Below are positions 1 to 64,000 of a DNA stretch of 64,000 nt, in pieces (the first letter of the stretch is position 1; each line of letters opens with the position of its first letter). Both the position numbers and the translations under genes were made by a program. The stretch is from assembly GCA_963790025.1 (NCBI GenBank), contig CAWBMP010000005.1, positions 512,001 through 576,000 on the forward strand, in the 5' to 3' direction. Below the pieces are notes generated by a model. That model was not told the DNA's origin and did no database searches. It saw only the letters and a program-made list of their open reading frames with translations. This DNA is from Nitrospirota bacterium. Lineage in GTDB: Bacteria; Nitrospirota; Thermodesulfovibrionia; Thermodesulfovibrionales; Dissulfurispiraceae.

Positions 1-1115
1 GGAATGGTTTCGACTGTATTGGACGTGAGAATGAACATGACAAAAGAAAGGTCGAAGGGCACATCGAGATAGTGATCGACAAAACTGTGGTTTTGCTCCG
101 GGTCCAGTACCTCAAGCAGTGCCGAAGAGGGGTCCCCCTTGAAATCACGTCCCATTTTGTCCAGTTCATCGAGCATAATGACCGGATTTGAAGATTCCGC
201 CCTCCGTATCTCTTCGATGATCCTGCCGGGTTTTGCGCCTACATAGGTACGTCTGTGTCCTCTGATTTCGGCCTCGTCTCTCAACCCGCCCAGTGCTATC
301 CTTGCAAACTTCCTTCCAAGCGCATCAGCAATGGCCCTTCCCATTGATGTCTTGCCTGTGCCCGGAGGTCCTGCAAAGCACAGAACAGAACCCCTGATAT
401 GCTGCGTCCTGGTCCTGCTCTCCAGTGCCTGCCGGACAGCGCCGCGCACTTCATCCAGTTTAAAAGGTTTGGCAAGATAGGAGAAAGCGCCTTTCTTCAT
501 CGCTTCCACAGCAGATGGGACAGTGGCATACCCGGTTACCATTATGACTCTTGTATCGGGCTGTCCCAATCTTATGTTTTCGAGTATCTCCATACCGTCT
601 ACGCCCGGCATTTTAATATCAGAAATTACTACATCGAATGTAGAGGCAGATAACTTGGTCAAAGCATCCCTGCCGTCTTCGGCGGTCATAACTTCATAGG
701 CGTCTTTCTCAAGAATATGTGAGAGGTTTTTACGCGCAACTGCTTCGTCATCGATTACAAGTATGCGGGGCTTTCTGTTCATAATAAGTGACTTTACCGC
801 CAGATGTTCCAGGATTCTCTCTTTGATGGCAGGCAGTCCGTAATGGTTTTTGTCCAGTATCGCTTTCGCGCGTATCAGATCTATGGTGTCCTCAGTCTTC
901 TTATTCCAGGGAAGGGCGGCAAGGTAATGAATATACGTCAAACCGATAGAATATTCGGTGGTCGACGGACCTATCTTGGAAAGGCCATCAAGCTCCTGAA
1001 GAGCGATCTTCTCAACCTGCGGAGGCATGTGTGCTGCCGTGATGAGTTCCTCTAGTTCATCGAGCGCCGGGTCATGCTGATTCTGATCGTCATCGTCCTT
1101 TTTAAAGAATTTCAT
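1..1115 (-). CDS. lon: Lon-type ATP-dependent protease lacking the N-domain, with an inserted response-regulator receiver domain; runs off the window edge
   Basis: Manual translation from ATG 1115: MKFFKKDDDD...LPWNKKTED..HYGLPAIKERILEHLAV, then REC (ILVIDDE..VISDIKMPGVDG..VTGYAT..YLAKPF), then LCFAGPPGTGKTS (Walker A), RGHRRTYVGA, IMLDELDK (Walker B), GDPSSALLEVLDPEQN. Not in the ORF track. Confidence 0.93.
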   Translation of the reverse strand, partial: MKFFKKDDDDQNQHDPALDELEELITAAHMPPQVEKIALQELDGLSKIGPSTTEYSIGLTYIHYLAALPWNKKTEDTIDLIRAKAILDKNHYGLPAIKERILEHLAVKSLIMNRKPRILVIDDEAVARKNLSHILEKDAYEVMTAEDGRDALTKLSASTFDVVISDIKMPGVDGMEILENIRLGQPDTRVIMVTGYATVPSAVEAMKKGAFSYLAKPFKLDEVRGAVRQALESRTRTQHIRGSVLCFAGPPGTGKTSMGRAIADALGRKFARIALGGLRDEAEIRGHRRTYVGAKPGRIIEEIRRAESSNPVIMLDELDKMGRDFKGDPSSALLEVLDPEQNHSFVDHYLDVPFDLSFVMFILTSNTVETI

Positions 1116-1213
1116 GGTCTTTCCGTAACAGGGGTCCAAGTCTTGTCGGGATTGCATGATCGCATCTTGGAACGCACCCTGAATTACATGTTTGTAGTGA
1201 GCTCATTGTCGTA

Positions 1214-1630
1214 TTAATAGCCTCCTGACTTGAGTATTCCAGATGCCGCAACCAACAGTATCAGGACTTCTATAATTGCCAGTACACCGTACACTGTATC
1301 TTTCTTCCTGAAAAATACCGGGATGATTCTTATGTGGCAGAGAATAGTAACACCGGCCAGGAACGCGATACCGACAAAGTTTAGAAGATCGCCTTTGCTG
1401 ATCATGCTCAGACATAGCCATCCCGTATGCATATTGTTAGTCGCAATATATTGTTTTGCCGACATGCCCCAATATTTTGGCAGGTCATTTAAAGGAACAT
1501 GCGGGGCAAGAATACCGGTAAGATAAATGATAAAAGATACAAGTAATATGAGAAGGCCGGCCTGTATCCCTAACTTGAGTATGTTTTCATAAGCAAGCTG
1601 CTCTTCTGTTGCCCTTACTTTCCTATTCAT
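1214..1630 (-). CDS. DUF1634-like small membrane protein
   Basis: MNRKVRATEEQLAY..., about 3 TM helices, GDLLNFVGIAFLA motif; AGGAGA RBS before ATG 1630; follows a TauE gene. Confidence 0.75.
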   Translation of the reverse strand: MNRKVRATEEQLAYENILKLGIQAGLLILLVSFIIYLTGILAPHVPLNDLPKYWGMSAKQYIATNNMHTGWLCLSMISKGDLLNFVGIAFLAGVTILCHIRIIPVFFRKKDTVYGVLAIIEVLILLVAASGILKSGGY

Positions 1631-1699
1631 TAATTTTCTCCTTTGACAGGATATTCTGCACATTGTCTGTTGTCAATTGTCAATGGCTCCTCTCATTAC

Positions 1700-2674
1700 T
1701 CACTTCCAGATTTCAAGACCCTTAAGAAGCATTCTCGACCCGGCATACAGCAGCATGATGATAACGATATAACGTGCTGCCGCCGGCTGTGTTTTTGTCA
1801 GCACTTTCACCCCGACTATTGTGCCAAGTATAACGCCGATTATAGCCGGGACAACCATCATTAACAGTACTGCACCGCCGTTAATGTATATCCACGCCGC
1901 GGAAGTATCTGTGATAGAAAGCAACAGTTTGCTTGTTGCCACAGAAACTTTTAGAGGGGTCCCCATGATCATGTTGAGCACGCTGACATTCTCCCATCCT
2001 GAGCCGAGGCCAAACATGCCGGCTATGATACCGACTAGAATAAAGGTCACAAGTCCCTGCGGGGTCCTGTGTATCTGCCAGTTCATTGCCTGACCTGTTG
2101 ATGTTTTGTAATAAATACCGTTTATCCTAAGTGCCGTTGAAAGGGCATCAGGCTGTGTGACCCTCGGATGTGCCTTTTTTTTAGTTATAAGCATAATGCC
2201 GATAACCACAAGAACAGTTGCTCCGAGAGCGGTCTGTATTATATTGATTGGAAGCGTCAGCCCTATTACTGCTCCAGCAATCGCGCTCGCTGATGTTATT
2301 ACAGTTATCGGCAAAGACAGACGTAAATCCGCCATGCCAATTCTGAGCAATCCCGGACTGGTAGCCAAGGCCCCGGCCAATGTCACAAGAAGACCCGCAC
2401 CCCTCACAAAATCAAGATGGAACGGAAAAAAAACTCCGATTATGGGCACGAAAAGCATGCCGACTCCTATGCGGCCCAGTACGGCCAAGGTGCCCATTAA
2501 GAATGTCACTACAAAAAGCGCTAAGGTCCACACCCACCAAGGAACATTAGATGATGCAACTGCAGCAAGCTCCGAAGGTGCATCTGTCGATGCTGCAGCA
2601 AAGCCAGTCATTGCCCAAGCAACTAAAAAAATGGTTACAAGTAATATCAATAGTGCTGCGTAGCGTCTTCTCAT
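1700..2674 (-). CDS. TauE/SafE (TSUP) family permease
   Basis: Multi-TM protein with GMFGLGSGW..LNMIMGTPLKVSVATSK motif. Confidence 0.85.
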   Translation of the reverse strand: MRRRYAALLILLVTIFLVAWAMTGFAAASTDAPSELAAVASSNVPWWVWTLALFVVTFLMGTLAVLGRIGVGMLFVPIIGVFFPFHLDFVRGAGLLVTLAGALATSPGLLRIGMADLRLSLPITVITSASAIAGAVIGLTLPINIIQTALGATVLVVIGIMLITKKKAHPRVTQPDALSTALRINGIYYKTSTGQAMNWQIHRTPQGLVTFILVGIIAGMFGLGSGWENVSVLNMIMGTPLKVSVATSKLLLSITDTSAAWIYINGGAVLLMMVVPAIIGVILGTIVGVKVLTKTQPAAARYIVIIMLLYAGSRMLLKGLEIWK

Positions 2675-3043
2675 AGCTCCAACCCTGCCTCCTTCCTTTT
2701 ATCGTATTAGTTCCAGTTTTTTTGGAATTTATATTTGTCGCCGGCCGTCTATATGAAACCTCCAGTTATTAATCCCGCTCCCAATTCCCTGAGCATATCT
2801 CTTCCAAAAAATTTTTGGCAACCCGAATATTCAGCTTCTCAATATATAATCCAGCAACTGCTGAATCACTTCTGTTTTTTTCGAGGAGATTCCTGGACAA
2901 CAATACATCATCAAAGCGGTGTTGTCATCTCACCCCAAGGATTATAACATGTAGGCTGAGTCAGATGCAGAGAATCTGGAATACAATTAAAATGGGCGGA
3001 GAACTGAGTTTGAAAAAGCAATTGTGTTTGCCTTTCGGTTACC

Positions 3044-3059
3044 TGCAAGCCAAAAGCCT
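3044..3059 (-). promoter_or_regulatory. possible sigma54 promoter for the leftward tauE-DUF1634-lon operon
   Basis: Minus strand AGGCTTTTGGCTTGCA = GG-N10-GC with TTGCA; about 370 bp upstream of the ATG. Confidence 0.4.
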
Positions 3060-3224
3060 TTATAGCGTTGCAATTTACATCACAGGGCTGTGTTTTGCAT
3101 CTAACAATATTTACCAATAAAAACAATACTATGACATAGGGACAATTTCATCCTGTTATATAATGCAACATTTGTTATTTTATCGGCATATGAGAAAATA
3201 ATGTTGAAACAAGGAGATATATTG

Positions 3225-3240
3225 TGGCATCGAAAATGCA
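3225..3240 (+). promoter_or_regulatory. sigma54 -24/-12 promoter
   Basis: TGGCATCGAAAATGCA = GG-N10-GC, 45 bp upstream of ATG 3286. Confidence 0.65.
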
Positions 3241-3285
3241 ATGTAATTAATAAATAAAACAAAATGCCAGCAAGGAGGAATAAAG

Positions 3286-3453
3286 ATGAAATTATTTGAA
3301 AGGTTTGAAAGAATTATGATGGCGGCAGCTTTTGCGGAAGAGGGAGAGTTTGATACGGCACAGCAGATAATGAAAGAAGATGAGGCAAGGAAGGACCTTC
3401 GTCCCACGCAGAGGAAGCAACAGGATAAACGGCAGGAAATTAGAGCAGAATAA
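3286..3453 (+). CDS. 55-aa small protein, copy 1 (MKLFERFERIMMAAAFAEEGEFDTAQQIMKEDEARKDLRPTQRKQQDKRQEIRAE)
   Basis: Strong RBS AGGAGG; duplicated in tandem; motif shared with the 3639 ORF; below the ORF-track cutoff. Confidence 0.85.
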   Translation: MKLFERFERIMMAAAFAEEGEFDTAQQIMKEDEARKDLRPTQRKQQDKRQEIRAE

Positions 3454-3468
3454 CGAGGAGGAATAAAG

Positions 3469-3636
3469 ATGAAATTATTTGAAAGGTTTGAAAGAATTAT
3501 GATGGCGGCAGCTTTTGCGGAAGAGGGAGAGTTTGATACGGCACAGCAGATAATGAAAGAAGATGAGGCAAGGAGGGACCTTCGTCCCACGCAGAGGAAA
3601 CAACAGGATAAACGGCAGGAATTAAGGGTGGAATAA
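3469..3636 (+). CDS. 55-aa small protein, copy 2 (3 aa differences from copy 1)
   Basis: 183-bp direct repeat of copy 1 including the RBS. Confidence 0.85.
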   Translation: MKLFERFERIMMAAAFAEEGEFDTAQQIMKEDEARRDLRPTQRKQQDKRQELRVE

Positions 3637-3638
3637 TT

Positions 3639-4064
3639 ATGAAAGCAAGTTTTGAAACTTTGATGTCTGCTGTTACATTTGCCGAGTCAGGCGAGTTTGA
3701 TACGGCGCGTGAACTCATGAAGGATGGGAAACGGATATTGGTAGCGGTTGATACCGAAACTTCGGGCAACGGAATATTCAGCTATGCATCAAATATGTGC
3801 AAGAGAATAGGGGCAACTCTGGATGTTTTGTATAACGGCAGTCGTGTTGATGGAGAGTTTGCCAAGAAGTTAGCAAAACTTTTAGCGGATGGTATCAACT
3901 ACAGGTTAGTACAGGGGAAAGGCGATGTAAAGAGGGATATTATCAATTACACGAATGCCCACAGGAATATCATTTTTGCAGTTGTTGATAACGGGATCCA
4001 GGGTCTTCCGCAAATCAGGCAAAGATTAAAATGTCCACTGGTTGTAGTGTCGGGGGCAATATAA
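3639..4064 (+). CDS. protein with the same N-terminal FAExGEFDTA motif fused to a degenerate USP-like domain
   Basis: MKASFETLMSAVTFAESGEFDTARELMK then KRILVAVD...LKCPLVVV. Confidence 0.75.
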   Translation: MKASFETLMSAVTFAESGEFDTARELMKDGKRILVAVDTETSGNGIFSYASNMCKRIGATLDVLYNGSRVDGEFAKKLAKLLADGINYRLVQGKGDVKRDIINYTNAHRNIIFAVVDNGIQGLPQIRQRLKCPLVVVSGAI

Positions 4065-4394
4065 GGAGAATTAAAATAGAAAACCTTTGGGGGAGACAAA
4101 GCGGTCTCTTATAAAAAGAGGATTCCATATCAGGTTGAGTGCCGGCGTTATCATATCGTATTATCCACAGCATTTTAGGCGCCATTCTATAATATAGGGA
4201 TATCTGCAGGCTGATGTTTCTTCAAAAGCATTCAATGTTCGGATAATTGTTATTCAGTCAACAACTGCCATCTGTTTCGACTTGAAAATTAAACTCTTGA
4301 CTCAACATGGACACTAATCGTAAAATCTACAGTTTAGATTCGCTATGATTACAGATGCTTGCCGCGACCGGAATCCGCACCGGAGGTTATTAGA

Positions 4395-5198
4395 ATGAGT
4401 GAAGACAGAGTGCAGAATTCAGTAGTCAGCTTAACGAGAGTGGCGATTATGTTTTGTGTTACTCTCATTTTCATAATGAAGGGAACTGCATCAGCAGCAC
4501 TGACTGTCGCGGTAAACCAAGACCATATCAATATCGGTTTCTTCTATCACGGGAGCACTGTGACTGTCAAGGGCATATCAGACCCCGGTTCTGATTTAAT
4601 TATTAAAGTGACCTCGTCTTATGGCCACCAGTCTCTAAGGAAGAAGGAGAAAGTTGCCGGACTCGTATGGTTGAATGGCGGCGCATTGAAATTTGATCAT
4701 GTCCCCACTTTATATTCTCTTCACAGTACGAAGAAGATCAACGACATACTGAGCGAAGTGGAAAGAGACAAATACGTAATCGGTTATGGGTCCCTGGGCG
4801 GAACAACTTTAATACAACCAGTTGCGGATAAGGCAGAGAAAACAAAATGGTTTAATGAATTTATAAAATTTAAAGAGGATTCCAAGCTTTATTGCAACTC
4901 ATTCGGTGATATATCGGTCAAGACAAATGGCAAGGAACAGGATTATTATGTCCTGATTCCATGGCCGTATCAAGCAACTCCGGGGGAATATATTATCACG
5001 GTATACGCTGCAAAGGACCAAAAAGTCGTTGAAACGGCTGAATCAAAGGTAATTGTGGAACAGGTCGGTCTCGTAAAGGCATTTGCCGAAATGGCAAAAA
5101 ACAGCGCGGTTTTATACGGCATCATTTCGATAGTTGTGGCACTTGTGGCCGGCTTTGTGGTAGGTCTGATTTTCCGGAAGGGTGGGGGTGCCCACTAA
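4395..5198 (+). CDS. TIGR02186-like membrane-anchored protein (usual TauE partner)
   Basis: Signal peptide, GFFYHGSTVTV, RKKEKVAGLVWLN, C-terminal TM ending KGGGAH; GGAGG RBS before 4395. Confidence 0.75.
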   Translation: MSEDRVQNSVVSLTRVAIMFCVTLIFIMKGTASAALTVAVNQDHINIGFFYHGSTVTVKGISDPGSDLIIKVTSSYGHQSLRKKEKVAGLVWLNGGALKFDHVPTLYSLHSTKKINDILSEVERDKYVIGYGSLGGTTLIQPVADKAEKTKWFNEFIKFKEDSKLYCNSFGDISVKTNGKEQDYYVLIPWPYQATPGEYIITVYAAKDQKVVETAESKVIVEQVGLVKAFAEMAKNSAVLYGIISIVVALVAGFVVGLIFRKGGGAH

Positions 5199-5265
5199 CG
5201 TTCTGATTTCGCCCTAAGTCTTTCGTAGGAATGCATCACCAAGTGTGCTGGAGGGGAAAATTAAA

Positions 5266-6123
5266 ATGTATGAGAACATAGTTGTGGGGTTTGACGGTTC
5301 GGAGCACAGCAAATCAGCTCTCAACGAGGTTTGCAACTGGATAAGGCGACATGGTGGGAACGCTGTGCTGGTCCATGCAGTATTCTTTGACGAAGAAGAG
5401 TACGGCACTATTCCCGATCAATTGGAAAGGCGGATGGATATCGGCAATAAAATGTGTTTCCAGGCGCAAGAAGAGATTTCGTCTGCTCTGGGCATCAATC
5501 TTGAGTCGATCATCTGCGAAGGAGACCCCCCTGATACAATAGTGGAGATTGCTGAGAATAAGAAAGCAGATCTTATTGCCATAGGAACACACGGCAGAAA
5601 AGGTATAAAAAAACTTCTTATGGGGAGCGTAACTTCCGGGGTCCTTGCCCATTCTCCCTGCGATGTGCTGGTGGTGAAGAAGTCATGCCCTGCAAGCCGT
5701 GGAGCATATGGGTCTATTCTAGTACCCTTCGATGGCTCCGAATTCGGCAAAAAGGCCCTCTCACAGGCCTGCCGCATAGCTGAGATTGAAGGCAGTAATG
5801 TAACGGTGCTCTATGTAGTTCCGCGCTATGAAGAGATGGTAGAGTTTTATATGACAAGCTCCATAAAAAACAGTCTCACGAAAGAGGCGGAGAAGATCAC
5901 AGGGGTAGCAGCTGACCTCGCGTTAAAGAAGGGAGTTCATGCAAAGTTACTGATAGACTACGGCGATATCGGAAGCAGGATTGCTGAAACTGCCTCCAGA
6001 GAAAAAAATGATTTAATTATTATGGGCACCCGTGGATGGGGCAGCATAAACAAGGTCGTTATAGGGAGTTCCACTGAACGTACAATAATGTACGCCAATT
6101 GCCCGATACTCGTGGTGAAGTGA
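5266..6123 (+). CDS. tandem-domain universal stress protein
   Basis: Two USP domains (IVVGFDGS...GTHGRKG..GSVT..PCDVLVV; ILVPFDGS...GSST..CPILVV). Confidence 0.92.
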   Translation: MYENIVVGFDGSEHSKSALNEVCNWIRRHGGNAVLVHAVFFDEEEYGTIPDQLERRMDIGNKMCFQAQEEISSALGINLESIICEGDPPDTIVEIAENKKADLIAIGTHGRKGIKKLLMGSVTSGVLAHSPCDVLVVKKSCPASRGAYGSILVPFDGSEFGKKALSQACRIAEIEGSNVTVLYVVPRYEEMVEFYMTSSIKNSLTKEAEKITGVAADLALKKGVHAKLLIDYGDIGSRIAETASREKNDLIIMGTRGWGSINKVVIGSSTERTIMYANCPILVVK

Positions 6124-6267
6124 GCAGGTCAAAGTACACAGGAAAGTGCTTATAGCACCGTCTATCGGTTATATCGGAAATCAGCAGTAGTTGCGATGCA
6201 TCGGACCTATCGATTATTCAGAGCTGACCCCGCTGGAAGGAATAAGCTTAAAAAGCCCGAAGAAATT

Positions 6268-7860
6268 TCAGAGTACCACCGCCAATTTTTCCGGAACATG
6301 TCCTTTGTATTGCTTGAAATTATTGCGGAACTGTTCCACCAGGTTCTTTGCGGCTGCATCGTAGGCCGCCTTGTCAGCCCATACATTGCGGGGTTTCAGC
6401 ACATCGGCGGGCACGCCAGGACAGGCCTTCGGGACTATGAGCCCAAAGAAAGACTCCTCCTCAAATTCGCCGTTTGCCAGTGTGCCGTCAAGTGCGGTAT
6501 TGACAAGCACCCTTGAATAGGCAATCTTCATCCGGCTTCCAACGCCGTAGCCGCCGCCGCTCCAGCCCGTATTCACCAGCCAGCAGTCGACTTTGTAGTT
6601 CGAAATCTTTTCATTGAGGAGTTCGGCATAGACTGAAGGATGGAGCGCCATGAACGGGGCGCCAAAGCAGGCGGAAAAAGTCGCCTGCGGTTCGGTAACG
6701 CCTGCCTCTGTACCGGCCACTTTGGCGGTATATCCGGATAGGAAATGGTACATGGCCTGTTCCGGGGTCAACTTGGCAATAGGAGGCAATACACCAAAAG
6801 CGTCGCAGGTGAGCATGATTATATTGGATGGATGCCTCCCCATGCCCGATCGAATTATATTGGGTATATGAGTGACCGGATAGGAGGCGCGGGTGTTTTC
6901 AGTGAAGGAGTCGTCATCCATGTCTATTCTGCGGCTTACCGTATCGATGGCGACGTTTTCGAGGATGGTGCCGAATCTTCTGGTGGTTTGATAGATTTCC
7001 GGCTCCGATTCCACTGAAAGTCTTATGATCTTGGCATAGCAGCCACCTTCGAAGTTGAATATACCATTATTATCCCAGCCGTGCTCATCGTCGCCTATCA
7101 GGGACCGTTTTGGATCAGCGGATAGCGTGGTCTTGCCTGTGCCCGAGAGGCCGAAAAAGATGGCCACATCCCCTTTTCCACCGGCATTGGCCGAGCAGTG
7201 CATGGATAGGATATGGTTTTCATGAGGCAATAAATAGTTCAGGATGGTAAAGATTGACTTCTTGATCTCGCCGGCATAACTCGTACCGCCGATGATGATT
7301 AACCGCTTCGCGAAATTCACGATGATGAAGGTTTCACTGTTAGTGCCGTCAACGGAAGGGATTGCATGAAAACTGGGGGTGTCGATGACTGTAAAGGCCG
7401 GTTTGTGTTTGACCAGCTCCTCCTCAGTGGCCCGGATAAACATGTTCCTGGCAAATAGGGAGTGCCACGCATTTTCGGTAATCACCCTCACCGGGAGGCG
7501 ATGCTCGGGACTTGCACCCGCAAAGCAGTCCTGGACGAACAGGTCCTTGCCATGCAAGTAAGCCAGCAGTCTTTTGTAAAGACCGTCAAATTTGGCCGGG
7601 TCTAACGGCTGGTTCACTTTACCCCAGTTGATATGAGCATGACATGACGGTTCGTCGACGATGAATTTTTCGTTAGCGGCCCGCCCGGTATAATGGCCCG
7701 TTTTAACAGCGACCGCTCCCAAATGGGTAATAAGGCCTTCGCCCCGTCTCACGATCTGCTCATATAGTACAGGGGTGGGAGGGGTCCAAAAGATCAGATT
7801 TGCATTGGTAATTCCGTGTTCTTCGAGGCCCGTCCCTCTGGTAATGTCATTTAATTTCAT
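6268..7860 (-). CDS. pckA: phosphoenolpyruvate carboxykinase (ATP)
   Basis: GTSYAGEIKK, MHCSAN, FFGLSGTGKTTLS, LIGDDEHGW, NFEGGCYAK. Confidence 0.97.
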   Translation of the reverse strand: MKLNDITRGTGLEEHGITNANLIFWTPPTPVLYEQIVRRGEGLITHLGAVAVKTGHYTGRAANEKFIVDEPSCHAHINWGKVNQPLDPAKFDGLYKRLLAYLHGKDLFVQDCFAGASPEHRLPVRVITENAWHSLFARNMFIRATEEELVKHKPAFTVIDTPSFHAIPSVDGTNSETFIIVNFAKRLIIIGGTSYAGEIKKSIFTILNYLLPHENHILSMHCSANAGGKGDVAIFFGLSGTGKTTLSADPKRSLIGDDEHGWDNNGIFNFEGGCYAKIIRLSVESEPEIYQTTRRFGTILENVAIDTVSRRIDMDDDSFTENTRASYPVTHIPNIIRSGMGRHPSNIIMLTCDAFGVLPPIAKLTPEQAMYHFLSGYTAKVAGTEAGVTEPQATFSACFGAPFMALHPSVYAELLNEKISNYKVDCWLVNTGWSGGGYGVGSRMKIAYSRVLVNTALDGTLANGEFEEESFFGLIVPKACPGVPADVLKPRNVWADKAAYDAAAKNLVEQFRNNFKQYKGHVPEKLAVVL

Positions 7861-7866
7861 AGTGAC

Positions 7867-8061
7867 CTATTCGCCGGCATCAGACGAAGAGCTTTTCTCG
7901 AACACCTGAGAATTTATATTGCCGGACTCGGGTCCTCCGCACTCAGGGATATAACAAGTAACGTTGACATATTCACACTTTTCTTTACACGACGGGCAGA
8001 TATCCAGGGGAATATCTGCATCTATTGTATTACCGCATTTGTTACATTTCCATATCGCCAC
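7867..8061 (-). CDS. small rubredoxin-like metal-binding protein
   Basis: WKCNKCG...CPSCKEKC...CYIPECG; GTG start with GGGAGG RBS; 6 bp upstream of pckA. Confidence 0.75.
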   Translation of the reverse strand: MAIWKCNKCGNTIDADIPLDICPSCKEKCEYVNVTCYIPECGGPESGNINSQVFEKSSSSDAGE

Positions 8062-8382
8062 GGGTGCCTCCCTTAAAAAGAAGATCTATTCAACCAACCT
8101 ACCAGTAATTTATAGCCTGAGAGTATATATAAAGTCAAGGCCCTGCACCGAGCCAAAGACCGGAAATGGCGCATTAAAGGAGGTATTGAACGGGAAATGA
8201 CTTTCTTGATCAAAATGTAATTGTTCTGTAACTTTGTTGACTTAACATTCATGCATTCATGTGTGTCGTCATCTGAGAAGTTGTCCTGAGACATTGACAA
8301 TCAGAACAGGACTATGTAATCATTTATCCCAAGCCAAAAACGGTTATGCAGCGTAATAAAAGATAAAAGGGGAGGAATTTTT

Positions 8383-9300
8383 ATGTATCTTTACCTGCCA
8401 GTAGCTTTAACAAGTATCAATGTCCTGGTTCCTGTTGGACTTGGACTGGCCGTGGGACTGCTATCCGGACTCTTTGGCGTTGGGGGTGGCTTTCTCATGA
8501 CACCTCTTCTGATAATGTGCGGCATTCCATCGACAGTTGCAGCAGCAACTGATTCAAATCAGATTGTCGCGGCATCGACCTCGGGCACTTATGCTCATTG
8601 GAAGGTCGGCAATGTCGATTTCAAGATGGGACTTTACCTTTTGGCAGGCGGCTTTGCCGGGGGGCTTCTCGGCGTTGAAGGGATAAAGGTGTTAAGGGCC
8701 ATGGGCAACGCGGATTTTGTCATAAAGATGACATACGTGCTTATGCTCGGCTCAGTCGGCAGCTATATGTTATATGAAAGCCTTTCAAGCATGAGAAAGA
8801 AAAAAGTGCACGAGGCCGTAGAGGAGCGGGAATCGTCATTTGGCAGGTTTCTCAGGTCACTGCCCCTTCAAACATTTTTTGAAAAATCAGGGGTATCACA
8901 CTCGGTGCTTATACCCATTGTTTTCGGCGGCATTGTCGGAATACTTGCGGCAGTTATGGGTGTGGGCGGAGGCTTCCTGATGGTGCCGGTCATGGTGTAC
9001 ATCCTGAGGATGCCCATGCATGTCGTTGTAGGGACAAGCCTTTTCCAGATACTTTTCAATTGTATTGAAGTTACTTTTCTGCAGGCAACTACAAATCATA
9101 CGGTCGACTTTATCCTTGCCGTCCTTTTACTGATCGGTTCTACCGTGGGAGCACAGATTGGGGCGGTCTTTGGCAGGAAACTCAAGGCGGACCAGCTCAA
9201 GGTGATTTTGGCGGTAATAGTGCTCGTGGTTACAGTAAAAATAGTTTTTGAGCTTACGCTTAGCCCGTCGTTGTTCCTGGCTCAATCAGGCGGCCATTAA
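8383..9300 (+). CDS. TauE/SafE (TSUP) family permease
   Basis: GLFGVGGGFLMTP and MGVGGGFLMVP motifs, VVGTSLFQ. Confidence 0.92.
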   Translation: MYLYLPVALTSINVLVPVGLGLAVGLLSGLFGVGGGFLMTPLLIMCGIPSTVAAATDSNQIVAASTSGTYAHWKVGNVDFKMGLYLLAGGFAGGLLGVEGIKVLRAMGNADFVIKMTYVLMLGSVGSYMLYESLSSMRKKKVHEAVEERESSFGRFLRSLPLQTFFEKSGVSHSVLIPIVFGGIVGILAAVMGVGGGFLMVPVMVYILRMPMHVVVGTSLFQILFNCIEVTFLQATTNHTVDFILAVLLLIGSTVGAQIGAVFGRKLKADQLKVILAVIVLVVTVKIVFELTLSPSLFLAQSGGH

Positions 9301-9365
9301 TGGCCGAAATAGTTGAGAAGTCTATAAAGAGCGCCCCCTGCCCGGTGCTTGTGGTAGCGGCATAA
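9300..9365 (+). pseudogene. C-terminal remnant of a USP gene
   Basis: MAEIVEKSIKSAPCPVLVVAA* resembles USP C-termini. Confidence 0.55.
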
Positions 9366-9403
9366 AGATTAGGTATAGGCAAAGGTAAAGATAAGATAAA
9401 AAT

Positions 9404-9432
9404 AAAAAGGGGTCATTACTGACCCCTTTTTT
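9404..9432. terminator. bidirectional intrinsic terminator
   Basis: AAAAAGGGGTCA-TTAC-TGACCCCTTTTTT between convergent genes. Confidence 0.85.
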
Positions 9433-9439
9433 AAACTTT

Positions 9440-9457
9440 ATAGTGCACCTGCACTAT
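9440..9457 (-). promoter_or_regulatory. SECIS-like hairpin 2
   Basis: Perfect AUAGUGC-AGGU-GCACUAU; loop begins 21 nt after the second UGA; overlaps the UAG stop. Confidence 0.75.
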
Positions 9458-9732
9458 TTCTTGCTTCCGCTTCAACTGCCCTGTGAAGGTTTCTCTTCGG
9501 TCCCTTTTTGCATGTCCGGGTTTGTCGCTTCGTCTGTTTTTTTGTCTTTATCTTTGTCTTTATCCTGGTCCTTGTCTTTATCCTGATTCGGCTGTTGCCA
9601 TTGAGTGCCACCTGCACCCATACCACCGCTTCAGGCAGCCCATGCGTTTTCAGCGCCCGATAAGCCGGCCCCGGCGATCAGGGTGGCGATACCCAGACCG
9701 GCAAGAAGCCTTTGGAGATGCTCCCTTTGCAT
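9454..9732 (-). CDS. sbtA: selenocysteine-containing RiPP precursor, SbtA (selenobiotic) type, 92 aa with two UGA=Sec
   Basis: AGGAGG RBS; MQREHLQRLLAGLGIATLIAGAGLSGAENAWAA-U-SGGMGAGGTQWQQPNQDKDKDQDKDKDKDKKTDEATNPDMQKGTEEKPSQGS-U-SGSKK*; UGA at 9631-9633 and 9472-9474, each followed by a hairpin; radical SAM gene upstream on the same strand. Confidence 0.85.
9602..9620 (-). promoter_or_regulatory. SECIS-like hairpin 1
   Basis: UGGGUGC-AGGUG-GCACUCA; loop begins 17 nt after the first UGA. Confidence 0.75.
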
Positions 9733-9833
9733 TTTTTCCTCCTTTCTACTAATGATAACTGCCTAAGCTCCTGCAAGGCAGGGATGTCCACTGGATAGAA
9801 AAAAACAATGTCAAACTAAATAGTGATAGATAT

Positions 9834-9861
9834 ATTCTATCATAGATAGCTATACTGTCAA
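9834..9861 (-). promoter_or_regulatory. sigma70-type promoter for the precursor gene
   Basis: TTGACA-16 nt-TAGAAT on the minus strand. Confidence 0.55.
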
Positions 9862-9916
9862 GTGCCTATTACTCAGCGGAAATGAGGTTCATTTTTGCAC
9901 GCATGATGACTGATGC

Positions 9917-11536
9917 TCAGACACTGAACTGGTCCACGATATCCTTCAGATGGCCGGACAGCCGGGCCAGTTCGGACGAGGACTGCGCAATCTGATCGGA
10001 CCCGCCGGAAACCTCTTTTGCACCTCCTGCAACAGCCTGAATGTCCCCGCTGATTGCTTCAGAGGTTGTAGACATTTCCTCTGTCGCGGTTGCGATCTGT
10101 TGCACCATGTTTTGAAGAGATGTTACGCTCTGTACGATGGCCTTAAGCTGCTCTCCAGCCTCGATCGAGTACTGAAGTCCTGTATTCACCTTTTCGTTCG
10201 TGAGATTCATTGCAGCAACGGCGCTGTCAACTTCGCTTTGAATAGCTCCGATCATCTGACTGATTTCAGAAGTGGCTTTTGCGGTCCGTTCAGCGAGTTT
10301 CCGCACCTCGTCGGCAACAACAGAAAACCCGCGACCTTGTTCTCCTGCGCGTGCGGCTTCAATTGCAGCGTTCAGTGCAAGCAGATTTGTCTGATCAGCA
10401 ATATCGTTGATAACAGCCACAATTTCGCCGATCTGTTTAGACTTTTCGCCTAGCGATTGCATGACGCGGGTCGATGTGTTGACTGTTTCAGCTATGCTCC
10501 TTGATTCGGCTACAGATTTGGCGACTACTTCCGCCCCTGTTCTGGCGATGTCTGCGGTTTCCGATGAAGATTGAGCAATGCTTGAAGCGTTTCTTGCAAT
10601 GTCGATGACTGTTTGGGACATTTCTTCGGCGGAAGTTGCGATCTGTGATGAGCGGTTTGATTGATCGGACATTGTCCTGGTAATCTCTTCGGAACTCGCG
10701 CTCAAGTGTTCGCTGCCGGAGGCGACGCTTGCAGACGCCCGCTTGATATCTCTGATCACGCCTTTGAGTTTGACGACCATTGCTTTCATTGCATCGAGCA
10801 ATTGTCCGGTTTCGTTTTTGCCTGTGGCTTCGATCTCAACCGTGAGGTCGCCGGACGCTATTTTGGCGGTTGTCTCGACCGCGTCGAGCAGCGGCCCGGT
10901 GATGCTTCTGATTATCCACAGGGTCACGAAGATTGCAATCGCCAACGCCGATGCACTCAGGATGATAATTGATATCCTGACAGTCTTCGCCTTGCTGCTG
11001 GCTGCATCTGCGTGCAATTTCGCCTGTTCCTTGATAAAAATATCCATGTCATCTACTGACTTAAGGTACGCGGCCTGTAATGCCTCGAATTCAGACAGCA
11101 GTCGGACAGCTTCATTTCTATTGCCGTCCATGAGGGATTTGACGATTTGATCTCTCATGTCGGCAGACGGCTTTCTCCTGTCGAGCATTGACTGATACAG
11201 GGCCTTCCCTTTTTCAGATTGCACGAGGGCTTTGAGTTTGTCAAAATTATCGCTGATACTTTTTCTTGAGCCCAGCATGTGCTCTATTTCTTTTTCCAGG
11301 CTTTCTTTGTTTTCGGCCATAAAGGCTTTTTCAAGATGAGTGGTCGCCGTGAGAATGTTCGCGGTGAGGTCCCCCAGAATAAGAGCCTGAGGCAGACGTT
11401 TATCACCCATTTCCCGGATATTGCCGCTCAGAGACGAAATTGACAGATATGCGGTAAGAGAAATTGAGATGACCAGCACAATCACAATTCCAAAGCCGAT
11501 AAATAACTTTGTCTTGATTTTCAGGTCCTTTGTCAC
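9917..11536 (-). CDS. methyl-accepting chemotaxis protein (four-helix-bundle sensor, HAMP, MCP signal)
   Basis: Two [28 protein letters not shown]. Confidence 0.95.
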
Positions 11537-11557
11537 TTTATTTGCCTCCCGTACATC

Positions 11558-13153
11558 TTATTTATTACTATCCATAATGGTGAAAAAGCAATAAGGGTCT
11601 TTCTCCTTGAAGATATCCAGGCCGCGGCTGTATGCTGCAGCGAGGCAACCGCCGCAGCCTGGACGAATAGGGCAGGCTGAGCATGCACCGCAGCCGGCAC
11701 GGTATCGTTGTGCCTTCACCGAGTCATAGATTTCGGCAAGACCTTGTTCGTTTATGTTCCCGATGAAGGAAGGAAATTTTCGGCAGGCATGCACCTCGCC
11801 GTCGGGAAGAAGGGCAAGGAAATTGAACGCCGCGCCGCATCCGAAGCCGGTGCAGCCTCCAAACGGCGCAAGCCCTTCCTGCCGGCGGATAATATTGATG
11901 AGATTATCCTTGATCCCGAGGACCGGGTTTACCTCTGCGGTTTTTATATAGGATTCGAGGAAGCGAATATATTGGTCCCTTCCCGGCAGTTTAAGCTGCG
12001 CCCCTTCTCCAACCATGGAGAGACGGTTGAAATTGAAAGTGTCGGCGAGACCGTGAAGGAATTCACCGAGGGGCAGTATCTGTTCGATATTGTCTTGTGT
12101 GAGCGTGAGCATTACCATAGAATAGACACCGAGTTCCCTGAGCAGTTCAAGAAAATTGACGGTCCGCTCGAAATGGCCCGGGCCGCGGATCGAATCATTA
12201 TGCTTCTGCAGGCCCTCAAGACTGACCTGGAAAAAATCGGGACGCTGGATCGAGACAATTTCTCCGATAAGCTGTCGCGGTGAAGGGTTACCCAGGATAG
12301 ATAGGATGAAGCCCTTATCAGCCGCGCCGCGGTAAAGTTCGAGGAAATGAGGATATAACAGGGGGTTGCCACCGGAAAAGGAGATCCGTCCCTTCACGTG
12401 CCTGTTACGGCAGAAATCATGGAAGTCATCGAGAATGTCCAATGCTTTCCTGAAGTTGACAGTCGAACGGCTGGTGCGGTCGTAGCAGTGCTTGCAATGG
12501 AGGTCGCATGCCTGGGTAATATGCCATTGCAATGTGAACGAGGTTGTGACACGGAATGAGTCATCGAAAGGTCCTGCAGCCGAAAAAATTCCGGGGTCAC
12601 GTTTCAGAAGTGAAGGAGGTGAAAGCAGGATGCCGCGCTTTATTGCACGATCAACAGCGGCGTCAACTGCTGAAACAGCAATCTTCCCTTCAGCAGCCAC
12701 CTTATTAGACGGCATCCCCTCGACTGCCATCTTGAGGACGAGCAAGTCCTCATCCGTGGCCGGCCTGCATTTGACCTCGCCGCTAACAGGGCTTTTCCAG
12801 ACGAGCAACATCTCCGCACCGCGAAGGGGCACTTCTCCGGACGTTTCGCGATTGTCGGCGATAAAGGTGAACAGGTTTTTCCACCTGAGAGGGAGCACCT
12901 CAAGGGCGGGGTTCACATCGAGCGTGTCAGTACCCGATGGTATTTCGGCAGCATTAATCCTGGCCATAGCCAATTCAAGTCGCACCAGATCAGAAATAAA
13001 AGGAGGCAAACCATGAGTGTCTGCACAGAGGGTGAGAACATCGGGAATCATATCGGCTGCAGGCGCGGGGCTGCGTGAGGAGATGATCCTATCCCACGAT
13101 TCCCTGCCAATAAGAGAGATACAAGCGCTGTAAATATCTTCGAGCCTCATCAT
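11558..13153 (-). CDS. sbtM: radical SAM/SPASM peptide maturase, SbtM type
   Basis: About 200-aa N-terminal extension, FTLQWHITQACDLHCKHCYDR (CxxxCxxC), SPASM cysteines GGCTGFGCG..HACRKF..CSACPIRPGCGGC..DPYCF; start chosen at MMRLED. Confidence 0.85.
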   Translation of the reverse strand: MMRLEDIYSACISLIGRESWDRIISSRSPAPAADMIPDVLTLCADTHGLPPFISDLVRLELAMARINAAEIPSGTDTLDVNPALEVLPLRWKNLFTFIADNRETSGEVPLRGAEMLLVWKSPVSGEVKCRPATDEDLLVLKMAVEGMPSNKVAAEGKIAVSAVDAAVDRAIKRGILLSPPSLLKRDPGIFSAAGPFDDSFRVTTSFTLQWHITQACDLHCKHCYDRTSRSTVNFRKALDILDDFHDFCRNRHVKGRISFSGGNPLLYPHFLELYRGAADKGFILSILGNPSPRQLIGEIVSIQRPDFFQVSLEGLQKHNDSIRGPGHFERTVNFLELLRELGVYSMVMLTLTQDNIEQILPLGEFLHGLADTFNFNRLSMVGEGAQLKLPGRDQYIRFLESYIKTAEVNPVLGIKDNLINIIRRQEGLAPFGGCTGFGCGAAFNFLALLPDGEVHACRKFPSFIGNINEQGLAEIYDSVKAQRYRAGCGACSACPIRPGCGGCLAAAYSRGLDIFKEKDPYCFFTIMDSNK

Positions 13154-13422
13154 ATCGGTCACATAGCTGCCCACTGTTGATATAATAATATAATAATAGA
13201 ACCTTTGAGTGTCCCAGTGCAAACACAAAGACAGGTAAAGGTAACTTCTGTTTTTACCTCTACTGTTACCTTTACCTGTTTTTTTGGTGTTATAGCGTAA
13301 GTGGCGATTAGATGTGTTATAATCGAACAAAACTTATGGATGAATTTTTGTCTTTTTGTTAAACTTATCGAATCAGTCAGGTAGATTCTTTCACGCTTTA
13401 ATTATGACTTTGGAGGCGAGTA

Positions 13423-13719
13423 TTGAAAAGGGTTTCTGTAGAAAACCTCAAACCGGGGACTAAACTTGCTAAACCTGTACTTAATGACAGCGGCATGATT
13501 ATCATCGGCGATGGTACTGTATTGTCGGACTCTCATATAAGTCGCCTGCAGAATATGAACATAAGCAGTGTTTTTGTCGAGGGGACGGCAGGGCCTTCAA
13601 AAAGCAAGGAAGAACTTCTGGCCGAACTGGATGCCAGGTTCAAAAAAACAGGGGAAGAGCCGTACATGTCGATATTGAAGAGGGTATTGAAAGAGCAGAT
13701 AGAAGGCAAGGGCATTTGA
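13423..13719 (+). CDS. hypothetical protein resembling the N-terminal module of HD-GYP/HDOD systems
   Basis: VENLKPGTKLAKPV..GMII..GTVL; GGAGG RBS; 1 bp from the HDOD gene. Confidence 0.7.
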   Translation: MKRVSVENLKPGTKLAKPVLNDSGMIIIGDGTVLSDSHISRLQNMNISSVFVEGTAGPSKSKEELLAELDARFKKTGEEPYMSILKRVLKEQIEGKGI

Positions 13720-13720
13720 G

Positions 13721-14557
13721 ATGGAAATTCGGGACTTGAGAAGTCAGATTGAAAAGATCGATGCGCTTCCTACAATACCCAGCATATTGAGAAAGCTGCT
13801 GGCTGTTATCGAGAGGCCCAAGATTTCAATTAGCGAGATTGGCAGTTTCATTGCCAATGATCCTGTGCTCACGTCGAGGGTGCTCAAAGTCGTCAACTCG
13901 CCGATTTACGGCTTTCCGGGCAGAATATCCTCTCTGAATCAGGCTTTGATATTGCTCGGCCTCAATGTGGTGAGAGGGATGCTGCTCGGCGTTTCCGTTT
14001 TCGAGGCAATGGAAAAGACCATGTCAGGTCTATGGGAGCATTCACTCGGCTGTGCCATTGCCTCGCGTATTGTCGCAAAGAGAATGGGAGTTAAAGAGCC
14101 GGAGGAAGTTTCTGTTGCCGCTTTGCTGCATGATATCGGAAAAGTGGTACTGGGTCTTAAATTTCCCGAGGAATACCGTCAGGTGATGGGCAGTGCCGAA
14201 ACGGAAGGGATCTTTATCTTCGAGGCCGAGAAGAGATCTTTTAATATTAACCATGCCGATGCAGGCGGATGGATCTCCCTTAAGTGGAACTTTCCCAGCA
14301 ACCTTGTTGAGCCGATTGAATATCACCACAAGCCTCACCTTGCCAAAATAGTCCCCCTTCAGACGGCAATAGTCCATTTTGCGGATGTGTTAACGCGAGC
14401 CAAGGGGTTCGGTTTTGCCGGCGATCACTTTGTCCCTGCAGTGCATCCGGCGGCATGGAAGTTGCTCAACCTTTCCGAGGATGACTTGAAGGAAATAATA
14501 TCGGAACTGGAAGATTCATTAGACGAGGCCGGTGGCTTCCTGCTTTCCGATGAGTAA
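13721..14557 (+). CDS. HDOD domain protein
   Basis: LPTIP, DPVLTSRVLKVVNSP, WEHS, LLHDIGK, HHKP. Confidence 0.92.
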   Translation: MEIRDLRSQIEKIDALPTIPSILRKLLAVIERPKISISEIGSFIANDPVLTSRVLKVVNSPIYGFPGRISSLNQALILLGLNVVRGMLLGVSVFEAMEKTMSGLWEHSLGCAIASRIVAKRMGVKEPEEVSVAALLHDIGKVVLGLKFPEEYRQVMGSAETEGIFIFEAEKRSFNINHADAGGWISLKWNFPSNLVEPIEYHHKPHLAKIVPLQTAIVHFADVLTRAKGFGFAGDHFVPAVHPAAWKLLNLSEDDLKEIISELEDSLDEAGGFLLSDE

Positions 14558-15473
14558 TACCAAGACTGTTGTTGTTATCTCCAAAGACCCGGTACTAACC
14601 GGCATAATCGGCAAGTTCCTTGAAGGGTCCTACCAGGTCATCGAATTCGCCGCCCTCCCATCTTCACTGGATTATATATATAGTTCGATTCCCGATGTAT
14701 TGCTGCTGGACATAACATCCGATGATCCGGTTATGGTTACGACGCTTAATGATTTAAAAAGTGATCCTATTCTGGGCAGCCTGTCCATATTTGCAATTTT
14801 CGGAGATGCCTTTGCCGTTCCACATTGGGATTATCTGCTTGTCGATGATTACATTAAGCGATCATTGCTGGAAGATGAATTACTGTCACGGGTTGAATTG
14901 TGCATACAGAGGGCGGAGCGGACGATCGAAGTAAATCCGCTGACACGGTTACCCGGAAATATTCAAATCACAAAACAGATACAAAAGCGGTTGGATGCCG
15001 GTGAGCAATTTGCACTCGCTTATGCCGACCTCGATCACTTTAAACCATACAACGACCGCTACGGATTCAGCCGGGGCGATGAAGTCCTGAAGATGCTCGG
15101 CAGGCTTATACTCAATACTGTTAAAGAGAGACATCCTTACGGCAGTTTTGTCGGGCATATCGGTGGAGATGATTTTGTATTCATGATGGATTGCGATGCC
15201 GCTGCTGAGACTTCAGAAAAGATTATCGGTTATTTCGACGAGATCATCCCCACTTTTCACGACATGGACGACAGGACAAAGGGACACATAGAATCCACGG
15301 ACAGGGAGGGAAAAAAAAGGGTATTCCCTCTCATAAGCCTGTCAATCGGCATTGCGCATAATAGGATGAGAAAGTTTACCCACTATGGGGCGATGGCCGA
15401 AGTCGCATCTGAAGTGAAAAAATTTGCCAAGACAGTTGTCGGCAGCTGCGTAAAGAGCGATCAAAGACATTAA
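14550..15473 (+). CDS. diguanylate cyclase-like protein with degenerate receiver domain
   Basis: NPLTRLPGN, DLDHFKPYND.YG...GD, HIGGDDF. Confidence 0.88.
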   Translation: MSNTKTVVVISKDPVLTGIIGKFLEGSYQVIEFAALPSSLDYIYSSIPDVLLLDITSDDPVMVTTLNDLKSDPILGSLSIFAIFGDAFAVPHWDYLLVDDYIKRSLLEDELLSRVELCIQRAERTIEVNPLTRLPGNIQITKQIQKRLDAGEQFALAYADLDHFKPYNDRYGFSRGDEVLKMLGRLILNTVKERHPYGSFVGHIGGDDFVFMMDCDAAAETSEKIIGYFDEIIPTFHDMDDRTKGHIESTDREGKKRVFPLISLSIGIAHNRMRKFTHYGAMAEVASEVKKFAKTVVGSCVKSDQRH

Positions 15474-15550
15474 AAAGGTTCATTGTCTTAATTTCATGAA
15501 TTTTTGTTGAGTCCTGTTTGCCGACAGAGGGCTTATAAATATGCGGACTT

Positions 15551-16600
15551 CTACATACTTTGCACTCCCGAATCTTTCAGAAAAATTGTTCTCATGGGAA
15601 ATGCAACGGCGATCCCTTCCACCGCATAGCGGCGATGAAGACGAATGACCAATTCATGCTGGATTTGTGCCTGGCAGGAGAAATCCCTTATAAGCATATT
15701 CATGGAAAGCTTAATGCCTGAATCGGAAAAACTGCTGTATTGCACAAAAGGCTCAAATTCCGGCATGCACCCAGGCAAGTCGCGCATCAATTCTTTCATA
15801 ACATCGACCGTGACCTTTCCTACTTTTTCTAAATCGCTTTCATAACCCACACCCACCTGAAAGGTAAGGGTCATCTCCGAGCTCGGGAAAGAATAATTTG
15901 TTACACTTGCCGCGGCGAGTTTGGAATTCGGGATGACAACAACGTTGTTGACCGGCGTTTTGATAGTGGTATCGCGCCATGTCATGTCGTCAATATAGCC
16001 CTCCTCACCTGAACTTAGCTTAACGTAATCACCGACCCTGATTTTGCCCGATGCAATAACATGCAAGCCGGAAAAAAGATTTGCAAGAGTGCTCTGTAAC
16101 CCGAGGGCTACTGCCAATCCTCCCACTCCCATGGCAGTAAGAATGGGAGTTATTGCCACTCCTATGGAATCCAGTGCTATCATAAAACCCATAGAGTAAA
16201 CCAGAAGTTTTACTGTATTCACAAATATTGAAAAGGCGGAAACAGCTCCCCCTGTCTTTTTTATGTACATACTCATGAATCCAGCGACAAATCGTGAACA
16301 GATTATTGTTCCGGTGAATACCATCAACACATTGAGTATTTTTTTAAGCAAAAAAAAGATGACCTTGTTCATCGAGATCAGATGAATCGTCCCGTAAATG
16401 GTAAGAATGGAAATGGAAAGCATAATCATATAGCGCAGGGCTTCTGCGGCAATTTGATGAGTTCCGTCTTCTCCCTTTGATACCCTTCGTAGCTTCCCCA
16501 AAATTATCCCTTCAAGGACAATACCGATAATGACTCCGCCTGCCACGACAGCCGCAGGCATGAGTGTCTCCGGACTAATAATGAAATGATCATATTTCAT
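15551..16600 (-). CDS. mscS: MscS family mechanosensitive channel
   Basis: GVGGLAVALGLQSTLANLFSG, IPNS, VGVGYESD. Confidence 0.92.
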   Translation of the reverse strand: MKYDHFIISPETLMPAAVVAGGVIIGIVLEGIILGKLRRVSKGEDGTHQIAAEALRYMIMLSISILTIYGTIHLISMNKVIFFLLKKILNVLMVFTGTIICSRFVAGFMSMYIKKTGGAVSAFSIFVNTVKLLVYSMGFMIALDSIGVAITPILTAMGVGGLAVALGLQSTLANLFSGLHVIASGKIRVGDYVKLSSGEEGYIDDMTWRDTTIKTPVNNVVVIPNSKLAAASVTNYSFPSSEMTLTFQVGVGYESDLEKVGKVTVDVMKELMRDLPGCMPEFEPFVQYSSFSDSGIKLSMNMLIRDFSCQAQIQHELVIRLHRRYAVEGIAVAFPMRTIFLKDSGVQSM

Positions 16601-16627
16601 GACGATTGAAGAATCACGCTTCGCGCG

Positions 16628-16906
16628 TTAATCAAAAAGCTTTATTATTGTGTCCGCTTTATCCTCGATGCTCTTGATACTTTGGGACATCGATTTGTGG
16701 TCTTTTTTTATTTTGTGCAAATCGTCGGCAATATTCAGGGCCGCGAGGATAGCTGCTTTGAGCGGGGTTATGTGGGGTGCAGACGTATAAACTTCTCTGA
16801 GCTTTTCATCCACGAACCCGGCGAGTTGGACCAGGTATTCGGGCGACTCATTGTCCCCTTTTATTATGTACTTTTGTCCCAGGATATGTACTTCAACATT
16901 TCCCAT
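16628..16906 (-). CDS. zapA: cell division protein ZapA
   Basis: VEVHILGQKY...AAILAALNIADDL. Confidence 0.9.
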   Translation of the reverse strand: MGNVEVHILGQKYIIKGDNESPEYLVQLAGFVDEKLREVYTSAPHITPLKAAILAALNIADDLHKIKKDHKSMSQSIKSIEDKADTIIKLFD

Positions 16907-16999
16907 GCAAACCTAATGCGTTACGAGAAAAGAACAAATTATTTTGAAATGCCGTTTATTCATTTTTGTTTTCACTCATCACTCATGACGGATCACGGC

Positions 17000-17221
17000 C
17001 TATTTGAGTTCGACCGATTCCAGTTCATTGAATAAATCTTCAATCTGGGTTTTTATCGAGGCTTTCTCAAGCATTAATTTATCTATTTCCTGCTGTTTTA
17101 ATTTTAATATATTTTCAAGCTCTTCTATCCGGTTGTCCAGATTGCTTTTCTCCTCTTTCAACATCTTGATCTTTTCAACGGCATAGGTTATCTTCTCTTC
17201 AAAAGTCTTCAACATATCCAT
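17000..17221 (-). CDS. zapB: ZapB-like coiled-coil protein
   Basis: Heptad-rich 73 aa protein upstream of zapA; GGAGG RBS. Confidence 0.7.
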   Translation of the reverse strand: MDMLKTFEEKITYAVEKIKMLKEEKSNLDNRIEELENILKLKQQEIDKLMLEKASIKTQIEDLFNELESVELK

Positions 17222-17325
17222 AACTTCCTCCCTTACCTTAACCCAAGTCGAGCCATTAAAATCGCTCAACGCGGGTTCGAAATAATAACACAAAATATCG
17301 TACAGCGTACAGCGTTCAGAGAACG

Positions 17326-19335
17326 CTAAAGTTCTCCGATATGGGTATTAGTCAAGGTGAACTTGCCGTCACTATTTGAGCGCAAATACTCGAAATAGGT
17401 CGTCATTACTTTTTTGACGTAATTTCTCGTCTCATCATAAGGAATATCTTCAATAAACTCGTCGACTGTTTTGTATTTCCCCTTTTTCAACCAGTCGTTT
17501 ACCGCATCCTCTCCGCCGTTGTAAGAAGCGAGAGCGACCGGAATAGAGCCGAATCTGTTGAGCAACTGCTTGAGATAGAAGCTTCCCAGCATTATGTTGG
17601 TCCGGGCATCCTCTAATTGGACACTGGCTGGTCCCCTGGACTTTTCAAGATGCACCTTCATATTCTTTTTATAGCGGAGGGCGGTCTGGGGCATCATCTG
17701 CATCAGTCCGATAGCGCCTGCGATAGACTGTGCTTCGGGCTCGAACCGCGATTCCTCGCGCATTACTGAAAGAATCATATAAGGATCGAGTGAGGTAATC
17801 CCTGAGGCTTCCTCAACTTCAGACCAGAAGGCAAGCGGATAATAGAGCTCGTGCAGTTCTTCGTTGTATGGGACCTTTGAAATAAGCGCTATAGATGTCT
17901 TGTAATATCCAAGTTTTTTAAGATATAAGCTGATGGAAACCAGGTCGCCGGGCGCAGGATTCTTTCTCGACAGGAAGAGCAGGTCGGCGGCAGCCTCGTC
18001 CTTCAGACCGATGCTTGTCAGTATATCGATCCTTGCAGAAGCAGGCTGATTCAATGAGGCTTTCAAGTGGGTCTTGCCGATTACCGGAGGTTTCCGTTTA
18101 TTTTTCAGCAAGGTCAGATACGCATAAAAATCATGGCTGTTTTCCTGGTCTTCAGCATGGCCCGGTGGTGCTTTATAGCCAAGCAAATCCCCGCACTTCC
18201 TGCTCCAATACAGATATTTTGAATCGCCGTATGTCGAGGTCAGCTTTGAAAAGATTTTATATGCATTTCTGTAATCCCTCGATAAATAGTAAGTCCACCC
18301 CTCGGACCATAGGGTCTCTTCCCTGGCGGACGGATAATGCGTAAGAACGGTATCGAAAATTTTAAGGGCCTCCTCAGTATCGCCTTCCCGTCTTTTCATC
18401 CCGCCATACGCCAGTATCACTGTTGCTACCCTGTTATCGGCGGCATTGCTGAATTCCGGCAGCTCGGACTGAAAGACAGCGTTATCGCCGGCCCTGAAGA
18501 TTGATCGCGCTCTCCAGAAACTGTTCTTCGTTATTTTATAGAGATCTGCCGCATCTTTGTATCTTTTCTGCCTGAATAAAGAGTATGCCAGGCTGTCCGT
18601 TATTTCCCGAGCACTGAAATCGTCGCCAGCGGGTAACGTGTTGAGTGCCCGGCCGGAGCGAGCAAGAGCCTCCCTCAGGACTTTTTCGGCTTCTTCAAAA
18701 CGCCACGCGGTATTCAGTGCCTTTCCCTTTTTCATAAGGTCTTCTGCTGTAACATCGGATGGCGAGAGTTCATTCGACGCCCTTGCCGACAGTGGGCAGG
18801 CAGCGATAAACACTTCTCTGAGCAGTTCCCTGGCTTTCTGCTGGTCATTGTTCTCCTTGAGCCACTGCGCATAGGCATATTTGATCTCCATATTCCATGG
18901 GTTGTCTTTGACCATGCCCTCGAGTAACATGCCTGTCGACGGGCCGTTCTTTTTTTCCAATAATTTTATTTCTCTGAATTCTGCTTTTTTAACAAGCCGC
19001 GATTCCCTGTACTTCTCTTTAAGGGACCTCAAGTCCTGAAGTGCCCGGTCTGAGTTTCCTGCGCCCTCATAAGCTTTCGCACGCCACAGCAGCGCATAAT
19101 CACCTAACAACGGCAATTTCTCATATGCAACGGTCAGGAGGGCAATTGCTTTTTCATAATTACCGCATTCCATATAGTTTTTGCCTCTGAGAAGTGCTTG
19201 TGCCCCGTCTGGTACCGTCTCTTGAACCGGACCACCAAAAGTCTGCGACGCGGGCATAAAACATAGAGCAAAGAGAACGGGCAACAGGAACAAGTACAAG
19301 TGCACCTGAGAGCGCGGGTTAAAATTTATTGACAT
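17326..19335 (-). CDS. slt: soluble lytic transglycosylase with TPR repeats
   Basis: MREESRF, GAIGLMQMMP, ASYNGG, IPYDETRNYVKKV; start uncertain. Confidence 0.9.
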   Translation of the reverse strand: MSINFNPRSQVHLYLFLLPVLFALCFMPASQTFGGPVQETVPDGAQALLRGKNYMECGNYEKAIALLTVAYEKLPLLGDYALLWRAKAYEGAGNSDRALQDLRSLKEKYRESRLVKKAEFREIKLLEKKNGPSTGMLLEGMVKDNPWNMEIKYAYAQWLKENNDQQKARELLREVFIAACPLSARASNELSPSDVTAEDLMKKGKALNTAWRFEEAEKVLREALARSGRALNTLPAGDDFSAREITDSLAYSLFRQKRYKDAADLYKITKNSFWRARSIFRAGDNAVFQSELPEFSNAADNRVATVILAYGGMKRREGDTEEALKIFDTVLTHYPSAREETLWSEGWTYYLSRDYRNAYKIFSKLTSTYGDSKYLYWSRKCGDLLGYKAPPGHAEDQENSHDFYAYLTLLKNKRKPPVIGKTHLKASLNQPASARIDILTSIGLKDEAAADLLFLSRKNPAPGDLVSISLYLKKLGYYKTSIALISKVPYNEELHELYYPLAFWSEVEEASGITSLDPYMILSVMREESRFEPEAQSIAGAIGLMQMMPQTALRYKKNMKVHLEKSRGPASVQLEDARTNIMLGSFYLKQLLNRFGSIPVALASYNGGEDAVNDWLKKGKYKTVDEFIEDIPYDETRNYVKKVMTTYFEYLRSNSDGKFTLTNTHIGEL

Positions 19336-20548
19336 AATCCACATACGAATCGTAATTTCTTTTTGTCTCATCCAGGCTGTCGCCCCCGAATTTTTCGAGG
19401 AGTGCATCGGCAATAACCAGTGCGGCCATTGCCTCGCCGATCACTGCCGCTGCAGGTACGGCGCAAGTATCAGAGCGCTCATATGCCGCTTCAAATGGTT
19501 CTTTAGTCATTATATCGACTGACCGCAACGGTTTTCTCAGGGTCGGGATGGGCTTCATTACCGCTTTAATGATAACAGGCATTCCATTGGTGATCCCTCC
19601 TTCGATCCCGCCGGCGTGGTTCGTCCTCCTGAAGAAGCCAATGTCCATGCACCCCGAAAGGTCTGCCGACTTTTTGGGGACCCCATCTGCCTTATAGAAT
19701 ATTTCATCCATTACTTCGGAGCCGAATTTATCGGCATACGTAAAGCCGTCACCGATTTCAACCCCTTTGACAGCCTGAATGCCCATAAATGCCTGTGCTA
19801 GGATACCGTCCAGACGCCGGTCCCACTGAATGTGGCTACCGAGGCCCACGGGCAGACCGGTGGCTAGTACCTCGAATCTGCCGCCGAGCGTATCTCCGGT
19901 CTGTGCTGCTTTGTCGATCAGCGCCATCATAGCACGCGCAGTCTCCTCGTCAGGGCATCGTACCGGAGAAGCATCGATCTTTTCGGGAAAACTGTTTGCT
20001 GGAAATGCGTCCCGGAATTCTTTCAGCACCATATCTGAGATGCTGACGCTGCCGATCTGGGTCACATAGCTCCCTATATCAATAGAAAACGCGGACAGGA
20101 ATTTTTTTGCTATCGCCCCCAGAGCGACTTTAATTGCTGTTTCTCTTGCACTGGAACGCTCAAGGACATTCCGTATGTCCCTCTGATTAAATTTCAGTGC
20201 TCCACCAAGGTCCGCATGCCCCGGACGCGGCCTTGTGACGGGTGCAATTGAACCCTCGTGCAGGCTTTCCACCGACATCCCTTCCAGCCAATTCTTCCAG
20301 TCCTTGTTTTCGATAAGCAGAGCTATAGGAGAACCGAGGGTTTTTCCCCATCTGACGCCTGAGATTATTTGCGCACGGTCCATCTCAATCTTCATCCTGC
20401 CCCCGCGCCCGTATCCCAACTGCCTTCTTTTTAGTTCTCTATCAATATCGGCGGCCGCTACGGCAAGACCGGAAGGAATTTTCTCGATAATGCCGACAAG
20501 CGCCTTACCGTGCGATTCCCCGGCAGTTATAAGCTTAAGTATTTTCAT
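19319..20548 (-). CDS. aroC: chorismate synthase
   Basis: TAGESHG, RPGHAD, RSSARETA, GGIEGGITNG, RSDTCAVP. Confidence 0.97.
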   Translation of the reverse strand: MKILKLITAGESHGKALVGIIEKIPSGLAVAAADIDRELKRRQLGYGRGGRMKIEMDRAQIISGVRWGKTLGSPIALLIENKDWKNWLEGMSVESLHEGSIAPVTRPRPGHADLGGALKFNQRDIRNVLERSSARETAIKVALGAIAKKFLSAFSIDIGSYVTQIGSVSISDMVLKEFRDAFPANSFPEKIDASPVRCPDEETARAMMALIDKAAQTGDTLGGRFEVLATGLPVGLGSHIQWDRRLDGILAQAFMGIQAVKGVEIGDGFTYADKFGSEVMDEIFYKADGVPKKSADLSGCMDIGFFRRTNHAGGIEGGITNGMPVIIKAVMKPIPTLRKPLRSVDIMTKEPFEAAYERSDTCAVPAAAVIGEAMAALVIADALLEKFGGDSLDETKRNYDSYVDYVNKF

Positions 20549-20699
20549 ATATGTACGATAACGTGAAATAGCTGCTAGCGTCAATGATTTTTAAGGAGCT
20601 TGACATTGCTTTTGTATCGCTTGACATTTATTTGGCAGGTGATAGTATCATATTAAAAAAGAAAGCAAATTTGGGTATGCGCAAATAGGGATTGATGAA

Positions 20700-21554
20700 A
20701 TGAAAAGGCCGCCCCCTATAACGGTCGCAACTTTTGTTACGGGTTTGGTTTTGCTCATGATGCCGGTACGGATTGACTTTTGGGGGACCCCCATCATTTA
20801 CGCCCAATCAGAGCCGGCGAAAACGGCCCCCCCTCCTGTAGCACAGCCTTTAATCCGTGAAGGTGAATTTGCGGTAAAGCTTGTGTCAGTATTTGAATTG
20901 GGTGCTGCCGCTGATGAAGTCGAGGCTGAAACCCTGCTTGCACAAGCCGGCATTGCGCCGGGGAATGGGTGGATTGCAGACTACCCTGTTACCCCCGATA
21001 TTGCGGGCGAACTGCAAAAAGCAGTGAGCAATGCCGCAGACTCCAGGAAATTTACGATTAGTAAAGGTGAAGCAGTGAAGAGGTTTCAGGACGCTCTTGC
21101 TGCTCTCAAGGTATCGTTCAGGCCTTTTGCGGGCAGTCAGCCGGAACCCCAGCCATCGGTCCCTGAGAGTTACTCGAACCCTGCGGTAATTAACAATTAT
21201 TATGCGACTGAGGGGCCGCCGGTAGTTACATATTATGCCCCACCGCCCGATTACCTTTATCTGTATGCATGGGTCCCTTGTCCGTTCTGGTGGGACACCT
21301 TCTGGTTTCCGGGGTATTACATACTCAATGATTTCCACAGAGTTGTTGTCGCTCACGGCAGCGTGTTATTTGTCACAAATCATTTCAATGACATCAGGGT
21401 GCACAGGGTATTTCGTATCGACCCGGTAAAGAGATTCAGGGGAACGACCTTTGCTGGAATAGGCGCCCCTCATGGAAGGGGTTTTATATCTACCGGAGTT
21501 CCGGGAAGTCCTGAGAGAATCTTTAACAGGCGCGGTGTGCAGAAGCACAGGTAG
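20700..21554 (+). CDS. hypothetical exported protein
   Basis: Signal-like N-terminus, Pro/aromatic-rich C-terminal half. Confidence 0.7.
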   Translation: MKRPPPITVATFVTGLVLLMMPVRIDFWGTPIIYAQSEPAKTAPPPVAQPLIREGEFAVKLVSVFELGAAADEVEAETLLAQAGIAPGNGWIADYPVTPDIAGELQKAVSNAADSRKFTISKGEAVKRFQDALAALKVSFRPFAGSQPEPQPSVPESYSNPAVINNYYATEGPPVVTYYAPPPDYLYLYAWVPCPFWWDTFWFPGYYILNDFHRVVVAHGSVLFVTNHFNDIRVHRVFRIDPVKRFRGTTFAGIGAPHGRGFISTGVPGSPERIFNRRGVQKHR

Positions 21555-21576
21555 GCTACTTGGAGGTAAATTTATT

Positions 21577-22197
21577 GTGGTTAAAGAAATGCGCGGCTTC
21601 ATCATAATCCTTTTACTTATGGTTTGTGCGGCTGTTTTGACCTCTTCACAACTTGCATGTGCCGGAGGACCGACGGAAGGATTGCAACAGTCGGTTGATT
21701 CCGTTCTTGCAATCGCAAGGAATGAAGCATTGAAAGGACCCGGTAAACAAACTGAAAGAAGAGCGGCAATGAGGAAGATAGTTGACAACATATTTGATTT
21801 TGGGGAGATGTCCAAACGTTCCATGGCGCTAAACTGGAAGAAAAGAACGCCTGAAGAAAAAAAAGAATTCGTTTCTCTTTTTGCGGACCTGCTCGAAGCA
21901 ACGTATGCTTCAAAGATCGAGAGATATAACGGTGAGAAGATCGTATATACAGGAGAATCCATAGACGACGGCTACTCGATGGTCAGGACAAAAGTAATCA
22001 CCAAGACGAATACGGAGATACCGTTGGATTATAAGCTGATGAGAGAAGGGGGTAAATGGATGGTATACGACGTGGTTATTGAAGGTGTAAGCCTGATAAA
22101 TAACTACCGCTCTCAATTCAACCAGATAATAAGTTCCGGTTCTTATGACGGGCTGGTAGCCAGGCTGAAGAAAAAATCAATCGAGGAACCAAAGTAA
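21577..22197 (+). CDS. mlaC: MlaC/Ttg2D family phospholipid-binding protein
   Basis: FDFGEMSKRSMA..W, WMVYDVVIEGVSLINNYRSQF. Confidence 0.9.
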   Translation: MVKEMRGFIIILLLMVCAAVLTSSQLACAGGPTEGLQQSVDSVLAIARNEALKGPGKQTERRAAMRKIVDNIFDFGEMSKRSMALNWKKRTPEEKKEFVSLFADLLEATYASKIERYNGEKIVYTGESIDDGYSMVRTKVITKTNTEIPLDYKLMREGGKWMVYDVVIEGVSLINNYRSQFNQIISSGSYDGLVARLKKKSIEEPK

Positions 22198-22207
22198 ACT
22201 AAGAATC

Positions 22208-23035
22208 GTGAAGACGCCTTTCTCCATTTTAACACTGATAGTTGTATTAATGATTCTATTCCCGTCTGCCGTTCGGTTGCATGACGCGGCATATGCCCTT
22301 TCTCACCATAAAGCGGGCAGCCACGTAAAGGACCGGCGCCACAGCAGTGCAAGCGACATGGAATTTATATTTGTCAAAGGCGGCTGTTATAAGATGGGTG
22401 ATATCTTCGGGGATGGAAATAGCGACGAAAAACCTGTGCATGAAGTCTGTGTCAGCGATTTTTACATGGGAAAGTATTTGGTGACGCAGGGCCAGTGGAA
22501 GGATATAATGGGTTATGACCCGTCACTCTTCAGCAGTTGCGGCGAAAACTGTCCTGTTGAAAATGTGAGCTGGAGTGATACTCAGGTATTCATCGGGAAG
22601 TTGAACGGGAAGACGGGAAAGAATTATCGTTTGCCTACGGAGGCGGAGTGGGAGTATGCCGCAAGGAGTGGAGGGAGGCAGGAGAAGTGGGCAGGCACGA
22701 GCAGCGAATTGGAACTTCAGCAATATGCGTGGTATGATAGGAACTCCGGGGACAAGACGCATCCGGTAGGACAGAAGAAGCCGAACGGTTTGGGACTGTA
22801 CGACATGAGCGGTAATGTTTGGGAGTGGTGCCAGGATTGGTTTGACGACAGCTATTACAGGGATGGTCCGAGGAACAACCCCACAGGACCGGGGAGCGGA
22901 CAGGACAAAATGCTCCGCGGGGGGTCATGGTTTAACGGGAGAAATTATGTTCGCGCGGAGACCCGTTTCGGGTTCGATCCGGCTAGCCCATACATCCTCG
23001 GCGGCTTTCGCCTGGTTGCCCCTTCAGGGAGGTAA
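22208..23035 (+). CDS. FGE-sulfatase (SUMF1-like) domain protein, exported
   Basis: RLPTEAEWEYAAR, NGLGLYDMSGNVWEW, RGGSW, GFRL. Confidence 0.92.
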   Translation: MKTPFSILTLIVVLMILFPSAVRLHDAAYALSHHKAGSHVKDRRHSSASDMEFIFVKGGCYKMGDIFGDGNSDEKPVHEVCVSDFYMGKYLVTQGQWKDIMGYDPSLFSSCGENCPVENVSWSDTQVFIGKLNGKTGKNYRLPTEAEWEYAARSGGRQEKWAGTSSELELQQYAWYDRNSGDKTHPVGQKKPNGLGLYDMSGNVWEWCQDWFDDSYYRDGPRNNPTGPGSGQDKMLRGGSWFNGRNYVRAETRFGFDPASPYILGGFRLVAPSGR

Positions 23036-23040
23036 TTAAT

Positions 23041-23898
23041 ATGCACACAGCGGCGAATAGGAATTTGGCGGGCCTGACGGACATGTCAAAGTTGAATATT
23101 CCATCACTGCCGATAATTGCTGTCAAGGCATTGCAAGTTCTGGGGGAAAAGTCAGCGAGCACAGACAGTCTGGCAAAAATCATTTCTTTTGACCAGTCTT
23201 TTACTTCACGTCTGCTTAAGATCGCGAATTCGCCTTATTTCAACAGAGGGAATAGTGTAGGTTCAATTGACGATGCCGTTTTCCGCGTAGGGTTCGAGAC
23301 CGTGCGGTCTATAGTCGTAATGGCGGCCCTCAAAGATGTCAGAAGAAACTCAGACGTAACAGATTTTGGACTTTGGGAACATAGTACCGCTGTTGCAATT
23401 GCCTCGAGGGTCATCGCGGAGCAATTGGGGACCGGCAGTCCGGCGCAGTTTTTTATTCCGGGCCTGTTGCACGACATCGGCAAGATGGTGATGAATGTCA
23501 ACTTTAAAGAAAAATATACAACGGTAATTGACGAAGTGAGGGCTTCAGGCAAGGCCTTTCAGAAAGCAGAGTTTGAAGTATTCGGTTTTACGCACTGTAA
23601 TATGGGCGAGTATGTAGCTGAAAAATGGAACCTCCCCGCCGAAGTCCGCAATGTAATTTCTCTTCACCACTGCCCTGCCTCCGAGATAGCGGACCGCAAG
23701 GACATTTTCGGCGTGTTACTGGTAAAGGCAGCCGACTTTATCTGTTCCGAACTGGGAATAGGCATCGGCGACAACTTTGATCCCGTTGAAAGGGACCTCG
23801 GATTTATAGGACTGTCAAATGGGTCCCAGGTTGATAGTATTAAGAAAAAAGTTGAAGAACAGTATCCGGAATGCAAATCCTTCATATTAGAACAGTGA
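23041..23898 (+). CDS. HDOD domain protein
   Basis: LLKIANSP, WEHS, GLLHDIGK, HH. Confidence 0.9.
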   Translation: MHTAANRNLAGLTDMSKLNIPSLPIIAVKALQVLGEKSASTDSLAKIISFDQSFTSRLLKIANSPYFNRGNSVGSIDDAVFRVGFETVRSIVVMAALKDVRRNSDVTDFGLWEHSTAVAIASRVIAEQLGTGSPAQFFIPGLLHDIGKMVMNVNFKEKYTTVIDEVRASGKAFQKAEFEVFGFTHCNMGEYVAEKWNLPAEVRNVISLHHCPASEIADRKDIFGVLLVKAADFICSELGIGIGDNFDPVERDLGFIGLSNGSQVDSIKKKVEEQYPECKSFILEQ

Positions 23899-23902
23899 CC
23901 GA

Positions 23903-25543
23903 GTGGAAGAAAAAGACTTAGAATTAGTGGTAAATGCCTTTATCGATGCTGTCATAGCGGTGACAAATGATCATCGAATTGTGGCCAATCGTGAAGCTGA
24001 CCTGCATATAAAACACATGACTTCATGCTCTCTTACATTAAAAGAAGAGAATTGCCACGAGTGCAAATTATTTACCCGCGACGGCATGTGTTATCTGAAG
24101 AGTTTTGACAACATGGATATGCTCAAGATTGACGGCGGATACGGTAATGAGAAGTATTCTTATACGGTTCTTGCGTCATGCCTTAATCAAAGCCGTCTGG
24201 TACAATTCAAATCTGATACCGGTGTGGGAAATATTCGCGGCATGCTGGCTGCGGATGTTCTCACCGGACTTCCTTCAATGGGTTACCTTAAGGACGCGCT
24301 CAAGATTGAGATGTCGCGGTCAAAGCTCCTTAATAAGAAACTGGGAGTCATATTCCTCGACATCCTTCGTTTCAATGTGATAAATACTACTCTGGGAAGG
24401 GACAGTGGAGACCGGGTCCTATATCTCGTTTCAAAAAAAATCGAGAGTTCACTCAGAAAATCGGATATTGTTGTAAGGCAAGGGGGGGACGTTTTCGTAG
24501 TAGTGGCAACAGACCTCAAGAGGACCCAGGAAATTTTCAAAGTCGCCAGGAGGATAATAGGGGCGGTCACTAGTCCTTATTTGATAGGCGGAAAAGAGAT
24601 CAGGCTGGCGTGTTGCCTCGGTATAAGCGTTTTTCCCGATGATTCGGAGGACGTCAATACTCTTCTGAAAAACGCCGATGTGGCCCTGCAAAACACAAAA
24701 AAAAGGGAAAAGAATTCTTTCACCTGTTACCACGGGGACATGGACAAAGAGTCTGAGGAGCTTTTGAGTCTGGAAAGCCGGCTTCATACGGCGGTTAAGA
24801 ACAATGAACTGGTCCTCCATTATCAACCACAGGTTAATGCAGTGACGGGACGGTTAATTGGCGCGGAAGCCCTTGTCAGATGGAACTTGACCGGTCATGG
24901 CATGATCCCGCCATTAAAATTTATTTCCCTTGCCGAGGACATGGGGGCCATTGTCGAGATAGGCGCCTGGGTGATCCGTCAGGCTTGCAAGCAGGCGCGG
25001 TCCTGGATCGATGACGGTTTTGCACCAGTTTGCATCTCGGTCAACTGTTCAATCAAACAATTCCGCGACGTTCATTTGGTAGATACGATCAGGGAGGCCC
25101 TTGAAGAATATAATATCCAGCCGGCGATGTTCGGTATCGAGATAACCGAAAATGTGTGTATGGACAATCCCCGCAAAGTTATCGGCATTCTGCGGCGAAT
25201 TGCAGACCTTGGCATAATCGTATCGATTGACGATTTCGGGTCCGGTTATTCTTCGCTGAACTATCTTAAGAAATTCCCCGTTCATAAATTGAAGATAGAC
25301 CGGTCTTTTATCAGTAATATTACAGGAGACAAGTCCGATGAGGCCATTGTAAAGACGGTAGTTTTTCTGGCTCATAATTTTGGGCTCAAAGTTGTGGCCG
25401 AGGGTGTCGAGAGCGAAGACCATGTCGATTTTCTGGCCCAATTAGGCTGCGACGAGTTGCAGGGATATCTCATAAGCAAACCATTGCCGGCTGAAGATTT
25501 TGTGAACATGTTGCGCGCTTTGCAGGAATGCATCGATAAATAA
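23903..25543 (+). CDS. GGDEF(degenerate GGDVF)-EAL protein, probable c-di-GMP phosphodiesterase
   Basis: YQPQV..EALVRW, EITE, DDFGSGYSSL, AEGVE, QGY. Confidence 0.92.
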   Translation: MEEKDLELVVNAFIDAVIAVTNDHRIVANREADLHIKHMTSCSLTLKEENCHECKLFTRDGMCYLKSFDNMDMLKIDGGYGNEKYSYTVLASCLNQSRLVQFKSDTGVGNIRGMLAADVLTGLPSMGYLKDALKIEMSRSKLLNKKLGVIFLDILRFNVINTTLGRDSGDRVLYLVSKKIESSLRKSDIVVRQGGDVFVVVATDLKRTQEIFKVARRIIGAVTSPYLIGGKEIRLACCLGISVFPDDSEDVNTLLKNADVALQNTKKREKNSFTCYHGDMDKESEELLSLESRLHTAVKNNELVLHYQPQVNAVTGRLIGAEALVRWNLTGHGMIPPLKFISLAEDMGAIVEIGAWVIRQACKQARSWIDDGFAPVCISVNCSIKQFRDVHLVDTIREALEEYNIQPAMFGIEITENVCMDNPRKVIGILRRIADLGIIVSIDDFGSGYSSLNYLKKFPVHKLKIDRSFISNITGDKSDEAIVKTVVFLAHNFGLKVVAEGVESEDHVDFLAQLGCDELQGYLISKPLPAEDFVNMLRALQECIDK

Positions 25544-25605
25544 GTTTAAAGAATTCTTGTGCAGGTAATGTTGCTTTTTTAGCGTTATTAATGATAATTT
25601 TCCTG

Positions 25606-26160
25606 ATGTCCGAACAGATTCAGCAAATCGGGGCCAGGATATGCGAACTGAGAGAGATCGCGGGATTGTCGGTCGAAACGCTTGCGAATGAGTTCAACAT
25701 CGCAGCTGAGATCTATCGCGATTACGAAAAAGGTGTCCTCGACATACCTGTAAGTTTACTCTTCGATATCGCGCGAAGGTTCAATGTTGACCTGACAGAA
25801 ATATTAACAGGCGAAGCGCCAAGGCTTCACGCATATTGCCTTGTGCGAAAAGGCAAAGGGGTGAGTGTTGACCGGAGCAAGCACTATAAATATCAAAGCC
25901 TGGCATATAACTTCTTACATAAAAAGGCCGAGCCTTTTCTTGTCACAGCCGGTCCCGAACGTGACGATGCCGAGGTCCAGCTGAATTCCCATACCGGCCA
26001 GGAATTCAACTATGTGATTGAAGGAACGGTCAAGGTCGTAGTTGATAATCACGAGCTTGTGCTGAACGAAGGTGATTCCCTGTTCTTTGACGCGGGTCTG
26101 GACCACGGAATGAAGGCTCTCGGCGGAAAACCGGCCAGTTTACTCGCGATTATCTTATGA
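25606..26160 (+). CDS. XRE-family HTH/cupin transcriptional regulator
   Basis: N-terminal HTH, cupin [18 protein letters not shown]; upstream of the acyl-CoA synthetase. Confidence 0.9.
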
Positions 26161-26170
26161 AAGGTGTCAG

Positions 26171-27826
26171 ATGCTAAAGCGATTTGTGTCAAAGGCAGAT
26201 TTCACGTCATATGAAGACTTTGTCGAAAACTTCAGCATCATCGTTCCCGAGAATTTCAACTTTGCGTATGATGTTGTCGACGAAATGGCGCTGCATCGTC
26301 CCGGCAAGGTTGCCCTGGTATGGTGTGACGATAAAGGTGGAGAAGCGATATTCACCTTTGGTCAACTAAAAATATACAGTGACAAGGCGGCAAATTTATT
26401 TTCGTCCCGGGGCATTCGGAGAGGAGATCCGGTGATGCTCATCCTGAAAAGGCGCTTCGAGTTCTGGTTCTGCATCCTTGCTCTCCATAAGATAGGGGCC
26501 ATCGCCATTCCCGCGACACATATGCTTACGACAAAGGACATTGTGTACCGGAATAATGCGGCGGACATAAAGATGATTGTCAGCGTGGCAGACGCCGATG
26601 TTATCACGCATGTGGAAGAAGCTGCGGCCCAATCACCCTCACTCTGCCTGAAGTCCCTTGTCGGAGCGGGCCGGGAAGGCTGGCTCGACTTTAACGCTGA
26701 AATGGAGCGTGTGCCGGCGACTTTCAAGCGTCCCTCCGGTGACGCCGCTGTCTTGAACAGCGACATATTACTAATTTACTTCACGTCCGGAACAACGGGA
26801 ATGCCAAAGATGGTGCAGCATAATTTCACATATCCTCTCGGCCACATACTCACTGCAAAATATTGGCAGAACGTGCGTGAGGATGGGTTGCACCTCACCG
26901 TGGCAGACACCGGCTGGGCGAAGGCCGCCTGGGGGAAAATATACGGCCAGTGGCTTTCGGGATGTGCGATATTCGTGTATGACTACGACAAGTTCTATCC
27001 CCAAAAATTGCTTGATGTATTGGTGAAGTACGGCGTAACTTCTTTCTGCGCCCCTCCGACCGTTTACCGGTTCCTGATCAAGGAGGACCTTTCAAGATAC
27101 AGGTTCGATAAGCTCAACTACTGTGCCGTAGCCGGAGAGCCTTTGAATCCTGAAGTCTATTCCCAGTTCCTCAAGGCAACGGGAATAAGGCTTATGGAAG
27201 GTTACGGGCAGACGGAAACGACTGTCGCTATCGGCACATTCCCCTGGATGGAGCCTAAACCGGGTTCGATGGGCAAACCGTCTCCGCGATATGACATAGA
27301 CATTCTCGACGACAATGGCAACTCCTGTGAGGTCGGGGAGGAAGGACAGATTGTGATCCGCACCGGCAAAAGCATGCCGGTTGGAATATTTGGGGGATAC
27401 TATCGACAGTCTGATCGTACCGCGAGTGTTTGGCAGGATGATATTTATTACACGGGGGACATGGCATGGCGCGACGAAGATGGATATTACTGGTTCGTTG
27501 GCAGAGCGGACGATCTCATTAAAAGTTCGGGATACCGGATAGGCCCTTTTGAGGTCGAAAGCGCCCTTGTGGAGCATCCCGCGGTGCTGGAATGCGCTAT
27601 TACAGGTGTTCCAGATGTGCTAAGGGGGCAGGCCGTCAAGGCATCAGTGGTTTTGGCCAAAGGCTATTCTTCAAGTCAGGGGCTGGCAAGAGAGCTGCAG
27701 GAACATGTGAAGAAAGTGACTGCACCTTATAAATATCCGAGGATAATCGAGTTTGTAAACGAGCTCCCCAAAACAATCAGCGGCAAGATCCGGAGGGTCG
27801 AGATTCGGGAGAAAGTGAATTGGTAA
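26171..27826 (+). CDS. AMP-forming acyl-CoA synthetase
   Basis: [34 protein letters not shown]. Confidence 0.93.
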
Positions 27827-27854
27827 CGCCCGAATTTCTGATAGAATAACAGTC

Positions 27855-30077
27855 ATGAAGATAAACAAGGACATAAAGGCCCTTATTAAGGGAGAGTACG
27901 CAGATCCTTTCTCGATTCTGGGGGTGCACCGGTCTGAAGGCACGCTGAGTATAACGGCATTTTTACCGGAGGCAAAAGAGGCTTGGGCCATACAGGACAG
28001 GGGACCCGCAAAAGAACAGCCTATTAAAATTAAAATGACGAAAGTTCATAAAGAGGGCTTGTTCCAAGCAATTTCGGAAAATCTGTCAAGCGAATACAGG
28101 TACAAGTTCAGGACCACCAGCGGTTTGGGTGAGGTCCGGGAATTTTATGACCCTTACTCCTTTCCGCCGGTACTTACGGATTATGATCTGCACCTGATCG
28201 GCGAAGGGACGCATTACAGGAATTATGAAAAGCTCGGCGCTCATATACGGGAAATCGACGGCATAAGCGGGGTCCATTATGCAGTCTGGGCGCCTAATGC
28301 CCAGCGGGTAAGTGTTATCGGCGACTTCAACAGGTGGGACGGCAGGCGGCATCCCATGCGTTTCCTGGGCAATTCAGGTATATGGGAACTTTTTATCCCC
28401 GGACTTGGCGAGGGGACATTGTATAAATTCGATATTTTGTCTCTTTATAATAAATACAGGGAACAAAAGACCGATCCGTTTGCATTCTTTTTTGAGACGA
28501 GGCCGAAAACCGCTGCGATTGTTTATGATATTGAGAACAAGCACGAATGGAATGATGCGGAGTGGCTTTCTTCGCGCAGTCAGAGGAACTGGTTTGAATC
28601 CCCGGTTGCAATCTACGAAGTACATCCGGGCTCGTGGATGCGAATTGCAGGGGAAGATTCCCGCTTCGCCACATACGGGGAGTTGGCCGATACATTGATA
28701 CCGCATGTCAAAGAACTTGGATATACGCATATAGAATTCCTGCCGGTCGCAGAGCACCCGCTCGATGCATCATGGGGGTATCAGACGATTGGCTATTATG
28801 CGCCGACAAGCAGGTTCGGCAAACCCGATGGCTTTATGTATTTTGTCGACTGTTGCCATCAAAACGGAATAGGCGTTATTGTTGACTGGGTCCCCGCCCA
28901 TTTTCCCAAGGACGCGCACGGGATGGCTTTTTTTGACGGCACATGTCTATATGAGCACGCAGACCCCCGGAAAGGAGAGCATAAGGAATGGGGGACCCTG
29001 GTGTTCAATTACGGACGCAATGAGGTAAAGAATTATCTCATTTCCAACGCGCTTTTTTGGCTTGACAAGTATCATATCGATGGCCTGAGGGTGGATGCGG
29101 TGGCCTCGATGCTCTATCTCGATTATTCCAGGCAGCAGGGCGAATGGCTTCCGAATATGTTTGGCGGTAATGAGAACCTCGAGGCAATAGATTTCCTGAA
29201 AACGTTTAATGAGGTGGTGCACCATTATCATCCAGGCGTTCTTACAATTGCAGAAGAGTCAACAGCCTGGTCCGGTGTCTCAAAGCCGACTTACCTCGGT
29301 GGCCTGGGTTTCAGCATGAAGTGGAACATGGGCTGGATGCATGACACACTGGAGTATTTCTCCCATGAAGCAATCCATAGAAAGTACCATATGAACAATC
29401 TTACTTTCGGCATGGTTTATGCCTTTTCCGAGAATTTCATTCTTCCTTTTTCCCACGATGAGGTGGTGTACGGCAAGCGGTCCATGCTCAATAAGATGCC
29501 CGGAGATATGTGGCAGAAATTTGCTAACCTGAGGGCGCTGTATGGCTTCATGTACGGACATCCCGGCAAGAAGCTTCTTATGATGGGGTCGGAGTTCGGC
29601 CAGTGGGATGAATGGGATTTCAATAAGGGCCTCGACTGGCAGCTGCTGCAGTATGAGCCGCATCAGAAATTACAGAAGTATGTTGCCGACCTTAACGCCC
29701 TTTACAGAAGTGAACCTGCACTATACGAGGTATGTTTCGATTGGCATGGCTTTGAATGGATTGATTTCAGCGATGCCGATAACAGCATTGTTGCTTTTAT
29801 CAGAAAGGCGAAGGACCCGGATGATTTTCTTGTTTTTGTATTCAATCTTACGCCGGTGCCCCGCTTCGGATACCGCATAGGGGTCCCGGCCGATGGTTAT
29901 TACCGGGAGATACACAATAGCGACTCGTCCTTATACTGGGGCGGAAACCTCGGAAACAGCGGGGGAGTAAACGCAGATAAAATAGTTTCTCACGGGCGCT
30001 ATCCCTTCTCTCTCAGCCTTATCCTGCCGCCGTTGTCAGTGCTGGTGTTGAAGCCGGTAAAGCAGGTAAATAGGTAA
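27855..30077 (+). CDS. glgB: 1,4-alpha-glucan branching enzyme
   Basis: WAPNA, DWVPAHF, DGLRVDAVASM, AEES, SHDEVV. Confidence 0.97.
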   Translation: MKINKDIKALIKGEYADPFSILGVHRSEGTLSITAFLPEAKEAWAIQDRGPAKEQPIKIKMTKVHKEGLFQAISENLSSEYRYKFRTTSGLGEVREFYDPYSFPPVLTDYDLHLIGEGTHYRNYEKLGAHIREIDGISGVHYAVWAPNAQRVSVIGDFNRWDGRRHPMRFLGNSGIWELFIPGLGEGTLYKFDILSLYNKYREQKTDPFAFFFETRPKTAAIVYDIENKHEWNDAEWLSSRSQRNWFESPVAIYEVHPGSWMRIAGEDSRFATYGELADTLIPHVKELGYTHIEFLPVAEHPLDASWGYQTIGYYAPTSRFGKPDGFMYFVDCCHQNGIGVIVDWVPAHFPKDAHGMAFFDGTCLYEHADPRKGEHKEWGTLVFNYGRNEVKNYLISNALFWLDKYHIDGLRVDAVASMLYLDYSRQQGEWLPNMFGGNENLEAIDFLKTFNEVVHHYHPGVLTIAEESTAWSGVSKPTYLGGLGFSMKWNMGWMHDTLEYFSHEAIHRKYHMNNLTFGMVYAFSENFILPFSHDEVVYGKRSMLNKMPGDMWQKFANLRALYGFMYGHPGKKLLMMGSEFGQWDEWDFNKGLDWQLLQYEPHQKLQKYVADLNALYRSEPALYEVCFDWHGFEWIDFSDADNSIVAFIRKAKDPDDFLVFVFNLTPVPRFGYRIGVPADGYYREIHNSDSSLYWGGNLGNSGGVNADKIVSHGRYPFSLSLILPPLSVLVLKPVKQVNR

Positions 30078-30133
30078 AGGTGAAGGTAAAGCGGGCCTTT
30101 TCTTTACCTTTACCTTTGCCTATACCTGCTTTT

Positions 30134-30610
30134 TTACATTTTGCCCATTTTAACAAGGCTTTCGCGGAACACCTTATAAAAAGTGTCATTGTCGCTAATA
30201 GATTTTTTGAGGACTGTTTTTAGGTCCGGAATGTCATTATCATTCACAACAATGTTTGCGCTTTTTGCAAATGCCGTCATATTGTCACCCGTTTTGAAAT
30301 CTTTTCCTGTCAGGACAATAAAGATGTGTCGCCGCGTCGACATCGGCATTGCCTGCAGGAATTTATATACGAAATTGCTTTCCGGAGCGCTCCCGCCGAA
30401 CCGCTCATTTAGAATGATTAAAGCGTACTGGTTTAACTTCAACTTCTCAAAGGTATCTTCCACGCCCGCTGTAAACTCGACGCTGTATTTAAGCCGTTGC
30501 AGCTCAGCGCTTATGGCCTTTTTCAGTTCGGCGCTATCCTCGCATACCAGTGCGCTCCGTAATTCCTCTTCGTATTCCTCAGTATCCGAGGTATGTACTC
30601 CCATGCGCAT
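30134..30610 (-). CDS. hypothetical receiver-like protein downstream of pilT/pilU
   Basis: GGAGGA RBS; degenerate REC-like fold. Confidence 0.65.
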   Translation of the reverse strand: MRMGVHTSDTEEYEEELRSALVCEDSAELKKAISAELQRLKYSVEFTAGVEDTFEKLKLNQYALIILNERFGGSAPESNFVYKFLQAMPMSTRRHIFIVLTGKDFKTGDNMTAFAKSANIVVNDNDIPDLKTVLKKSISDNDTFYKVFRESLVKMGKM

Positions 30611-30621
30611 TCCTCCACGCG

Positions 30622-31800
30622 TTAAGGTGTCTTAAGACGTTTATCGTAATCCTTATCCAGTTTCAGTTCCTCGATATCGGTGGTTTTTTCACCTTTGGCA
30701 CTCTTGATCATATCGACGCCTCTGCCCACAATGGCTTTTCTCGAAGCATACGCCATAGCTGTTTCTTCGGTTATCTGTCCTTCCCGGTAGAGCCTGATGA
30801 TGGCTTTGTCAAAGGTCTGCATGCCGTATGCGTCACCAGCCTCGATGATCTCATAAAATGTTCTACCCTCGGATTCGCCGTTTACTATAGATTCTTTGAC
30901 TCTTATATTGGTTTTCATGATTTCGACGGCCACTATTCTGCTGCCGCCTATTTTGGGCAACAGTCTCTGACTGGCCACCCATCGTATGGTATCGGCAAGG
31001 CGGTTTCGTATCTGCTTCTCCTCCTCCTGTTCAAACATCCCGATGATCCGGTTGATGGTCTGACCGGCGTCTATAGTATGGAGCGTGGCGAGGACAAGGT
31101 GGCCCGTTTCAGCAGCCGAAAGCCCTATCTCAACCGTTTCCCTGTCCCTCATTTCACCCACAAGTATGACCTTGGGGGCCTGGCGGAGTGCAGCTCTCAA
31201 CCCGTTGGCAAAAGTGTCGAAGTCCACGCCCATCTCCCTTTGGTTAAAGGTCGCCTTAATGTGCGGATGAGAAAATTCAACAGGGTCTTCAAGCGTTATT
31301 ACATGCACCGCCTCAGTCTCATTGATGAGTCTCAGTACCGCGGCCAGTGTTGTTGATTTGCCGGTCCCCGTTGCGCCGGTCACCAGAACCAGGCCGTTTT
31401 TCTCCGCCGCAATTTGCGCCAGGACTTCAGGCACTTTAAGTTCGCCAAGAGTGGGGATTGAGGTAGAAAGCTTTCTTAGAACTATGGAATATGAACCGCG
31501 CTGGGAGAATATGTTTACTCTGAACCGCGCTTTCCCGGGCACCGAATAAGAGAGATCGCACGATCCCTCGCGGACCAGCGTTTCAGTGAGGCGGCGGTCC
31601 GAGTTGATGAGATTCAGTGCGAGGACTTCAGTCTGAAAGGGAGTCAGATTGTCGAGTGATACCCCTGAAAAGGCGACAGCTGCCATCCGTCCAGCCGACT
31701 CAACCTGGGGCGGCTTTCCCACCGTAAAGTTGAGGTCGGATGCATGGGGGTGGCTGTCCAGCATAGTATTTAGAATGTAATCAAGCCCTGCTCTTCTCAT
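30622..31800 (-). CDS. PilT/PilU family type IV pilus retraction ATPase
   Basis: GATGTGKST, EDPVE, GEMRD, TLHT, GMQTF. Confidence 0.93.
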   Translation of the reverse strand: MRRAGLDYILNTMLDSHPHASDLNFTVGKPPQVESAGRMAAVAFSGVSLDNLTPFQTEVLALNLINSDRRLTETLVREGSCDLSYSVPGKARFRVNIFSQRGSYSIVLRKLSTSIPTLGELKVPEVLAQIAAEKNGLVLVTGATGTGKSTTLAAVLRLINETEAVHVITLEDPVEFSHPHIKATFNQREMGVDFDTFANGLRAALRQAPKVILVGEMRDRETVEIGLSAAETGHLVLATLHTIDAGQTINRIIGMFEQEEEKQIRNRLADTIRWVASQRLLPKIGGSRIVAVEIMKTNIRVKESIVNGESEGRTFYEIIEAGDAYGMQTFDKAIIRLYREGQITEETAMAYASRKAIVGRGVDMIKSAKGEKTTDIEELKLDKDYDKRLKTP

Positions 31801-31935
31801 AGTAAAAACCAGGTATAGGCAAAGGTTAAGGTTAAGAAAGTCAAAACATAGTTTAAATAGGTATAACGATGCATAACCATATGTTTTCTCCGTCTCATTT
31901 TTTTTCTTAACCTATACCTTACCCTTTACCTGTTT

Positions 31936-33009
31936 TTAGAAATCCGGGGGCGGTTGCTTCAGGAACTGCACGAATTTTTGTTTGTCTATAGACTTGTCGT
32001 AAGCATCTTCAGGGCTTATCCATTTTTTCACCAGTAGTTCCATTATTGCATCGTCAAGGGTCTGCATGCCGTATTTCCTGCCGGTCTGCATTGAGGAGGG
32101 AAGCTGATGGGTCTTGGACTCCCTTATAAGGTTGGATACCGCATATGTTACAACCAGTATTTCCAGAGCAGCGCACCGGCCTTTTTTATCAATCCGCCTG
32201 AACAGGTTTTGCGCTACTACTCCTTTTAGTGACTCCGAGAGCGTTGTGCGGATTTGGGCCTGCTGGTTTGCGGGAAAGACATCAACGACCCTGTCCACGG
32301 TCTTCGGCGCGCTCGTCGTGTGCAAGGTGCCGAAGACAAGATGACCGGTTGATGCCGCTTCGAGGGCCAGCTGAATGGTTTCAAGGTCTCTCATTTCACC
32401 GACCAGGATAATGTCAGGGTCTTCGCGCAACGCACCCCTGAGAGCGGCGGCAAAAGATTTTGTATGGGTACCGATTTCGCGGTGGTTTACAACGCACCCT
32501 TGGCTCTTGTGGACAAATTCGATGGGGTCTTCAACCGTTATAATGTGGTCTTTCCTCATCTTGTTGGCGTAGTCTATGATTGCAGCCAGCGTTGTGGATT
32601 TTCCGCTTCCCGTAGGGCCTGTAACCAGTACCAGGCCTTTCTGCAGCAACGCAAACTTCTTGCAAACCGGCGGAAGCCCGAGCTGTTCAATGGTCAGTAT
32701 GTCACTGGGGATTTCCCTAAATACGGCTGCAACACCGTATTTTTGACGGAAAAAATTGGCACGGTAGCGCGCCAGTGCGGGTATTTCATAGCCGAAGTCG
32801 ACATCACCCGTCTCTTCAAATACCTTAACCTTCTCTTCCGGGGCGATCTCATAGAGCATGCCCTTAAGTTCGTCATTTTCCAGGACGTTATACTGCACTC
32901 TCTCCATTTCCCCCCTGATCCGAAGTATAGGTTGGGACCCGGAGATGAGGTGCAGGTCAGAGGCGCCCTGTTCGTGCATGAGTTTGAAAAAAGCATCAAT
33001 TTTTGCCAC
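31936..33009 (-). CDS. pilT: twitching motility ATPase PilT
   Basis: GPTGSGKST, ALREDPD, GEMRD, GTLHT, GMQTLD. Confidence 0.95.
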   Translation of the reverse strand: MAKIDAFFKLMHEQGASDLHLISGSQPILRIRGEMERVQYNVLENDELKGMLYEIAPEEKVKVFEETGDVDFGYEIPALARYRANFFRQKYGVAAVFREIPSDILTIEQLGLPPVCKKFALLQKGLVLVTGPTGSGKSTTLAAIIDYANKMRKDHIITVEDPIEFVHKSQGCVVNHREIGTHTKSFAAALRGALREDPDIILVGEMRDLETIQLALEAASTGHLVFGTLHTTSAPKTVDRVVDVFPANQQAQIRTTLSESLKGVVAQNLFRRIDKKGRCAALEILVVTYAVSNLIRESKTHQLPSSMQTGRKYGMQTLDDAIMELLVKKWISPEDAYDKSIDKQKFVQFLKQPPPDF

Positions 33010-33094
33010 TACGCAGCTCCTGCATCAACGAATTTCAACACTGAAAACCATTGTCACTTATAGCAAACTGAAGAGGGCTTTGTCAAGAAAACAC

Positions 33095-33277
33095 GAATTC
33101 GGGTAGTGGGCCAGTTTGTTTTTGCTCCGGCTCAAATAGTCTTTCGTTTCCGGACACTGGCATGTACTGAAGATTATCTGGCAGCCATTTCTCGATATGT
33201 GGGTCGGGCGTTACCTCCCCACTGTTGAGAACCCCGGTGATCCAGAGCAATAACAAACTGGCCTACTACCCGAATTC
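33095..33277. mobile_element. 183-bp MITE-like element
   Basis: 40-bp terminal inverted repeats (GAATTCGGGTAGTRGGCCAGTTTGTT...) with 4 mismatches; no ORF in the track. Confidence 0.65.
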
Positions 33278-33362
33278 TCAATCTATTTCTCCATATTGTT
33301 ATTTTCCTGTTTTGCTGGAAGTAGGTTGCACAAATCGGGTGTAGTTGTTACTATAAAAGACC

Positions 33363-36038
33363 ATGGTTAATATTCTGAAAAAGATATTTGGAACGAAGAA
33401 TGAGAGGGAGCTTAAGAGGTATTTTACGGTCGTGGATGAAATCAACGTCTTTGAGCCCTCTATGGCAGCATTGAGCGACAGTCAAATTGCTGAAAAAACA
33501 GATGAATTCAGGCGCCGGCTGGAGAGCGGACAATCACTTGACGATATTCTGAAAGAGGCCTTTGCAACTGTCAGGGAAGTATCGAAGCGCCTTTTGAATA
33601 TGAGACACTTCGATGTTCAGCTTATCGGCGGTATGGTCCTCCATGAGGGCAAGATCGCCGAAATGAAGACCGGAGAGGGAAAGACCCTTGTCGCCACGTT
33701 GCCCGTGTACTTGAATGCCCTTGAGGGCAGAGGCGTACATGTCGTAACGGTCAATGATTATCTTGCTAAAAGAGATGCCCAGTGGATGGGGACTATCTAC
33801 CATGCCCTTGGCCTCTCCGTGGGTGTCATCCAGAACGAAGGTTCTTTCCTGTTCGACACCACATACCTCTCTCATGATAAAAGACTTAACAACTTGAGGC
33901 CATCTACACGGAAAGAAGCCTATTCCGCCGATGTCACATACGGCACTAATAACGAATTCGGCTTTGATTATCTCAGGGACAATATGAAATACGACTTTGC
34001 CGACTACAGCCAGAGGGAGCTGAACTACGCAATCGTGGACGAGGTGGACAGCATTCTCATCGATGAAGCGAGGACACCCCTCATCATATCGGGACCCTCT
34101 GAGGAGTCCACCGATAAATATTATAAACTGAACCGTATTGTCCCCAGTCTCAAGACGGAAGATGATTTCAAAATTGACGAAAAGCTGAAGACCGTTATTC
34201 TTACCGAATCGGGCAACTCGAAGGTCGAAAGGATGCTTGGAGTCAGCAACCTTTATGACCCGTCGAATATTGAACTGGTCCATCACGCACTGCAGGCGCT
34301 AAGGGCCCATCACCTTTTCAAGAGAGACGTCGAGTATGTCGTGAAAGACGGCGAGGTGATTATAGTTGACGAATTTACCGGCAGGATCATGCCAGGAAGA
34401 CGGTGGAGCGACGGACTGCACCAGGCCATTGAGGCCAAGGAGGGTGTGAAGATAGCCAGCGAGAACCAGACCCTCGCGACTATTACCTTCCAGAATTTCT
34501 TCAGAATGTATAACAAACTTGCAGGCATGACCGGTACGGCTGACACGGAGGCATCGGAATTTGCCGAGATATATAATCTCGAAGTCGTGGTGATCCCTAC
34601 AAACAGGACGTTAATAAGACCCGACTTCCCTGACATGATTTACAAGACCCATAGAGCTAAATTCAATGCGGTGATACAGGAGATAGAGGAGTGCCACAAG
34701 AACGGGCAGCCGGCGCTTGTTGGTACCACATCGATAGAGAAGTCGGAGGTGCTGAGTAATCTATTAAAGAAAAAAAGTATTAAGCATTCGGTGCTCAACG
34801 CCAAACACCATGAGATGGAAGCTGAAATTGTGGCGCAGGCCGGCAGGGTTGGCGCGGTGACTATTGCCACGAACATGGCCGGCAGGGGGACCGATATCAT
34901 ACTTGGCGGCAATCCCGACGGACTTGCGCGGGAAGTCCTGAAGAACAAACCTGATTATACTGAAGAAGATTTCACCGCAGCCGTACAAAAGGCAAAGACT
35001 ATTTGCGAACAGGAGAAGCGCGACGTTATCGCCGCAGGCGGGCTGCATATAATCGGTACCGAACGTCATGAGGCGCGGCGAATCGACAACCAGCTCAGGG
35101 GCAGGTCGGGAAGGCAGGGAGATCCCGGGTCCTCTCGGTTTTACCTTTCTCTTGAGGATGATCTCATGAGAATTTTCGGTTCTGACAGGATAAGCGGGCT
35201 GATGAACCTGCTGAAAATGGAAGAAGATGTTCCCATCGAAAACAAGATGGTGACTAAGGCAATAGAGAATTCCCAGAAAAGGGTGGAGGCGCATAACTTT
35301 GATATAAGAAAGCACCTGCTTGAATATGACGATGTAATGAACAAGCAGCGCAAGGAAATCTATTCGTTCAGACTCGAGGTCTTGCAGAACAAGTCAATGA
35401 AGGACAGGATACTCGAAATGGTGGATGACGAGGTGGACTCCCTCTTGTCGGTTTTCTGCCCCGAGAACGTCAGCCCCGAAGAGTGGGACTATAAGGGACT
35501 GAAAGACTCGCTTTACGGGACTTTTTCCATAAACTTCAAGCCGGATCCGTCGCTTACGGGAAATGAACTCAGTGACAGGATCGGCACAGCGGTGAAAGAA
35601 AAGTATGAAAGCAAGGAAAAGGAGGCCGGTCCCGAACTCATGCGCTATATGGAGAAGATGATTCTCCTGCAGGTGATCGACACCCAGTGGAAAGACCACC
35701 TGCTCGGTATAGACCACATCAAAGAGGGTATAGGGCTGCGTGGGTATGCTCAAAAAGACCCTCTCGTGGAATACAAGAAAGAGGCCTTTGATCTATTCGC
35801 CGATATGTCGCAGCGCATAAGCAGCGAAGTTCTCATGCGGCTTTTCAGAATGCAGGTGAAACACGAGGGCGAAGCAGAGATAAAAGAGCAGCCCCGGCCG
35901 GAGCAGCTTGTGTATAACCGCGGAGACGGGGAGGGTGCACGTCAGCCGGTGCATAAGGATAAAAAGGTCGGAAGAAACGATCCATGCCCTTGTGGGAGCG
36001 GCAAGAAATACAAGAAATGCTGCGGCGCCCCAAAATAA
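33363..36038 (+). CDS. secA: preprotein translocase ATPase SecA
   Basis: [52 protein letters not shown]. Confidence 0.98.
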
Positions 36039-36046
36039 AATAGCGC

Positions 36047-36158
36047 ACTGCGTTTAGCGTACTGCGTGAGCGGCAAAGATATTAAATAAAAAAACTTACG
36101 ACCAATATCCACATATTATTAATACGTCTTTTCTTTTACGCAGTACGCTAAACGCAGT
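36047..36158. repeat. intergenic inverted-repeat element with heptamer arms
   Basis: Perfect 21-bp arms ACTGCGTTTAGCGTACTGCGT around an AT-rich core shared with 41473..41611. Confidence 0.8.
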
Positions 36159-36179
36159 ACTCATTAATGAGAGGTCGGA

Positions 36180-37832
36180 ATGGCCGGAGAGAATACAAAG
36201 ATTGTATACGTCATAGGACACACGAATCCCGATACCGATTCTGTTTGTTCGGCCATAGGCTATTCGCATTTCAAGAACGTAACTGACAAACGTTTTCTTT
36301 TTACTCCTGCACGGGCCGGTGCCGTCAATGAAGAGACGCGCTTTGTGCTCGAACGATTCGGCGTTCCTGTTCCTAATGAAATAGCGAGTATGACGGCAAC
36401 AGTCAGCGACCTCGAACTGAAGCGGCCCATTACCATACATGAGCGTGAATCAGTGCGGGCTCTTGCTCTTATGATGCGGCAAGAAGGGGTGCGGTCGGTG
36501 CCGGTTGTCGATGACAGCGGACGCCTTTCGGGGGTCGTGGGACTGAAAGATATCGCCCGTCATTATATGGACAGCGTCGGGTTCAACGATATATCGCAGA
36601 CACCCATAAACCTGGATATCCTGGTAAAGACACTCGACGGACACGTGATCAGCAATGCCAATAAAACCGGTCACCTTGTCGGGAGAATCATCGTCGCTAC
36701 TATGCAAAAAGGGACGATTATAAACAAGGTGCGGCCCGGTGACGTTGTTATCATAGGAGATCAGCATGACATACAACTGGAGGTAGTGCGCTCCGGCTGC
36801 TCCGCGCTTATAGTGGTAGAAGGGATGCCCATAGGAAATGATGTTTTGGCCGTAGCGGGCGAGAAGGGCACGCTGGTGATCTCATCTCCTCATCCGGCAT
36901 TTGCGACTGTGCAGCTAATGTCCATGTCGGAGCCGGTAGCATCAATTATGTCAGCTAACAATCCAACAGTCGGGTTATACACGCCAATTGCTGATCTTAG
37001 ATCAAAGCTCCTCGAATCCGAGTACCGCTCTGCGGCTGTGGTGGACAGTGACAGCAGGCTGATAGGGTTTATTACAAGAACGGACTTGCTTGGCCCTGTC
37101 AGGAAAAAGGTCATTCTTGTGGACCATAATGAAATTTCTCAGGCTGTCGACGGTGTCGAGGAGGCCGAAATCCTGGAGATTATAGACCATCACCGTGTCG
37201 GTGATATATCCACTGTGGCGCCCATTTACGTATACAACGATCCTGTAGGGAGCACGTGCTCGGTAGTAGCTGGGGTAATGTTTCTCTACCAGGTCGACAT
37301 CCCCAAGGAAATTGCAGGTGTGCTTCTGTCCGGAGTGCTCTCGGATACCCTGCTTCTGACTCTTTCCACAACGACGGAGCGCGACCGTCTGGCCGCTGCG
37401 CGGCTTGCCGGACTTGCAGGCGTTTCGCTTGAAGAATACGGAAGAGAACTTCTTCATGCCGGCATAAATACACGGGGTAAATCGGCGGCGGCACTAATAT
37501 CAGCGGACTTCAAGGAGTTTATGATAAACGGCCGGAAACTTGGGGTCAGTCAGACCATGGTGCTTGACTGCGAGGAGATCGATCTGAGAGAGGAAGAACT
37601 TCTTGACGAACTGGAAAGGCTGAGGGTTGAAAACAACTATTATATGACTGCCCTTCTTGTAATGAACCCGCTTGTCGCGACATATGAGCGTGTGTTCGTC
37701 AGGGGCGAGGCCTGGGTGGTGGAAAAGGCATTTAGTGTGAAGGTAAGTGAAGGAACATGCAGATTGCCTCGTGTCCTTTCGAGAAAAAAGGACTTTATCC
37801 CCGCAATCGGACAGGCGCTCACAATGAGCTAG
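36180..37832 (+). CDS. ppaC: family II Mn-dependent inorganic pyrophosphatase with CBS/DRTGG insert
   Basis: GHTNPDTDS, LVDHNE, IIDHH, SDTL, SRKKD. Confidence 0.92.
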   Translation: MAGENTKIVYVIGHTNPDTDSVCSAIGYSHFKNVTDKRFLFTPARAGAVNEETRFVLERFGVPVPNEIASMTATVSDLELKRPITIHERESVRALALMMRQEGVRSVPVVDDSGRLSGVVGLKDIARHYMDSVGFNDISQTPINLDILVKTLDGHVISNANKTGHLVGRIIVATMQKGTIINKVRPGDVVIIGDQHDIQLEVVRSGCSALIVVEGMPIGNDVLAVAGEKGTLVISSPHPAFATVQLMSMSEPVASIMSANNPTVGLYTPIADLRSKLLESEYRSAAVVDSDSRLIGFITRTDLLGPVRKKVILVDHNEISQAVDGVEEAEILEIIDHHRVGDISTVAPIYVYNDPVGSTCSVVAGVMFLYQVDIPKEIAGVLLSGVLSDTLLLTLSTTTERDRLAAARLAGLAGVSLEEYGRELLHAGINTRGKSAAALISADFKEFMINGRKLGVSQTMVLDCEEIDLREEELLDELERLRVENNYYMTALLVMNPLVATYERVFVRGEAWVVEKAFSVKVSEGTCRLPRVLSRKKDFIPAIGQALTMS

Positions 37833-37922
37833 TCTGCCGCCTGCTATAGTTTCTTGCAAAAGTGACGATTATATATATATAATCTAAACGCGTTGTAAAG
37901 CAATTACCAGGGGGTGTGCTCT

Positions 37923-38888
37923 ATGGCTCAGAGTGCTGGTTCTGTACCGGACGTCCTGAAGGTTGGAACGAATGAAATGGAGCTTGTTGTCTTCAGAATG
38001 TTCAGTTCACATCCTGATGGAACTCCCGAAATTCTTGACTATGGGGTCAATGTTGCAAAGGTAAGGGAGATAATTCCTATGCCGACCTTGACGAAGGTAC
38101 CCGATATGCCTGCCTACGCAGAGGCCCTTGCACAGGTGCGCGGCGAAGTGATCCCCATTGTCGACCTCGGGAAATGGATGAAAGTGAATCCGCCCGCAAG
38201 CATGGATATAAGGCTAAAAGTGATTGTGCTCGAGATGCTCGGCACCACCGTAGGGATGATCGTTCACGAGGTAGAGCGCATACGCAGAATTAAGTGGGAC
38301 CAGATAAAGCCCCCCCCGGCGCTGCTGCAGGCAAAGCACAGCGGAAGGGTCACCGGCGTGACGAAAATAGATGATGAAAGCGACTCGCTGCTGCTCATCC
38401 TGGACCTCGAGAGCGTTATTTCGGAAATGGGCGGGCTTGTCACAAAGCAGGAGATAGCACTGGAAGAGATAGAGAGAATTGACAAGAAAAAGCTGAAGGG
38501 CACCGTGCTTATAGCAGATGACTCCTCTGTTGCCAGAAAAGTGCTCAAAGACATGCTTGAAAACGCAGGTCTTCGCATTATAGAGGCGGTTGACGGCAAG
38601 CAGGCCCTCCAGATACTCAATGACTTTCTGTCGAAGATCGGGGACCAGCCTCTTACGGACTTTGTCCAGTTGATTATCTCTGATGTGGAAATGCCCGAGA
38701 TGGACGGACTTACTTTTACCAAGAATGTAAAAAATAATCCCAAACTGCAAATAGTGCCGGTTATTGTCAATACTTCCCTGAGCGGAGAAGAGAACAAAGA
38801 AAAAGCCAAGGGGGTAGGGGCGGATGGTTACCTTGTAAAATTTGATGTCGGCAAGCTTCTGCACGAGGTATCAAGATTTTTGAAGTAG
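37923..38888 (+). CDS. cheV: chemotaxis protein CheV
   Basis: CheW domain (YGVNVAKVREI) plus REC (DDS..SDVEMPEMDG..KF). Confidence 0.93.
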   Translation: MAQSAGSVPDVLKVGTNEMELVVFRMFSSHPDGTPEILDYGVNVAKVREIIPMPTLTKVPDMPAYAEALAQVRGEVIPIVDLGKWMKVNPPASMDIRLKVIVLEMLGTTVGMIVHEVERIRRIKWDQIKPPPALLQAKHSGRVTGVTKIDDESDSLLLILDLESVISEMGGLVTKQEIALEEIERIDKKKLKGTVLIADDSSVARKVLKDMLENAGLRIIEAVDGKQALQILNDFLSKIGDQPLTDFVQLIISDVEMPEMDGLTFTKNVKNNPKLQIVPVIVNTSLSGEENKEKAKGVGADGYLVKFDVGKLLHEVSRFLK

Positions 38889-38893
38889 ACAGA

Positions 38894-38922
38894 GGACTGC
38901 GCACTAGTAAGTTGTGCAGTCC
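38894..38922. terminator. hairpin between convergent genes
   Basis: GGACTGCGCA-9 nt-TGTGCAGTCC. Confidence 0.5.
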
Positions 38923-38928
38923 CTTGAA

Positions 38929-39681
38929 CTATCCCGGGCCGTCCGCCGCATAGAGTGCCGCACCCAGCGCGCCGAGCAGATCCGGATGTTCATTCACCCG
39001 GAGGCTGCACTGCAGGCGGGCTTCCATCATTTTAACCAGACACTGATTCCTTGCGCACCCACCGGCAAATACTATGTCTTCATTGATTCCGATCCTTTTT
39101 ATCAGTGAAGTGACCTTGCTCACTATCGAGCCGTGTACTGCATTTGCTATTGTTTCCCTTTTTTCCCCCCTCGCAATGAGGCTTATGACCTCCGATTCCG
39201 CAAAGACTGTACACATGCTGTTAATCCTGATACCGTCATTCATGCCGTCGCATCCCGAGCCGAAGTTTTCCAAATTGTAACCAAGGGCAATCGCCATAAC
39301 TTCAAGAAATTTCCCGGTACCGGCCGCACAGCGGTCATTCATTTCAAAACTGCCCACAGCGCCAAGCTTATTGAGACTTATAGCCTTGGTATCCTGGCCG
39401 CCTATGTCTATAATTGTCCGGCATGCCGGGAATATCTCTTTGGCCCCCCTAGCCACCGCCTTTATTTCCGTAATAGTCCTGACGCTGCCGTGTACTTCAA
39501 GCAGATACCTCCCGTAACCCGTGGCAACAAGCTGTTGTGGTCTGGCGCTGTTGATCAAATCCTGGCATATTGCAAGGGGGGCATGACCGGTCTCCACTTT
39601 TTGAAATGACAGAAGTTCGTTATCTTCAATCAGGACAAATTTTATATAGCGTGAACCGATATCGATGCCCCCTGTTTTCAA
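38929..39681 (-). CDS. HgdC/BadF-type ATP-dependent [4Fe-4S] activase
   Basis: GIDIGS, ATGYGR, DIGGQDTK, MNDRCAAGTG, SMCTVFAESE. Confidence 0.93.
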   Translation of the reverse strand: MKTGGIDIGSRYIKFVLIEDNELLSFQKVETGHAPLAICQDLINSARPQQLVATGYGRYLLEVHGSVRTITEIKAVARGAKEIFPACRTIIDIGGQDTKAISLNKLGAVGSFEMNDRCAAGTGKFLEVMAIALGYNLENFGSGCDGMNDGIRINSMCTVFAESEVISLIARGEKRETIANAVHGSIVSKVTSLIKRIGINEDIVFAGGCARNQCLVKMMEARLQCSLRVNEHPDLLGALGAALYAADGPG

Positions 39682-39685
39682 GGCC

Positions 39686-40969
39686 TTACACTTCCGGCAA
39701 TGTTTCAAGAAATGCTTCGATTCTGGTCTTCAACTGCCCCATGTCTTCCATGCTGTAGTCGGTCTCCATTCTGAGAAAAGGGATCCCTTTGGCTTCCACC
39801 GCTTTTTTAGCCCTGTATGCCTCAACCATATAGGGGGTGCAGAACTGAAGAGCGTAATGAATGACGCCATCTGCCTTCAGTCTGTCCGCCATGTCTGTAA
39901 TATTTGTCATACGTTCGTTATTGGGAGTAAAGCAGGCGCAGTCTATTGTCATGTACCTGGCAGCCATTTTTTCAACTGCATCCTCCATAGAAGAAAAGTT
40001 ATTATCGAGAAGTGTCCTGAAGTTTCTCTCTCCCACGCAGGATTCCTCGCCGACTACAGTGGCCCCGCTTCCTTCGATAATTGCGTGTAATTTCCAGTTG
40101 GGGATTGCCATAGGGGAGCCGGAAATGAGTATTCGCGGACTGCCCTTGGATAATATACCGACCCCCGATTTGACTCTACTTGACAGTTCGTCGCACAGTT
40201 CATTGACCTTGGCCGTAAACCGGACAGGGTCATCATAAAATGAGACCTGGTTCACTAGAAGTGCATCGAGCCCTGATATGGGAGATGGATCAGCGGCCCT
40301 CAGGGACGAAAGTCTTTGAAGGGCCTTTCTCTTTTCATTGACGATGTTTGACGCGGCCTTTAATTTGTCCACGGTTATTTGTTTGCCTGTCAACTCCTCA
40401 AGTTTTTCGGCAAATCGTCTTACCTCATTCTTCCAAAGTCTTCTTCCGTCTTCACCCTTCATATTAGGTATTTCCATTACATACATCTTCCCGGTAATTT
40501 CATCAAAAATCTCGTAGGCCTTTTTTTTCCCGTCACACGTAGTTTCTCCCACTATAAGATCGGTTGTCTGGATATAAGGGCAAAGGCCGGCCAGTTTAAA
40601 GCCCATAAATCCTTTTATGAGCGCACAGGTGTTTCTCGGTATGTATTTTTCAGCCTCATCCGACCCGACGTCTGCACCTGCACAAAGGCCGATACACACC
40701 CCGTCTACGGCAAGTATCAGCTCTTCAGGCACATACAAACAAAAGGTCCCGATCACCTTGCTGCCTTTTTCCTTTGCATTGACTATCTCTTCAATCCTCA
40801 AACCGTGAACTTCCGAAATAACGAAATCAAAATAACCCATTCCCTGAGGGCGGTTTTTTTGCGAAAGGTAAATGCCCTTGTAAGCATCGGTAAGCACCGA
40901 TAGCAAGCCGTTGTGAGCTTCAAGATTGATTCCCAGGCCGCTCCACATGTCTGCGTAGTTTTTTGTCAT
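39686..40969 (-). CDS. double-cubane cluster protein / 2-hydroxyacyl-CoA dehydratase family reductase
   Basis: GTFCLYVPEE, GLCAG, NTCALIK, CPY, ETTCDGKKK, EESC, IDCACFTPN, QFCTPY. Confidence 0.85.
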   Translation of the reverse strand: MTKNYADMWSGLGINLEAHNGLLSVLTDAYKGIYLSQKNRPQGMGYFDFVISEVHGLRIEEIVNAKEKGSKVIGTFCLYVPEELILAVDGVCIGLCAGADVGSDEAEKYIPRNTCALIKGFMGFKLAGLCPYIQTTDLIVGETTCDGKKKAYEIFDEITGKMYVMEIPNMKGEDGRRLWKNEVRRFAEKLEELTGKQITVDKLKAASNIVNEKRKALQRLSSLRAADPSPISGLDALLVNQVSFYDDPVRFTAKVNELCDELSSRVKSGVGILSKGSPRILISGSPMAIPNWKLHAIIEGSGATVVGEESCVGERNFRTLLDNNFSSMEDAVEKMAARYMTIDCACFTPNNERMTNITDMADRLKADGVIHYALQFCTPYMVEAYRAKKAVEAKGIPFLRMETDYSMEDMGQLKTRIEAFLETLPEV

Positions 40970-41031
40970 AATCACATCCTCCTTTTGTTTTTTCCCCGTT
41001 ACCCTTCAATCATATATGTTAAATGGAGTTT

Positions 41032-41050
41032 ATCTATTTGTAAAATAGAT
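41032..41050. promoter_or_regulatory. palindromic operator candidate
   Basis: ATCTATTT-GTA-AAATAGAT about 60 bp upstream of the reductase ATG. Confidence 0.4.
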
Positions 41051-41214
41051 TGTTCCTATGACCAATATAAATTGCATAGATTTTTGATAAGGGGGGAGAT
41101 TTTCGATTGTGAAGACTGATTAGGACACTTCAGGAAACCAAATTATTACTCAAATCCGGCGATAAAGGAGAGCACTTGAGCAGAAGAGGGACCTCCTTAT
41201 CGCCGGATTTGAGT

Positions 41215-41448
41215 TCAGCGGAGGTTTATCTTTCCGCCGCATACCTGTCCTCCAATGGACACAAGAATAAAAAGCGGAATAAAAAGATAACTGGTATGGG
41301 TAGTGATCCTGGCGACAATGATCATTGGGATCGGCATGTGAATGTATAAAAACCATTTAAACGAATACTTTTTGGTACTCTTTCTTATATAACCGAAAGG
41401 AAGATTCAGGATAAAGGCAAATGCCGCTATGATTATGACAGTCGACAT
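41215..41448 (-). CDS. small membrane protein
   Basis: 77 aa, NLPFGY..WFLYIHMPIP, hydrophobic. Confidence 0.7.
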   Translation of the reverse strand: MSTVIIIAAFAFILNLPFGYIRKSTKKYSFKWFLYIHMPIPMIIVARITTHTSYLFIPLFILVSIGGQVCGGKINLR

Positions 41449-41472
41449 GGCTTAATAGTATAAAAAAAAGCA

Positions 41473-41611
41473 TAGGCAAGGGGCAATAGCGTTCAACGTC
41501 AACGGCAAAAGACATTTAATAAGAAACTTGCGAGCAATAATCCGCACATTTTTAATATGTCTTTATTTTTACGCTGTGCGCTGAACACAGTACGCCTATT
41601 GCCTATTGCCC
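41473..41611. repeat. intergenic inverted-repeat element, same core as 36047..36158
   Basis: Core CGGCAAAAGACATTTAATAAGAAACTTGCGAGC...TTTTACGC aligns by eye with 36071..36141. Confidence 0.75.
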
Positions 41612-41637
41612 GATGTATTTAGTATGCTTTGTATAGT

Positions 41638-42786
41638 ATGCGTACGCTTAATAGTGGAAAAACACCGCCTGTAAAGCGATTTTTGTATGCGGTTTTGTTC
41701 ATGCCTCTTGCTTTGCTGGTTGCCCTTTTTACAGTGATTGCGTCGCAGACGTATGCCGCTGACAATGCCCCGGGTCAGGCCGATAATCAATCAGGTAAGG
41801 AGCGAACGGCCACGCTGCGTGTGGGCAAGCACGCACATTACTTGCGGCTTGTTTTCGAGACGCCGGAAAACTATGTGCAACAGGCTTCTGTTGTTCTGAC
41901 AGGTGCTGATACAATTAAAGTCGATTTTCGGTCTCCGATAAATATCAGGGTCCCACAGAAAGGTGCGCCGAAGACGTTCGCTAAAATTGACCCTTCAAAA
42001 AACGGCACGGCTTACGAAATTGATAATGGCCTGAAAATAACGGTTAACGCAAGCGATTGTGTTATTTATGTCGACAACCTGGTCGACATAAACGTTGCCA
42101 AATTATCGTTGCCGTCGCGTCTTGTTATAGACGCATACATAAGTCGGTCTCCAGCCGACGGCGGCAAGAAGGATGCCGTGGAAGCCCCGGTTACCGATCC
42201 TGACGCCTCGGAAATCAAATTTGAATCCTTTGCAATTGATGCCGGCCACGGAGGATACGATAGCGGGATTCGTTTTGCAAAGACCACCGAAAAAGACCTT
42301 GCATTTTCTATTTCAAAAGAACTTGCCGGGGCCCTGGTTAAGAAGGGCAAAAAAGTTACTCTTACACGCAAGGGTGACCAGGTAGTATCGCTAAGGGACA
42401 GGGCCAGAATCGTCAACAGGAAATCACCGGATATTATGGTAAGCATTCATGTCTCGTCAAAAAATGAGTTTGTGGTATACAGTGTACGCGGTCCATATGC
42501 TAAAGTTACCGACGGTACGGGAACTGTTGCTGAAAAACCTGCCGGCAAGGACAGGAGCGAGGCCCTTGCGCAGGCAATTGGCCGGAGTGCCGCGAGAGCG
42601 CTTAAAATAAATGTTAGAATTGAAAAGATGCCGCTGCTGTTGCTATCATATGTACACGCGCCTGCTGTGTTGATCGAGCTGCCCAGTCCTGAAAAGTTCA
42701 GCTATGATGGAAAGTCCAGGGAAAGAATGATCGCCATAATTTTGCAAGGCATTGCGTACTCGTCGTCAGGCCAGGTGCAGGCATAA
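41638..42786 (+). CDS. N-acetylmuramoyl-L-alanine amidase (Amidase_3)
   Basis: IDAGHGG..EKD..LTR..SIH..LIE. Confidence 0.88.
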   Translation: MRTLNSGKTPPVKRFLYAVLFMPLALLVALFTVIASQTYAADNAPGQADNQSGKERTATLRVGKHAHYLRLVFETPENYVQQASVVLTGADTIKVDFRSPINIRVPQKGAPKTFAKIDPSKNGTAYEIDNGLKITVNASDCVIYVDNLVDINVAKLSLPSRLVIDAYISRSPADGGKKDAVEAPVTDPDASEIKFESFAIDAGHGGYDSGIRFAKTTEKDLAFSISKELAGALVKKGKKVTLTRKGDQVVSLRDRARIVNRKSPDIMVSIHVSSKNEFVVYSVRGPYAKVTDGTGTVAEKPAGKDRSEALAQAIGRSAARALKINVRIEKMPLLLLSYVHAPAVLIELPSPEKFSYDGKSRERMIAIILQGIAYSSSGQVQA

Positions 42787-42803
42787 GATATCGGAGGCCG
42801 GCA

Positions 42804-43412
42804 ATGGATAAGATAAAATATTTTTTAATTGGGTTGCTTCTCCTTGTCGTTGCTTCGGCATCAGGCTGGTTTGTAACGAAGTCCTTTATATCTACGGCCC
42901 GGCAGTTTAAACAACCATTGATTGAACTCAAGAGAGAAACTGCTGTCAACACCGGTGTGCCGGCTGCCTTGAGTAATGACGCAGTTGCCGTCAAAATATT
43001 TCTCTCTGCCGATGAAGGGGAGGGGATAACAGTTGAGGAGCTTAAAATTCGGAACAACCCTATTCCTGTTAAAATGGCCGAGGCTATAATGGCTGAATAT
43101 CTTAAGGGGCTGAAATATGGACTGAAGGACACGAAATTGCTTGGGATCTACCGTGATAAGAGGAGTATTATTTACATTGATTTATCGGAGGAGTTCAGGA
43201 AGAACTTTTCAGGCGATGTCAAACAGGAATATTCACTTTTGAAGTCTCTCTATGAAACAATTACCGTGAATATTCCAGGGACAGAGGACGTGCGGGTGCT
43301 GATTGATGGTAAAGAGGTCGAAAGCATAGGAGGCCACTTTAGTGCCTTATATCCTTTGGGGGACACAGTGAGGGACGATCTCCAGCAAACAGCAGATCAA
43401 AAACCAGGTTAA
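42804..43412 (+). CDS. GerMN domain protein
   Basis: TM anchor, IYIDLSEEF, VRVLIDGKEVESIGGH; between amidase and murI. Confidence 0.8.
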   Translation: MDKIKYFLIGLLLLVVASASGWFVTKSFISTARQFKQPLIELKRETAVNTGVPAALSNDAVAVKIFLSADEGEGITVEELKIRNNPIPVKMAEAIMAEYLKGLKYGLKDTKLLGIYRDKRSIIYIDLSEEFRKNFSGDVKQEYSLLKSLYETITVNIPGTEDVRVLIDGKEVESIGGHFSALYPLGDTVRDDLQQTADQKPG

Positions 43413-43450
43413 AGGTAAAAGGTCTTTTAACCTTTTACCCTTAGTTTATT

Positions 43451-44251
43451 ATGAATAGCAACGAACATCCTATTGGCATATTCGATTCCGGAATCGGTGG
43501 GCTTACCGTCCTGAAAGAGGTGAGCAGCCTTTTGCCTGGCGAAAATATTATCTATCTCGGTGATACGGCACGCGTCCCTTACGGCACAAGGTCACCTGAA
43601 ACAGTAATGCGGTATTCGTTTGAATGCACCGAATTTCTTCTGAAGCAGAATATTAAACTTCTTGTCGTTGCCTGCAATACGGTTTCAGCAATAAGTTTGC
43701 AGGAGATTTGCAAAAGGGTTTCTATTCCGGTAATCGGGGTCATCGGGCCGGGCGCCAGGGCCGCTGTCAGTGCTACAAAAAATAAAAAGATAGGTATAAT
43801 AGGGACTGAGACAACGATTAAAAGCAGCGCATATTCAAAAGCCATAAAGGCTATGGCGCATGACATGGAGATTTATGGAGTTGCATGTCCCCTCTTTGTG
43901 CCTCTTGTGGAGGAGGGATGGACGGAAGGCGTTATAGCCCGTATGGTGGTGGAACGATACCTCACTGCAATAAAAGATAATGGTGCGGATACCCTTTTAT
44001 TAGGATGCACGCATTATCCCCTCCTGAAAAAAGTGATCCAGGAGGCGATGGGCGATATACGCCTGGTCGACTCCGCTATCGAGACGGCCCTGGCGGTAGA
44101 GCAACTGCTGGGTGAGAAGGAAATGCCGGCTTTGAACAAAGAGGCCGGAGCAAGGAGATTTTTTGTTACGGACTCCCCTGAAAAATTCATATCAGTGGGC
44201 GAACGTTTTCTTGAAACAAAGATCGATACTATAGAAAAAATACAAATATAG
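43451..44251 (+). CDS. murI: glutamate racemase
   Basis: FDSGIGG, ACNT, LGCTHYP. Confidence 0.97.
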   Translation: MNSNEHPIGIFDSGIGGLTVLKEVSSLLPGENIIYLGDTARVPYGTRSPETVMRYSFECTEFLLKQNIKLLVVACNTVSAISLQEICKRVSIPVIGVIGPGARAAVSATKNKKIGIIGTETTIKSSAYSKAIKAMAHDMEIYGVACPLFVPLVEEGWTEGVIARMVVERYLTAIKDNGADTLLLGCTHYPLLKKVIQEAMGDIRLVDSAIETALAVEQLLGEKEMPALNKEAGARRFFVTDSPEKFISVGERFLETKIDTIEKIQI

Positions 44252-44261
44252 ACGCTTACAG

Positions 44262-44323
44262 AGTTCAGCATACTGCGTTCAGAAACACGACAGCTCAGAA
44301 CGCTGAACGCAGTACGCTGAACT
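44262..44323. repeat. short heptamer-arm inverted repeat
   Basis: AGTTCAGCATACTGCGTTCAG...CTGAACGCAGTACGCTGAACT. Confidence 0.7.
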
Positions 44324-44340
44324 TTTTTGTTGGAGGTTGA

Positions 44341-45051
44341 ATGAGGCCTGACGGACGGACTAAGGATGAACTGAGGAAAGTAAAAATAACGAGAAATTTT
44401 ATTCCCGCTGCCGAGGGGTCGGTGCTTATCGAAGTAGGCAATACAAAAGTGATTTGTACTGCGACGATTGAGGACAAGGTCCCTCCTTTTCTCAGGGACC
44501 AGAAAAAAGGGTGGGTAACCGCTGAATATGGCATGCTCCCCAGGTCTACGCAGACACGGATGACGAGGGAATCTTCAACCGGACGTGTCGGAGGCAGGAC
44601 GCAGGAAATACAGCGTCTGATCGGAAGGTCCTTGAGGGCTGTAGTGGCCCGGGAACTGCTCGGTGAGCGAACGGTCTGGATGGACTGTGATGTCATACAG
44701 GCTGATGGCGGGACAAGGACCGCTTCGATTACCGGCGCTTATATCGCGTTCAGGGATGCTATGGAGTATGCCTTAAGAAATAGAATTATCTCAAAAAACC
44801 CTCTTGTGGATGGCCTCGCCGCGGTCAGCGTAGGCATTGTCGATAATGAGGCGCGTCTCGATCTCTGTTATAAAGAAGATGCCCTGGCAGAGGTGGATAT
44901 GAATGTTGTCATGACGGGCAGCGGTAAGATAGTCGAAATACAGGGTACCGCTGAGGCCGGCGCTTTCTCCAGGGAAATGCTCGACGATATGCTCTCGCTG
45001 GCGGAGAAAGGTATCTCCGAATTAATATGTATACAGAAAGAAACACTTTAG
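44341..45051 (+). CDS. rph: ribonuclease PH
   Basis: [35 protein letters not shown]. Confidence 0.97.
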
Positions 45052-45074
45052 GGGAAATATGGTAGAATAGAAAA

Positions 45075-46934
45075 ATGCAGGGGAAAGATATGTATAAGAG
45101 CTTGTTTGTCTGGCTGCTCATCGGAATGGCAATGATTCTGCTTTTCAACCTCTTCAACGTGCCTCCCAAAGCCGAAAAGGAAATGATATTTTCCGATTTT
45201 ATCAGCAAGGTAGAGGCGGGGGAGGTCGATGAAGTTACGATAAAGGAGAACCATATAACGGGACGTCTGAAGGACGGTAACAAATTCAGAACGTATGCGG
45301 TGGAGTATCCTGATCTGGTGAAAGAATTAAGACTGAAAGATGTCAAGATAACGGCCAAGCCGCCTGATCAAAATCCGTGGTATGTCAACTTTTTCTTCTC
45401 CTGGGGACCGATCATATTCCTGGTACTTGTATGGATATTTTTTATGCGGCAGATGCAAATGGGCGGTAATAAGGCCATGTCTTTCGGAAAGGCGAAGGCA
45501 AAACTGGTTTCCGACAAGGCGGTCAAGGTTACCTTTGCCGATGTAGCCGGTGTGGAAGAAGCCAAAGCCGAGGTTGAGGAAATCATCGAGTTTCTCAAGG
45601 ACCCTCAAAAATTTTCCAAACTCGGCGGAAAGATCCCCAAAGGCGTTCTGTTGGTCGGTTCTCCCGGCACCGGCAAGACGCTTCTCGCCAAAGCCATTGC
45701 TGGTGAGGCAGCAGTGCCGTTTTTTTCCATTTCGGGTTCGGATTTTGTCGAAATGTTTGTCGGTGTGGGCGCCTCTCGCGTACGCGACCTCTTTGAACAA
45801 GCCAAAAAGAATGCACCTTGTATTATATTCATTGACGAAATTGACGCTGTCGGCAGGCACAGGGGGGCCGGTCTCGGCGGCGGTCACGATGAGCGGGAGC
45901 AGACCCTGAACCAATTGCTCGTTGAAATGGACGGTTTCGAAGGGAACGAGGGTGTGATTATTATCGCGGCCACAAACAGGCCTGATGTCCTTGACCCGGC
46001 GCTTCTGAGGCCAGGGAGATTTGACCGGCAAATAGTCGTGCCGACCCCGGACGTGAAAGGGCGTATTGAGATACTTAAAGTGCATACAAAGAATATTCCT
46101 GTATCCGAGAACGTCAATCTCGATAAGATTGCCAGGGGAACACCGGGATTTTCCGGCGCAGACCTTGCAAATCTTGTGAACGAGGCGGCGCTTATTGCTG
46201 CACGAAAAGTGAAGGATAAAGTCGATATGTCTGATTTTGAGTTTGCAAAAGATAAGGTATTGATGGGTGTTGAAAGGCGGAGCATGGTAATAAGCGACAC
46301 CGAAAAGAGAAATACCGCTTATCATGAAGCGGGTCATGCACTGGTTGCCAAATTAACGCCCGGCACGGATCCCATACACAAGGTGAGTATTATCCCGAGG
46401 GGAAGGGCACTTGGAGTCACCCAGCAGCTTCCTATCGACGACCGCTACACTTATTCAAAGGACTACCTTGAGAAAGCCCTGAATATACTTATGGGCGGAA
46501 GGGCTGCCGAGGAGATTGTATTGCACCAAATGACAACTGGTGCGGGCAACGACATCGAGCGGGCCACTGAACTGGCGAGAAAGATGGTTACAGAATGGGG
46601 TATGAGCAGGAAGCTTGGTCCCCTTGCCTTCGGCAAAAAGGAAGAGCAGATATTCCTCGGACGCGAGATAGCCAGACACAAGGATTATAGTGAAAAAACG
46701 GCTGAGGACATTGACGAAGAGGTACGCGGTATTGTTACCAATGCCTATGTGACGGCGAAGAAGATATTGGAAGAGAACCTCGATCTCCTTGAGGCCCTTG
46801 CACAGTCACTCCTTGAGAATGAAACGGTCGATGCCCAGGATATCGATGCCATTATCGAAAAGGTCAAACCTGGAAGCGCTGACGGGAAGAGCGAAGTGGT
46901 CCCCCCATTGGGAATTGTTGCCGGTAACGCGTGA
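45075..46934 (+). CDS. ftsH: ATP-dependent zinc metalloprotease FtsH
   Basis: [20 protein letters not shown]. Confidence 0.98.
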
Positions 46935-47767
46935 TTCTCTCCTGGAACGGTTTCAACCTGAATTTTACCGATAAAACCCATATTATGGGCGTGCTTAATA
47001 TTACCCCTGATTCATTTTCCGACGGGGGTGTTTTCTTCGATAGTCAAAGCGCAGTGCGGCACGCCCATTACCTTATAGACAACGGCGCCGATATTCTTGA
47101 TATCGGAGGGGAGTCCACGAGGCCTGGCGCTGCGGCTGTGCCGCTCGAGGAAGAGCTTAAGCGGACTATTCCCGTTATACAGGCCGTTGCGAGGTCGGCG
47201 CAGATTCCTATTTCTATTGATACCTACAAGTCTGAAGTGGCCCGTCGTGCGCTTGATGCAGGTGCATCCATAGTTAATGATATAAGCGGTCTGAGGTTCG
47301 ATCCCGAAATGCCTAAGGTCGTGGCTGAATATGGAGTGCCCGCTATTGTAATGCATATTAAAGGGACCCCGAAAAATATGCAGGAGCGTCCTGTCTACGA
47401 GGCGCTGATTCCGGAGATCATGGATTATCTTCGATACAGCATCATGCTTGCCGCTGATTCAGGTGTTCCATCAGACAGGATCATTATCGACCCCGGCATC
47501 GGGTTCGGAAAGACCTTTGACCATAACCTTCAGATTATCAGTAACCTGAAAGAATTTACCTTGCTCGGCAGGCCGGTTGCAATCGGCGTGTCGCGGAAGG
47601 CGTTTATCGGGAAATTGTTGTGCGGCGCTCCTTCTGATGCCCGGATAGAAGGTACTGCGGCTGCAGTGGCAGCTTCGATTCTCAACGGCGCGGATATTGT
47701 CCGTGTCCACGATGTCCGTGAGATGGCAAAGGTTGTCAAGGTTGCCGATGCAATAAAGCGGGCATAG
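46931..47767 (+). CDS. folP: dihydropteroate synthase
   Basis: [35 protein letters not shown]. Confidence 0.97.
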
Positions 47768-47796
47768 CACACTACATTGAAAAGGAGAAACAACCC

Positions 47797-50517
47797 ATGC
47801 CTGAAACACAAGACACGGGGTCCCCGCAAAGTCGAAGACTTTCTGGGGTGCAAGAGAGCCGGCAGTATAAATACAGACGCGGGAATTTCGGCCCTCTGCC
47901 GGTTACCCTCCATCACCTGACCATATATATCAATTTTGCCGGCGAGGCTGTTGAGGTTACCAACTGCCTCGCAATGACTGCTAAACATGATCTTGATGAG
48001 ATCGCACTCGATGCCTGCAGCCTTGAAATTATCGACATTGAATTTTGCGGTAGTCCTGAAGACAGCCGCGGAATTTCACTTGCCTATGAATACCTTCGTG
48101 AAATAAATAAGCTGATACTGAAACTGCCTCGCAAGATAAGCAGCGGCGAGAGGTTCTTTGTCAGGACCTCTACCCGCTGTTTCCCTTCTGACCATATACT
48201 CGAAGGTATTTACAAAGACGCAACACCTCCGGCTGCACCGCAGCAGTATGTTTCTCAATGCCAGCAGTGGGGGTTTCAGCGGATCATGCCCATTTTTGAT
48301 GACTGCCGTGCAAAATGCACTATGACTACCACAATAGATGCTGACAGTGCATATACCCATCTCATAAGCAATGGCAATGTCAGCCGCAGTCTCAACCCCG
48401 AAGGAAGGCCGGTGCCGAAAGAGGGTTCTCCCGGCAGGCAGGTCATCACCTTTGACAATTCGCTGCCCATGGCCCCCTATTTGTTTTTAGTGTGTGCCGG
48501 CACCTGGGACACTCTGTCAGATACGGTGACCTATCCGTCAGGCCGGACGGTCCGGCTTGAGTATCTGGTACCCCCAGGTACTGTCGATGAAGTCCGCATC
48601 CCGATGGAGATACTTAAAGCATCTGTCCTCTGGATAAAAAAAACACAGGATTATGAATATACCGGAGACACCTACCGGACGATCTGCATGACTAAATCCA
48701 ATTTCGGCGGGATGGAGAATACCGGCAATACAACAATAGTTACCGATGCCGCGCTTATTAATGAGCATACAATGGATAGCGGACTGCTGTATGCGCATGC
48801 GGTAATTGTCCACGAGTTCGAGCACAACCAGTGCGGCAGCGAGACGACCATGGATACGCCGTTCGATGTCTGGCTTAACGAAGCATATACCGTAGACGTT
48901 GAGCGCCAGTTCATGGCCGATACCTTTGAGCCGTCTTTCATCCGCCTCTTTCAGGTGGACAGCATTCGCAATCCCCTTCTGGGGCCGCTTGCCATCGAGG
49001 ATGCCGGACATGCCGGCCGTATCGTACGTGAAGGGTTCAATGACCCTGATGAGCTGATTGACGGTGTTACCTATGTAAAGGCTGCGGAGGTCATCAGGAT
49101 GCTCCGTCTCATTATCGGCCCCGACAATTTTCGTGATGGCAAAAAACTGTACTTCTCGCGCTACCATAACGGGAATGCAACGACCGATCAGTTTTTCGAG
49201 TGTTTCGAAGAGGCCTCGGGTATCCCGCTTGAACAGTTTAAGAAGGAGTGGCTCTATACAGTCGGCTATCCGGGGGTGATCGCATCAACTCATTATGAAG
49301 GTGCGTCGGGAAAATACAGGATTGCCTTCCATCAGGAAGTGAAACCCGGACAATCGCCGTTCCATATACCGATAGTCCTCGCGCTGGTGGATAAAAACGG
49401 GCATGACATCAAGGAAACTGCGAGGGTTTTTCAGCTCAGGGAGCATGATGCAGAGCTGGTTTTTGAAAACATTACGGAGGCCCCGGCCTTTGCTTCTATG
49501 AACCGCGATTATTCATTTTACGGAACTTTTCAACACCGGAACGCAACCCCGGAGTCAAGGTCTTTACAGGTGCACCTGGACCCTAACTCCTATAACCGGG
49601 TTGATGCCATGCGTCAGCTGACCGATTATGAAAGGATCAAGCTTCTGCTGAATCCTGAAGATACGATTAGCCCGCACTGGCTGTCGCTCTACGGAGCAAT
49701 CCTTTCGGACCGGAGTATGCCTGCCTCGCTGAAGGCATATTTTTTGAGAATAGACGAGCAGCCGATTGACCGTGCGTATGCTGCGTGGTATCAGGAATTG
49801 GTTGCCGCGCGTGAAAAACTGATGCTGGCTGTGAACCGCCGCTATAGGGACGCGCTGCTGAAATTGTTCATCGAGCTGGACACATACTCAATGTCGAAAC
49901 GGCAGTCCCCCAAAGACGGCATAGAAGACCGCATGCTGAAGAACATCCTGCTGGACCTTATCGTGGTTGACGATTCCCCTGAAAGCCACGCGGTAGTGCT
50001 TGATCACTTCAAAGCGGCCACGACCGCGGCGGACAGAGTAGCTGCCCTACTTGCCCTTAACCGCAGTTCGGCGCCCCAGAGGCTAACGCTGCTTGAAGAG
50101 GTGTATGCAAACTGGCATGCCCATCTAAGCGGGTATGCCAATTATCTTCGCATTGTGGGGAGCGGAACGAGAGAGGATGTCTTTGAAATGATAGAGGCTG
50201 AAAAAAAGCGTCCAGGTTTCGATATTACACAGCCTACATGGAGCAGGGCACTTTTCATGTCCATGGCGGCCAATAACAAAATGGTGTGGACCGGGCGGGG
50301 AATCAGATGGGTCGCAGATACCGTTATAGAACTTGCTCCGATCAATGCGACAACTACAGGACGCCTGCTTAATACCTTTCAGCATGTGCGGCTGTTGAAA
50401 CCGGCTTTGCAGGAAAACGTGCTGGAAGAGCTAAAGCGCATAGTCCTGAGCGTTCCTGAAAAAGTCAGTCCGCCAATTTACGGACAGGCCAGCGCCTATT
50501 TGAATAACCCCTCCTAA
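47797..50517 (+). CDS. pepN: M1 family aminopeptidase N
   Basis: GGMEN, HEFEH-18x-E. Confidence 0.9.
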   Translation: MPETQDTGSPQSRRLSGVQESRQYKYRRGNFGPLPVTLHHLTIYINFAGEAVEVTNCLAMTAKHDLDEIALDACSLEIIDIEFCGSPEDSRGISLAYEYLREINKLILKLPRKISSGERFFVRTSTRCFPSDHILEGIYKDATPPAAPQQYVSQCQQWGFQRIMPIFDDCRAKCTMTTTIDADSAYTHLISNGNVSRSLNPEGRPVPKEGSPGRQVITFDNSLPMAPYLFLVCAGTWDTLSDTVTYPSGRTVRLEYLVPPGTVDEVRIPMEILKASVLWIKKTQDYEYTGDTYRTICMTKSNFGGMENTGNTTIVTDAALINEHTMDSGLLYAHAVIVHEFEHNQCGSETTMDTPFDVWLNEAYTVDVERQFMADTFEPSFIRLFQVDSIRNPLLGPLAIEDAGHAGRIVREGFNDPDELIDGVTYVKAAEVIRMLRLIIGPDNFRDGKKLYFSRYHNGNATTDQFFECFEEASGIPLEQFKKEWLYTVGYPGVIASTHYEGASGKYRIAFHQEVKPGQSPFHIPIVLALVDKNGHDIKETARVFQLREHDAELVFENITEAPAFASMNRDYSFYGTFQHRNATPESRSLQVHLDPNSYNRVDAMRQLTDYERIKLLLNPEDTISPHWLSLYGAILSDRSMPASLKAYFLRIDEQPIDRAYAAWYQELVAAREKLMLAVNRRYRDALLKLFIELDTYSMSKRQSPKDGIEDRMLKNILLDLIVVDDSPESHAVVLDHFKAATTAADRVAALLALNRSSAPQRLTLLEEVYANWHAHLSGYANYLRIVGSGTREDVFEMIEAEKKRPGFDITQPTWSRALFMSMAANNKMVWTGRGIRWVADTVIELAPINATTTGRLLNTFQHVRLLKPALQENVLEELKRIVLSVPEKVSPPIYGQASAYLNNPS

Positions 50518-50640
50518 CCTCCCCAACCTTACCCCTAAAAGTCTTCGACTTTCCGGGGACCCGTTCGATACTTCAAGGGGAGGAATAAAAAAAGAGGTTC
50601 CCCCTCTTAAGTGTAGGGTGCAGGGTGAGGGGGAGTTATG
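50505..50640. repeat. REP-like palindromic intergenic element, copy A
   Basis: C-rich/G-rich arms, AAAAAAGAGGTTCCCCCTCTT core, internal CCCC-AAAAGTCTTCGACTT-CGGGG module. Confidence 0.7.
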
Positions 50641-50938
50641 AATACAACATAAAATGCTCCATTGCTGAAGTAGCGGAGAGGATCTTTTTCCAGTACTCAG
50701 AAGCGCTGGTGAGTCAGCCCAAGGAGTAAGATCGGAAATGGTTGTCCGTAGATTACGAAGTTCTTCTAAAAATCGATATTGTCAATAATTTTAAACTAAT
50801 CAACAGTGACGCAGGAAATTCACATAACTCAATCAGTGTCATGCACTGACAGATTATTACGATAATTTATGTTGCCGGGTGAAGATATCGTTTTTTTATG
50901 ACATCGTCCAGCTTTTGGCGGCTCATCCGTTATAAAAC

Positions 50939-51335
50939 TCATCCCTGCTTTTGGGAACAGCGACCTTCTTTTTTCAATGCCACTCCCTTGTTTACAACCT
51001 CCAGGAGCAATTCAGGCGAAAACGGTTTTGGCAGGTAATTTATTATCCTCAAATTCAGGGACTCTTTTATGCTTTCCTGGGAAAGATGCCCTGTTATAAG
51101 CACAATATTGATATCCTGGTCCTTGGTCCGCACCTGTTTAATAAATTCCAGGCCGTTCATTCCCGGCAGCTTCAGATACCGTAATTATAAGATCATAGGT
51201 GCTTTTATAGAGCAAGTCAATGGCTTCTTCCGCCGAAGTTGCCGTTTTTACTTCGTAACCATCCGAACTGAGTACCCTCTTACAGCTCTTGAGTATAATT
51301 TGTTCATCATCCACCACGAGGATGTTGCCCTTCAT
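50939..51335 (-). pseudogene. frameshifted single-domain response regulator
   Basis: MKGNILVVDDE..DLIIT joins LKLPGMNGLEF..PKPF if one base near 51178 is removed. Confidence 0.8.
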
Positions 51336-51483
51336 CCTGAATCCTCCTTATGCCGGAACCAAATGATTTTGCAAAGCACAGGGTTAATTTCCATCATCCT
51401 AAGGTTTTTTTTAGCCTATCTCACTTCCTTTCCTCCGAGGCGGCGGCTGGCTGGTGGGTCTGTGATCTCTGTTTGTGTGCACA

Positions 51484-52386
51484 CTATATCATGTTATTGG
51501 CGTTGTCTTTCGCCACATCCTGGGTGGTTACCACTTTCTCTGTGGATGTCAGCATGCCTTCGACCATTTCTCCATACGAATCGAGTACAGAGTTGATATC
51601 GATGGCAAGCTGACCTATTTCATCCTGCCCTTTTATATTGAGCCTTCCTTTAATATTTCCCTTTCTGACTGACAATGCCAAGTGCTGAATCATTTTGCAG
51701 TAATCTTTGACAGGTCCGGTTATGAATTTGTCGCCCAAAATAATGGTGATAGCCAGCATGATGACGGAAACGACTATCATCGTAATTCCGATCCCATAGA
51801 AGGTTTCTGTTACTGTCCGCGTGACATCGTCAATATAGATTCCTGACCCGATTACCCAACCCCAAGGCTTATAGATGTTGACAAACGATAATTTGGGTTT
51901 AGGTTCCGACTCCCCCGGCTTGGGCCACAAATATTCGACAAAACCATGCCCTTTGTCTTTGGCGACCCTGGCAAACTCCACAAAGATGGCTTTGCCTCTG
52001 GGGTCTCTGTAGTCGGAAAGGTTCTTGCCGTCGAGTTCGGGCTTCATCGGATGCATTATCATTCTTGGCTCGATGTCGTTAATCCATACGTACCCCTTGC
52101 CGTCATTCTCGTATCTGAAATTCCTGATCCTTTCTATGGCCCTCCGTTTTCCCTCTTCAGGCGTAAACTCCCCTTTTGCAATGCGTTTGTCGTACTCAGC
52201 CACGATGCTGCACGCGATCCTTACAACATTTGCCGCATTCTCTTTCTTAACTTCCATGAGCTTCTTGTACGTCATCGGCAACACATACGAAAATACCCCG
52301 ATCATCACGAAACTAACAGCAAGCATCGGAAAAATAGAAATCTTCCAAAACATCGGCAGATTTATGAACCTTAGTTGAACTTTCAT
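51484..52386 (-). pseudogene. truncated chemoreceptor (single Cache + HAMP, no signalling domain)
   Basis: YVWIND..MIMHP..KLSFV..WGWVIGSGIY, HAMP DEIGQL; reading past the stop gives an MCP-like QTHQPAAASEE remnant. Confidence 0.7.
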
Positions 52387-52902
52387 AATATGCTCCCTGT
52401 GCTTTTGATTTATCTTTGACTGCAGTTTATCCGGCCGCCATGACTTCTTCTTGAAACAAATGAAAACTCTAATATTACAATAACCAAACTGACTATAACT
52501 TTAAGAAAAGTGTGCTGTCAATAACACGTAACGAGAATGTCAAATTAAATTTTCTTATGGATAAATATAGAGCACACTTCATACCAGGGGACGGGGTAGG
52601 TGGGGACTTTCAAAAGTGCTGAACTAGTGCTGATTTTCGCAGTAATCTGATGGTATCCGATCAGTCTGCACCACAAGGATAATTTCTTGTAACCAGGAAG
52701 ACAAACCTTTTAATAATTTACTCATGTTTTACCCTGATGGCCTTTGCTCCGTAATATCAGGATATGACTATAGACTGGAAAAAATCATCCCGGAATGTGC
52801 AGGCTTGGATACAAAAAAGCGAGGATTGTACTATCCTAACTTACCATACCGCCAACTATCAGTTCAGTGAACTCGTTCGCTTGCGGTGGTTTGCCAGCTG
52901 TT

Positions 52903-54000
52903 TCATTTTGGAATAGTAAGAATAAAATTAGGGTGGCCGTCCCAGGTATTCTCATGCCACATGTTTCCACCGTGCTTTATAATAATATCCCTGCTAATCG
53001 CAAGACCAAGGCCTGTACTATCCTTACTCTCGAACCTTTCAAAGATTTTAGCTCTCTTTTCTTCCTGGATAGGCGGGCCGCTGTTATAAACGTTTAGTCT
53101 ATAGTGGTCTCCCTTGTCTTCGAAGCCAAATGCGATGTACCCTGAAGCAGCGTACTTTATTGCGTTTCGGATAAGATTTCTGTATACGATTCTTATCCAT
53201 CGGGCATTTGCTTTTATAATGATTCTGTTACTTGGAATTGCCCCCAGACGATTGTCTATTCTTATCTTATTTTCTTCTATTTCCGATAAATATTCATCAA
53301 GGATAGGATCAATAATATCCTGCCGCAGATCACAAAATTCCTTCTCCGGCATCTTTATGTTCATCACGGCGGATTTACAAAGGTATTCGCTTAACAGTCT
53401 TTGGAGGCTGACTATTCTGGCAGAAACATCTAAAAGAGTCACTTTGACGCTTTCGTCAATCGAACCGAAAGCCCCCCTAATAACGAGTTTTATCATGCTC
53501 CCGATGGAAATCAAAGGGCTCCTGATATCATGAGTAGCTATGCTCAGCATATTAAGAATATGTTTTTCGTTTTCGACTCTCTCAGTGACATCCCTGCACA
53601 CGCCTATGATACCGACTATTTCCCCTTTACTATTCTCCCAAGGGGACTTGCTGACCGAAATCCAGATTTCCTTTCCGTTATGAGATGGCCTTTTTTCTAT
53701 TTTATCTTTAATAGGTGCCCTTGTTTCCATTACCTGTCTGTCCTCAAGGGAGACCTCTTCTGCCAGGTTTTGTGGTAAAAAGTCATATTCTGTTTTGCCT
53801 ATAATGTCACTAATTGCGGCATTTAGATATACAGAGCAAGTGTTACTTACTGAAACAAATCTCCCATGGACATCTTTGAAATAGACAAAATCAGGGAAGC
53901 CTTGCATAAGCGCTTTTATCATTTGAGCCCACGCATTATCTTTTTCATTCAGTGAATAGACGGTTTCATCATGGAAGGGATTATTACAGTCTAAAGACAT
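52903..54000 (-). CDS. PAS-domain sensor histidine kinase
   Basis: PAS (YFKD..GKT), THDIRSPL, NLIRNAIKY, GLGL. Confidence 0.9.
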   Translation of the reverse strand: MSLDCNNPFHDETVYSLNEKDNAWAQMIKALMQGFPDFVYFKDVHGRFVSVSNTCSVYLNAAISDIIGKTEYDFLPQNLAEEVSLEDRQVMETRAPIKDKIEKRPSHNGKEIWISVSKSPWENSKGEIVGIIGVCRDVTERVENEKHILNMLSIATHDIRSPLISIGSMIKLVIRGAFGSIDESVKVTLLDVSARIVSLQRLLSEYLCKSAVMNIKMPEKEFCDLRQDIIDPILDEYLSEIEENKIRIDNRLGAIPSNRIIIKANARWIRIVYRNLIRNAIKYAASGYIAFGFEDKGDHYRLNVYNSGPPIQEEKRAKIFERFESKDSTGLGLAISRDIIIKHGGNMWHENTWDGHPNFILTIPK

Positions 54001-54314
54001 GAAACATTATATCATAATATAAAATTGTTTCCAGAAATTATTATCATTATCTTAGCAAATGATACCACATTGATATTTCATCGTCAGTTTCCACATAATT
54101 TGCGAGATTCATAAATTATACGGAAGCAGCATAATTCATAACTTTGTTATACTTGCCCCGCCTATAAGTACTTCCTTCCGGACGTGAATCAGGAAGTACC
54201 CGAGAATATAATCTCGGCAAATTCTTTTGATAATTTGTATTTTTTGTTGTGCTCCGGTTATGAATATTTGCAGGTGTTATTCGCAGGCTGAATATCTTGC
54301 ATTGAGGAACAGGG

Positions 54315-54442
54315 AACCCCTCCCATCCTCGCCTCACCTCAAGGGAAGGGACAATAAAAAACAGAGGTCCCCCCTCTTGAAGGCGTGGCCCCCGATAAGT
54401 CGAAGACTTTTTGGGGTGCTGGTTGAGGGGGTGGGGGAGTTA
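54315..54442. repeat. REP-like palindromic intergenic element, copy B
   Basis: Shares AAAAAACAGAGGTCCCCCCTCTT and the reverse-complemented AAGTCGAAGACTTTT module with copy A. Confidence 0.7.
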
Positions 54443-56203
54443 CTCTTTGACCTTTTTCATGAAGTCGACCCATATGGGGAGCGCGGCCTCGGAACCTGAT
54501 TCTACATAGCCTATTGAGGTATGATCGTCTCTTCCGATCCATACGCCCACTGCCAGACGGTCATCGAAGCCGATGAACCATGCATCCGAATAATCATTGG
54601 TGGATCCTGTCTTGCCATAGACAGCACGGTTTATTGAAAGCGCATCTCGCGCTGTGCCGGTTTCAATCACCGCCCGCAAAAGCTCTCTCATGTTTTTAAC
54701 GAGGGGGGGGTCAAAGACATCCGTTTTAGACGGAACAGTTTTTTCGACGACATTGGCGTCTTTGTCTGCAATTGTAGTATATGGGAGGGGCCCCATTCTT
54801 TTGCCGGTCGCAAGGGTGACATAGGACGCAGTAAGGTCTAACAGCGTCACCTCACATGAACCGAGGGCAATAGACGGGTGCGGACGCAGCGGGGTACGTA
54901 TGCCGCAGCGCGCAGCGGTTTCACAGATATTTTTTAAACCTACATTCTGTGCGAGGCGAGCGGTTGCAGCATTAAGGGAAAGGGAGATAGCTGTTTTGAG
55001 CGAAACATCGCCATAATACATCCCACGATCGTTCTTCGGTGACCATACGGTCCCGGTTTCCGGGTCCTGGATGCTGATCGGCTCGTCAAGAATTCGGTCG
55101 CTGCCGGACATGCCCTGTTGCAGCGCTACTGCGTAAACAAACGGTTTGAACGCAGAGCCCGGCTGTCTCAATGCCATTGTGGCACGATTGAATTGAGATA
55201 GCCGGAAGTCCGTACCTCCCACCATCGCCTTGATATGTCCTGTTACCGTATCAATGGCGACGAGTGCTCCCTGAATTCCCGGTTTGGTCCGCAGTTCCAC
55301 CTGGCGAACTCCCTTCTTTAATACCTGTTCTGAAAGTTGCTGCATTGTTGCATCAATTGTAGAGTATATACGGAGCCCTCCGGTATAGAGCCTGTCGCCG
55401 TATTTTTTGCCGAGCTGCTGCTTGATAAATTCCATGAAATAAGGGGCCTCGTACTGGCGGTTGAAGTAAGTCTGTGCGGGGAGCGGCCAGGCAAGCGCCT
55501 TACTGTATTCTTCGTATGTTATGAATCGGCCGGACAGCATTTCATCAAGTACGATCTTTCTGCGAGCAGCGGCTTTTTCGGGGTTCTTGATCGGAGAGTA
55601 AGTATTGGGCGCTTTTTGCAATGCGGCAAGCAATGCAGATTCGGCAATCGAGAGTTCTTCGGTGGATTTGTTAAAGTAGGTCCTGGCAGCGGCCTCAATG
55701 CCGTAATTTCTCTCCCCGAAGTAAGCCAGATTAAGATACATGCCCATTATCTCATTCTTTGTGTATTTCGATTCAAGATAAACCGTTATAAACATCTCTT
55801 TCAGCTTTCTGGAGAAGTTCCTTTCAGGATCTTTTAACAGCATCTTGGCGAGCTGTTGGGTAATGGTGCTGCCACCCTCTACGACGGCATGCGCTGCGAT
55901 ATCTCTGTTCAAGGCACGCATTATTCCCCTGATATCAAATCCCCTGTGAGAATAAAACTTGCGGTCCTCTATGGCAATGAAAGCGTTTTTCACGCGGTCG
56001 GGAATTCTGCCAGGCGGTATATAATACCGCCGTTCCCTGTAGAATTCGGCAAGTGGACGGCCGTCGTCTGAAAACACGAGGACCGCATAATTATTGCTTG
56101 ATGAAATATCGGGAAGGCAGCTAAATCCGTAAACCAGGAGACCGGTAAAAAGAACGGCACATATAGCCAGCGCAATGAAAAGGCGCGATTTGAAATTTAT
56201 CAT
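54440..56203 (-). CDS. class A penicillin-binding protein (PBP1A family)
   Basis: EDRKF, GGSTITQQL, RKLKE, SAFK, SLN, KTG. Confidence 0.93.
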   Translation of the reverse strand: MINFKSRLFIALAICAVLFTGLLVYGFSCLPDISSSNNYAVLVFSDDGRPLAEFYRERRYYIPPGRIPDRVKNAFIAIEDRKFYSHRGFDIRGIMRALNRDIAAHAVVEGGSTITQQLAKMLLKDPERNFSRKLKEMFITVYLESKYTKNEIMGMYLNLAYFGERNYGIEAAARTYFNKSTEELSIAESALLAALQKAPNTYSPIKNPEKAAARRKIVLDEMLSGRFITYEEYSKALAWPLPAQTYFNRQYEAPYFMEFIKQQLGKKYGDRLYTGGLRIYSTIDATMQQLSEQVLKKGVRQVELRTKPGIQGALVAIDTVTGHIKAMVGGTDFRLSQFNRATMALRQPGSAFKPFVYAVALQQGMSGSDRILDEPISIQDPETGTVWSPKNDRGMYYGDVSLKTAISLSLNAATARLAQNVGLKNICETAARCGIRTPLRPHPSIALGSCEVTLLDLTASYVTLATGKRMGPLPYTTIADKDANVVEKTVPSKTDVFDPPLVKNMRELLRAVIETGTARDALSINRAVYGKTGSTNDYSDAWFIGFDDRLAVGVWIGRDDHTSIGYVESGSEAALPIWVDFMKKVKE

Positions 56204-56356
56204 AATCCTAATTTTAACCCAATCATAGCAAAATGGAATAAAAAAACAACCGAGCACTCAAATCGCGTATGGGTTGCGTGTTGAGTGCTTGGCGTTGACA
56301 ATATAGTCGTGTTCAATTTAAATTACCTGTTATATTGTAGCTGAGCAGGAGGAAAC

Positions 56357-57565
56357 GTGTCAGACAAAATCAGAGTAAAAAATCCCCTGGTTGAAATGGA
56401 TGGCGACGAGATGACCAGGATTATCTGGCGTCTTATAAAAGAAAAACTTATACAGCCTTTTTTAGATATTGACTTGCGCTATTATGACCTCGGCATTCGG
56501 CACAGGGATGAGACTGAAGACAGGGTCACGGTTGAAGCGGCCAATGCTATCAAGGAGTTCGGCGTAGGCGTCAAGTGTGCTACAATTACTCCCAATGCAG
56601 CACGTGTGAAGGAGTACGGTCTCAAAAAGCAGTGGAAAAGTCCGAACGGAACGATCCGTTCCATCCTCGACGGAACTGTATTCAGAAAGCCGATTATTCT
56701 GAAAAACATCCCGCCTGCCGTGCGCAATTGGAGGAAGCCGATCGTAATCGGGCGTCACGCCTACGGAGATATTTATAAAAACACCGAATTCATCGTTGAG
56801 GAGCCGGGAACTGCCGAACTCGTTTTTAACCCTGCTGGAGGCGGTGAGAAGATAGTGCTCAAGATCCACGATTTCGAAGGGCGGGGCGTAGTGATGGGGA
56901 TCCACAATACTGAATTATCAATCAGGAGTTTTGCACGGTCGTGCATAAACTACGCGCTCGGCGAAAAGCTGGACATATGGTTCGGATCAAAGGACACTAT
57001 ATCAAAACGGTATCATGGTTTTTTCAGGGACCTTTTTGCCGATGAAGTGGAAAAAGCCGGTGACAGACTAAAGCAGGCAGGTATACAATACCGCTATCTC
57101 CTCATTGATGATGCAGTCGCCCAGGTGATAAAGTCCGACGGCGGCATGCTGTGGGCTTGCATGAATTATGACGGCGATGTAATGTCGGATATGGTGGCGA
57201 CAGGCTTTGGAAGCCTCGGGCTCATGACATCGGTGCTCGTTTCTCCCGACGGAAAATTCGAGTTTGAAGCGGCCCATGGCACAGTTGTGAGGCATTACTA
57301 CGCGCACCTCACAGGCAAGCCCACTTCAACAAATTCTATTGCGTCTATTTTTGCGTGGACAGGAGCGCTCGCAAAACGGGGTGAGCTTGACGGTACTCCT
57401 GATGTGGCCGGCTTTGCTCATAAGCTGGAGCGTACCGTTATTGAAACAGCCGAAAGCGGGATTATGACGAAGGACCTGATGCTTATAGCAGATCCGCCTG
57501 TTGCCGAATACGCCCTTACAGGGGAGTTCATAGATGCCGTAGCGGAAAGACTAAAAATAAGGTAA
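56357..57565 (+). CDS. icd: NADP-dependent isocitrate dehydrogenase
   Basis: [40 protein letters not shown]. Confidence 0.96.
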
Positions 57566-57704
57566 AGGTAGAGGCAAAGGCAAAGGTAAGAAATAATTGA
57601 AATATTGAGGGTCTTGCAAAAGTCTATGTATTATTATAGAGGTCTTTATCGGGAATCCATTTATTCAAAAAATAATCCCTTCCGTTGTCTTTTTTACTTA
57701 ACCT

Positions 57705-57971
57705 TTATCTCTGCCTTTGCCTGTCTTCTTTGTTTTCTTCCAGTTTCCGGAGCAGGTCTTTCTTTTTGATTCTTCCCCACAGGTAGGTGCCGTCTTTGAA
57801 TTCGAATACAGGAATATCGAACCGGTATAACTCATAAAGTTCGTCGCTTGAGGTGATGTCGATGCTGCGCACCTCTATATCATATTGCTCCCTGAGTCCG
57901 TTGAGTGTTTCCTGCGCTGCATCGCACAGACAGCAGCCTTCTTTATAATAAAATGTCAACCTGACCATCAC
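57705..57971 (-). CDS. glutaredoxin-like (DUF836) protein
   Basis: KEGCCLCD, YRFDIPV. Confidence 0.8.
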   Translation of the reverse strand: MMVRLTFYYKEGCCLCDAAQETLNGLREQYDIEVRSIDITSSDELYELYRFDIPVFEFKDGTYLWGRIKKKDLLRKLEENKEDRQRQR

Positions 57972-58194
57972 TGGGCCTCTCGTGGATGCGCGCCGAATCT
58001 AAGACAGCCATTTCGCTTTATGGATACCCCCGACAAAAGTCTCGACACTATTTTACACCAATTGAAGTAATAGGCCGCCCGTTCTGTTGCAAAATCGCCC
58101 CCGTGTTATAAGGAATGCGGCCATGGCTGTTGAAAAACGGCTGACGCTGAGATATACTATATGATTACGGATTTAATAGTGGAGGCTTGAAAAG

Positions 58195-60231
58195 ATGGCA
58201 AAATTGGAAGGTTTTACATTACTTGGTAACGTATCTCTGGGCAAACGAATTGCCCTTGTATGTGCTATTTCCGTACTCATTGTTTTTTTGGCAGGTGGCA
58301 TCATTACGTCGCTTGTCCTCGGTAAAAAGCTTTACCGGGAGTCGCTTGCCAGTATCACGAATCAGGCAAATATAATTTATGATATGGTGGCTTTTTTTGA
58401 CGAGACTGCACGCCGCAGTGCTGAAGAGACGTCCAACATCTTTATTTCAGAGGTTTCGGGTCCGGTGACTGTTAATCCGGCCAATATCATCAAAATTGGT
58501 TCGGCGGATACTCCGGAGATGAGGATCAATGGAAAGATCTTTAACCAGTCGTTTGGCGAAGTCGACAGGTTCACAAAGCTTACCAGCGGGGCCGTAGCTA
58601 CAATCTTTGCCAGGAAGGGTGATGACTTCTACCGTATTACGACATCTCTCAAAAAAGAGGATGGCTCCAGGGCAGTTGGAACGACCCTCGATAAAAAACA
58701 TCCCGCATATCCATTATTGCTCAAGGGTGAAATATATTTGGGTAAAGCAAAGCTCTTCGGGAAATATTATATGACAAAATATACTCCGATAAAGGATGCG
58801 TCCGGCAACGTAATAGGCTGCTATTTTGTAGGGCTGGACATCACCGACCAAATGCAGGGAATTGGTACCGTAATAAAGTCTATCAAGATCGGTGACAGCG
58901 GGTATTTTTTTGCGCTTAACGGGAAAGGGGACATGGAAATCCATCCGACCCTCGAAGGCAAGAACGTTATTGATATGAAAGACGCCGATGGCAAAGAGCT
59001 GTTCAAAGACATTATCGCAGCTAAGAAAGGAACTATCGATTACGATTGGAAAGACAAAGACGGTGTAGTGCGGGCGAAAACGGTTGCTTTTGTGTATTTC
59101 AAGAATTGGGACCTGTACATCTGCGCCAGTGCTTACGATAGCGAAGTCCGGGGAGGGGCGACGAAGACGAGAAATACATTGGTTGTTCTTATCCTCTTCG
59201 GCTCGGTGATCGTAAGTTTTGTCATTCTGGCCGCCACAAACAGGAGCCTTGCGGGGCTCAGGATTCTGGCTGAAAAGGTCCGCCTGATATCCAAAGGAGA
59301 CCTGACTGTCACGATAGAGTCGCATAAGAATGACGAGGTCGGCAAGATATCCAAAGATATGGCCGAAATGACCGGGAACCTTAAACGCATGGTCAGCGAT
59401 ATTAAAACGGCCTCCGAAAGCGTTGCCTCAGGCAGTGAACAGCTCAGTGCCAGCTCGGAAGAAATCTCGAGGACCCTGACAGACCAGTCGGGCAGGGCAA
59501 CGCAGATCGCTACCGCGGCAGATGAGATGTCTCAAACAATTATGGATGTGGCAAAGAACACCTCGAATATCGCTTCCGCGGTGACCGAAACAGCTAACAG
59601 GGCAAAGGAGGGCGCGGAAGTTGTCGAAAAGTCGGTAGCTGAAGCCAGAAATGTCACGGAAACTGTTGGCGCATCAGCGTCTGTCATACAAACCCTTGGT
59701 GAAAAATCCAAGGAGATAGGAGATATTATCGTCGTGATCAAAGACATTGCCGATCAGACCAATCTCCTTGCACTCAATGCTGCCATTGAAGCTGCGAGGG
59801 CTGGGGAACAAGGCCGGGGATTCGCTGTCGTTGCGGATGAAGTTCGCAAACTTGCGGAAAGGACTGGAACGGCAACTGCAAAAATCAACGAAATGATAAT
59901 GTCCATCCAGTCGGAAGTCGACTCTGCCGTATCGGCAATGAATAAAACCAGTGACCAGGTCGAGGTTGGGCTCCGATATTCGATTAAAGCCGGAGAGCAG
60001 CTGAACAGCATTGTGCAGAGTGTCAGTCAGCTTGAAGGCATGGCGCAGCAAATCGCTTCTGCCACTGAGGAGATGTCCACCACATCGGAAACCATCAGCG
60101 GAGATGTGCAGGGAGTTGCGAGCGCTTCCAAGGAAATCTCAGATGGTTCGGAACAGATAGCCCGATCGTCTTCGGAACTGGCGAACCTTGCCGGAAAACT
60201 CAAGATAATAGTAGAACAGTTCAAGATATAA
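58195..60231 (+). CDS. methyl-accepting chemotaxis protein with Cache sensor domains
   Basis: ATIF..RITTSL..RAVGT Cache, [30 protein letters not shown]. Confidence 0.95.
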
Positions 60232-60269
60232 AAAAATCAGGTAGAGGTAAAGGTTGAGGTAAAGAACCT

Positions 60270-61088
60270 TTACCTCTGTTTTGTCTCCTGAAATATGCCG
60301 CTCAGAAACATGTTCAGTTCTTCCCAGGACTTCCTGTCTGCATCGGCATTGTAACCGAGGGGCAGGTTGTATTTCTTTGAATATGTATCGGCCTCAGGAT
60401 TCGTGAAGCCATGCATGGCGCCTGGATACGAGATGAAGCGGTAGTCAGCTCCGGCAGCTTTCATTTCCAGCTTGAATGCCTCAATCTGTTCAGTGGTAAT
60501 GAACTTGTCATCCGCCCCGTGCAGCACAAGTATTTTTGCCTTGACCGTGCCTGGTTGCGCTGGCTTGACCGGCGTAAGGCTTCCGTGGAAGCTTGCAACG
60601 CCTTTAAGGTCCACGCCCTGCCGCGCCATATTGAGGACGATACCGCCGCCGAAACAATAGCCGATGGCGGCAATACGGGCCGGATCGACGGTGGGCTGCT
60701 TTTTCAAATACTCCAGCGCGGCCATGAACCGTGTTTTTGCCACATCAAAATTCTTCATGAGCCCGGAAGAGAATTTTCCTGCATCTTCGGGATGCAAGGC
60801 CTGTCTGCCTTCGCCATACATATCTAAAGCGAGCGCCGTATAACCCAGTTCAGCCAGCATACGGGCGCGCATACGGGTATAGTCGTTAAGCCCCCACCAT
60901 TCGTGGACGACCAATACGCCCGGACGTCTTCCTCTTATGCTGTCGTCATAGGCCAGATAGCCCTTCATTCCTACACCGGAAGCGCTATACTCGACAACCA
61001 TCCCCTTGATTTGAGGACCGGCATATGCTATTTCTGACAGTATCATTGTCACGGCAATAACGAGCACACCTAAAGCGAATCGTTTCAT
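60270..61088 (-). CDS. dienelactone hydrolase family protein, exported
   Basis: HEWWGLN, GYCFGG, HGF. Confidence 0.92.
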   Translation of the reverse strand: MKRFALGVLVIAVTMILSEIAYAGPQIKGMVVEYSASGVGMKGYLAYDDSIRGRRPGVLVVHEWWGLNDYTRMRARMLAELGYTALALDMYGEGRQALHPEDAGKFSSGLMKNFDVAKTRFMAALEYLKKQPTVDPARIAAIGYCFGGGIVLNMARQGVDLKGVASFHGSLTPVKPAQPGTVKAKILVLHGADDKFITTEQIEAFKLEMKAAGADYRFISYPGAMHGFTNPEADTYSKKYNLPLGYNADADRKSWEELNMFLSGIFQETKQR

Positions 61089-61580
61089 GGGAGCCTCCCT
61101 TAATTGATAATTTTAAATTTTGAATCCTAAATATGAAATCAATGAAAAAATGCTTGATTTAACATTAATACTGGGTATCGCATTCTTCATTTTTTAATTA
61201 TATATCACATTTTTGAATCTGCTTCACATTATTTCCAAACCCGTACCCCTATAATAAGGCAGGGGGATATTATAGCCTTTCAAAATGTAAGGACGATCAT
61301 TACTTTTTTTAATGCTCTTCTGCCACTGCCTTGCTAAGCTCCTATAAAATACCATTATTCTAATGTCTTTTGAATATTATAGTTAATGGCATCGTATTTG
61401 CTTTCTTCCAACAGTGTGTTATCATAACAAGCGTCCCATTCAGAGTCAAATAAAGCATAGGCACAGGTAAAGGTAGAGTTAGAGGAAAAGCTATAAAGGA
61501 ATCTGTTTTATTTTCTTTATTTTCACTTAGCTTTAACCTCAACCTTTGCATTTACCTATGTTTTTAAGGAGGGTTGAGTT

Positions 61581-61667
61581 ATGTACGATGCAGCAATGGC
61601 AGGGCTTATTATTGTGCTCTTTGCAGCGGCATTGTCCTTTGTCAATGGCTGCTTAAAACTGAAGTAA
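61581..61667 (+). CDS. 28-aa hydrophobic peptide upstream of kdpF
   Basis: AAGGAGG RBS; MYDAAMAGLIIVLFAAALSFVNGCLKLK. Confidence 0.65.
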   Translation: MYDAAMAGLIIVLFAAALSFVNGCLKLK

Positions 61668-61679
61668 AAGAGGTGAAAG

Positions 61680-61760
61680 ATGGATATAGTTTTTCTTGTA
61701 ATTTCGATTGGGATATTTGTGTATTTGCTTTACACACTCATTAAAGCGGAGGAGTTCTAA
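61680..61760 (+). CDS. kdpF: K+-transporting ATPase subunit F
   Basis: MDIVFLVISIGIFVYLLYTLIKAEEF; stop overlaps the kdpA ATG. Confidence 0.85.
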   Translation: MDIVFLVISIGIFVYLLYTLIKAEEF

Positions 61761-63463
61761 TGACTATTCGTGACTATCTGGAGCTCGGCCTTTACATAGG
61801 GCTGATTTTTTTGGTAACCAAGCCTATGGGAATCTATCTGGAGCGGGTTTTTGACGGCGCTCCCCATCCCCTCGGTAGGGTCATGGGCTGGCTCGAACGG
61901 CTCATCTACCGGCTCGGAGGAATAGATCCCGATGAAGGGCAGCCCTGGACACGGTACACCCGTGATCTTTTGGCACTCAGTATTGTATCGTTATTCTTTA
62001 CCTATGCCATTCTGCGGCTTCAGCATCTTTTGCCGCTTAATCCTCAGAAATTCGCTCCGCTTTCGCCGGACTCGGCCTTTCAAATAGCGATTAGCTTCAC
62101 TACGAACACAAACTGGCAATTCTACACCGGGGAAAGCACAATGAGTTATCTTTCCCAAATGGTGGCGCTGGTAATACATAATTTCTTTTCCGCGGCGGTG
62201 GGTATCGCCGCTGCTGTCGCGGTTATCCGCGGGATTGCGTCTAAAGGGAAGGCGAGCCTCGGTAATTTCTGGGCCGATTTTGTCCGGTGCAATCTTTACA
62301 TATTATTGCCTATTTCCTTTATCTATGCCCTCTTTCTGGTTTCCCAGGGAGTTATACAGAACTTCAAACCGTACGTTGCCGCGACCACACTGGAAGGTGT
62401 CAAGCAGCTTATAGCCATGGGGCCTGCCGCCTCTCAGTTGTCGATAAAAATGTTGGGTACTAACGGGGGAGGGTTCTTTAATGCAAATGCCGCACACCCC
62501 TTTGAAAACCCCACCGCTCTCTCCAATTTTGTACAGATGTTCTCTATGTTTCTTATCCCCAGTGGGCTTGTCTACCTGTTGGGCAGGAAGGTGAACAGTA
62601 CAAAACATGCCTGGTCCGTATGGGCGGCGATGGCTATTCTGTTTATTGTCGGCATACTTGTCTGTGCCAACGCTGAATACCGCGGCAATCCGCTGCTCAC
62701 CCAACTCGGAAGCTCGTCGCATGTGAATATGGAAGGCAAGGAAGTGCGGTTCGGCATATTCGATTCAGCACTGTTCGCCACCATCACCACCGATGCTTCT
62801 TGTGGGGCCGTTAATGCGATGCATGACAGCTTCACTCCTCTTGGGGGGCTGGTCCCGCTTTTCAATATAAAGTTGGGTGAAATTATTTTCGGCGGGGTCG
62901 GAGCCGGGCTCTATGGCATGGTGCTCTTTATAGTGCTAACCATATTCATCTCAGGCCTGATGGTAGGCCGCACACCGGAGTACCAGGGTAAGAAGATCGA
63001 GGGACGCGAGGTCAAATATGCCATGCTGTCCTTAATTATGGGTGCTCTATCCATACTCGGATTCTCGGCGTGGGCCAGTCTCGACTACAGGGGACTCGCA
63101 GGGCTTTCCAATGCGGGCCCGCACGGTTTGTCCGAGATCTTGTACGCGTATGCTTCGGCTACCGGGAACAACGGGAGCGCTTTTGCAGGGTTGAACGGAA
63201 ACACCTTCTTCAACATAACCATGGGAATTGCCATGATGATGGGTCGCTTTTTCATGATGATACCGGTCCTGGCAATAGCAGGCTCCCTTGCTGAAAAAAA
63301 GATCCATCCTGAAGGGGAGGGGACGTTCCCTGCACATGGAGTTCTGTTTACCCTGCTTTTGATAGGCGTAATTATTATTGTGGGAGCGCTCACTTTTTTT
63401 CCGACACTGTCTTTGGGACCCATTGCAGAGCACTTTGAAATGCTCCGCGGAAAATTGTTTTAG
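61760..63463 (+). CDS. kdpA: K+-transporting ATPase subunit A
   Basis: SFTTNTNWQ, GTNGGGFF, NNGSAFAG. Confidence 0.97.
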   Translation: MTIRDYLELGLYIGLIFLVTKPMGIYLERVFDGAPHPLGRVMGWLERLIYRLGGIDPDEGQPWTRYTRDLLALSIVSLFFTYAILRLQHLLPLNPQKFAPLSPDSAFQIAISFTTNTNWQFYTGESTMSYLSQMVALVIHNFFSAAVGIAAAVAVIRGIASKGKASLGNFWADFVRCNLYILLPISFIYALFLVSQGVIQNFKPYVAATTLEGVKQLIAMGPAASQLSIKMLGTNGGGFFNANAAHPFENPTALSNFVQMFSMFLIPSGLVYLLGRKVNSTKHAWSVWAAMAILFIVGILVCANAEYRGNPLLTQLGSSSHVNMEGKEVRFGIFDSALFATITTDASCGAVNAMHDSFTPLGGLVPLFNIKLGEIIFGGVGAGLYGMVLFIVLTIFISGLMVGRTPEYQGKKIEGREVKYAMLSLIMGALSILGFSAWASLDYRGLAGLSNAGPHGLSEILYAYASATGNNGSAFAGLNGNTFFNITMGIAMMMGRFFMMIPVLAIAGSLAEKKIHPEGEGTFPAHGVLFTLLLIGVIIIVGALTFFPTLSLGPIAEHFEMLRGKLF

Positions 63464-63479
63464 GGGGGGTTGTATATAA

Positions 63480-64000
63480 ATGGCTAAGCCGTCGGCAGTA
63501 GCAGCATTTGAATCAAACATAATGCGCAAAGCGGTCCTGGATGCTTTAAAAAAGCTCAGTCCCGGGGTGCTTTATAAGAATCCAGTGATGTTTGTAGTTG
63601 AAATCGTGAGCGTTATGACCACGGTCTCTTTTTTCAGTGATCTGTTTTCAAACTCCGGCAATGCCCTATTTACCGGACAAATCAGCGCCTGGCTCTGGTT
63701 TACAGTCCTATTTGCAAATTTTGCAGAGGCCCTTGCAGAAGGCCGTGGAAAGGCCCAGGCTGAGACCTTGAGAAAGGCCCGGCGGGACACCCAGGCCGTT
63801 GTCCGGAAACCGGACGGAAGTACGGAGACAATCGCCTCCTCAATGCTTAAAAAAGGCGATATTGTGATAGTCAGCACCGGACAAGCTATTCCGGGCGACG
63901 GTACAGTGATAGACGGAGTGGCGCTGGTGGACGAATCAGCCATTACAGGTGAGTCTGCACCTGTGATCCGGGAAGCCGGGGGAGACCGCAGCGCAGTGAC
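63480..64000 (+). CDS. kdpB: K+-transporting ATPase subunit B (partial)
   Basis: KNPVMFVVE, FANFAEALAEGRGKAQA, DESAITGESAPVIREAGGDRSAV. Confidence 0.95.
   Translation, partial: MAKPSAVAAFESNIMRKAVLDALKKLSPGVLYKNPVMFVVEIVSVMTTVSFFSDLFSNSGNALFTGQISAWLWFTVLFANFAEALAEGRGKAQAETLRKARRDTQAVVRKPDGSTETIASSMLKKGDIVIVSTGQAIPGDGTVIDGVALVDESAITGESAPVIREAGGDRSAV

Follow-up and report, generated by a model that had tools for sequence, protein, structure and literature searches.

We identified on a Nitrospirota contig a 92-codon gene that is very probably a genuine sbtA: it would encode a ribosomally made precursor of the SbtA/SbtM thio(seleno)oxazole system that contains two selenocysteines (U in peptide sequences), each directed by a SECIS hairpin, and that is modified by SbtM and bears a leader with an export function. 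The gene is identified by its reading frame, by membership of its product in the SbtA family, by the selenocysteine machinery of the genome, by covarying hairpins downstream of its UGA codons and by the architecture of homologous peptides. Positions refer to the window, the whole 64,000-nucleotide stretch of DNA that was analyzed. A first-pass annotation, made from the sequence, had proposed that the gene encodes the precursor of a selenium-containing natural product, and the match to TIGR04081, the presence of SbtM, the selenocysteine machinery, the hairpins and the homologs support this proposal.

When the minus strand was translated with TGA read through, the frame ran from an ATG at 9732-9730 to a TAG at 9456-9454, and the sole in-frame stops inside it were the TGAs at 9633-9631 (codon 34) and 9474-9472 (codon 87), both of which are surrounded by TGAAGCGG (Table 1). 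The first-pass annotation had described a strong ribosome-binding site and an ATG opening a 92-codon frame broken only by two UGAs, both in the context [A/S]-UGA-S-G. We recovered the same features (AGGAGG; TGAs at codons 34 and 87; contexts A-A-U-S-G and G-S-U-S-G) at the same coordinates, with the difference that no strand had been named: the frame is on the minus strand, and the plus-strand reading of 9454-9732 gives a meaningless translation. Because it has its own ribosome-binding site, promoter and terminator, sbtA looks like an independent, monocistronic and well-signalled transcription unit. By eye, a possible operator can be made out at about 9843-9833 on the minus strand, a palindrome (TCTAT-G-ATAGA) that shares nucleotides with the -10 hexamer.

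Table 1. Features of the sbtA locus and its flanking genes (window coordinates).
Feature	Position	Strand	Basis
TauE/SafE-family transporter gene, converging on sbtA	8383..9300	+	Pfam
Intrinsic terminator, 12-bp stem then T-run	9404..9431	-	sequence scan
SECIS-like hairpin 2, AUAGUGC / loop AGGU / GCACUAU, 14 nt after UGA87	9440..9457	-	RNA fold
sbtA coding sequence, 92 codons + TAG stop, predicted Sec at codons 34 and 87	9454..9732	-	translation, TIGR04081, homolog in locus L036
Second in-frame TGA, predicted Sec87, context G-S-U-S-G-S-K-K-stop	9472..9474	-	translation; aligned Cys in L082
SECIS-like hairpin 1, UGGGUGC / loop AGGUG / GCACUCA, 10 nt after UGA34	9602..9620	-	RNA fold
First in-frame TGA, predicted Sec34, context A-A-U-S-G	9631..9633	-	translation; L036 with the same A-W-A-A-U-S-G
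SbtA conserved N-terminal region, residues 1-33	9634..9732	-	TIGR04081 match over residues 1-25
Ribosome-binding site AGGAGG, ATG 5 nt further on	9738..9743	-	sequence reading
Sigma-70-type promoter TTGACA-16-TAGAAT, TG extension, 11/12 matches	9834..9861	-	consensus match only
Methyl-accepting chemotaxis protein gene, between sbtM and sbtA	9917..11536	-	MCPsignal, HAMP and 4HB_MCP_1 Pfam domains
sbtM, radical SAM/SPASM maturase, longest ORF	11558..13330	-	TIGR04082, Pfam, CDLHCKHC motif

The read-through peptide scored 31.2 bits (E 1.3e-7) against the NCBIfam SbtA model TIGR04081, and a six-frame scan of the genome with this model scored sbtA at 33.2 bits. The likeness of the leader to SbtA that the first-pass annotation had noted is thereby borne out at the equivalog cut-off of 30.5 bits. 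The margin is narrow (0.7 bits), and the match spans residues 1-25 of the peptide in a model of 27 positions; this small margin and the modelling of the first 25 residues only count against our assignment. Pfam gave the peptide no family at a limit of E <= 0.01, and relaxing this to E <= 10 brought up no credible match.

To place the peptide in its family, we compared loci that encode SbtM on one-genome-per-species contigs, taking the best 80 of 180, and sought SbtA-like frames by searching the sbtA peptide against all TGA-read-through frames of these 80 loci. Such frames were present in 70 of the 80. We kept 72 homolog peptides, a set that leaves out sbtA itself and a paralog from the same genome; a run of N led us to discard one peptide, and one hit lacked a start codon. 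A TGA was counted as Sec if it had a small-residue context or a hairpin, and the first TGA that failed was taken as the stop. Under this rule, six peptides had no Sec, eight had one, 20 had two, 25 had three, 12 had four and one had five, giving at least two Sec codons in 58 of 72; these counts are heuristic, because a cruder trimming rule gave lower figures. The last U fell within 8 residues of a TAA or TAG end in 46 of the 72 peptides.

The nearest relative in the set, from locus L036, has an SbtM 63% identical to the one in our genome and a 91-residue SbtA peptide that is 51% identical to sbtA over its full length, across both UGAs, and shares its architecture (...A-W-A-A-U-S-G ... S-G-U-S-G-P-K-K-stop). 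Conservation of this kind beyond the first UGA, which the first-pass annotation had singled out as a check together with Cys-aligned homologs, indicates that the open frame is more than chance. Cys replaced Sec in the same motif in 16 occurrences; in L082, for example, Cys aligns to U87 and is followed by T-G-T-K-K. Four peptides (L037, L038, L040 and L055) have only Cys, in T-S-C-S-G or T-S-C-G-G repeats, and no in-frame TGA; their sequences suggest variants of the system that use sulfur alone. The titles of the SbtM contigs name Nitrospirota/Thermodesulfovibrionales, Brocadiia/Planctomycetota, Chloroflexota, Leptospiraceae and Gammaproteobacteria among metagenome-assembled genomes (MAGs), labels that may be wrong. 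Taken at face value, with binning that is perhaps unreliable, these labels spread SbtM more widely than the "Geobacter and Desulfobacteria" of the available text of PMC9204691.

Each predicted Sec of sbtA is followed by a hairpin and lies in a small-residue motif (AAUSG and GSUSG), as expected for an SbtA core. The Sec contexts tallied across the family fit [S/G/A/T][S/G/A]-U-[S/G/T]-G, with SGUSG (25), SGUGG (20) and SSUSG (17) among them. PMC9204691 describes the SeCys of SbtA as lying generally in GGUG, and reports that SbtA and SbtM seem to be confined to Geobacter and Desulfobacteria. Neither sbtA site is GGUG, and because strict GGUG was absent from all the Sec contexts tallied in SbtM-locus peptides, we treat this motif as typical of the studied strains rather than as family-defining. 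The residue before Sec in sbtA is Ala or Ser and not Gly, whereas modification by SbtM has been shown on Gly-Cys/SeCys units, according to PMC9204691.

The first 33 residues of sbtA consist of a basic n-region, a hydrophobic stretch (LLAGLGIATLIAGAGL) and an A-W-A directly before A-U, and this region looks like an export signal peptide. An L-K-K-x-L-A-G-like motif was present in 68 of the 72 family peptides, a degree of N-terminal conservation that well exceeds the need of a generic signal peptide. At the equivalent N-terminal place, 38 of 72 peptides carry a strict lipobox pattern with its Cys, and several more have a Cys there after a less canonical triplet; in the sbtA and L036 peptides the region ends in A-W-A, and sbtA has no lipobox Cys. 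Because the motif is conserved, the region has the form of a signal peptide and homologs carry the lipobox Cys, we propose that it probably acts at once as the recognition leader for SbtM and as an export signal.

The genome encodes the machinery for selenocysteine insertion, for which the first-pass annotation had suggested a check: selA (609 bits), selB (355 bits), selD (320 bits, with an in-frame TGA of its own) and tRNA-Sec (68 bits) all scored above their cut-offs. By this gene content, the organism is able to read UGA as Sec. The selD gene (G000 contig C4 824216-825151, minus strand) also encodes a selenoprotein, with the Sec context A-A-G-U-A-A-K, and its UGA is followed 12 nt downstream by a hairpin, GGUCC-GGC-GGACC, of the same type as those of sbtA. 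Hairpin 1 of sbtA is coded by the codons of M-G-A-G-G-T-Q. Hairpin 2 has the TAG stop (9456-9454) within its 5' arm and an untranslated 3' arm, and the two hairpins have a common top, GUGC-AGGU-GCAC. An Rfam scan of 9380-9780 at E <= 10 found no SECIS family and returned only sub-threshold sRNA models on the terminator.

We measured how often such hairpins follow UGA across the family, using 171 UGA sites (166 of them unique) chosen by context, with two small residues before the UGA, a position of at least 20 and 63 nt of clean sequence. A hairpin, defined as a stem of at least 5 bp with a loop of 3-7 nt containing GT or GG and a start 9-24 nt from U, was present at 146 of the 166 unique sites; the control rates were 5.6% in mononucleotide shuffles (187 of 3320) and 10.8% at positions within sbtM (237 of 2203). 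Start offsets peaked at 14 and 17 counted from U. In an RNAalifold alignment of terminal sites (A1, n = 49), a 6-pair helix had changes on both sides in 5 pairs; 97.2% of its cells were paired, against a mean of 82.1% in shuffles, none of 500 shuffles reached the observed value, and at most 46.6% of cells paired when the partners were slid by 1-3 columns. In the alignment of internal sites (A2, n = 115), all 5 predicted pairs had compensatory changes, with the stem variants GUGC/GCAC, GCGC/GCGC, GUAC/GUAC, GAGC/GCUC and ACGC/GCGU. The elements in sbtA are thus of the SECIS type, being a short distance 3' of the UGA and covarying. Because the internal hairpins are built from the codons of the conserved G-A-G-[S/G]-T motif, we suspect that this peptide motif is at least partly an RNA footprint of the hairpin. 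Twenty of the 166 sites had no hairpin of their own (L046, L050, L057, L058, L063, L071 and others, e.g. in the U-S-G-T-K-A-x-P class); perhaps an element farther away serves these UGAs, or they may not be decoded as Sec at all.

The terminal alignment bears on the possibility that Sec is inserted at UGA34 and that UGA87 is the real stop, in which case the peptide would end ...S-Q-G-S and the hairpin at 9457-9440 would have another role, e.g. in RNA stability. Just 5 codons follow UGA87, and several homologs seem to stop at a TGA just past the Sec motif (...SGUS then TGA). We consider this arrangement improbable for sbtA, as the U-S-G-x-K-K-stop tail is conserved, with the last U close to a TAA or TAG in the 46 peptides counted above; L082 continues past a Cys at the U87 position into T-G-T-K-K; the stop-containing terminal hairpin covaries across 49 sequences and in sbtA has the same top as hairpin 1; and a separate terminator lies downstream. 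The homologs in question (L056, L073, L094, L097 and L101) seem to end ...S-G-U-S followed by TGA as a true stop, with a hairpin after it, which would place a Sec-UGA and a stop-UGA two codons apart in one message.

The maturase gene of the system is the ORF at 11558-13330, the only SbtM copy found in a scan of the genome. Its product scored 716.4 bits against TIGR04082 (cut-off 350), with residues 66-582 matched, and contains Radical_SAM (PF04055) and SPASM (PF13186) domains and the CxxxCxxC motif CDLHCKHC; by family score, radical SAM motif and SPASM domain it belongs to SbtM. The first-pass annotation had placed an SbtM-like radical SAM gene 1.8 kb upstream on the same strand, correctly: the end of sbtM at 11558 is 1826 nt upstream of the sbtA ATG on that strand. 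Our sbtA thus lies in an SbtM neighbourhood, yet the two genes are not adjacent. The longest sbtM ORF opens with TTG at 13330 and has two ATGs at residues 60-61. Because of these ATGs, and because the family model begins at residue 66, translation probably begins at the ATG at 13153 (residue 60), which would leave the first 59 codons (13153-13330) untranslated.

Between sbtM and sbtA lies a gene for a methyl-accepting chemotaxis protein, whose cluster did not recur among the SbtM loci compared; the gene is probably outside the SbtA/SbtM system. Genes for an HDOD/HD-domain protein and a response-regulator-GGDEF protein diverge upstream of sbtM (13721-15473, plus strand), and neither recurs in the other SbtM loci compared. 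Together with the chemotaxis gene they set the sbtM/sbtA cassette among signalling genes. Across 81 SbtM loci we found no conserved third gene: the biggest cluster, a universal stress protein, occurred in 16, and other clusters (histidine kinase etc.) in at most 10, antisense shadow ORFs inside sbtM excepted. Because no third gene is conserved, SbtA/SbtM looks like a two-gene cassette. Gene order varies within it: sbtA is downstream of sbtM, and a rough classification of the 72 homologs placed 57 upstream of sbtM on the same strand, 10 downstream, 4 on the opposite strand and 1 ambiguously.

This placement has to be weighed in asking whether sbtA instead encodes an exported small selenoprotein with two Sec residues that SbtM leaves unmodified, e.g. 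a redox or selenium-carrier peptide, the link to SbtM being only historical here. The 1.8-kb gap with its unrelated gene, the independent promoter, an unlinked paralog far from any sbtM and the lack of Gly before Sec are in keeping with such a peptide. These points are outweighed by an intact, high-scoring SbtM that has kept all its cluster motifs, by an N-terminal motif in 68 of 72 peptides that is far more conserved than export alone requires, by the co-occurrence of SbtA-like frames with SbtM in 70 of 80 loci, and by the finding that Sec in this family is normally preceded by S, G or A; we therefore give the unmodified selenoprotein little credence.

The paralog, a second SbtA-like gene, is located in the same genome outside the 64-kb window (L022:1501-1701, plus strand; G000 contig C2 about 241858-242058). 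It scored 29.2 bits against TIGR04081, just below the cut-off, and has two in-frame TGAs with a hairpin after each, a canonical lipobox (L-S-G-C) and, like sbtA, the tail U-S-G-S-K-K-stop, here as G-U-S-G-S-K-K-stop. It is far from any sbtM. Its neighbours (a short-chain dehydrogenase, two ORFs without family, DAHP synthase and a periplasmic binding protein) offered no metal or selenium clues.

Genes of this kind are easily lost to annotation, as the first-pass annotation had anticipated in suggesting that standard callers would truncate sbtA at 33 aa or miss it. Table-11 ORF calling yielded only a 33-aa ORF at 9631-9732. By exact look-up in a collection of about 15 billion proteins, the SbtM of the genome was present, and neither the 33-aa form nor a Cys-substituted full-length form of sbtA was found, in a look-up that is blind to U-bearing records. 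A homolog search over the 50-161 aa range found one protein (P0003) among 326 candidates; its N-terminus is over-extended and its call ends ...E-N-A-W-A-A, exactly before the UGA. That sbtA might truly be a 33-codon micro-ORF ending at the first UGA, the downstream open frame being chance or relic, agrees with this ORF call, with the same treatment of its sole database relative and with a TIGR04081 model that covers the N-terminal region only, but is scarcely credible given the 51% identity of L036 to the C-terminus, the hairpin 10 nt after UGA34 with its covariation across 115 sites, the Cys residues at equivalent positions in homologs, the full Sec machinery in the genome and a terminator placed after the TAG, not after the first UGA.

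For the two-Sec precursor that we favor, we infer the following course. Sec would be inserted at UGA34 and UGA87, each under the direction of a SelB-type SECIS hairpin 10-14 nt downstream, with the hairpin for UGA87 straddling the TAG stop codon. SbtM, judged by the homologous enzyme that has been studied, would act in the cytoplasm and convert the small-residue-Sec unit at each of the two sites into a 5-selenooxazole, with the loss of 4 H per site. The N-terminal 33 residues would be recognized by SbtM as a leader and would also function as a Sec-pathway signal peptide, and the product of cleavage after A-W-A would then be a hydrophilic peptide, ~60 residues long, that has a selenooxazole close to either end. 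As its function, we prefer the chelation of soft metals in the cell envelope, on the analogy of the thiooxazole bufferins; features of the peptide sequence suggest export, and the same analogy points to metal binding.

For the family as a whole, we put forward more tentatively, and at somewhat less than even confidence, that SbtA precursors give envelope-targeted poly-selenooxazole peptides and not classical leader-cleaved antibiotics, that their conserved "leader" is a Sec or lipoprotein signal, and that they are the anaerobic, radical-SAM, selenium counterpart of O2-dependent thiooxazole metallophores (bufferins, oxazolins and RiPP-lipoproteins). If so, this genome would make a soluble form (sbtA, cut after A-W-A) and a lipid-anchored form (the paralog, with L-S-G-C), and the peptides would show the conserved G-A-G-[S/G]-T repeat behind each Sec as a footprint of the SECIS hairpin and not as a functional motif.

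With sbtA, the family gains a two-Sec member whose boundaries are correctly set, where gene calls routinely cut such precursors short or overlook them. In the comparative set, two to five Sec per precursor are the norm, the last SECIS crosses the stop codon, and most precursors appear to carry an export or lipoprotein signal. The outcome is a set of concrete annotation rules for SbtA genes and a testable idea about the role of these selenium peptides. The main value of sbtA lies in this annotation and in the export and metallophore hypotheses, the family itself being already curated and published.

The primary papers on the SbtA/SbtM system are said to be those of Haft and Basu (2011) and Lewis et al. 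(2021). In the literature searched, we found no paper naming SbtA together with SbtM, and the combination of selenocysteine, RiPP, signal peptide, radical SAM and lipoprotein appeared only in unrelated work. Two papers compare spectra of SbtM products with those of MNIO (multinuclear iron oxidase) thiooxazoles and are silent on SbtA export or function. The available text of PMC9204691, a 2022 perspective, reports that Haft predicted a Se-containing precursor adjoining sbtM and that newer annotations make this precursor longer than first thought, with probably at least two SeCys; it calls the biological function and final product of the system not known. As described there and in the available text of PMC11002830, SbtM takes 4 H from a Gly-Cys/SeCys unit to form a thio(seleno)oxazole. 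The SbtA family, its thio/selenooxazole chemistry and its architecture with at least two SeCys are already in print, and sbtA is not a new kind of gene, since NCBIfam curates the family and PMC9204691, in the text available, states the multi-SeCys architecture. The points that we add are the export-like leader, the hairpin coded by G-A-G-[S/G]-T and the unlinked lipobox paralog, some of which the primary papers may already hold.

Like the described SbtA/SbtM system, the locus pairs a precursor above the SbtA cut-off with a maturase that scores as SbtM and has the CxxxCxxC motif and SPASM domain, and SECIS hairpins lie downstream of its in-frame UGAs; the available text of PMC9204691 already notes more than one Sec for a single precursor. 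The locus differs in its Sec contexts (A-A-U-S-G and G-S-U-S-G versus the GGUG reported in that text), in the position of sbtA, which lies downstream of sbtM, is separated from it by a chemotaxis receptor gene and has its own promoter, and in having an A-W-A signal-peptidase-I-like site instead of a lipobox. The nearest relatives of its SbtM are in MAGs labelled Nitrospiraceae, versus the Geobacter or Desulfobacteria reported there.

The bufferins (BufA/BufB/BufC), whose precursors bear Sec signal peptides, contain 5-thiooxazoles and act in the periplasm by sequestering copper (bioRxiv 10.1101/2024.03.18.585515). Like them, sbtA would encode a ribosomal peptide that has its Cys (Sec in this case) converted to a 5-thio(seleno)oxazole and that, by its sequence features, probably has an N-terminal Sec-type signal. 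Bufferins are made by an O2-dependent MNIO with a DUF2063 partner, whereas SbtM is an anaerobic radical SAM/SPASM enzyme, and they are folded small proteins with sulfur, whereas SbtA is a low-complexity charged peptide with selenium. We considered sbtA as a bufferin and rejected that assignment: in place of an MNIO (DUF692) and DUF2063 pair there is a radical SAM/SPASM maturase with no conserved third gene, and the relation is one of analogy only. In the MNIO RiPP-lipoproteins and oxazolin-type peptides, repeated EGKCG motifs each lose 4 Da (PMC13056109, PMC12538549). These peptides resemble SbtA in presenting short repeated Cys motifs on a peptide bearing a lipobox or signal peptide; in most SbtA homologs and in the paralog, repeated [S/G]-U-[S/G]-G motifs likewise come after a lipobox. 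They differ in belonging to another maturase family and in containing no selenium, and the sbtA peptide, for its part, has no lipobox Cys. The E. coli fdhF-type SECIS is a stem-loop with G/U in its apical loop that starts about 11-14 nt after the UGA. The sbtA-family hairpins are alike in their spacing, with offsets that peak at 14 and 17 from U, but differ from it in that the last element of each SbtA gene crosses the stop codon into the 3' untranslated region.
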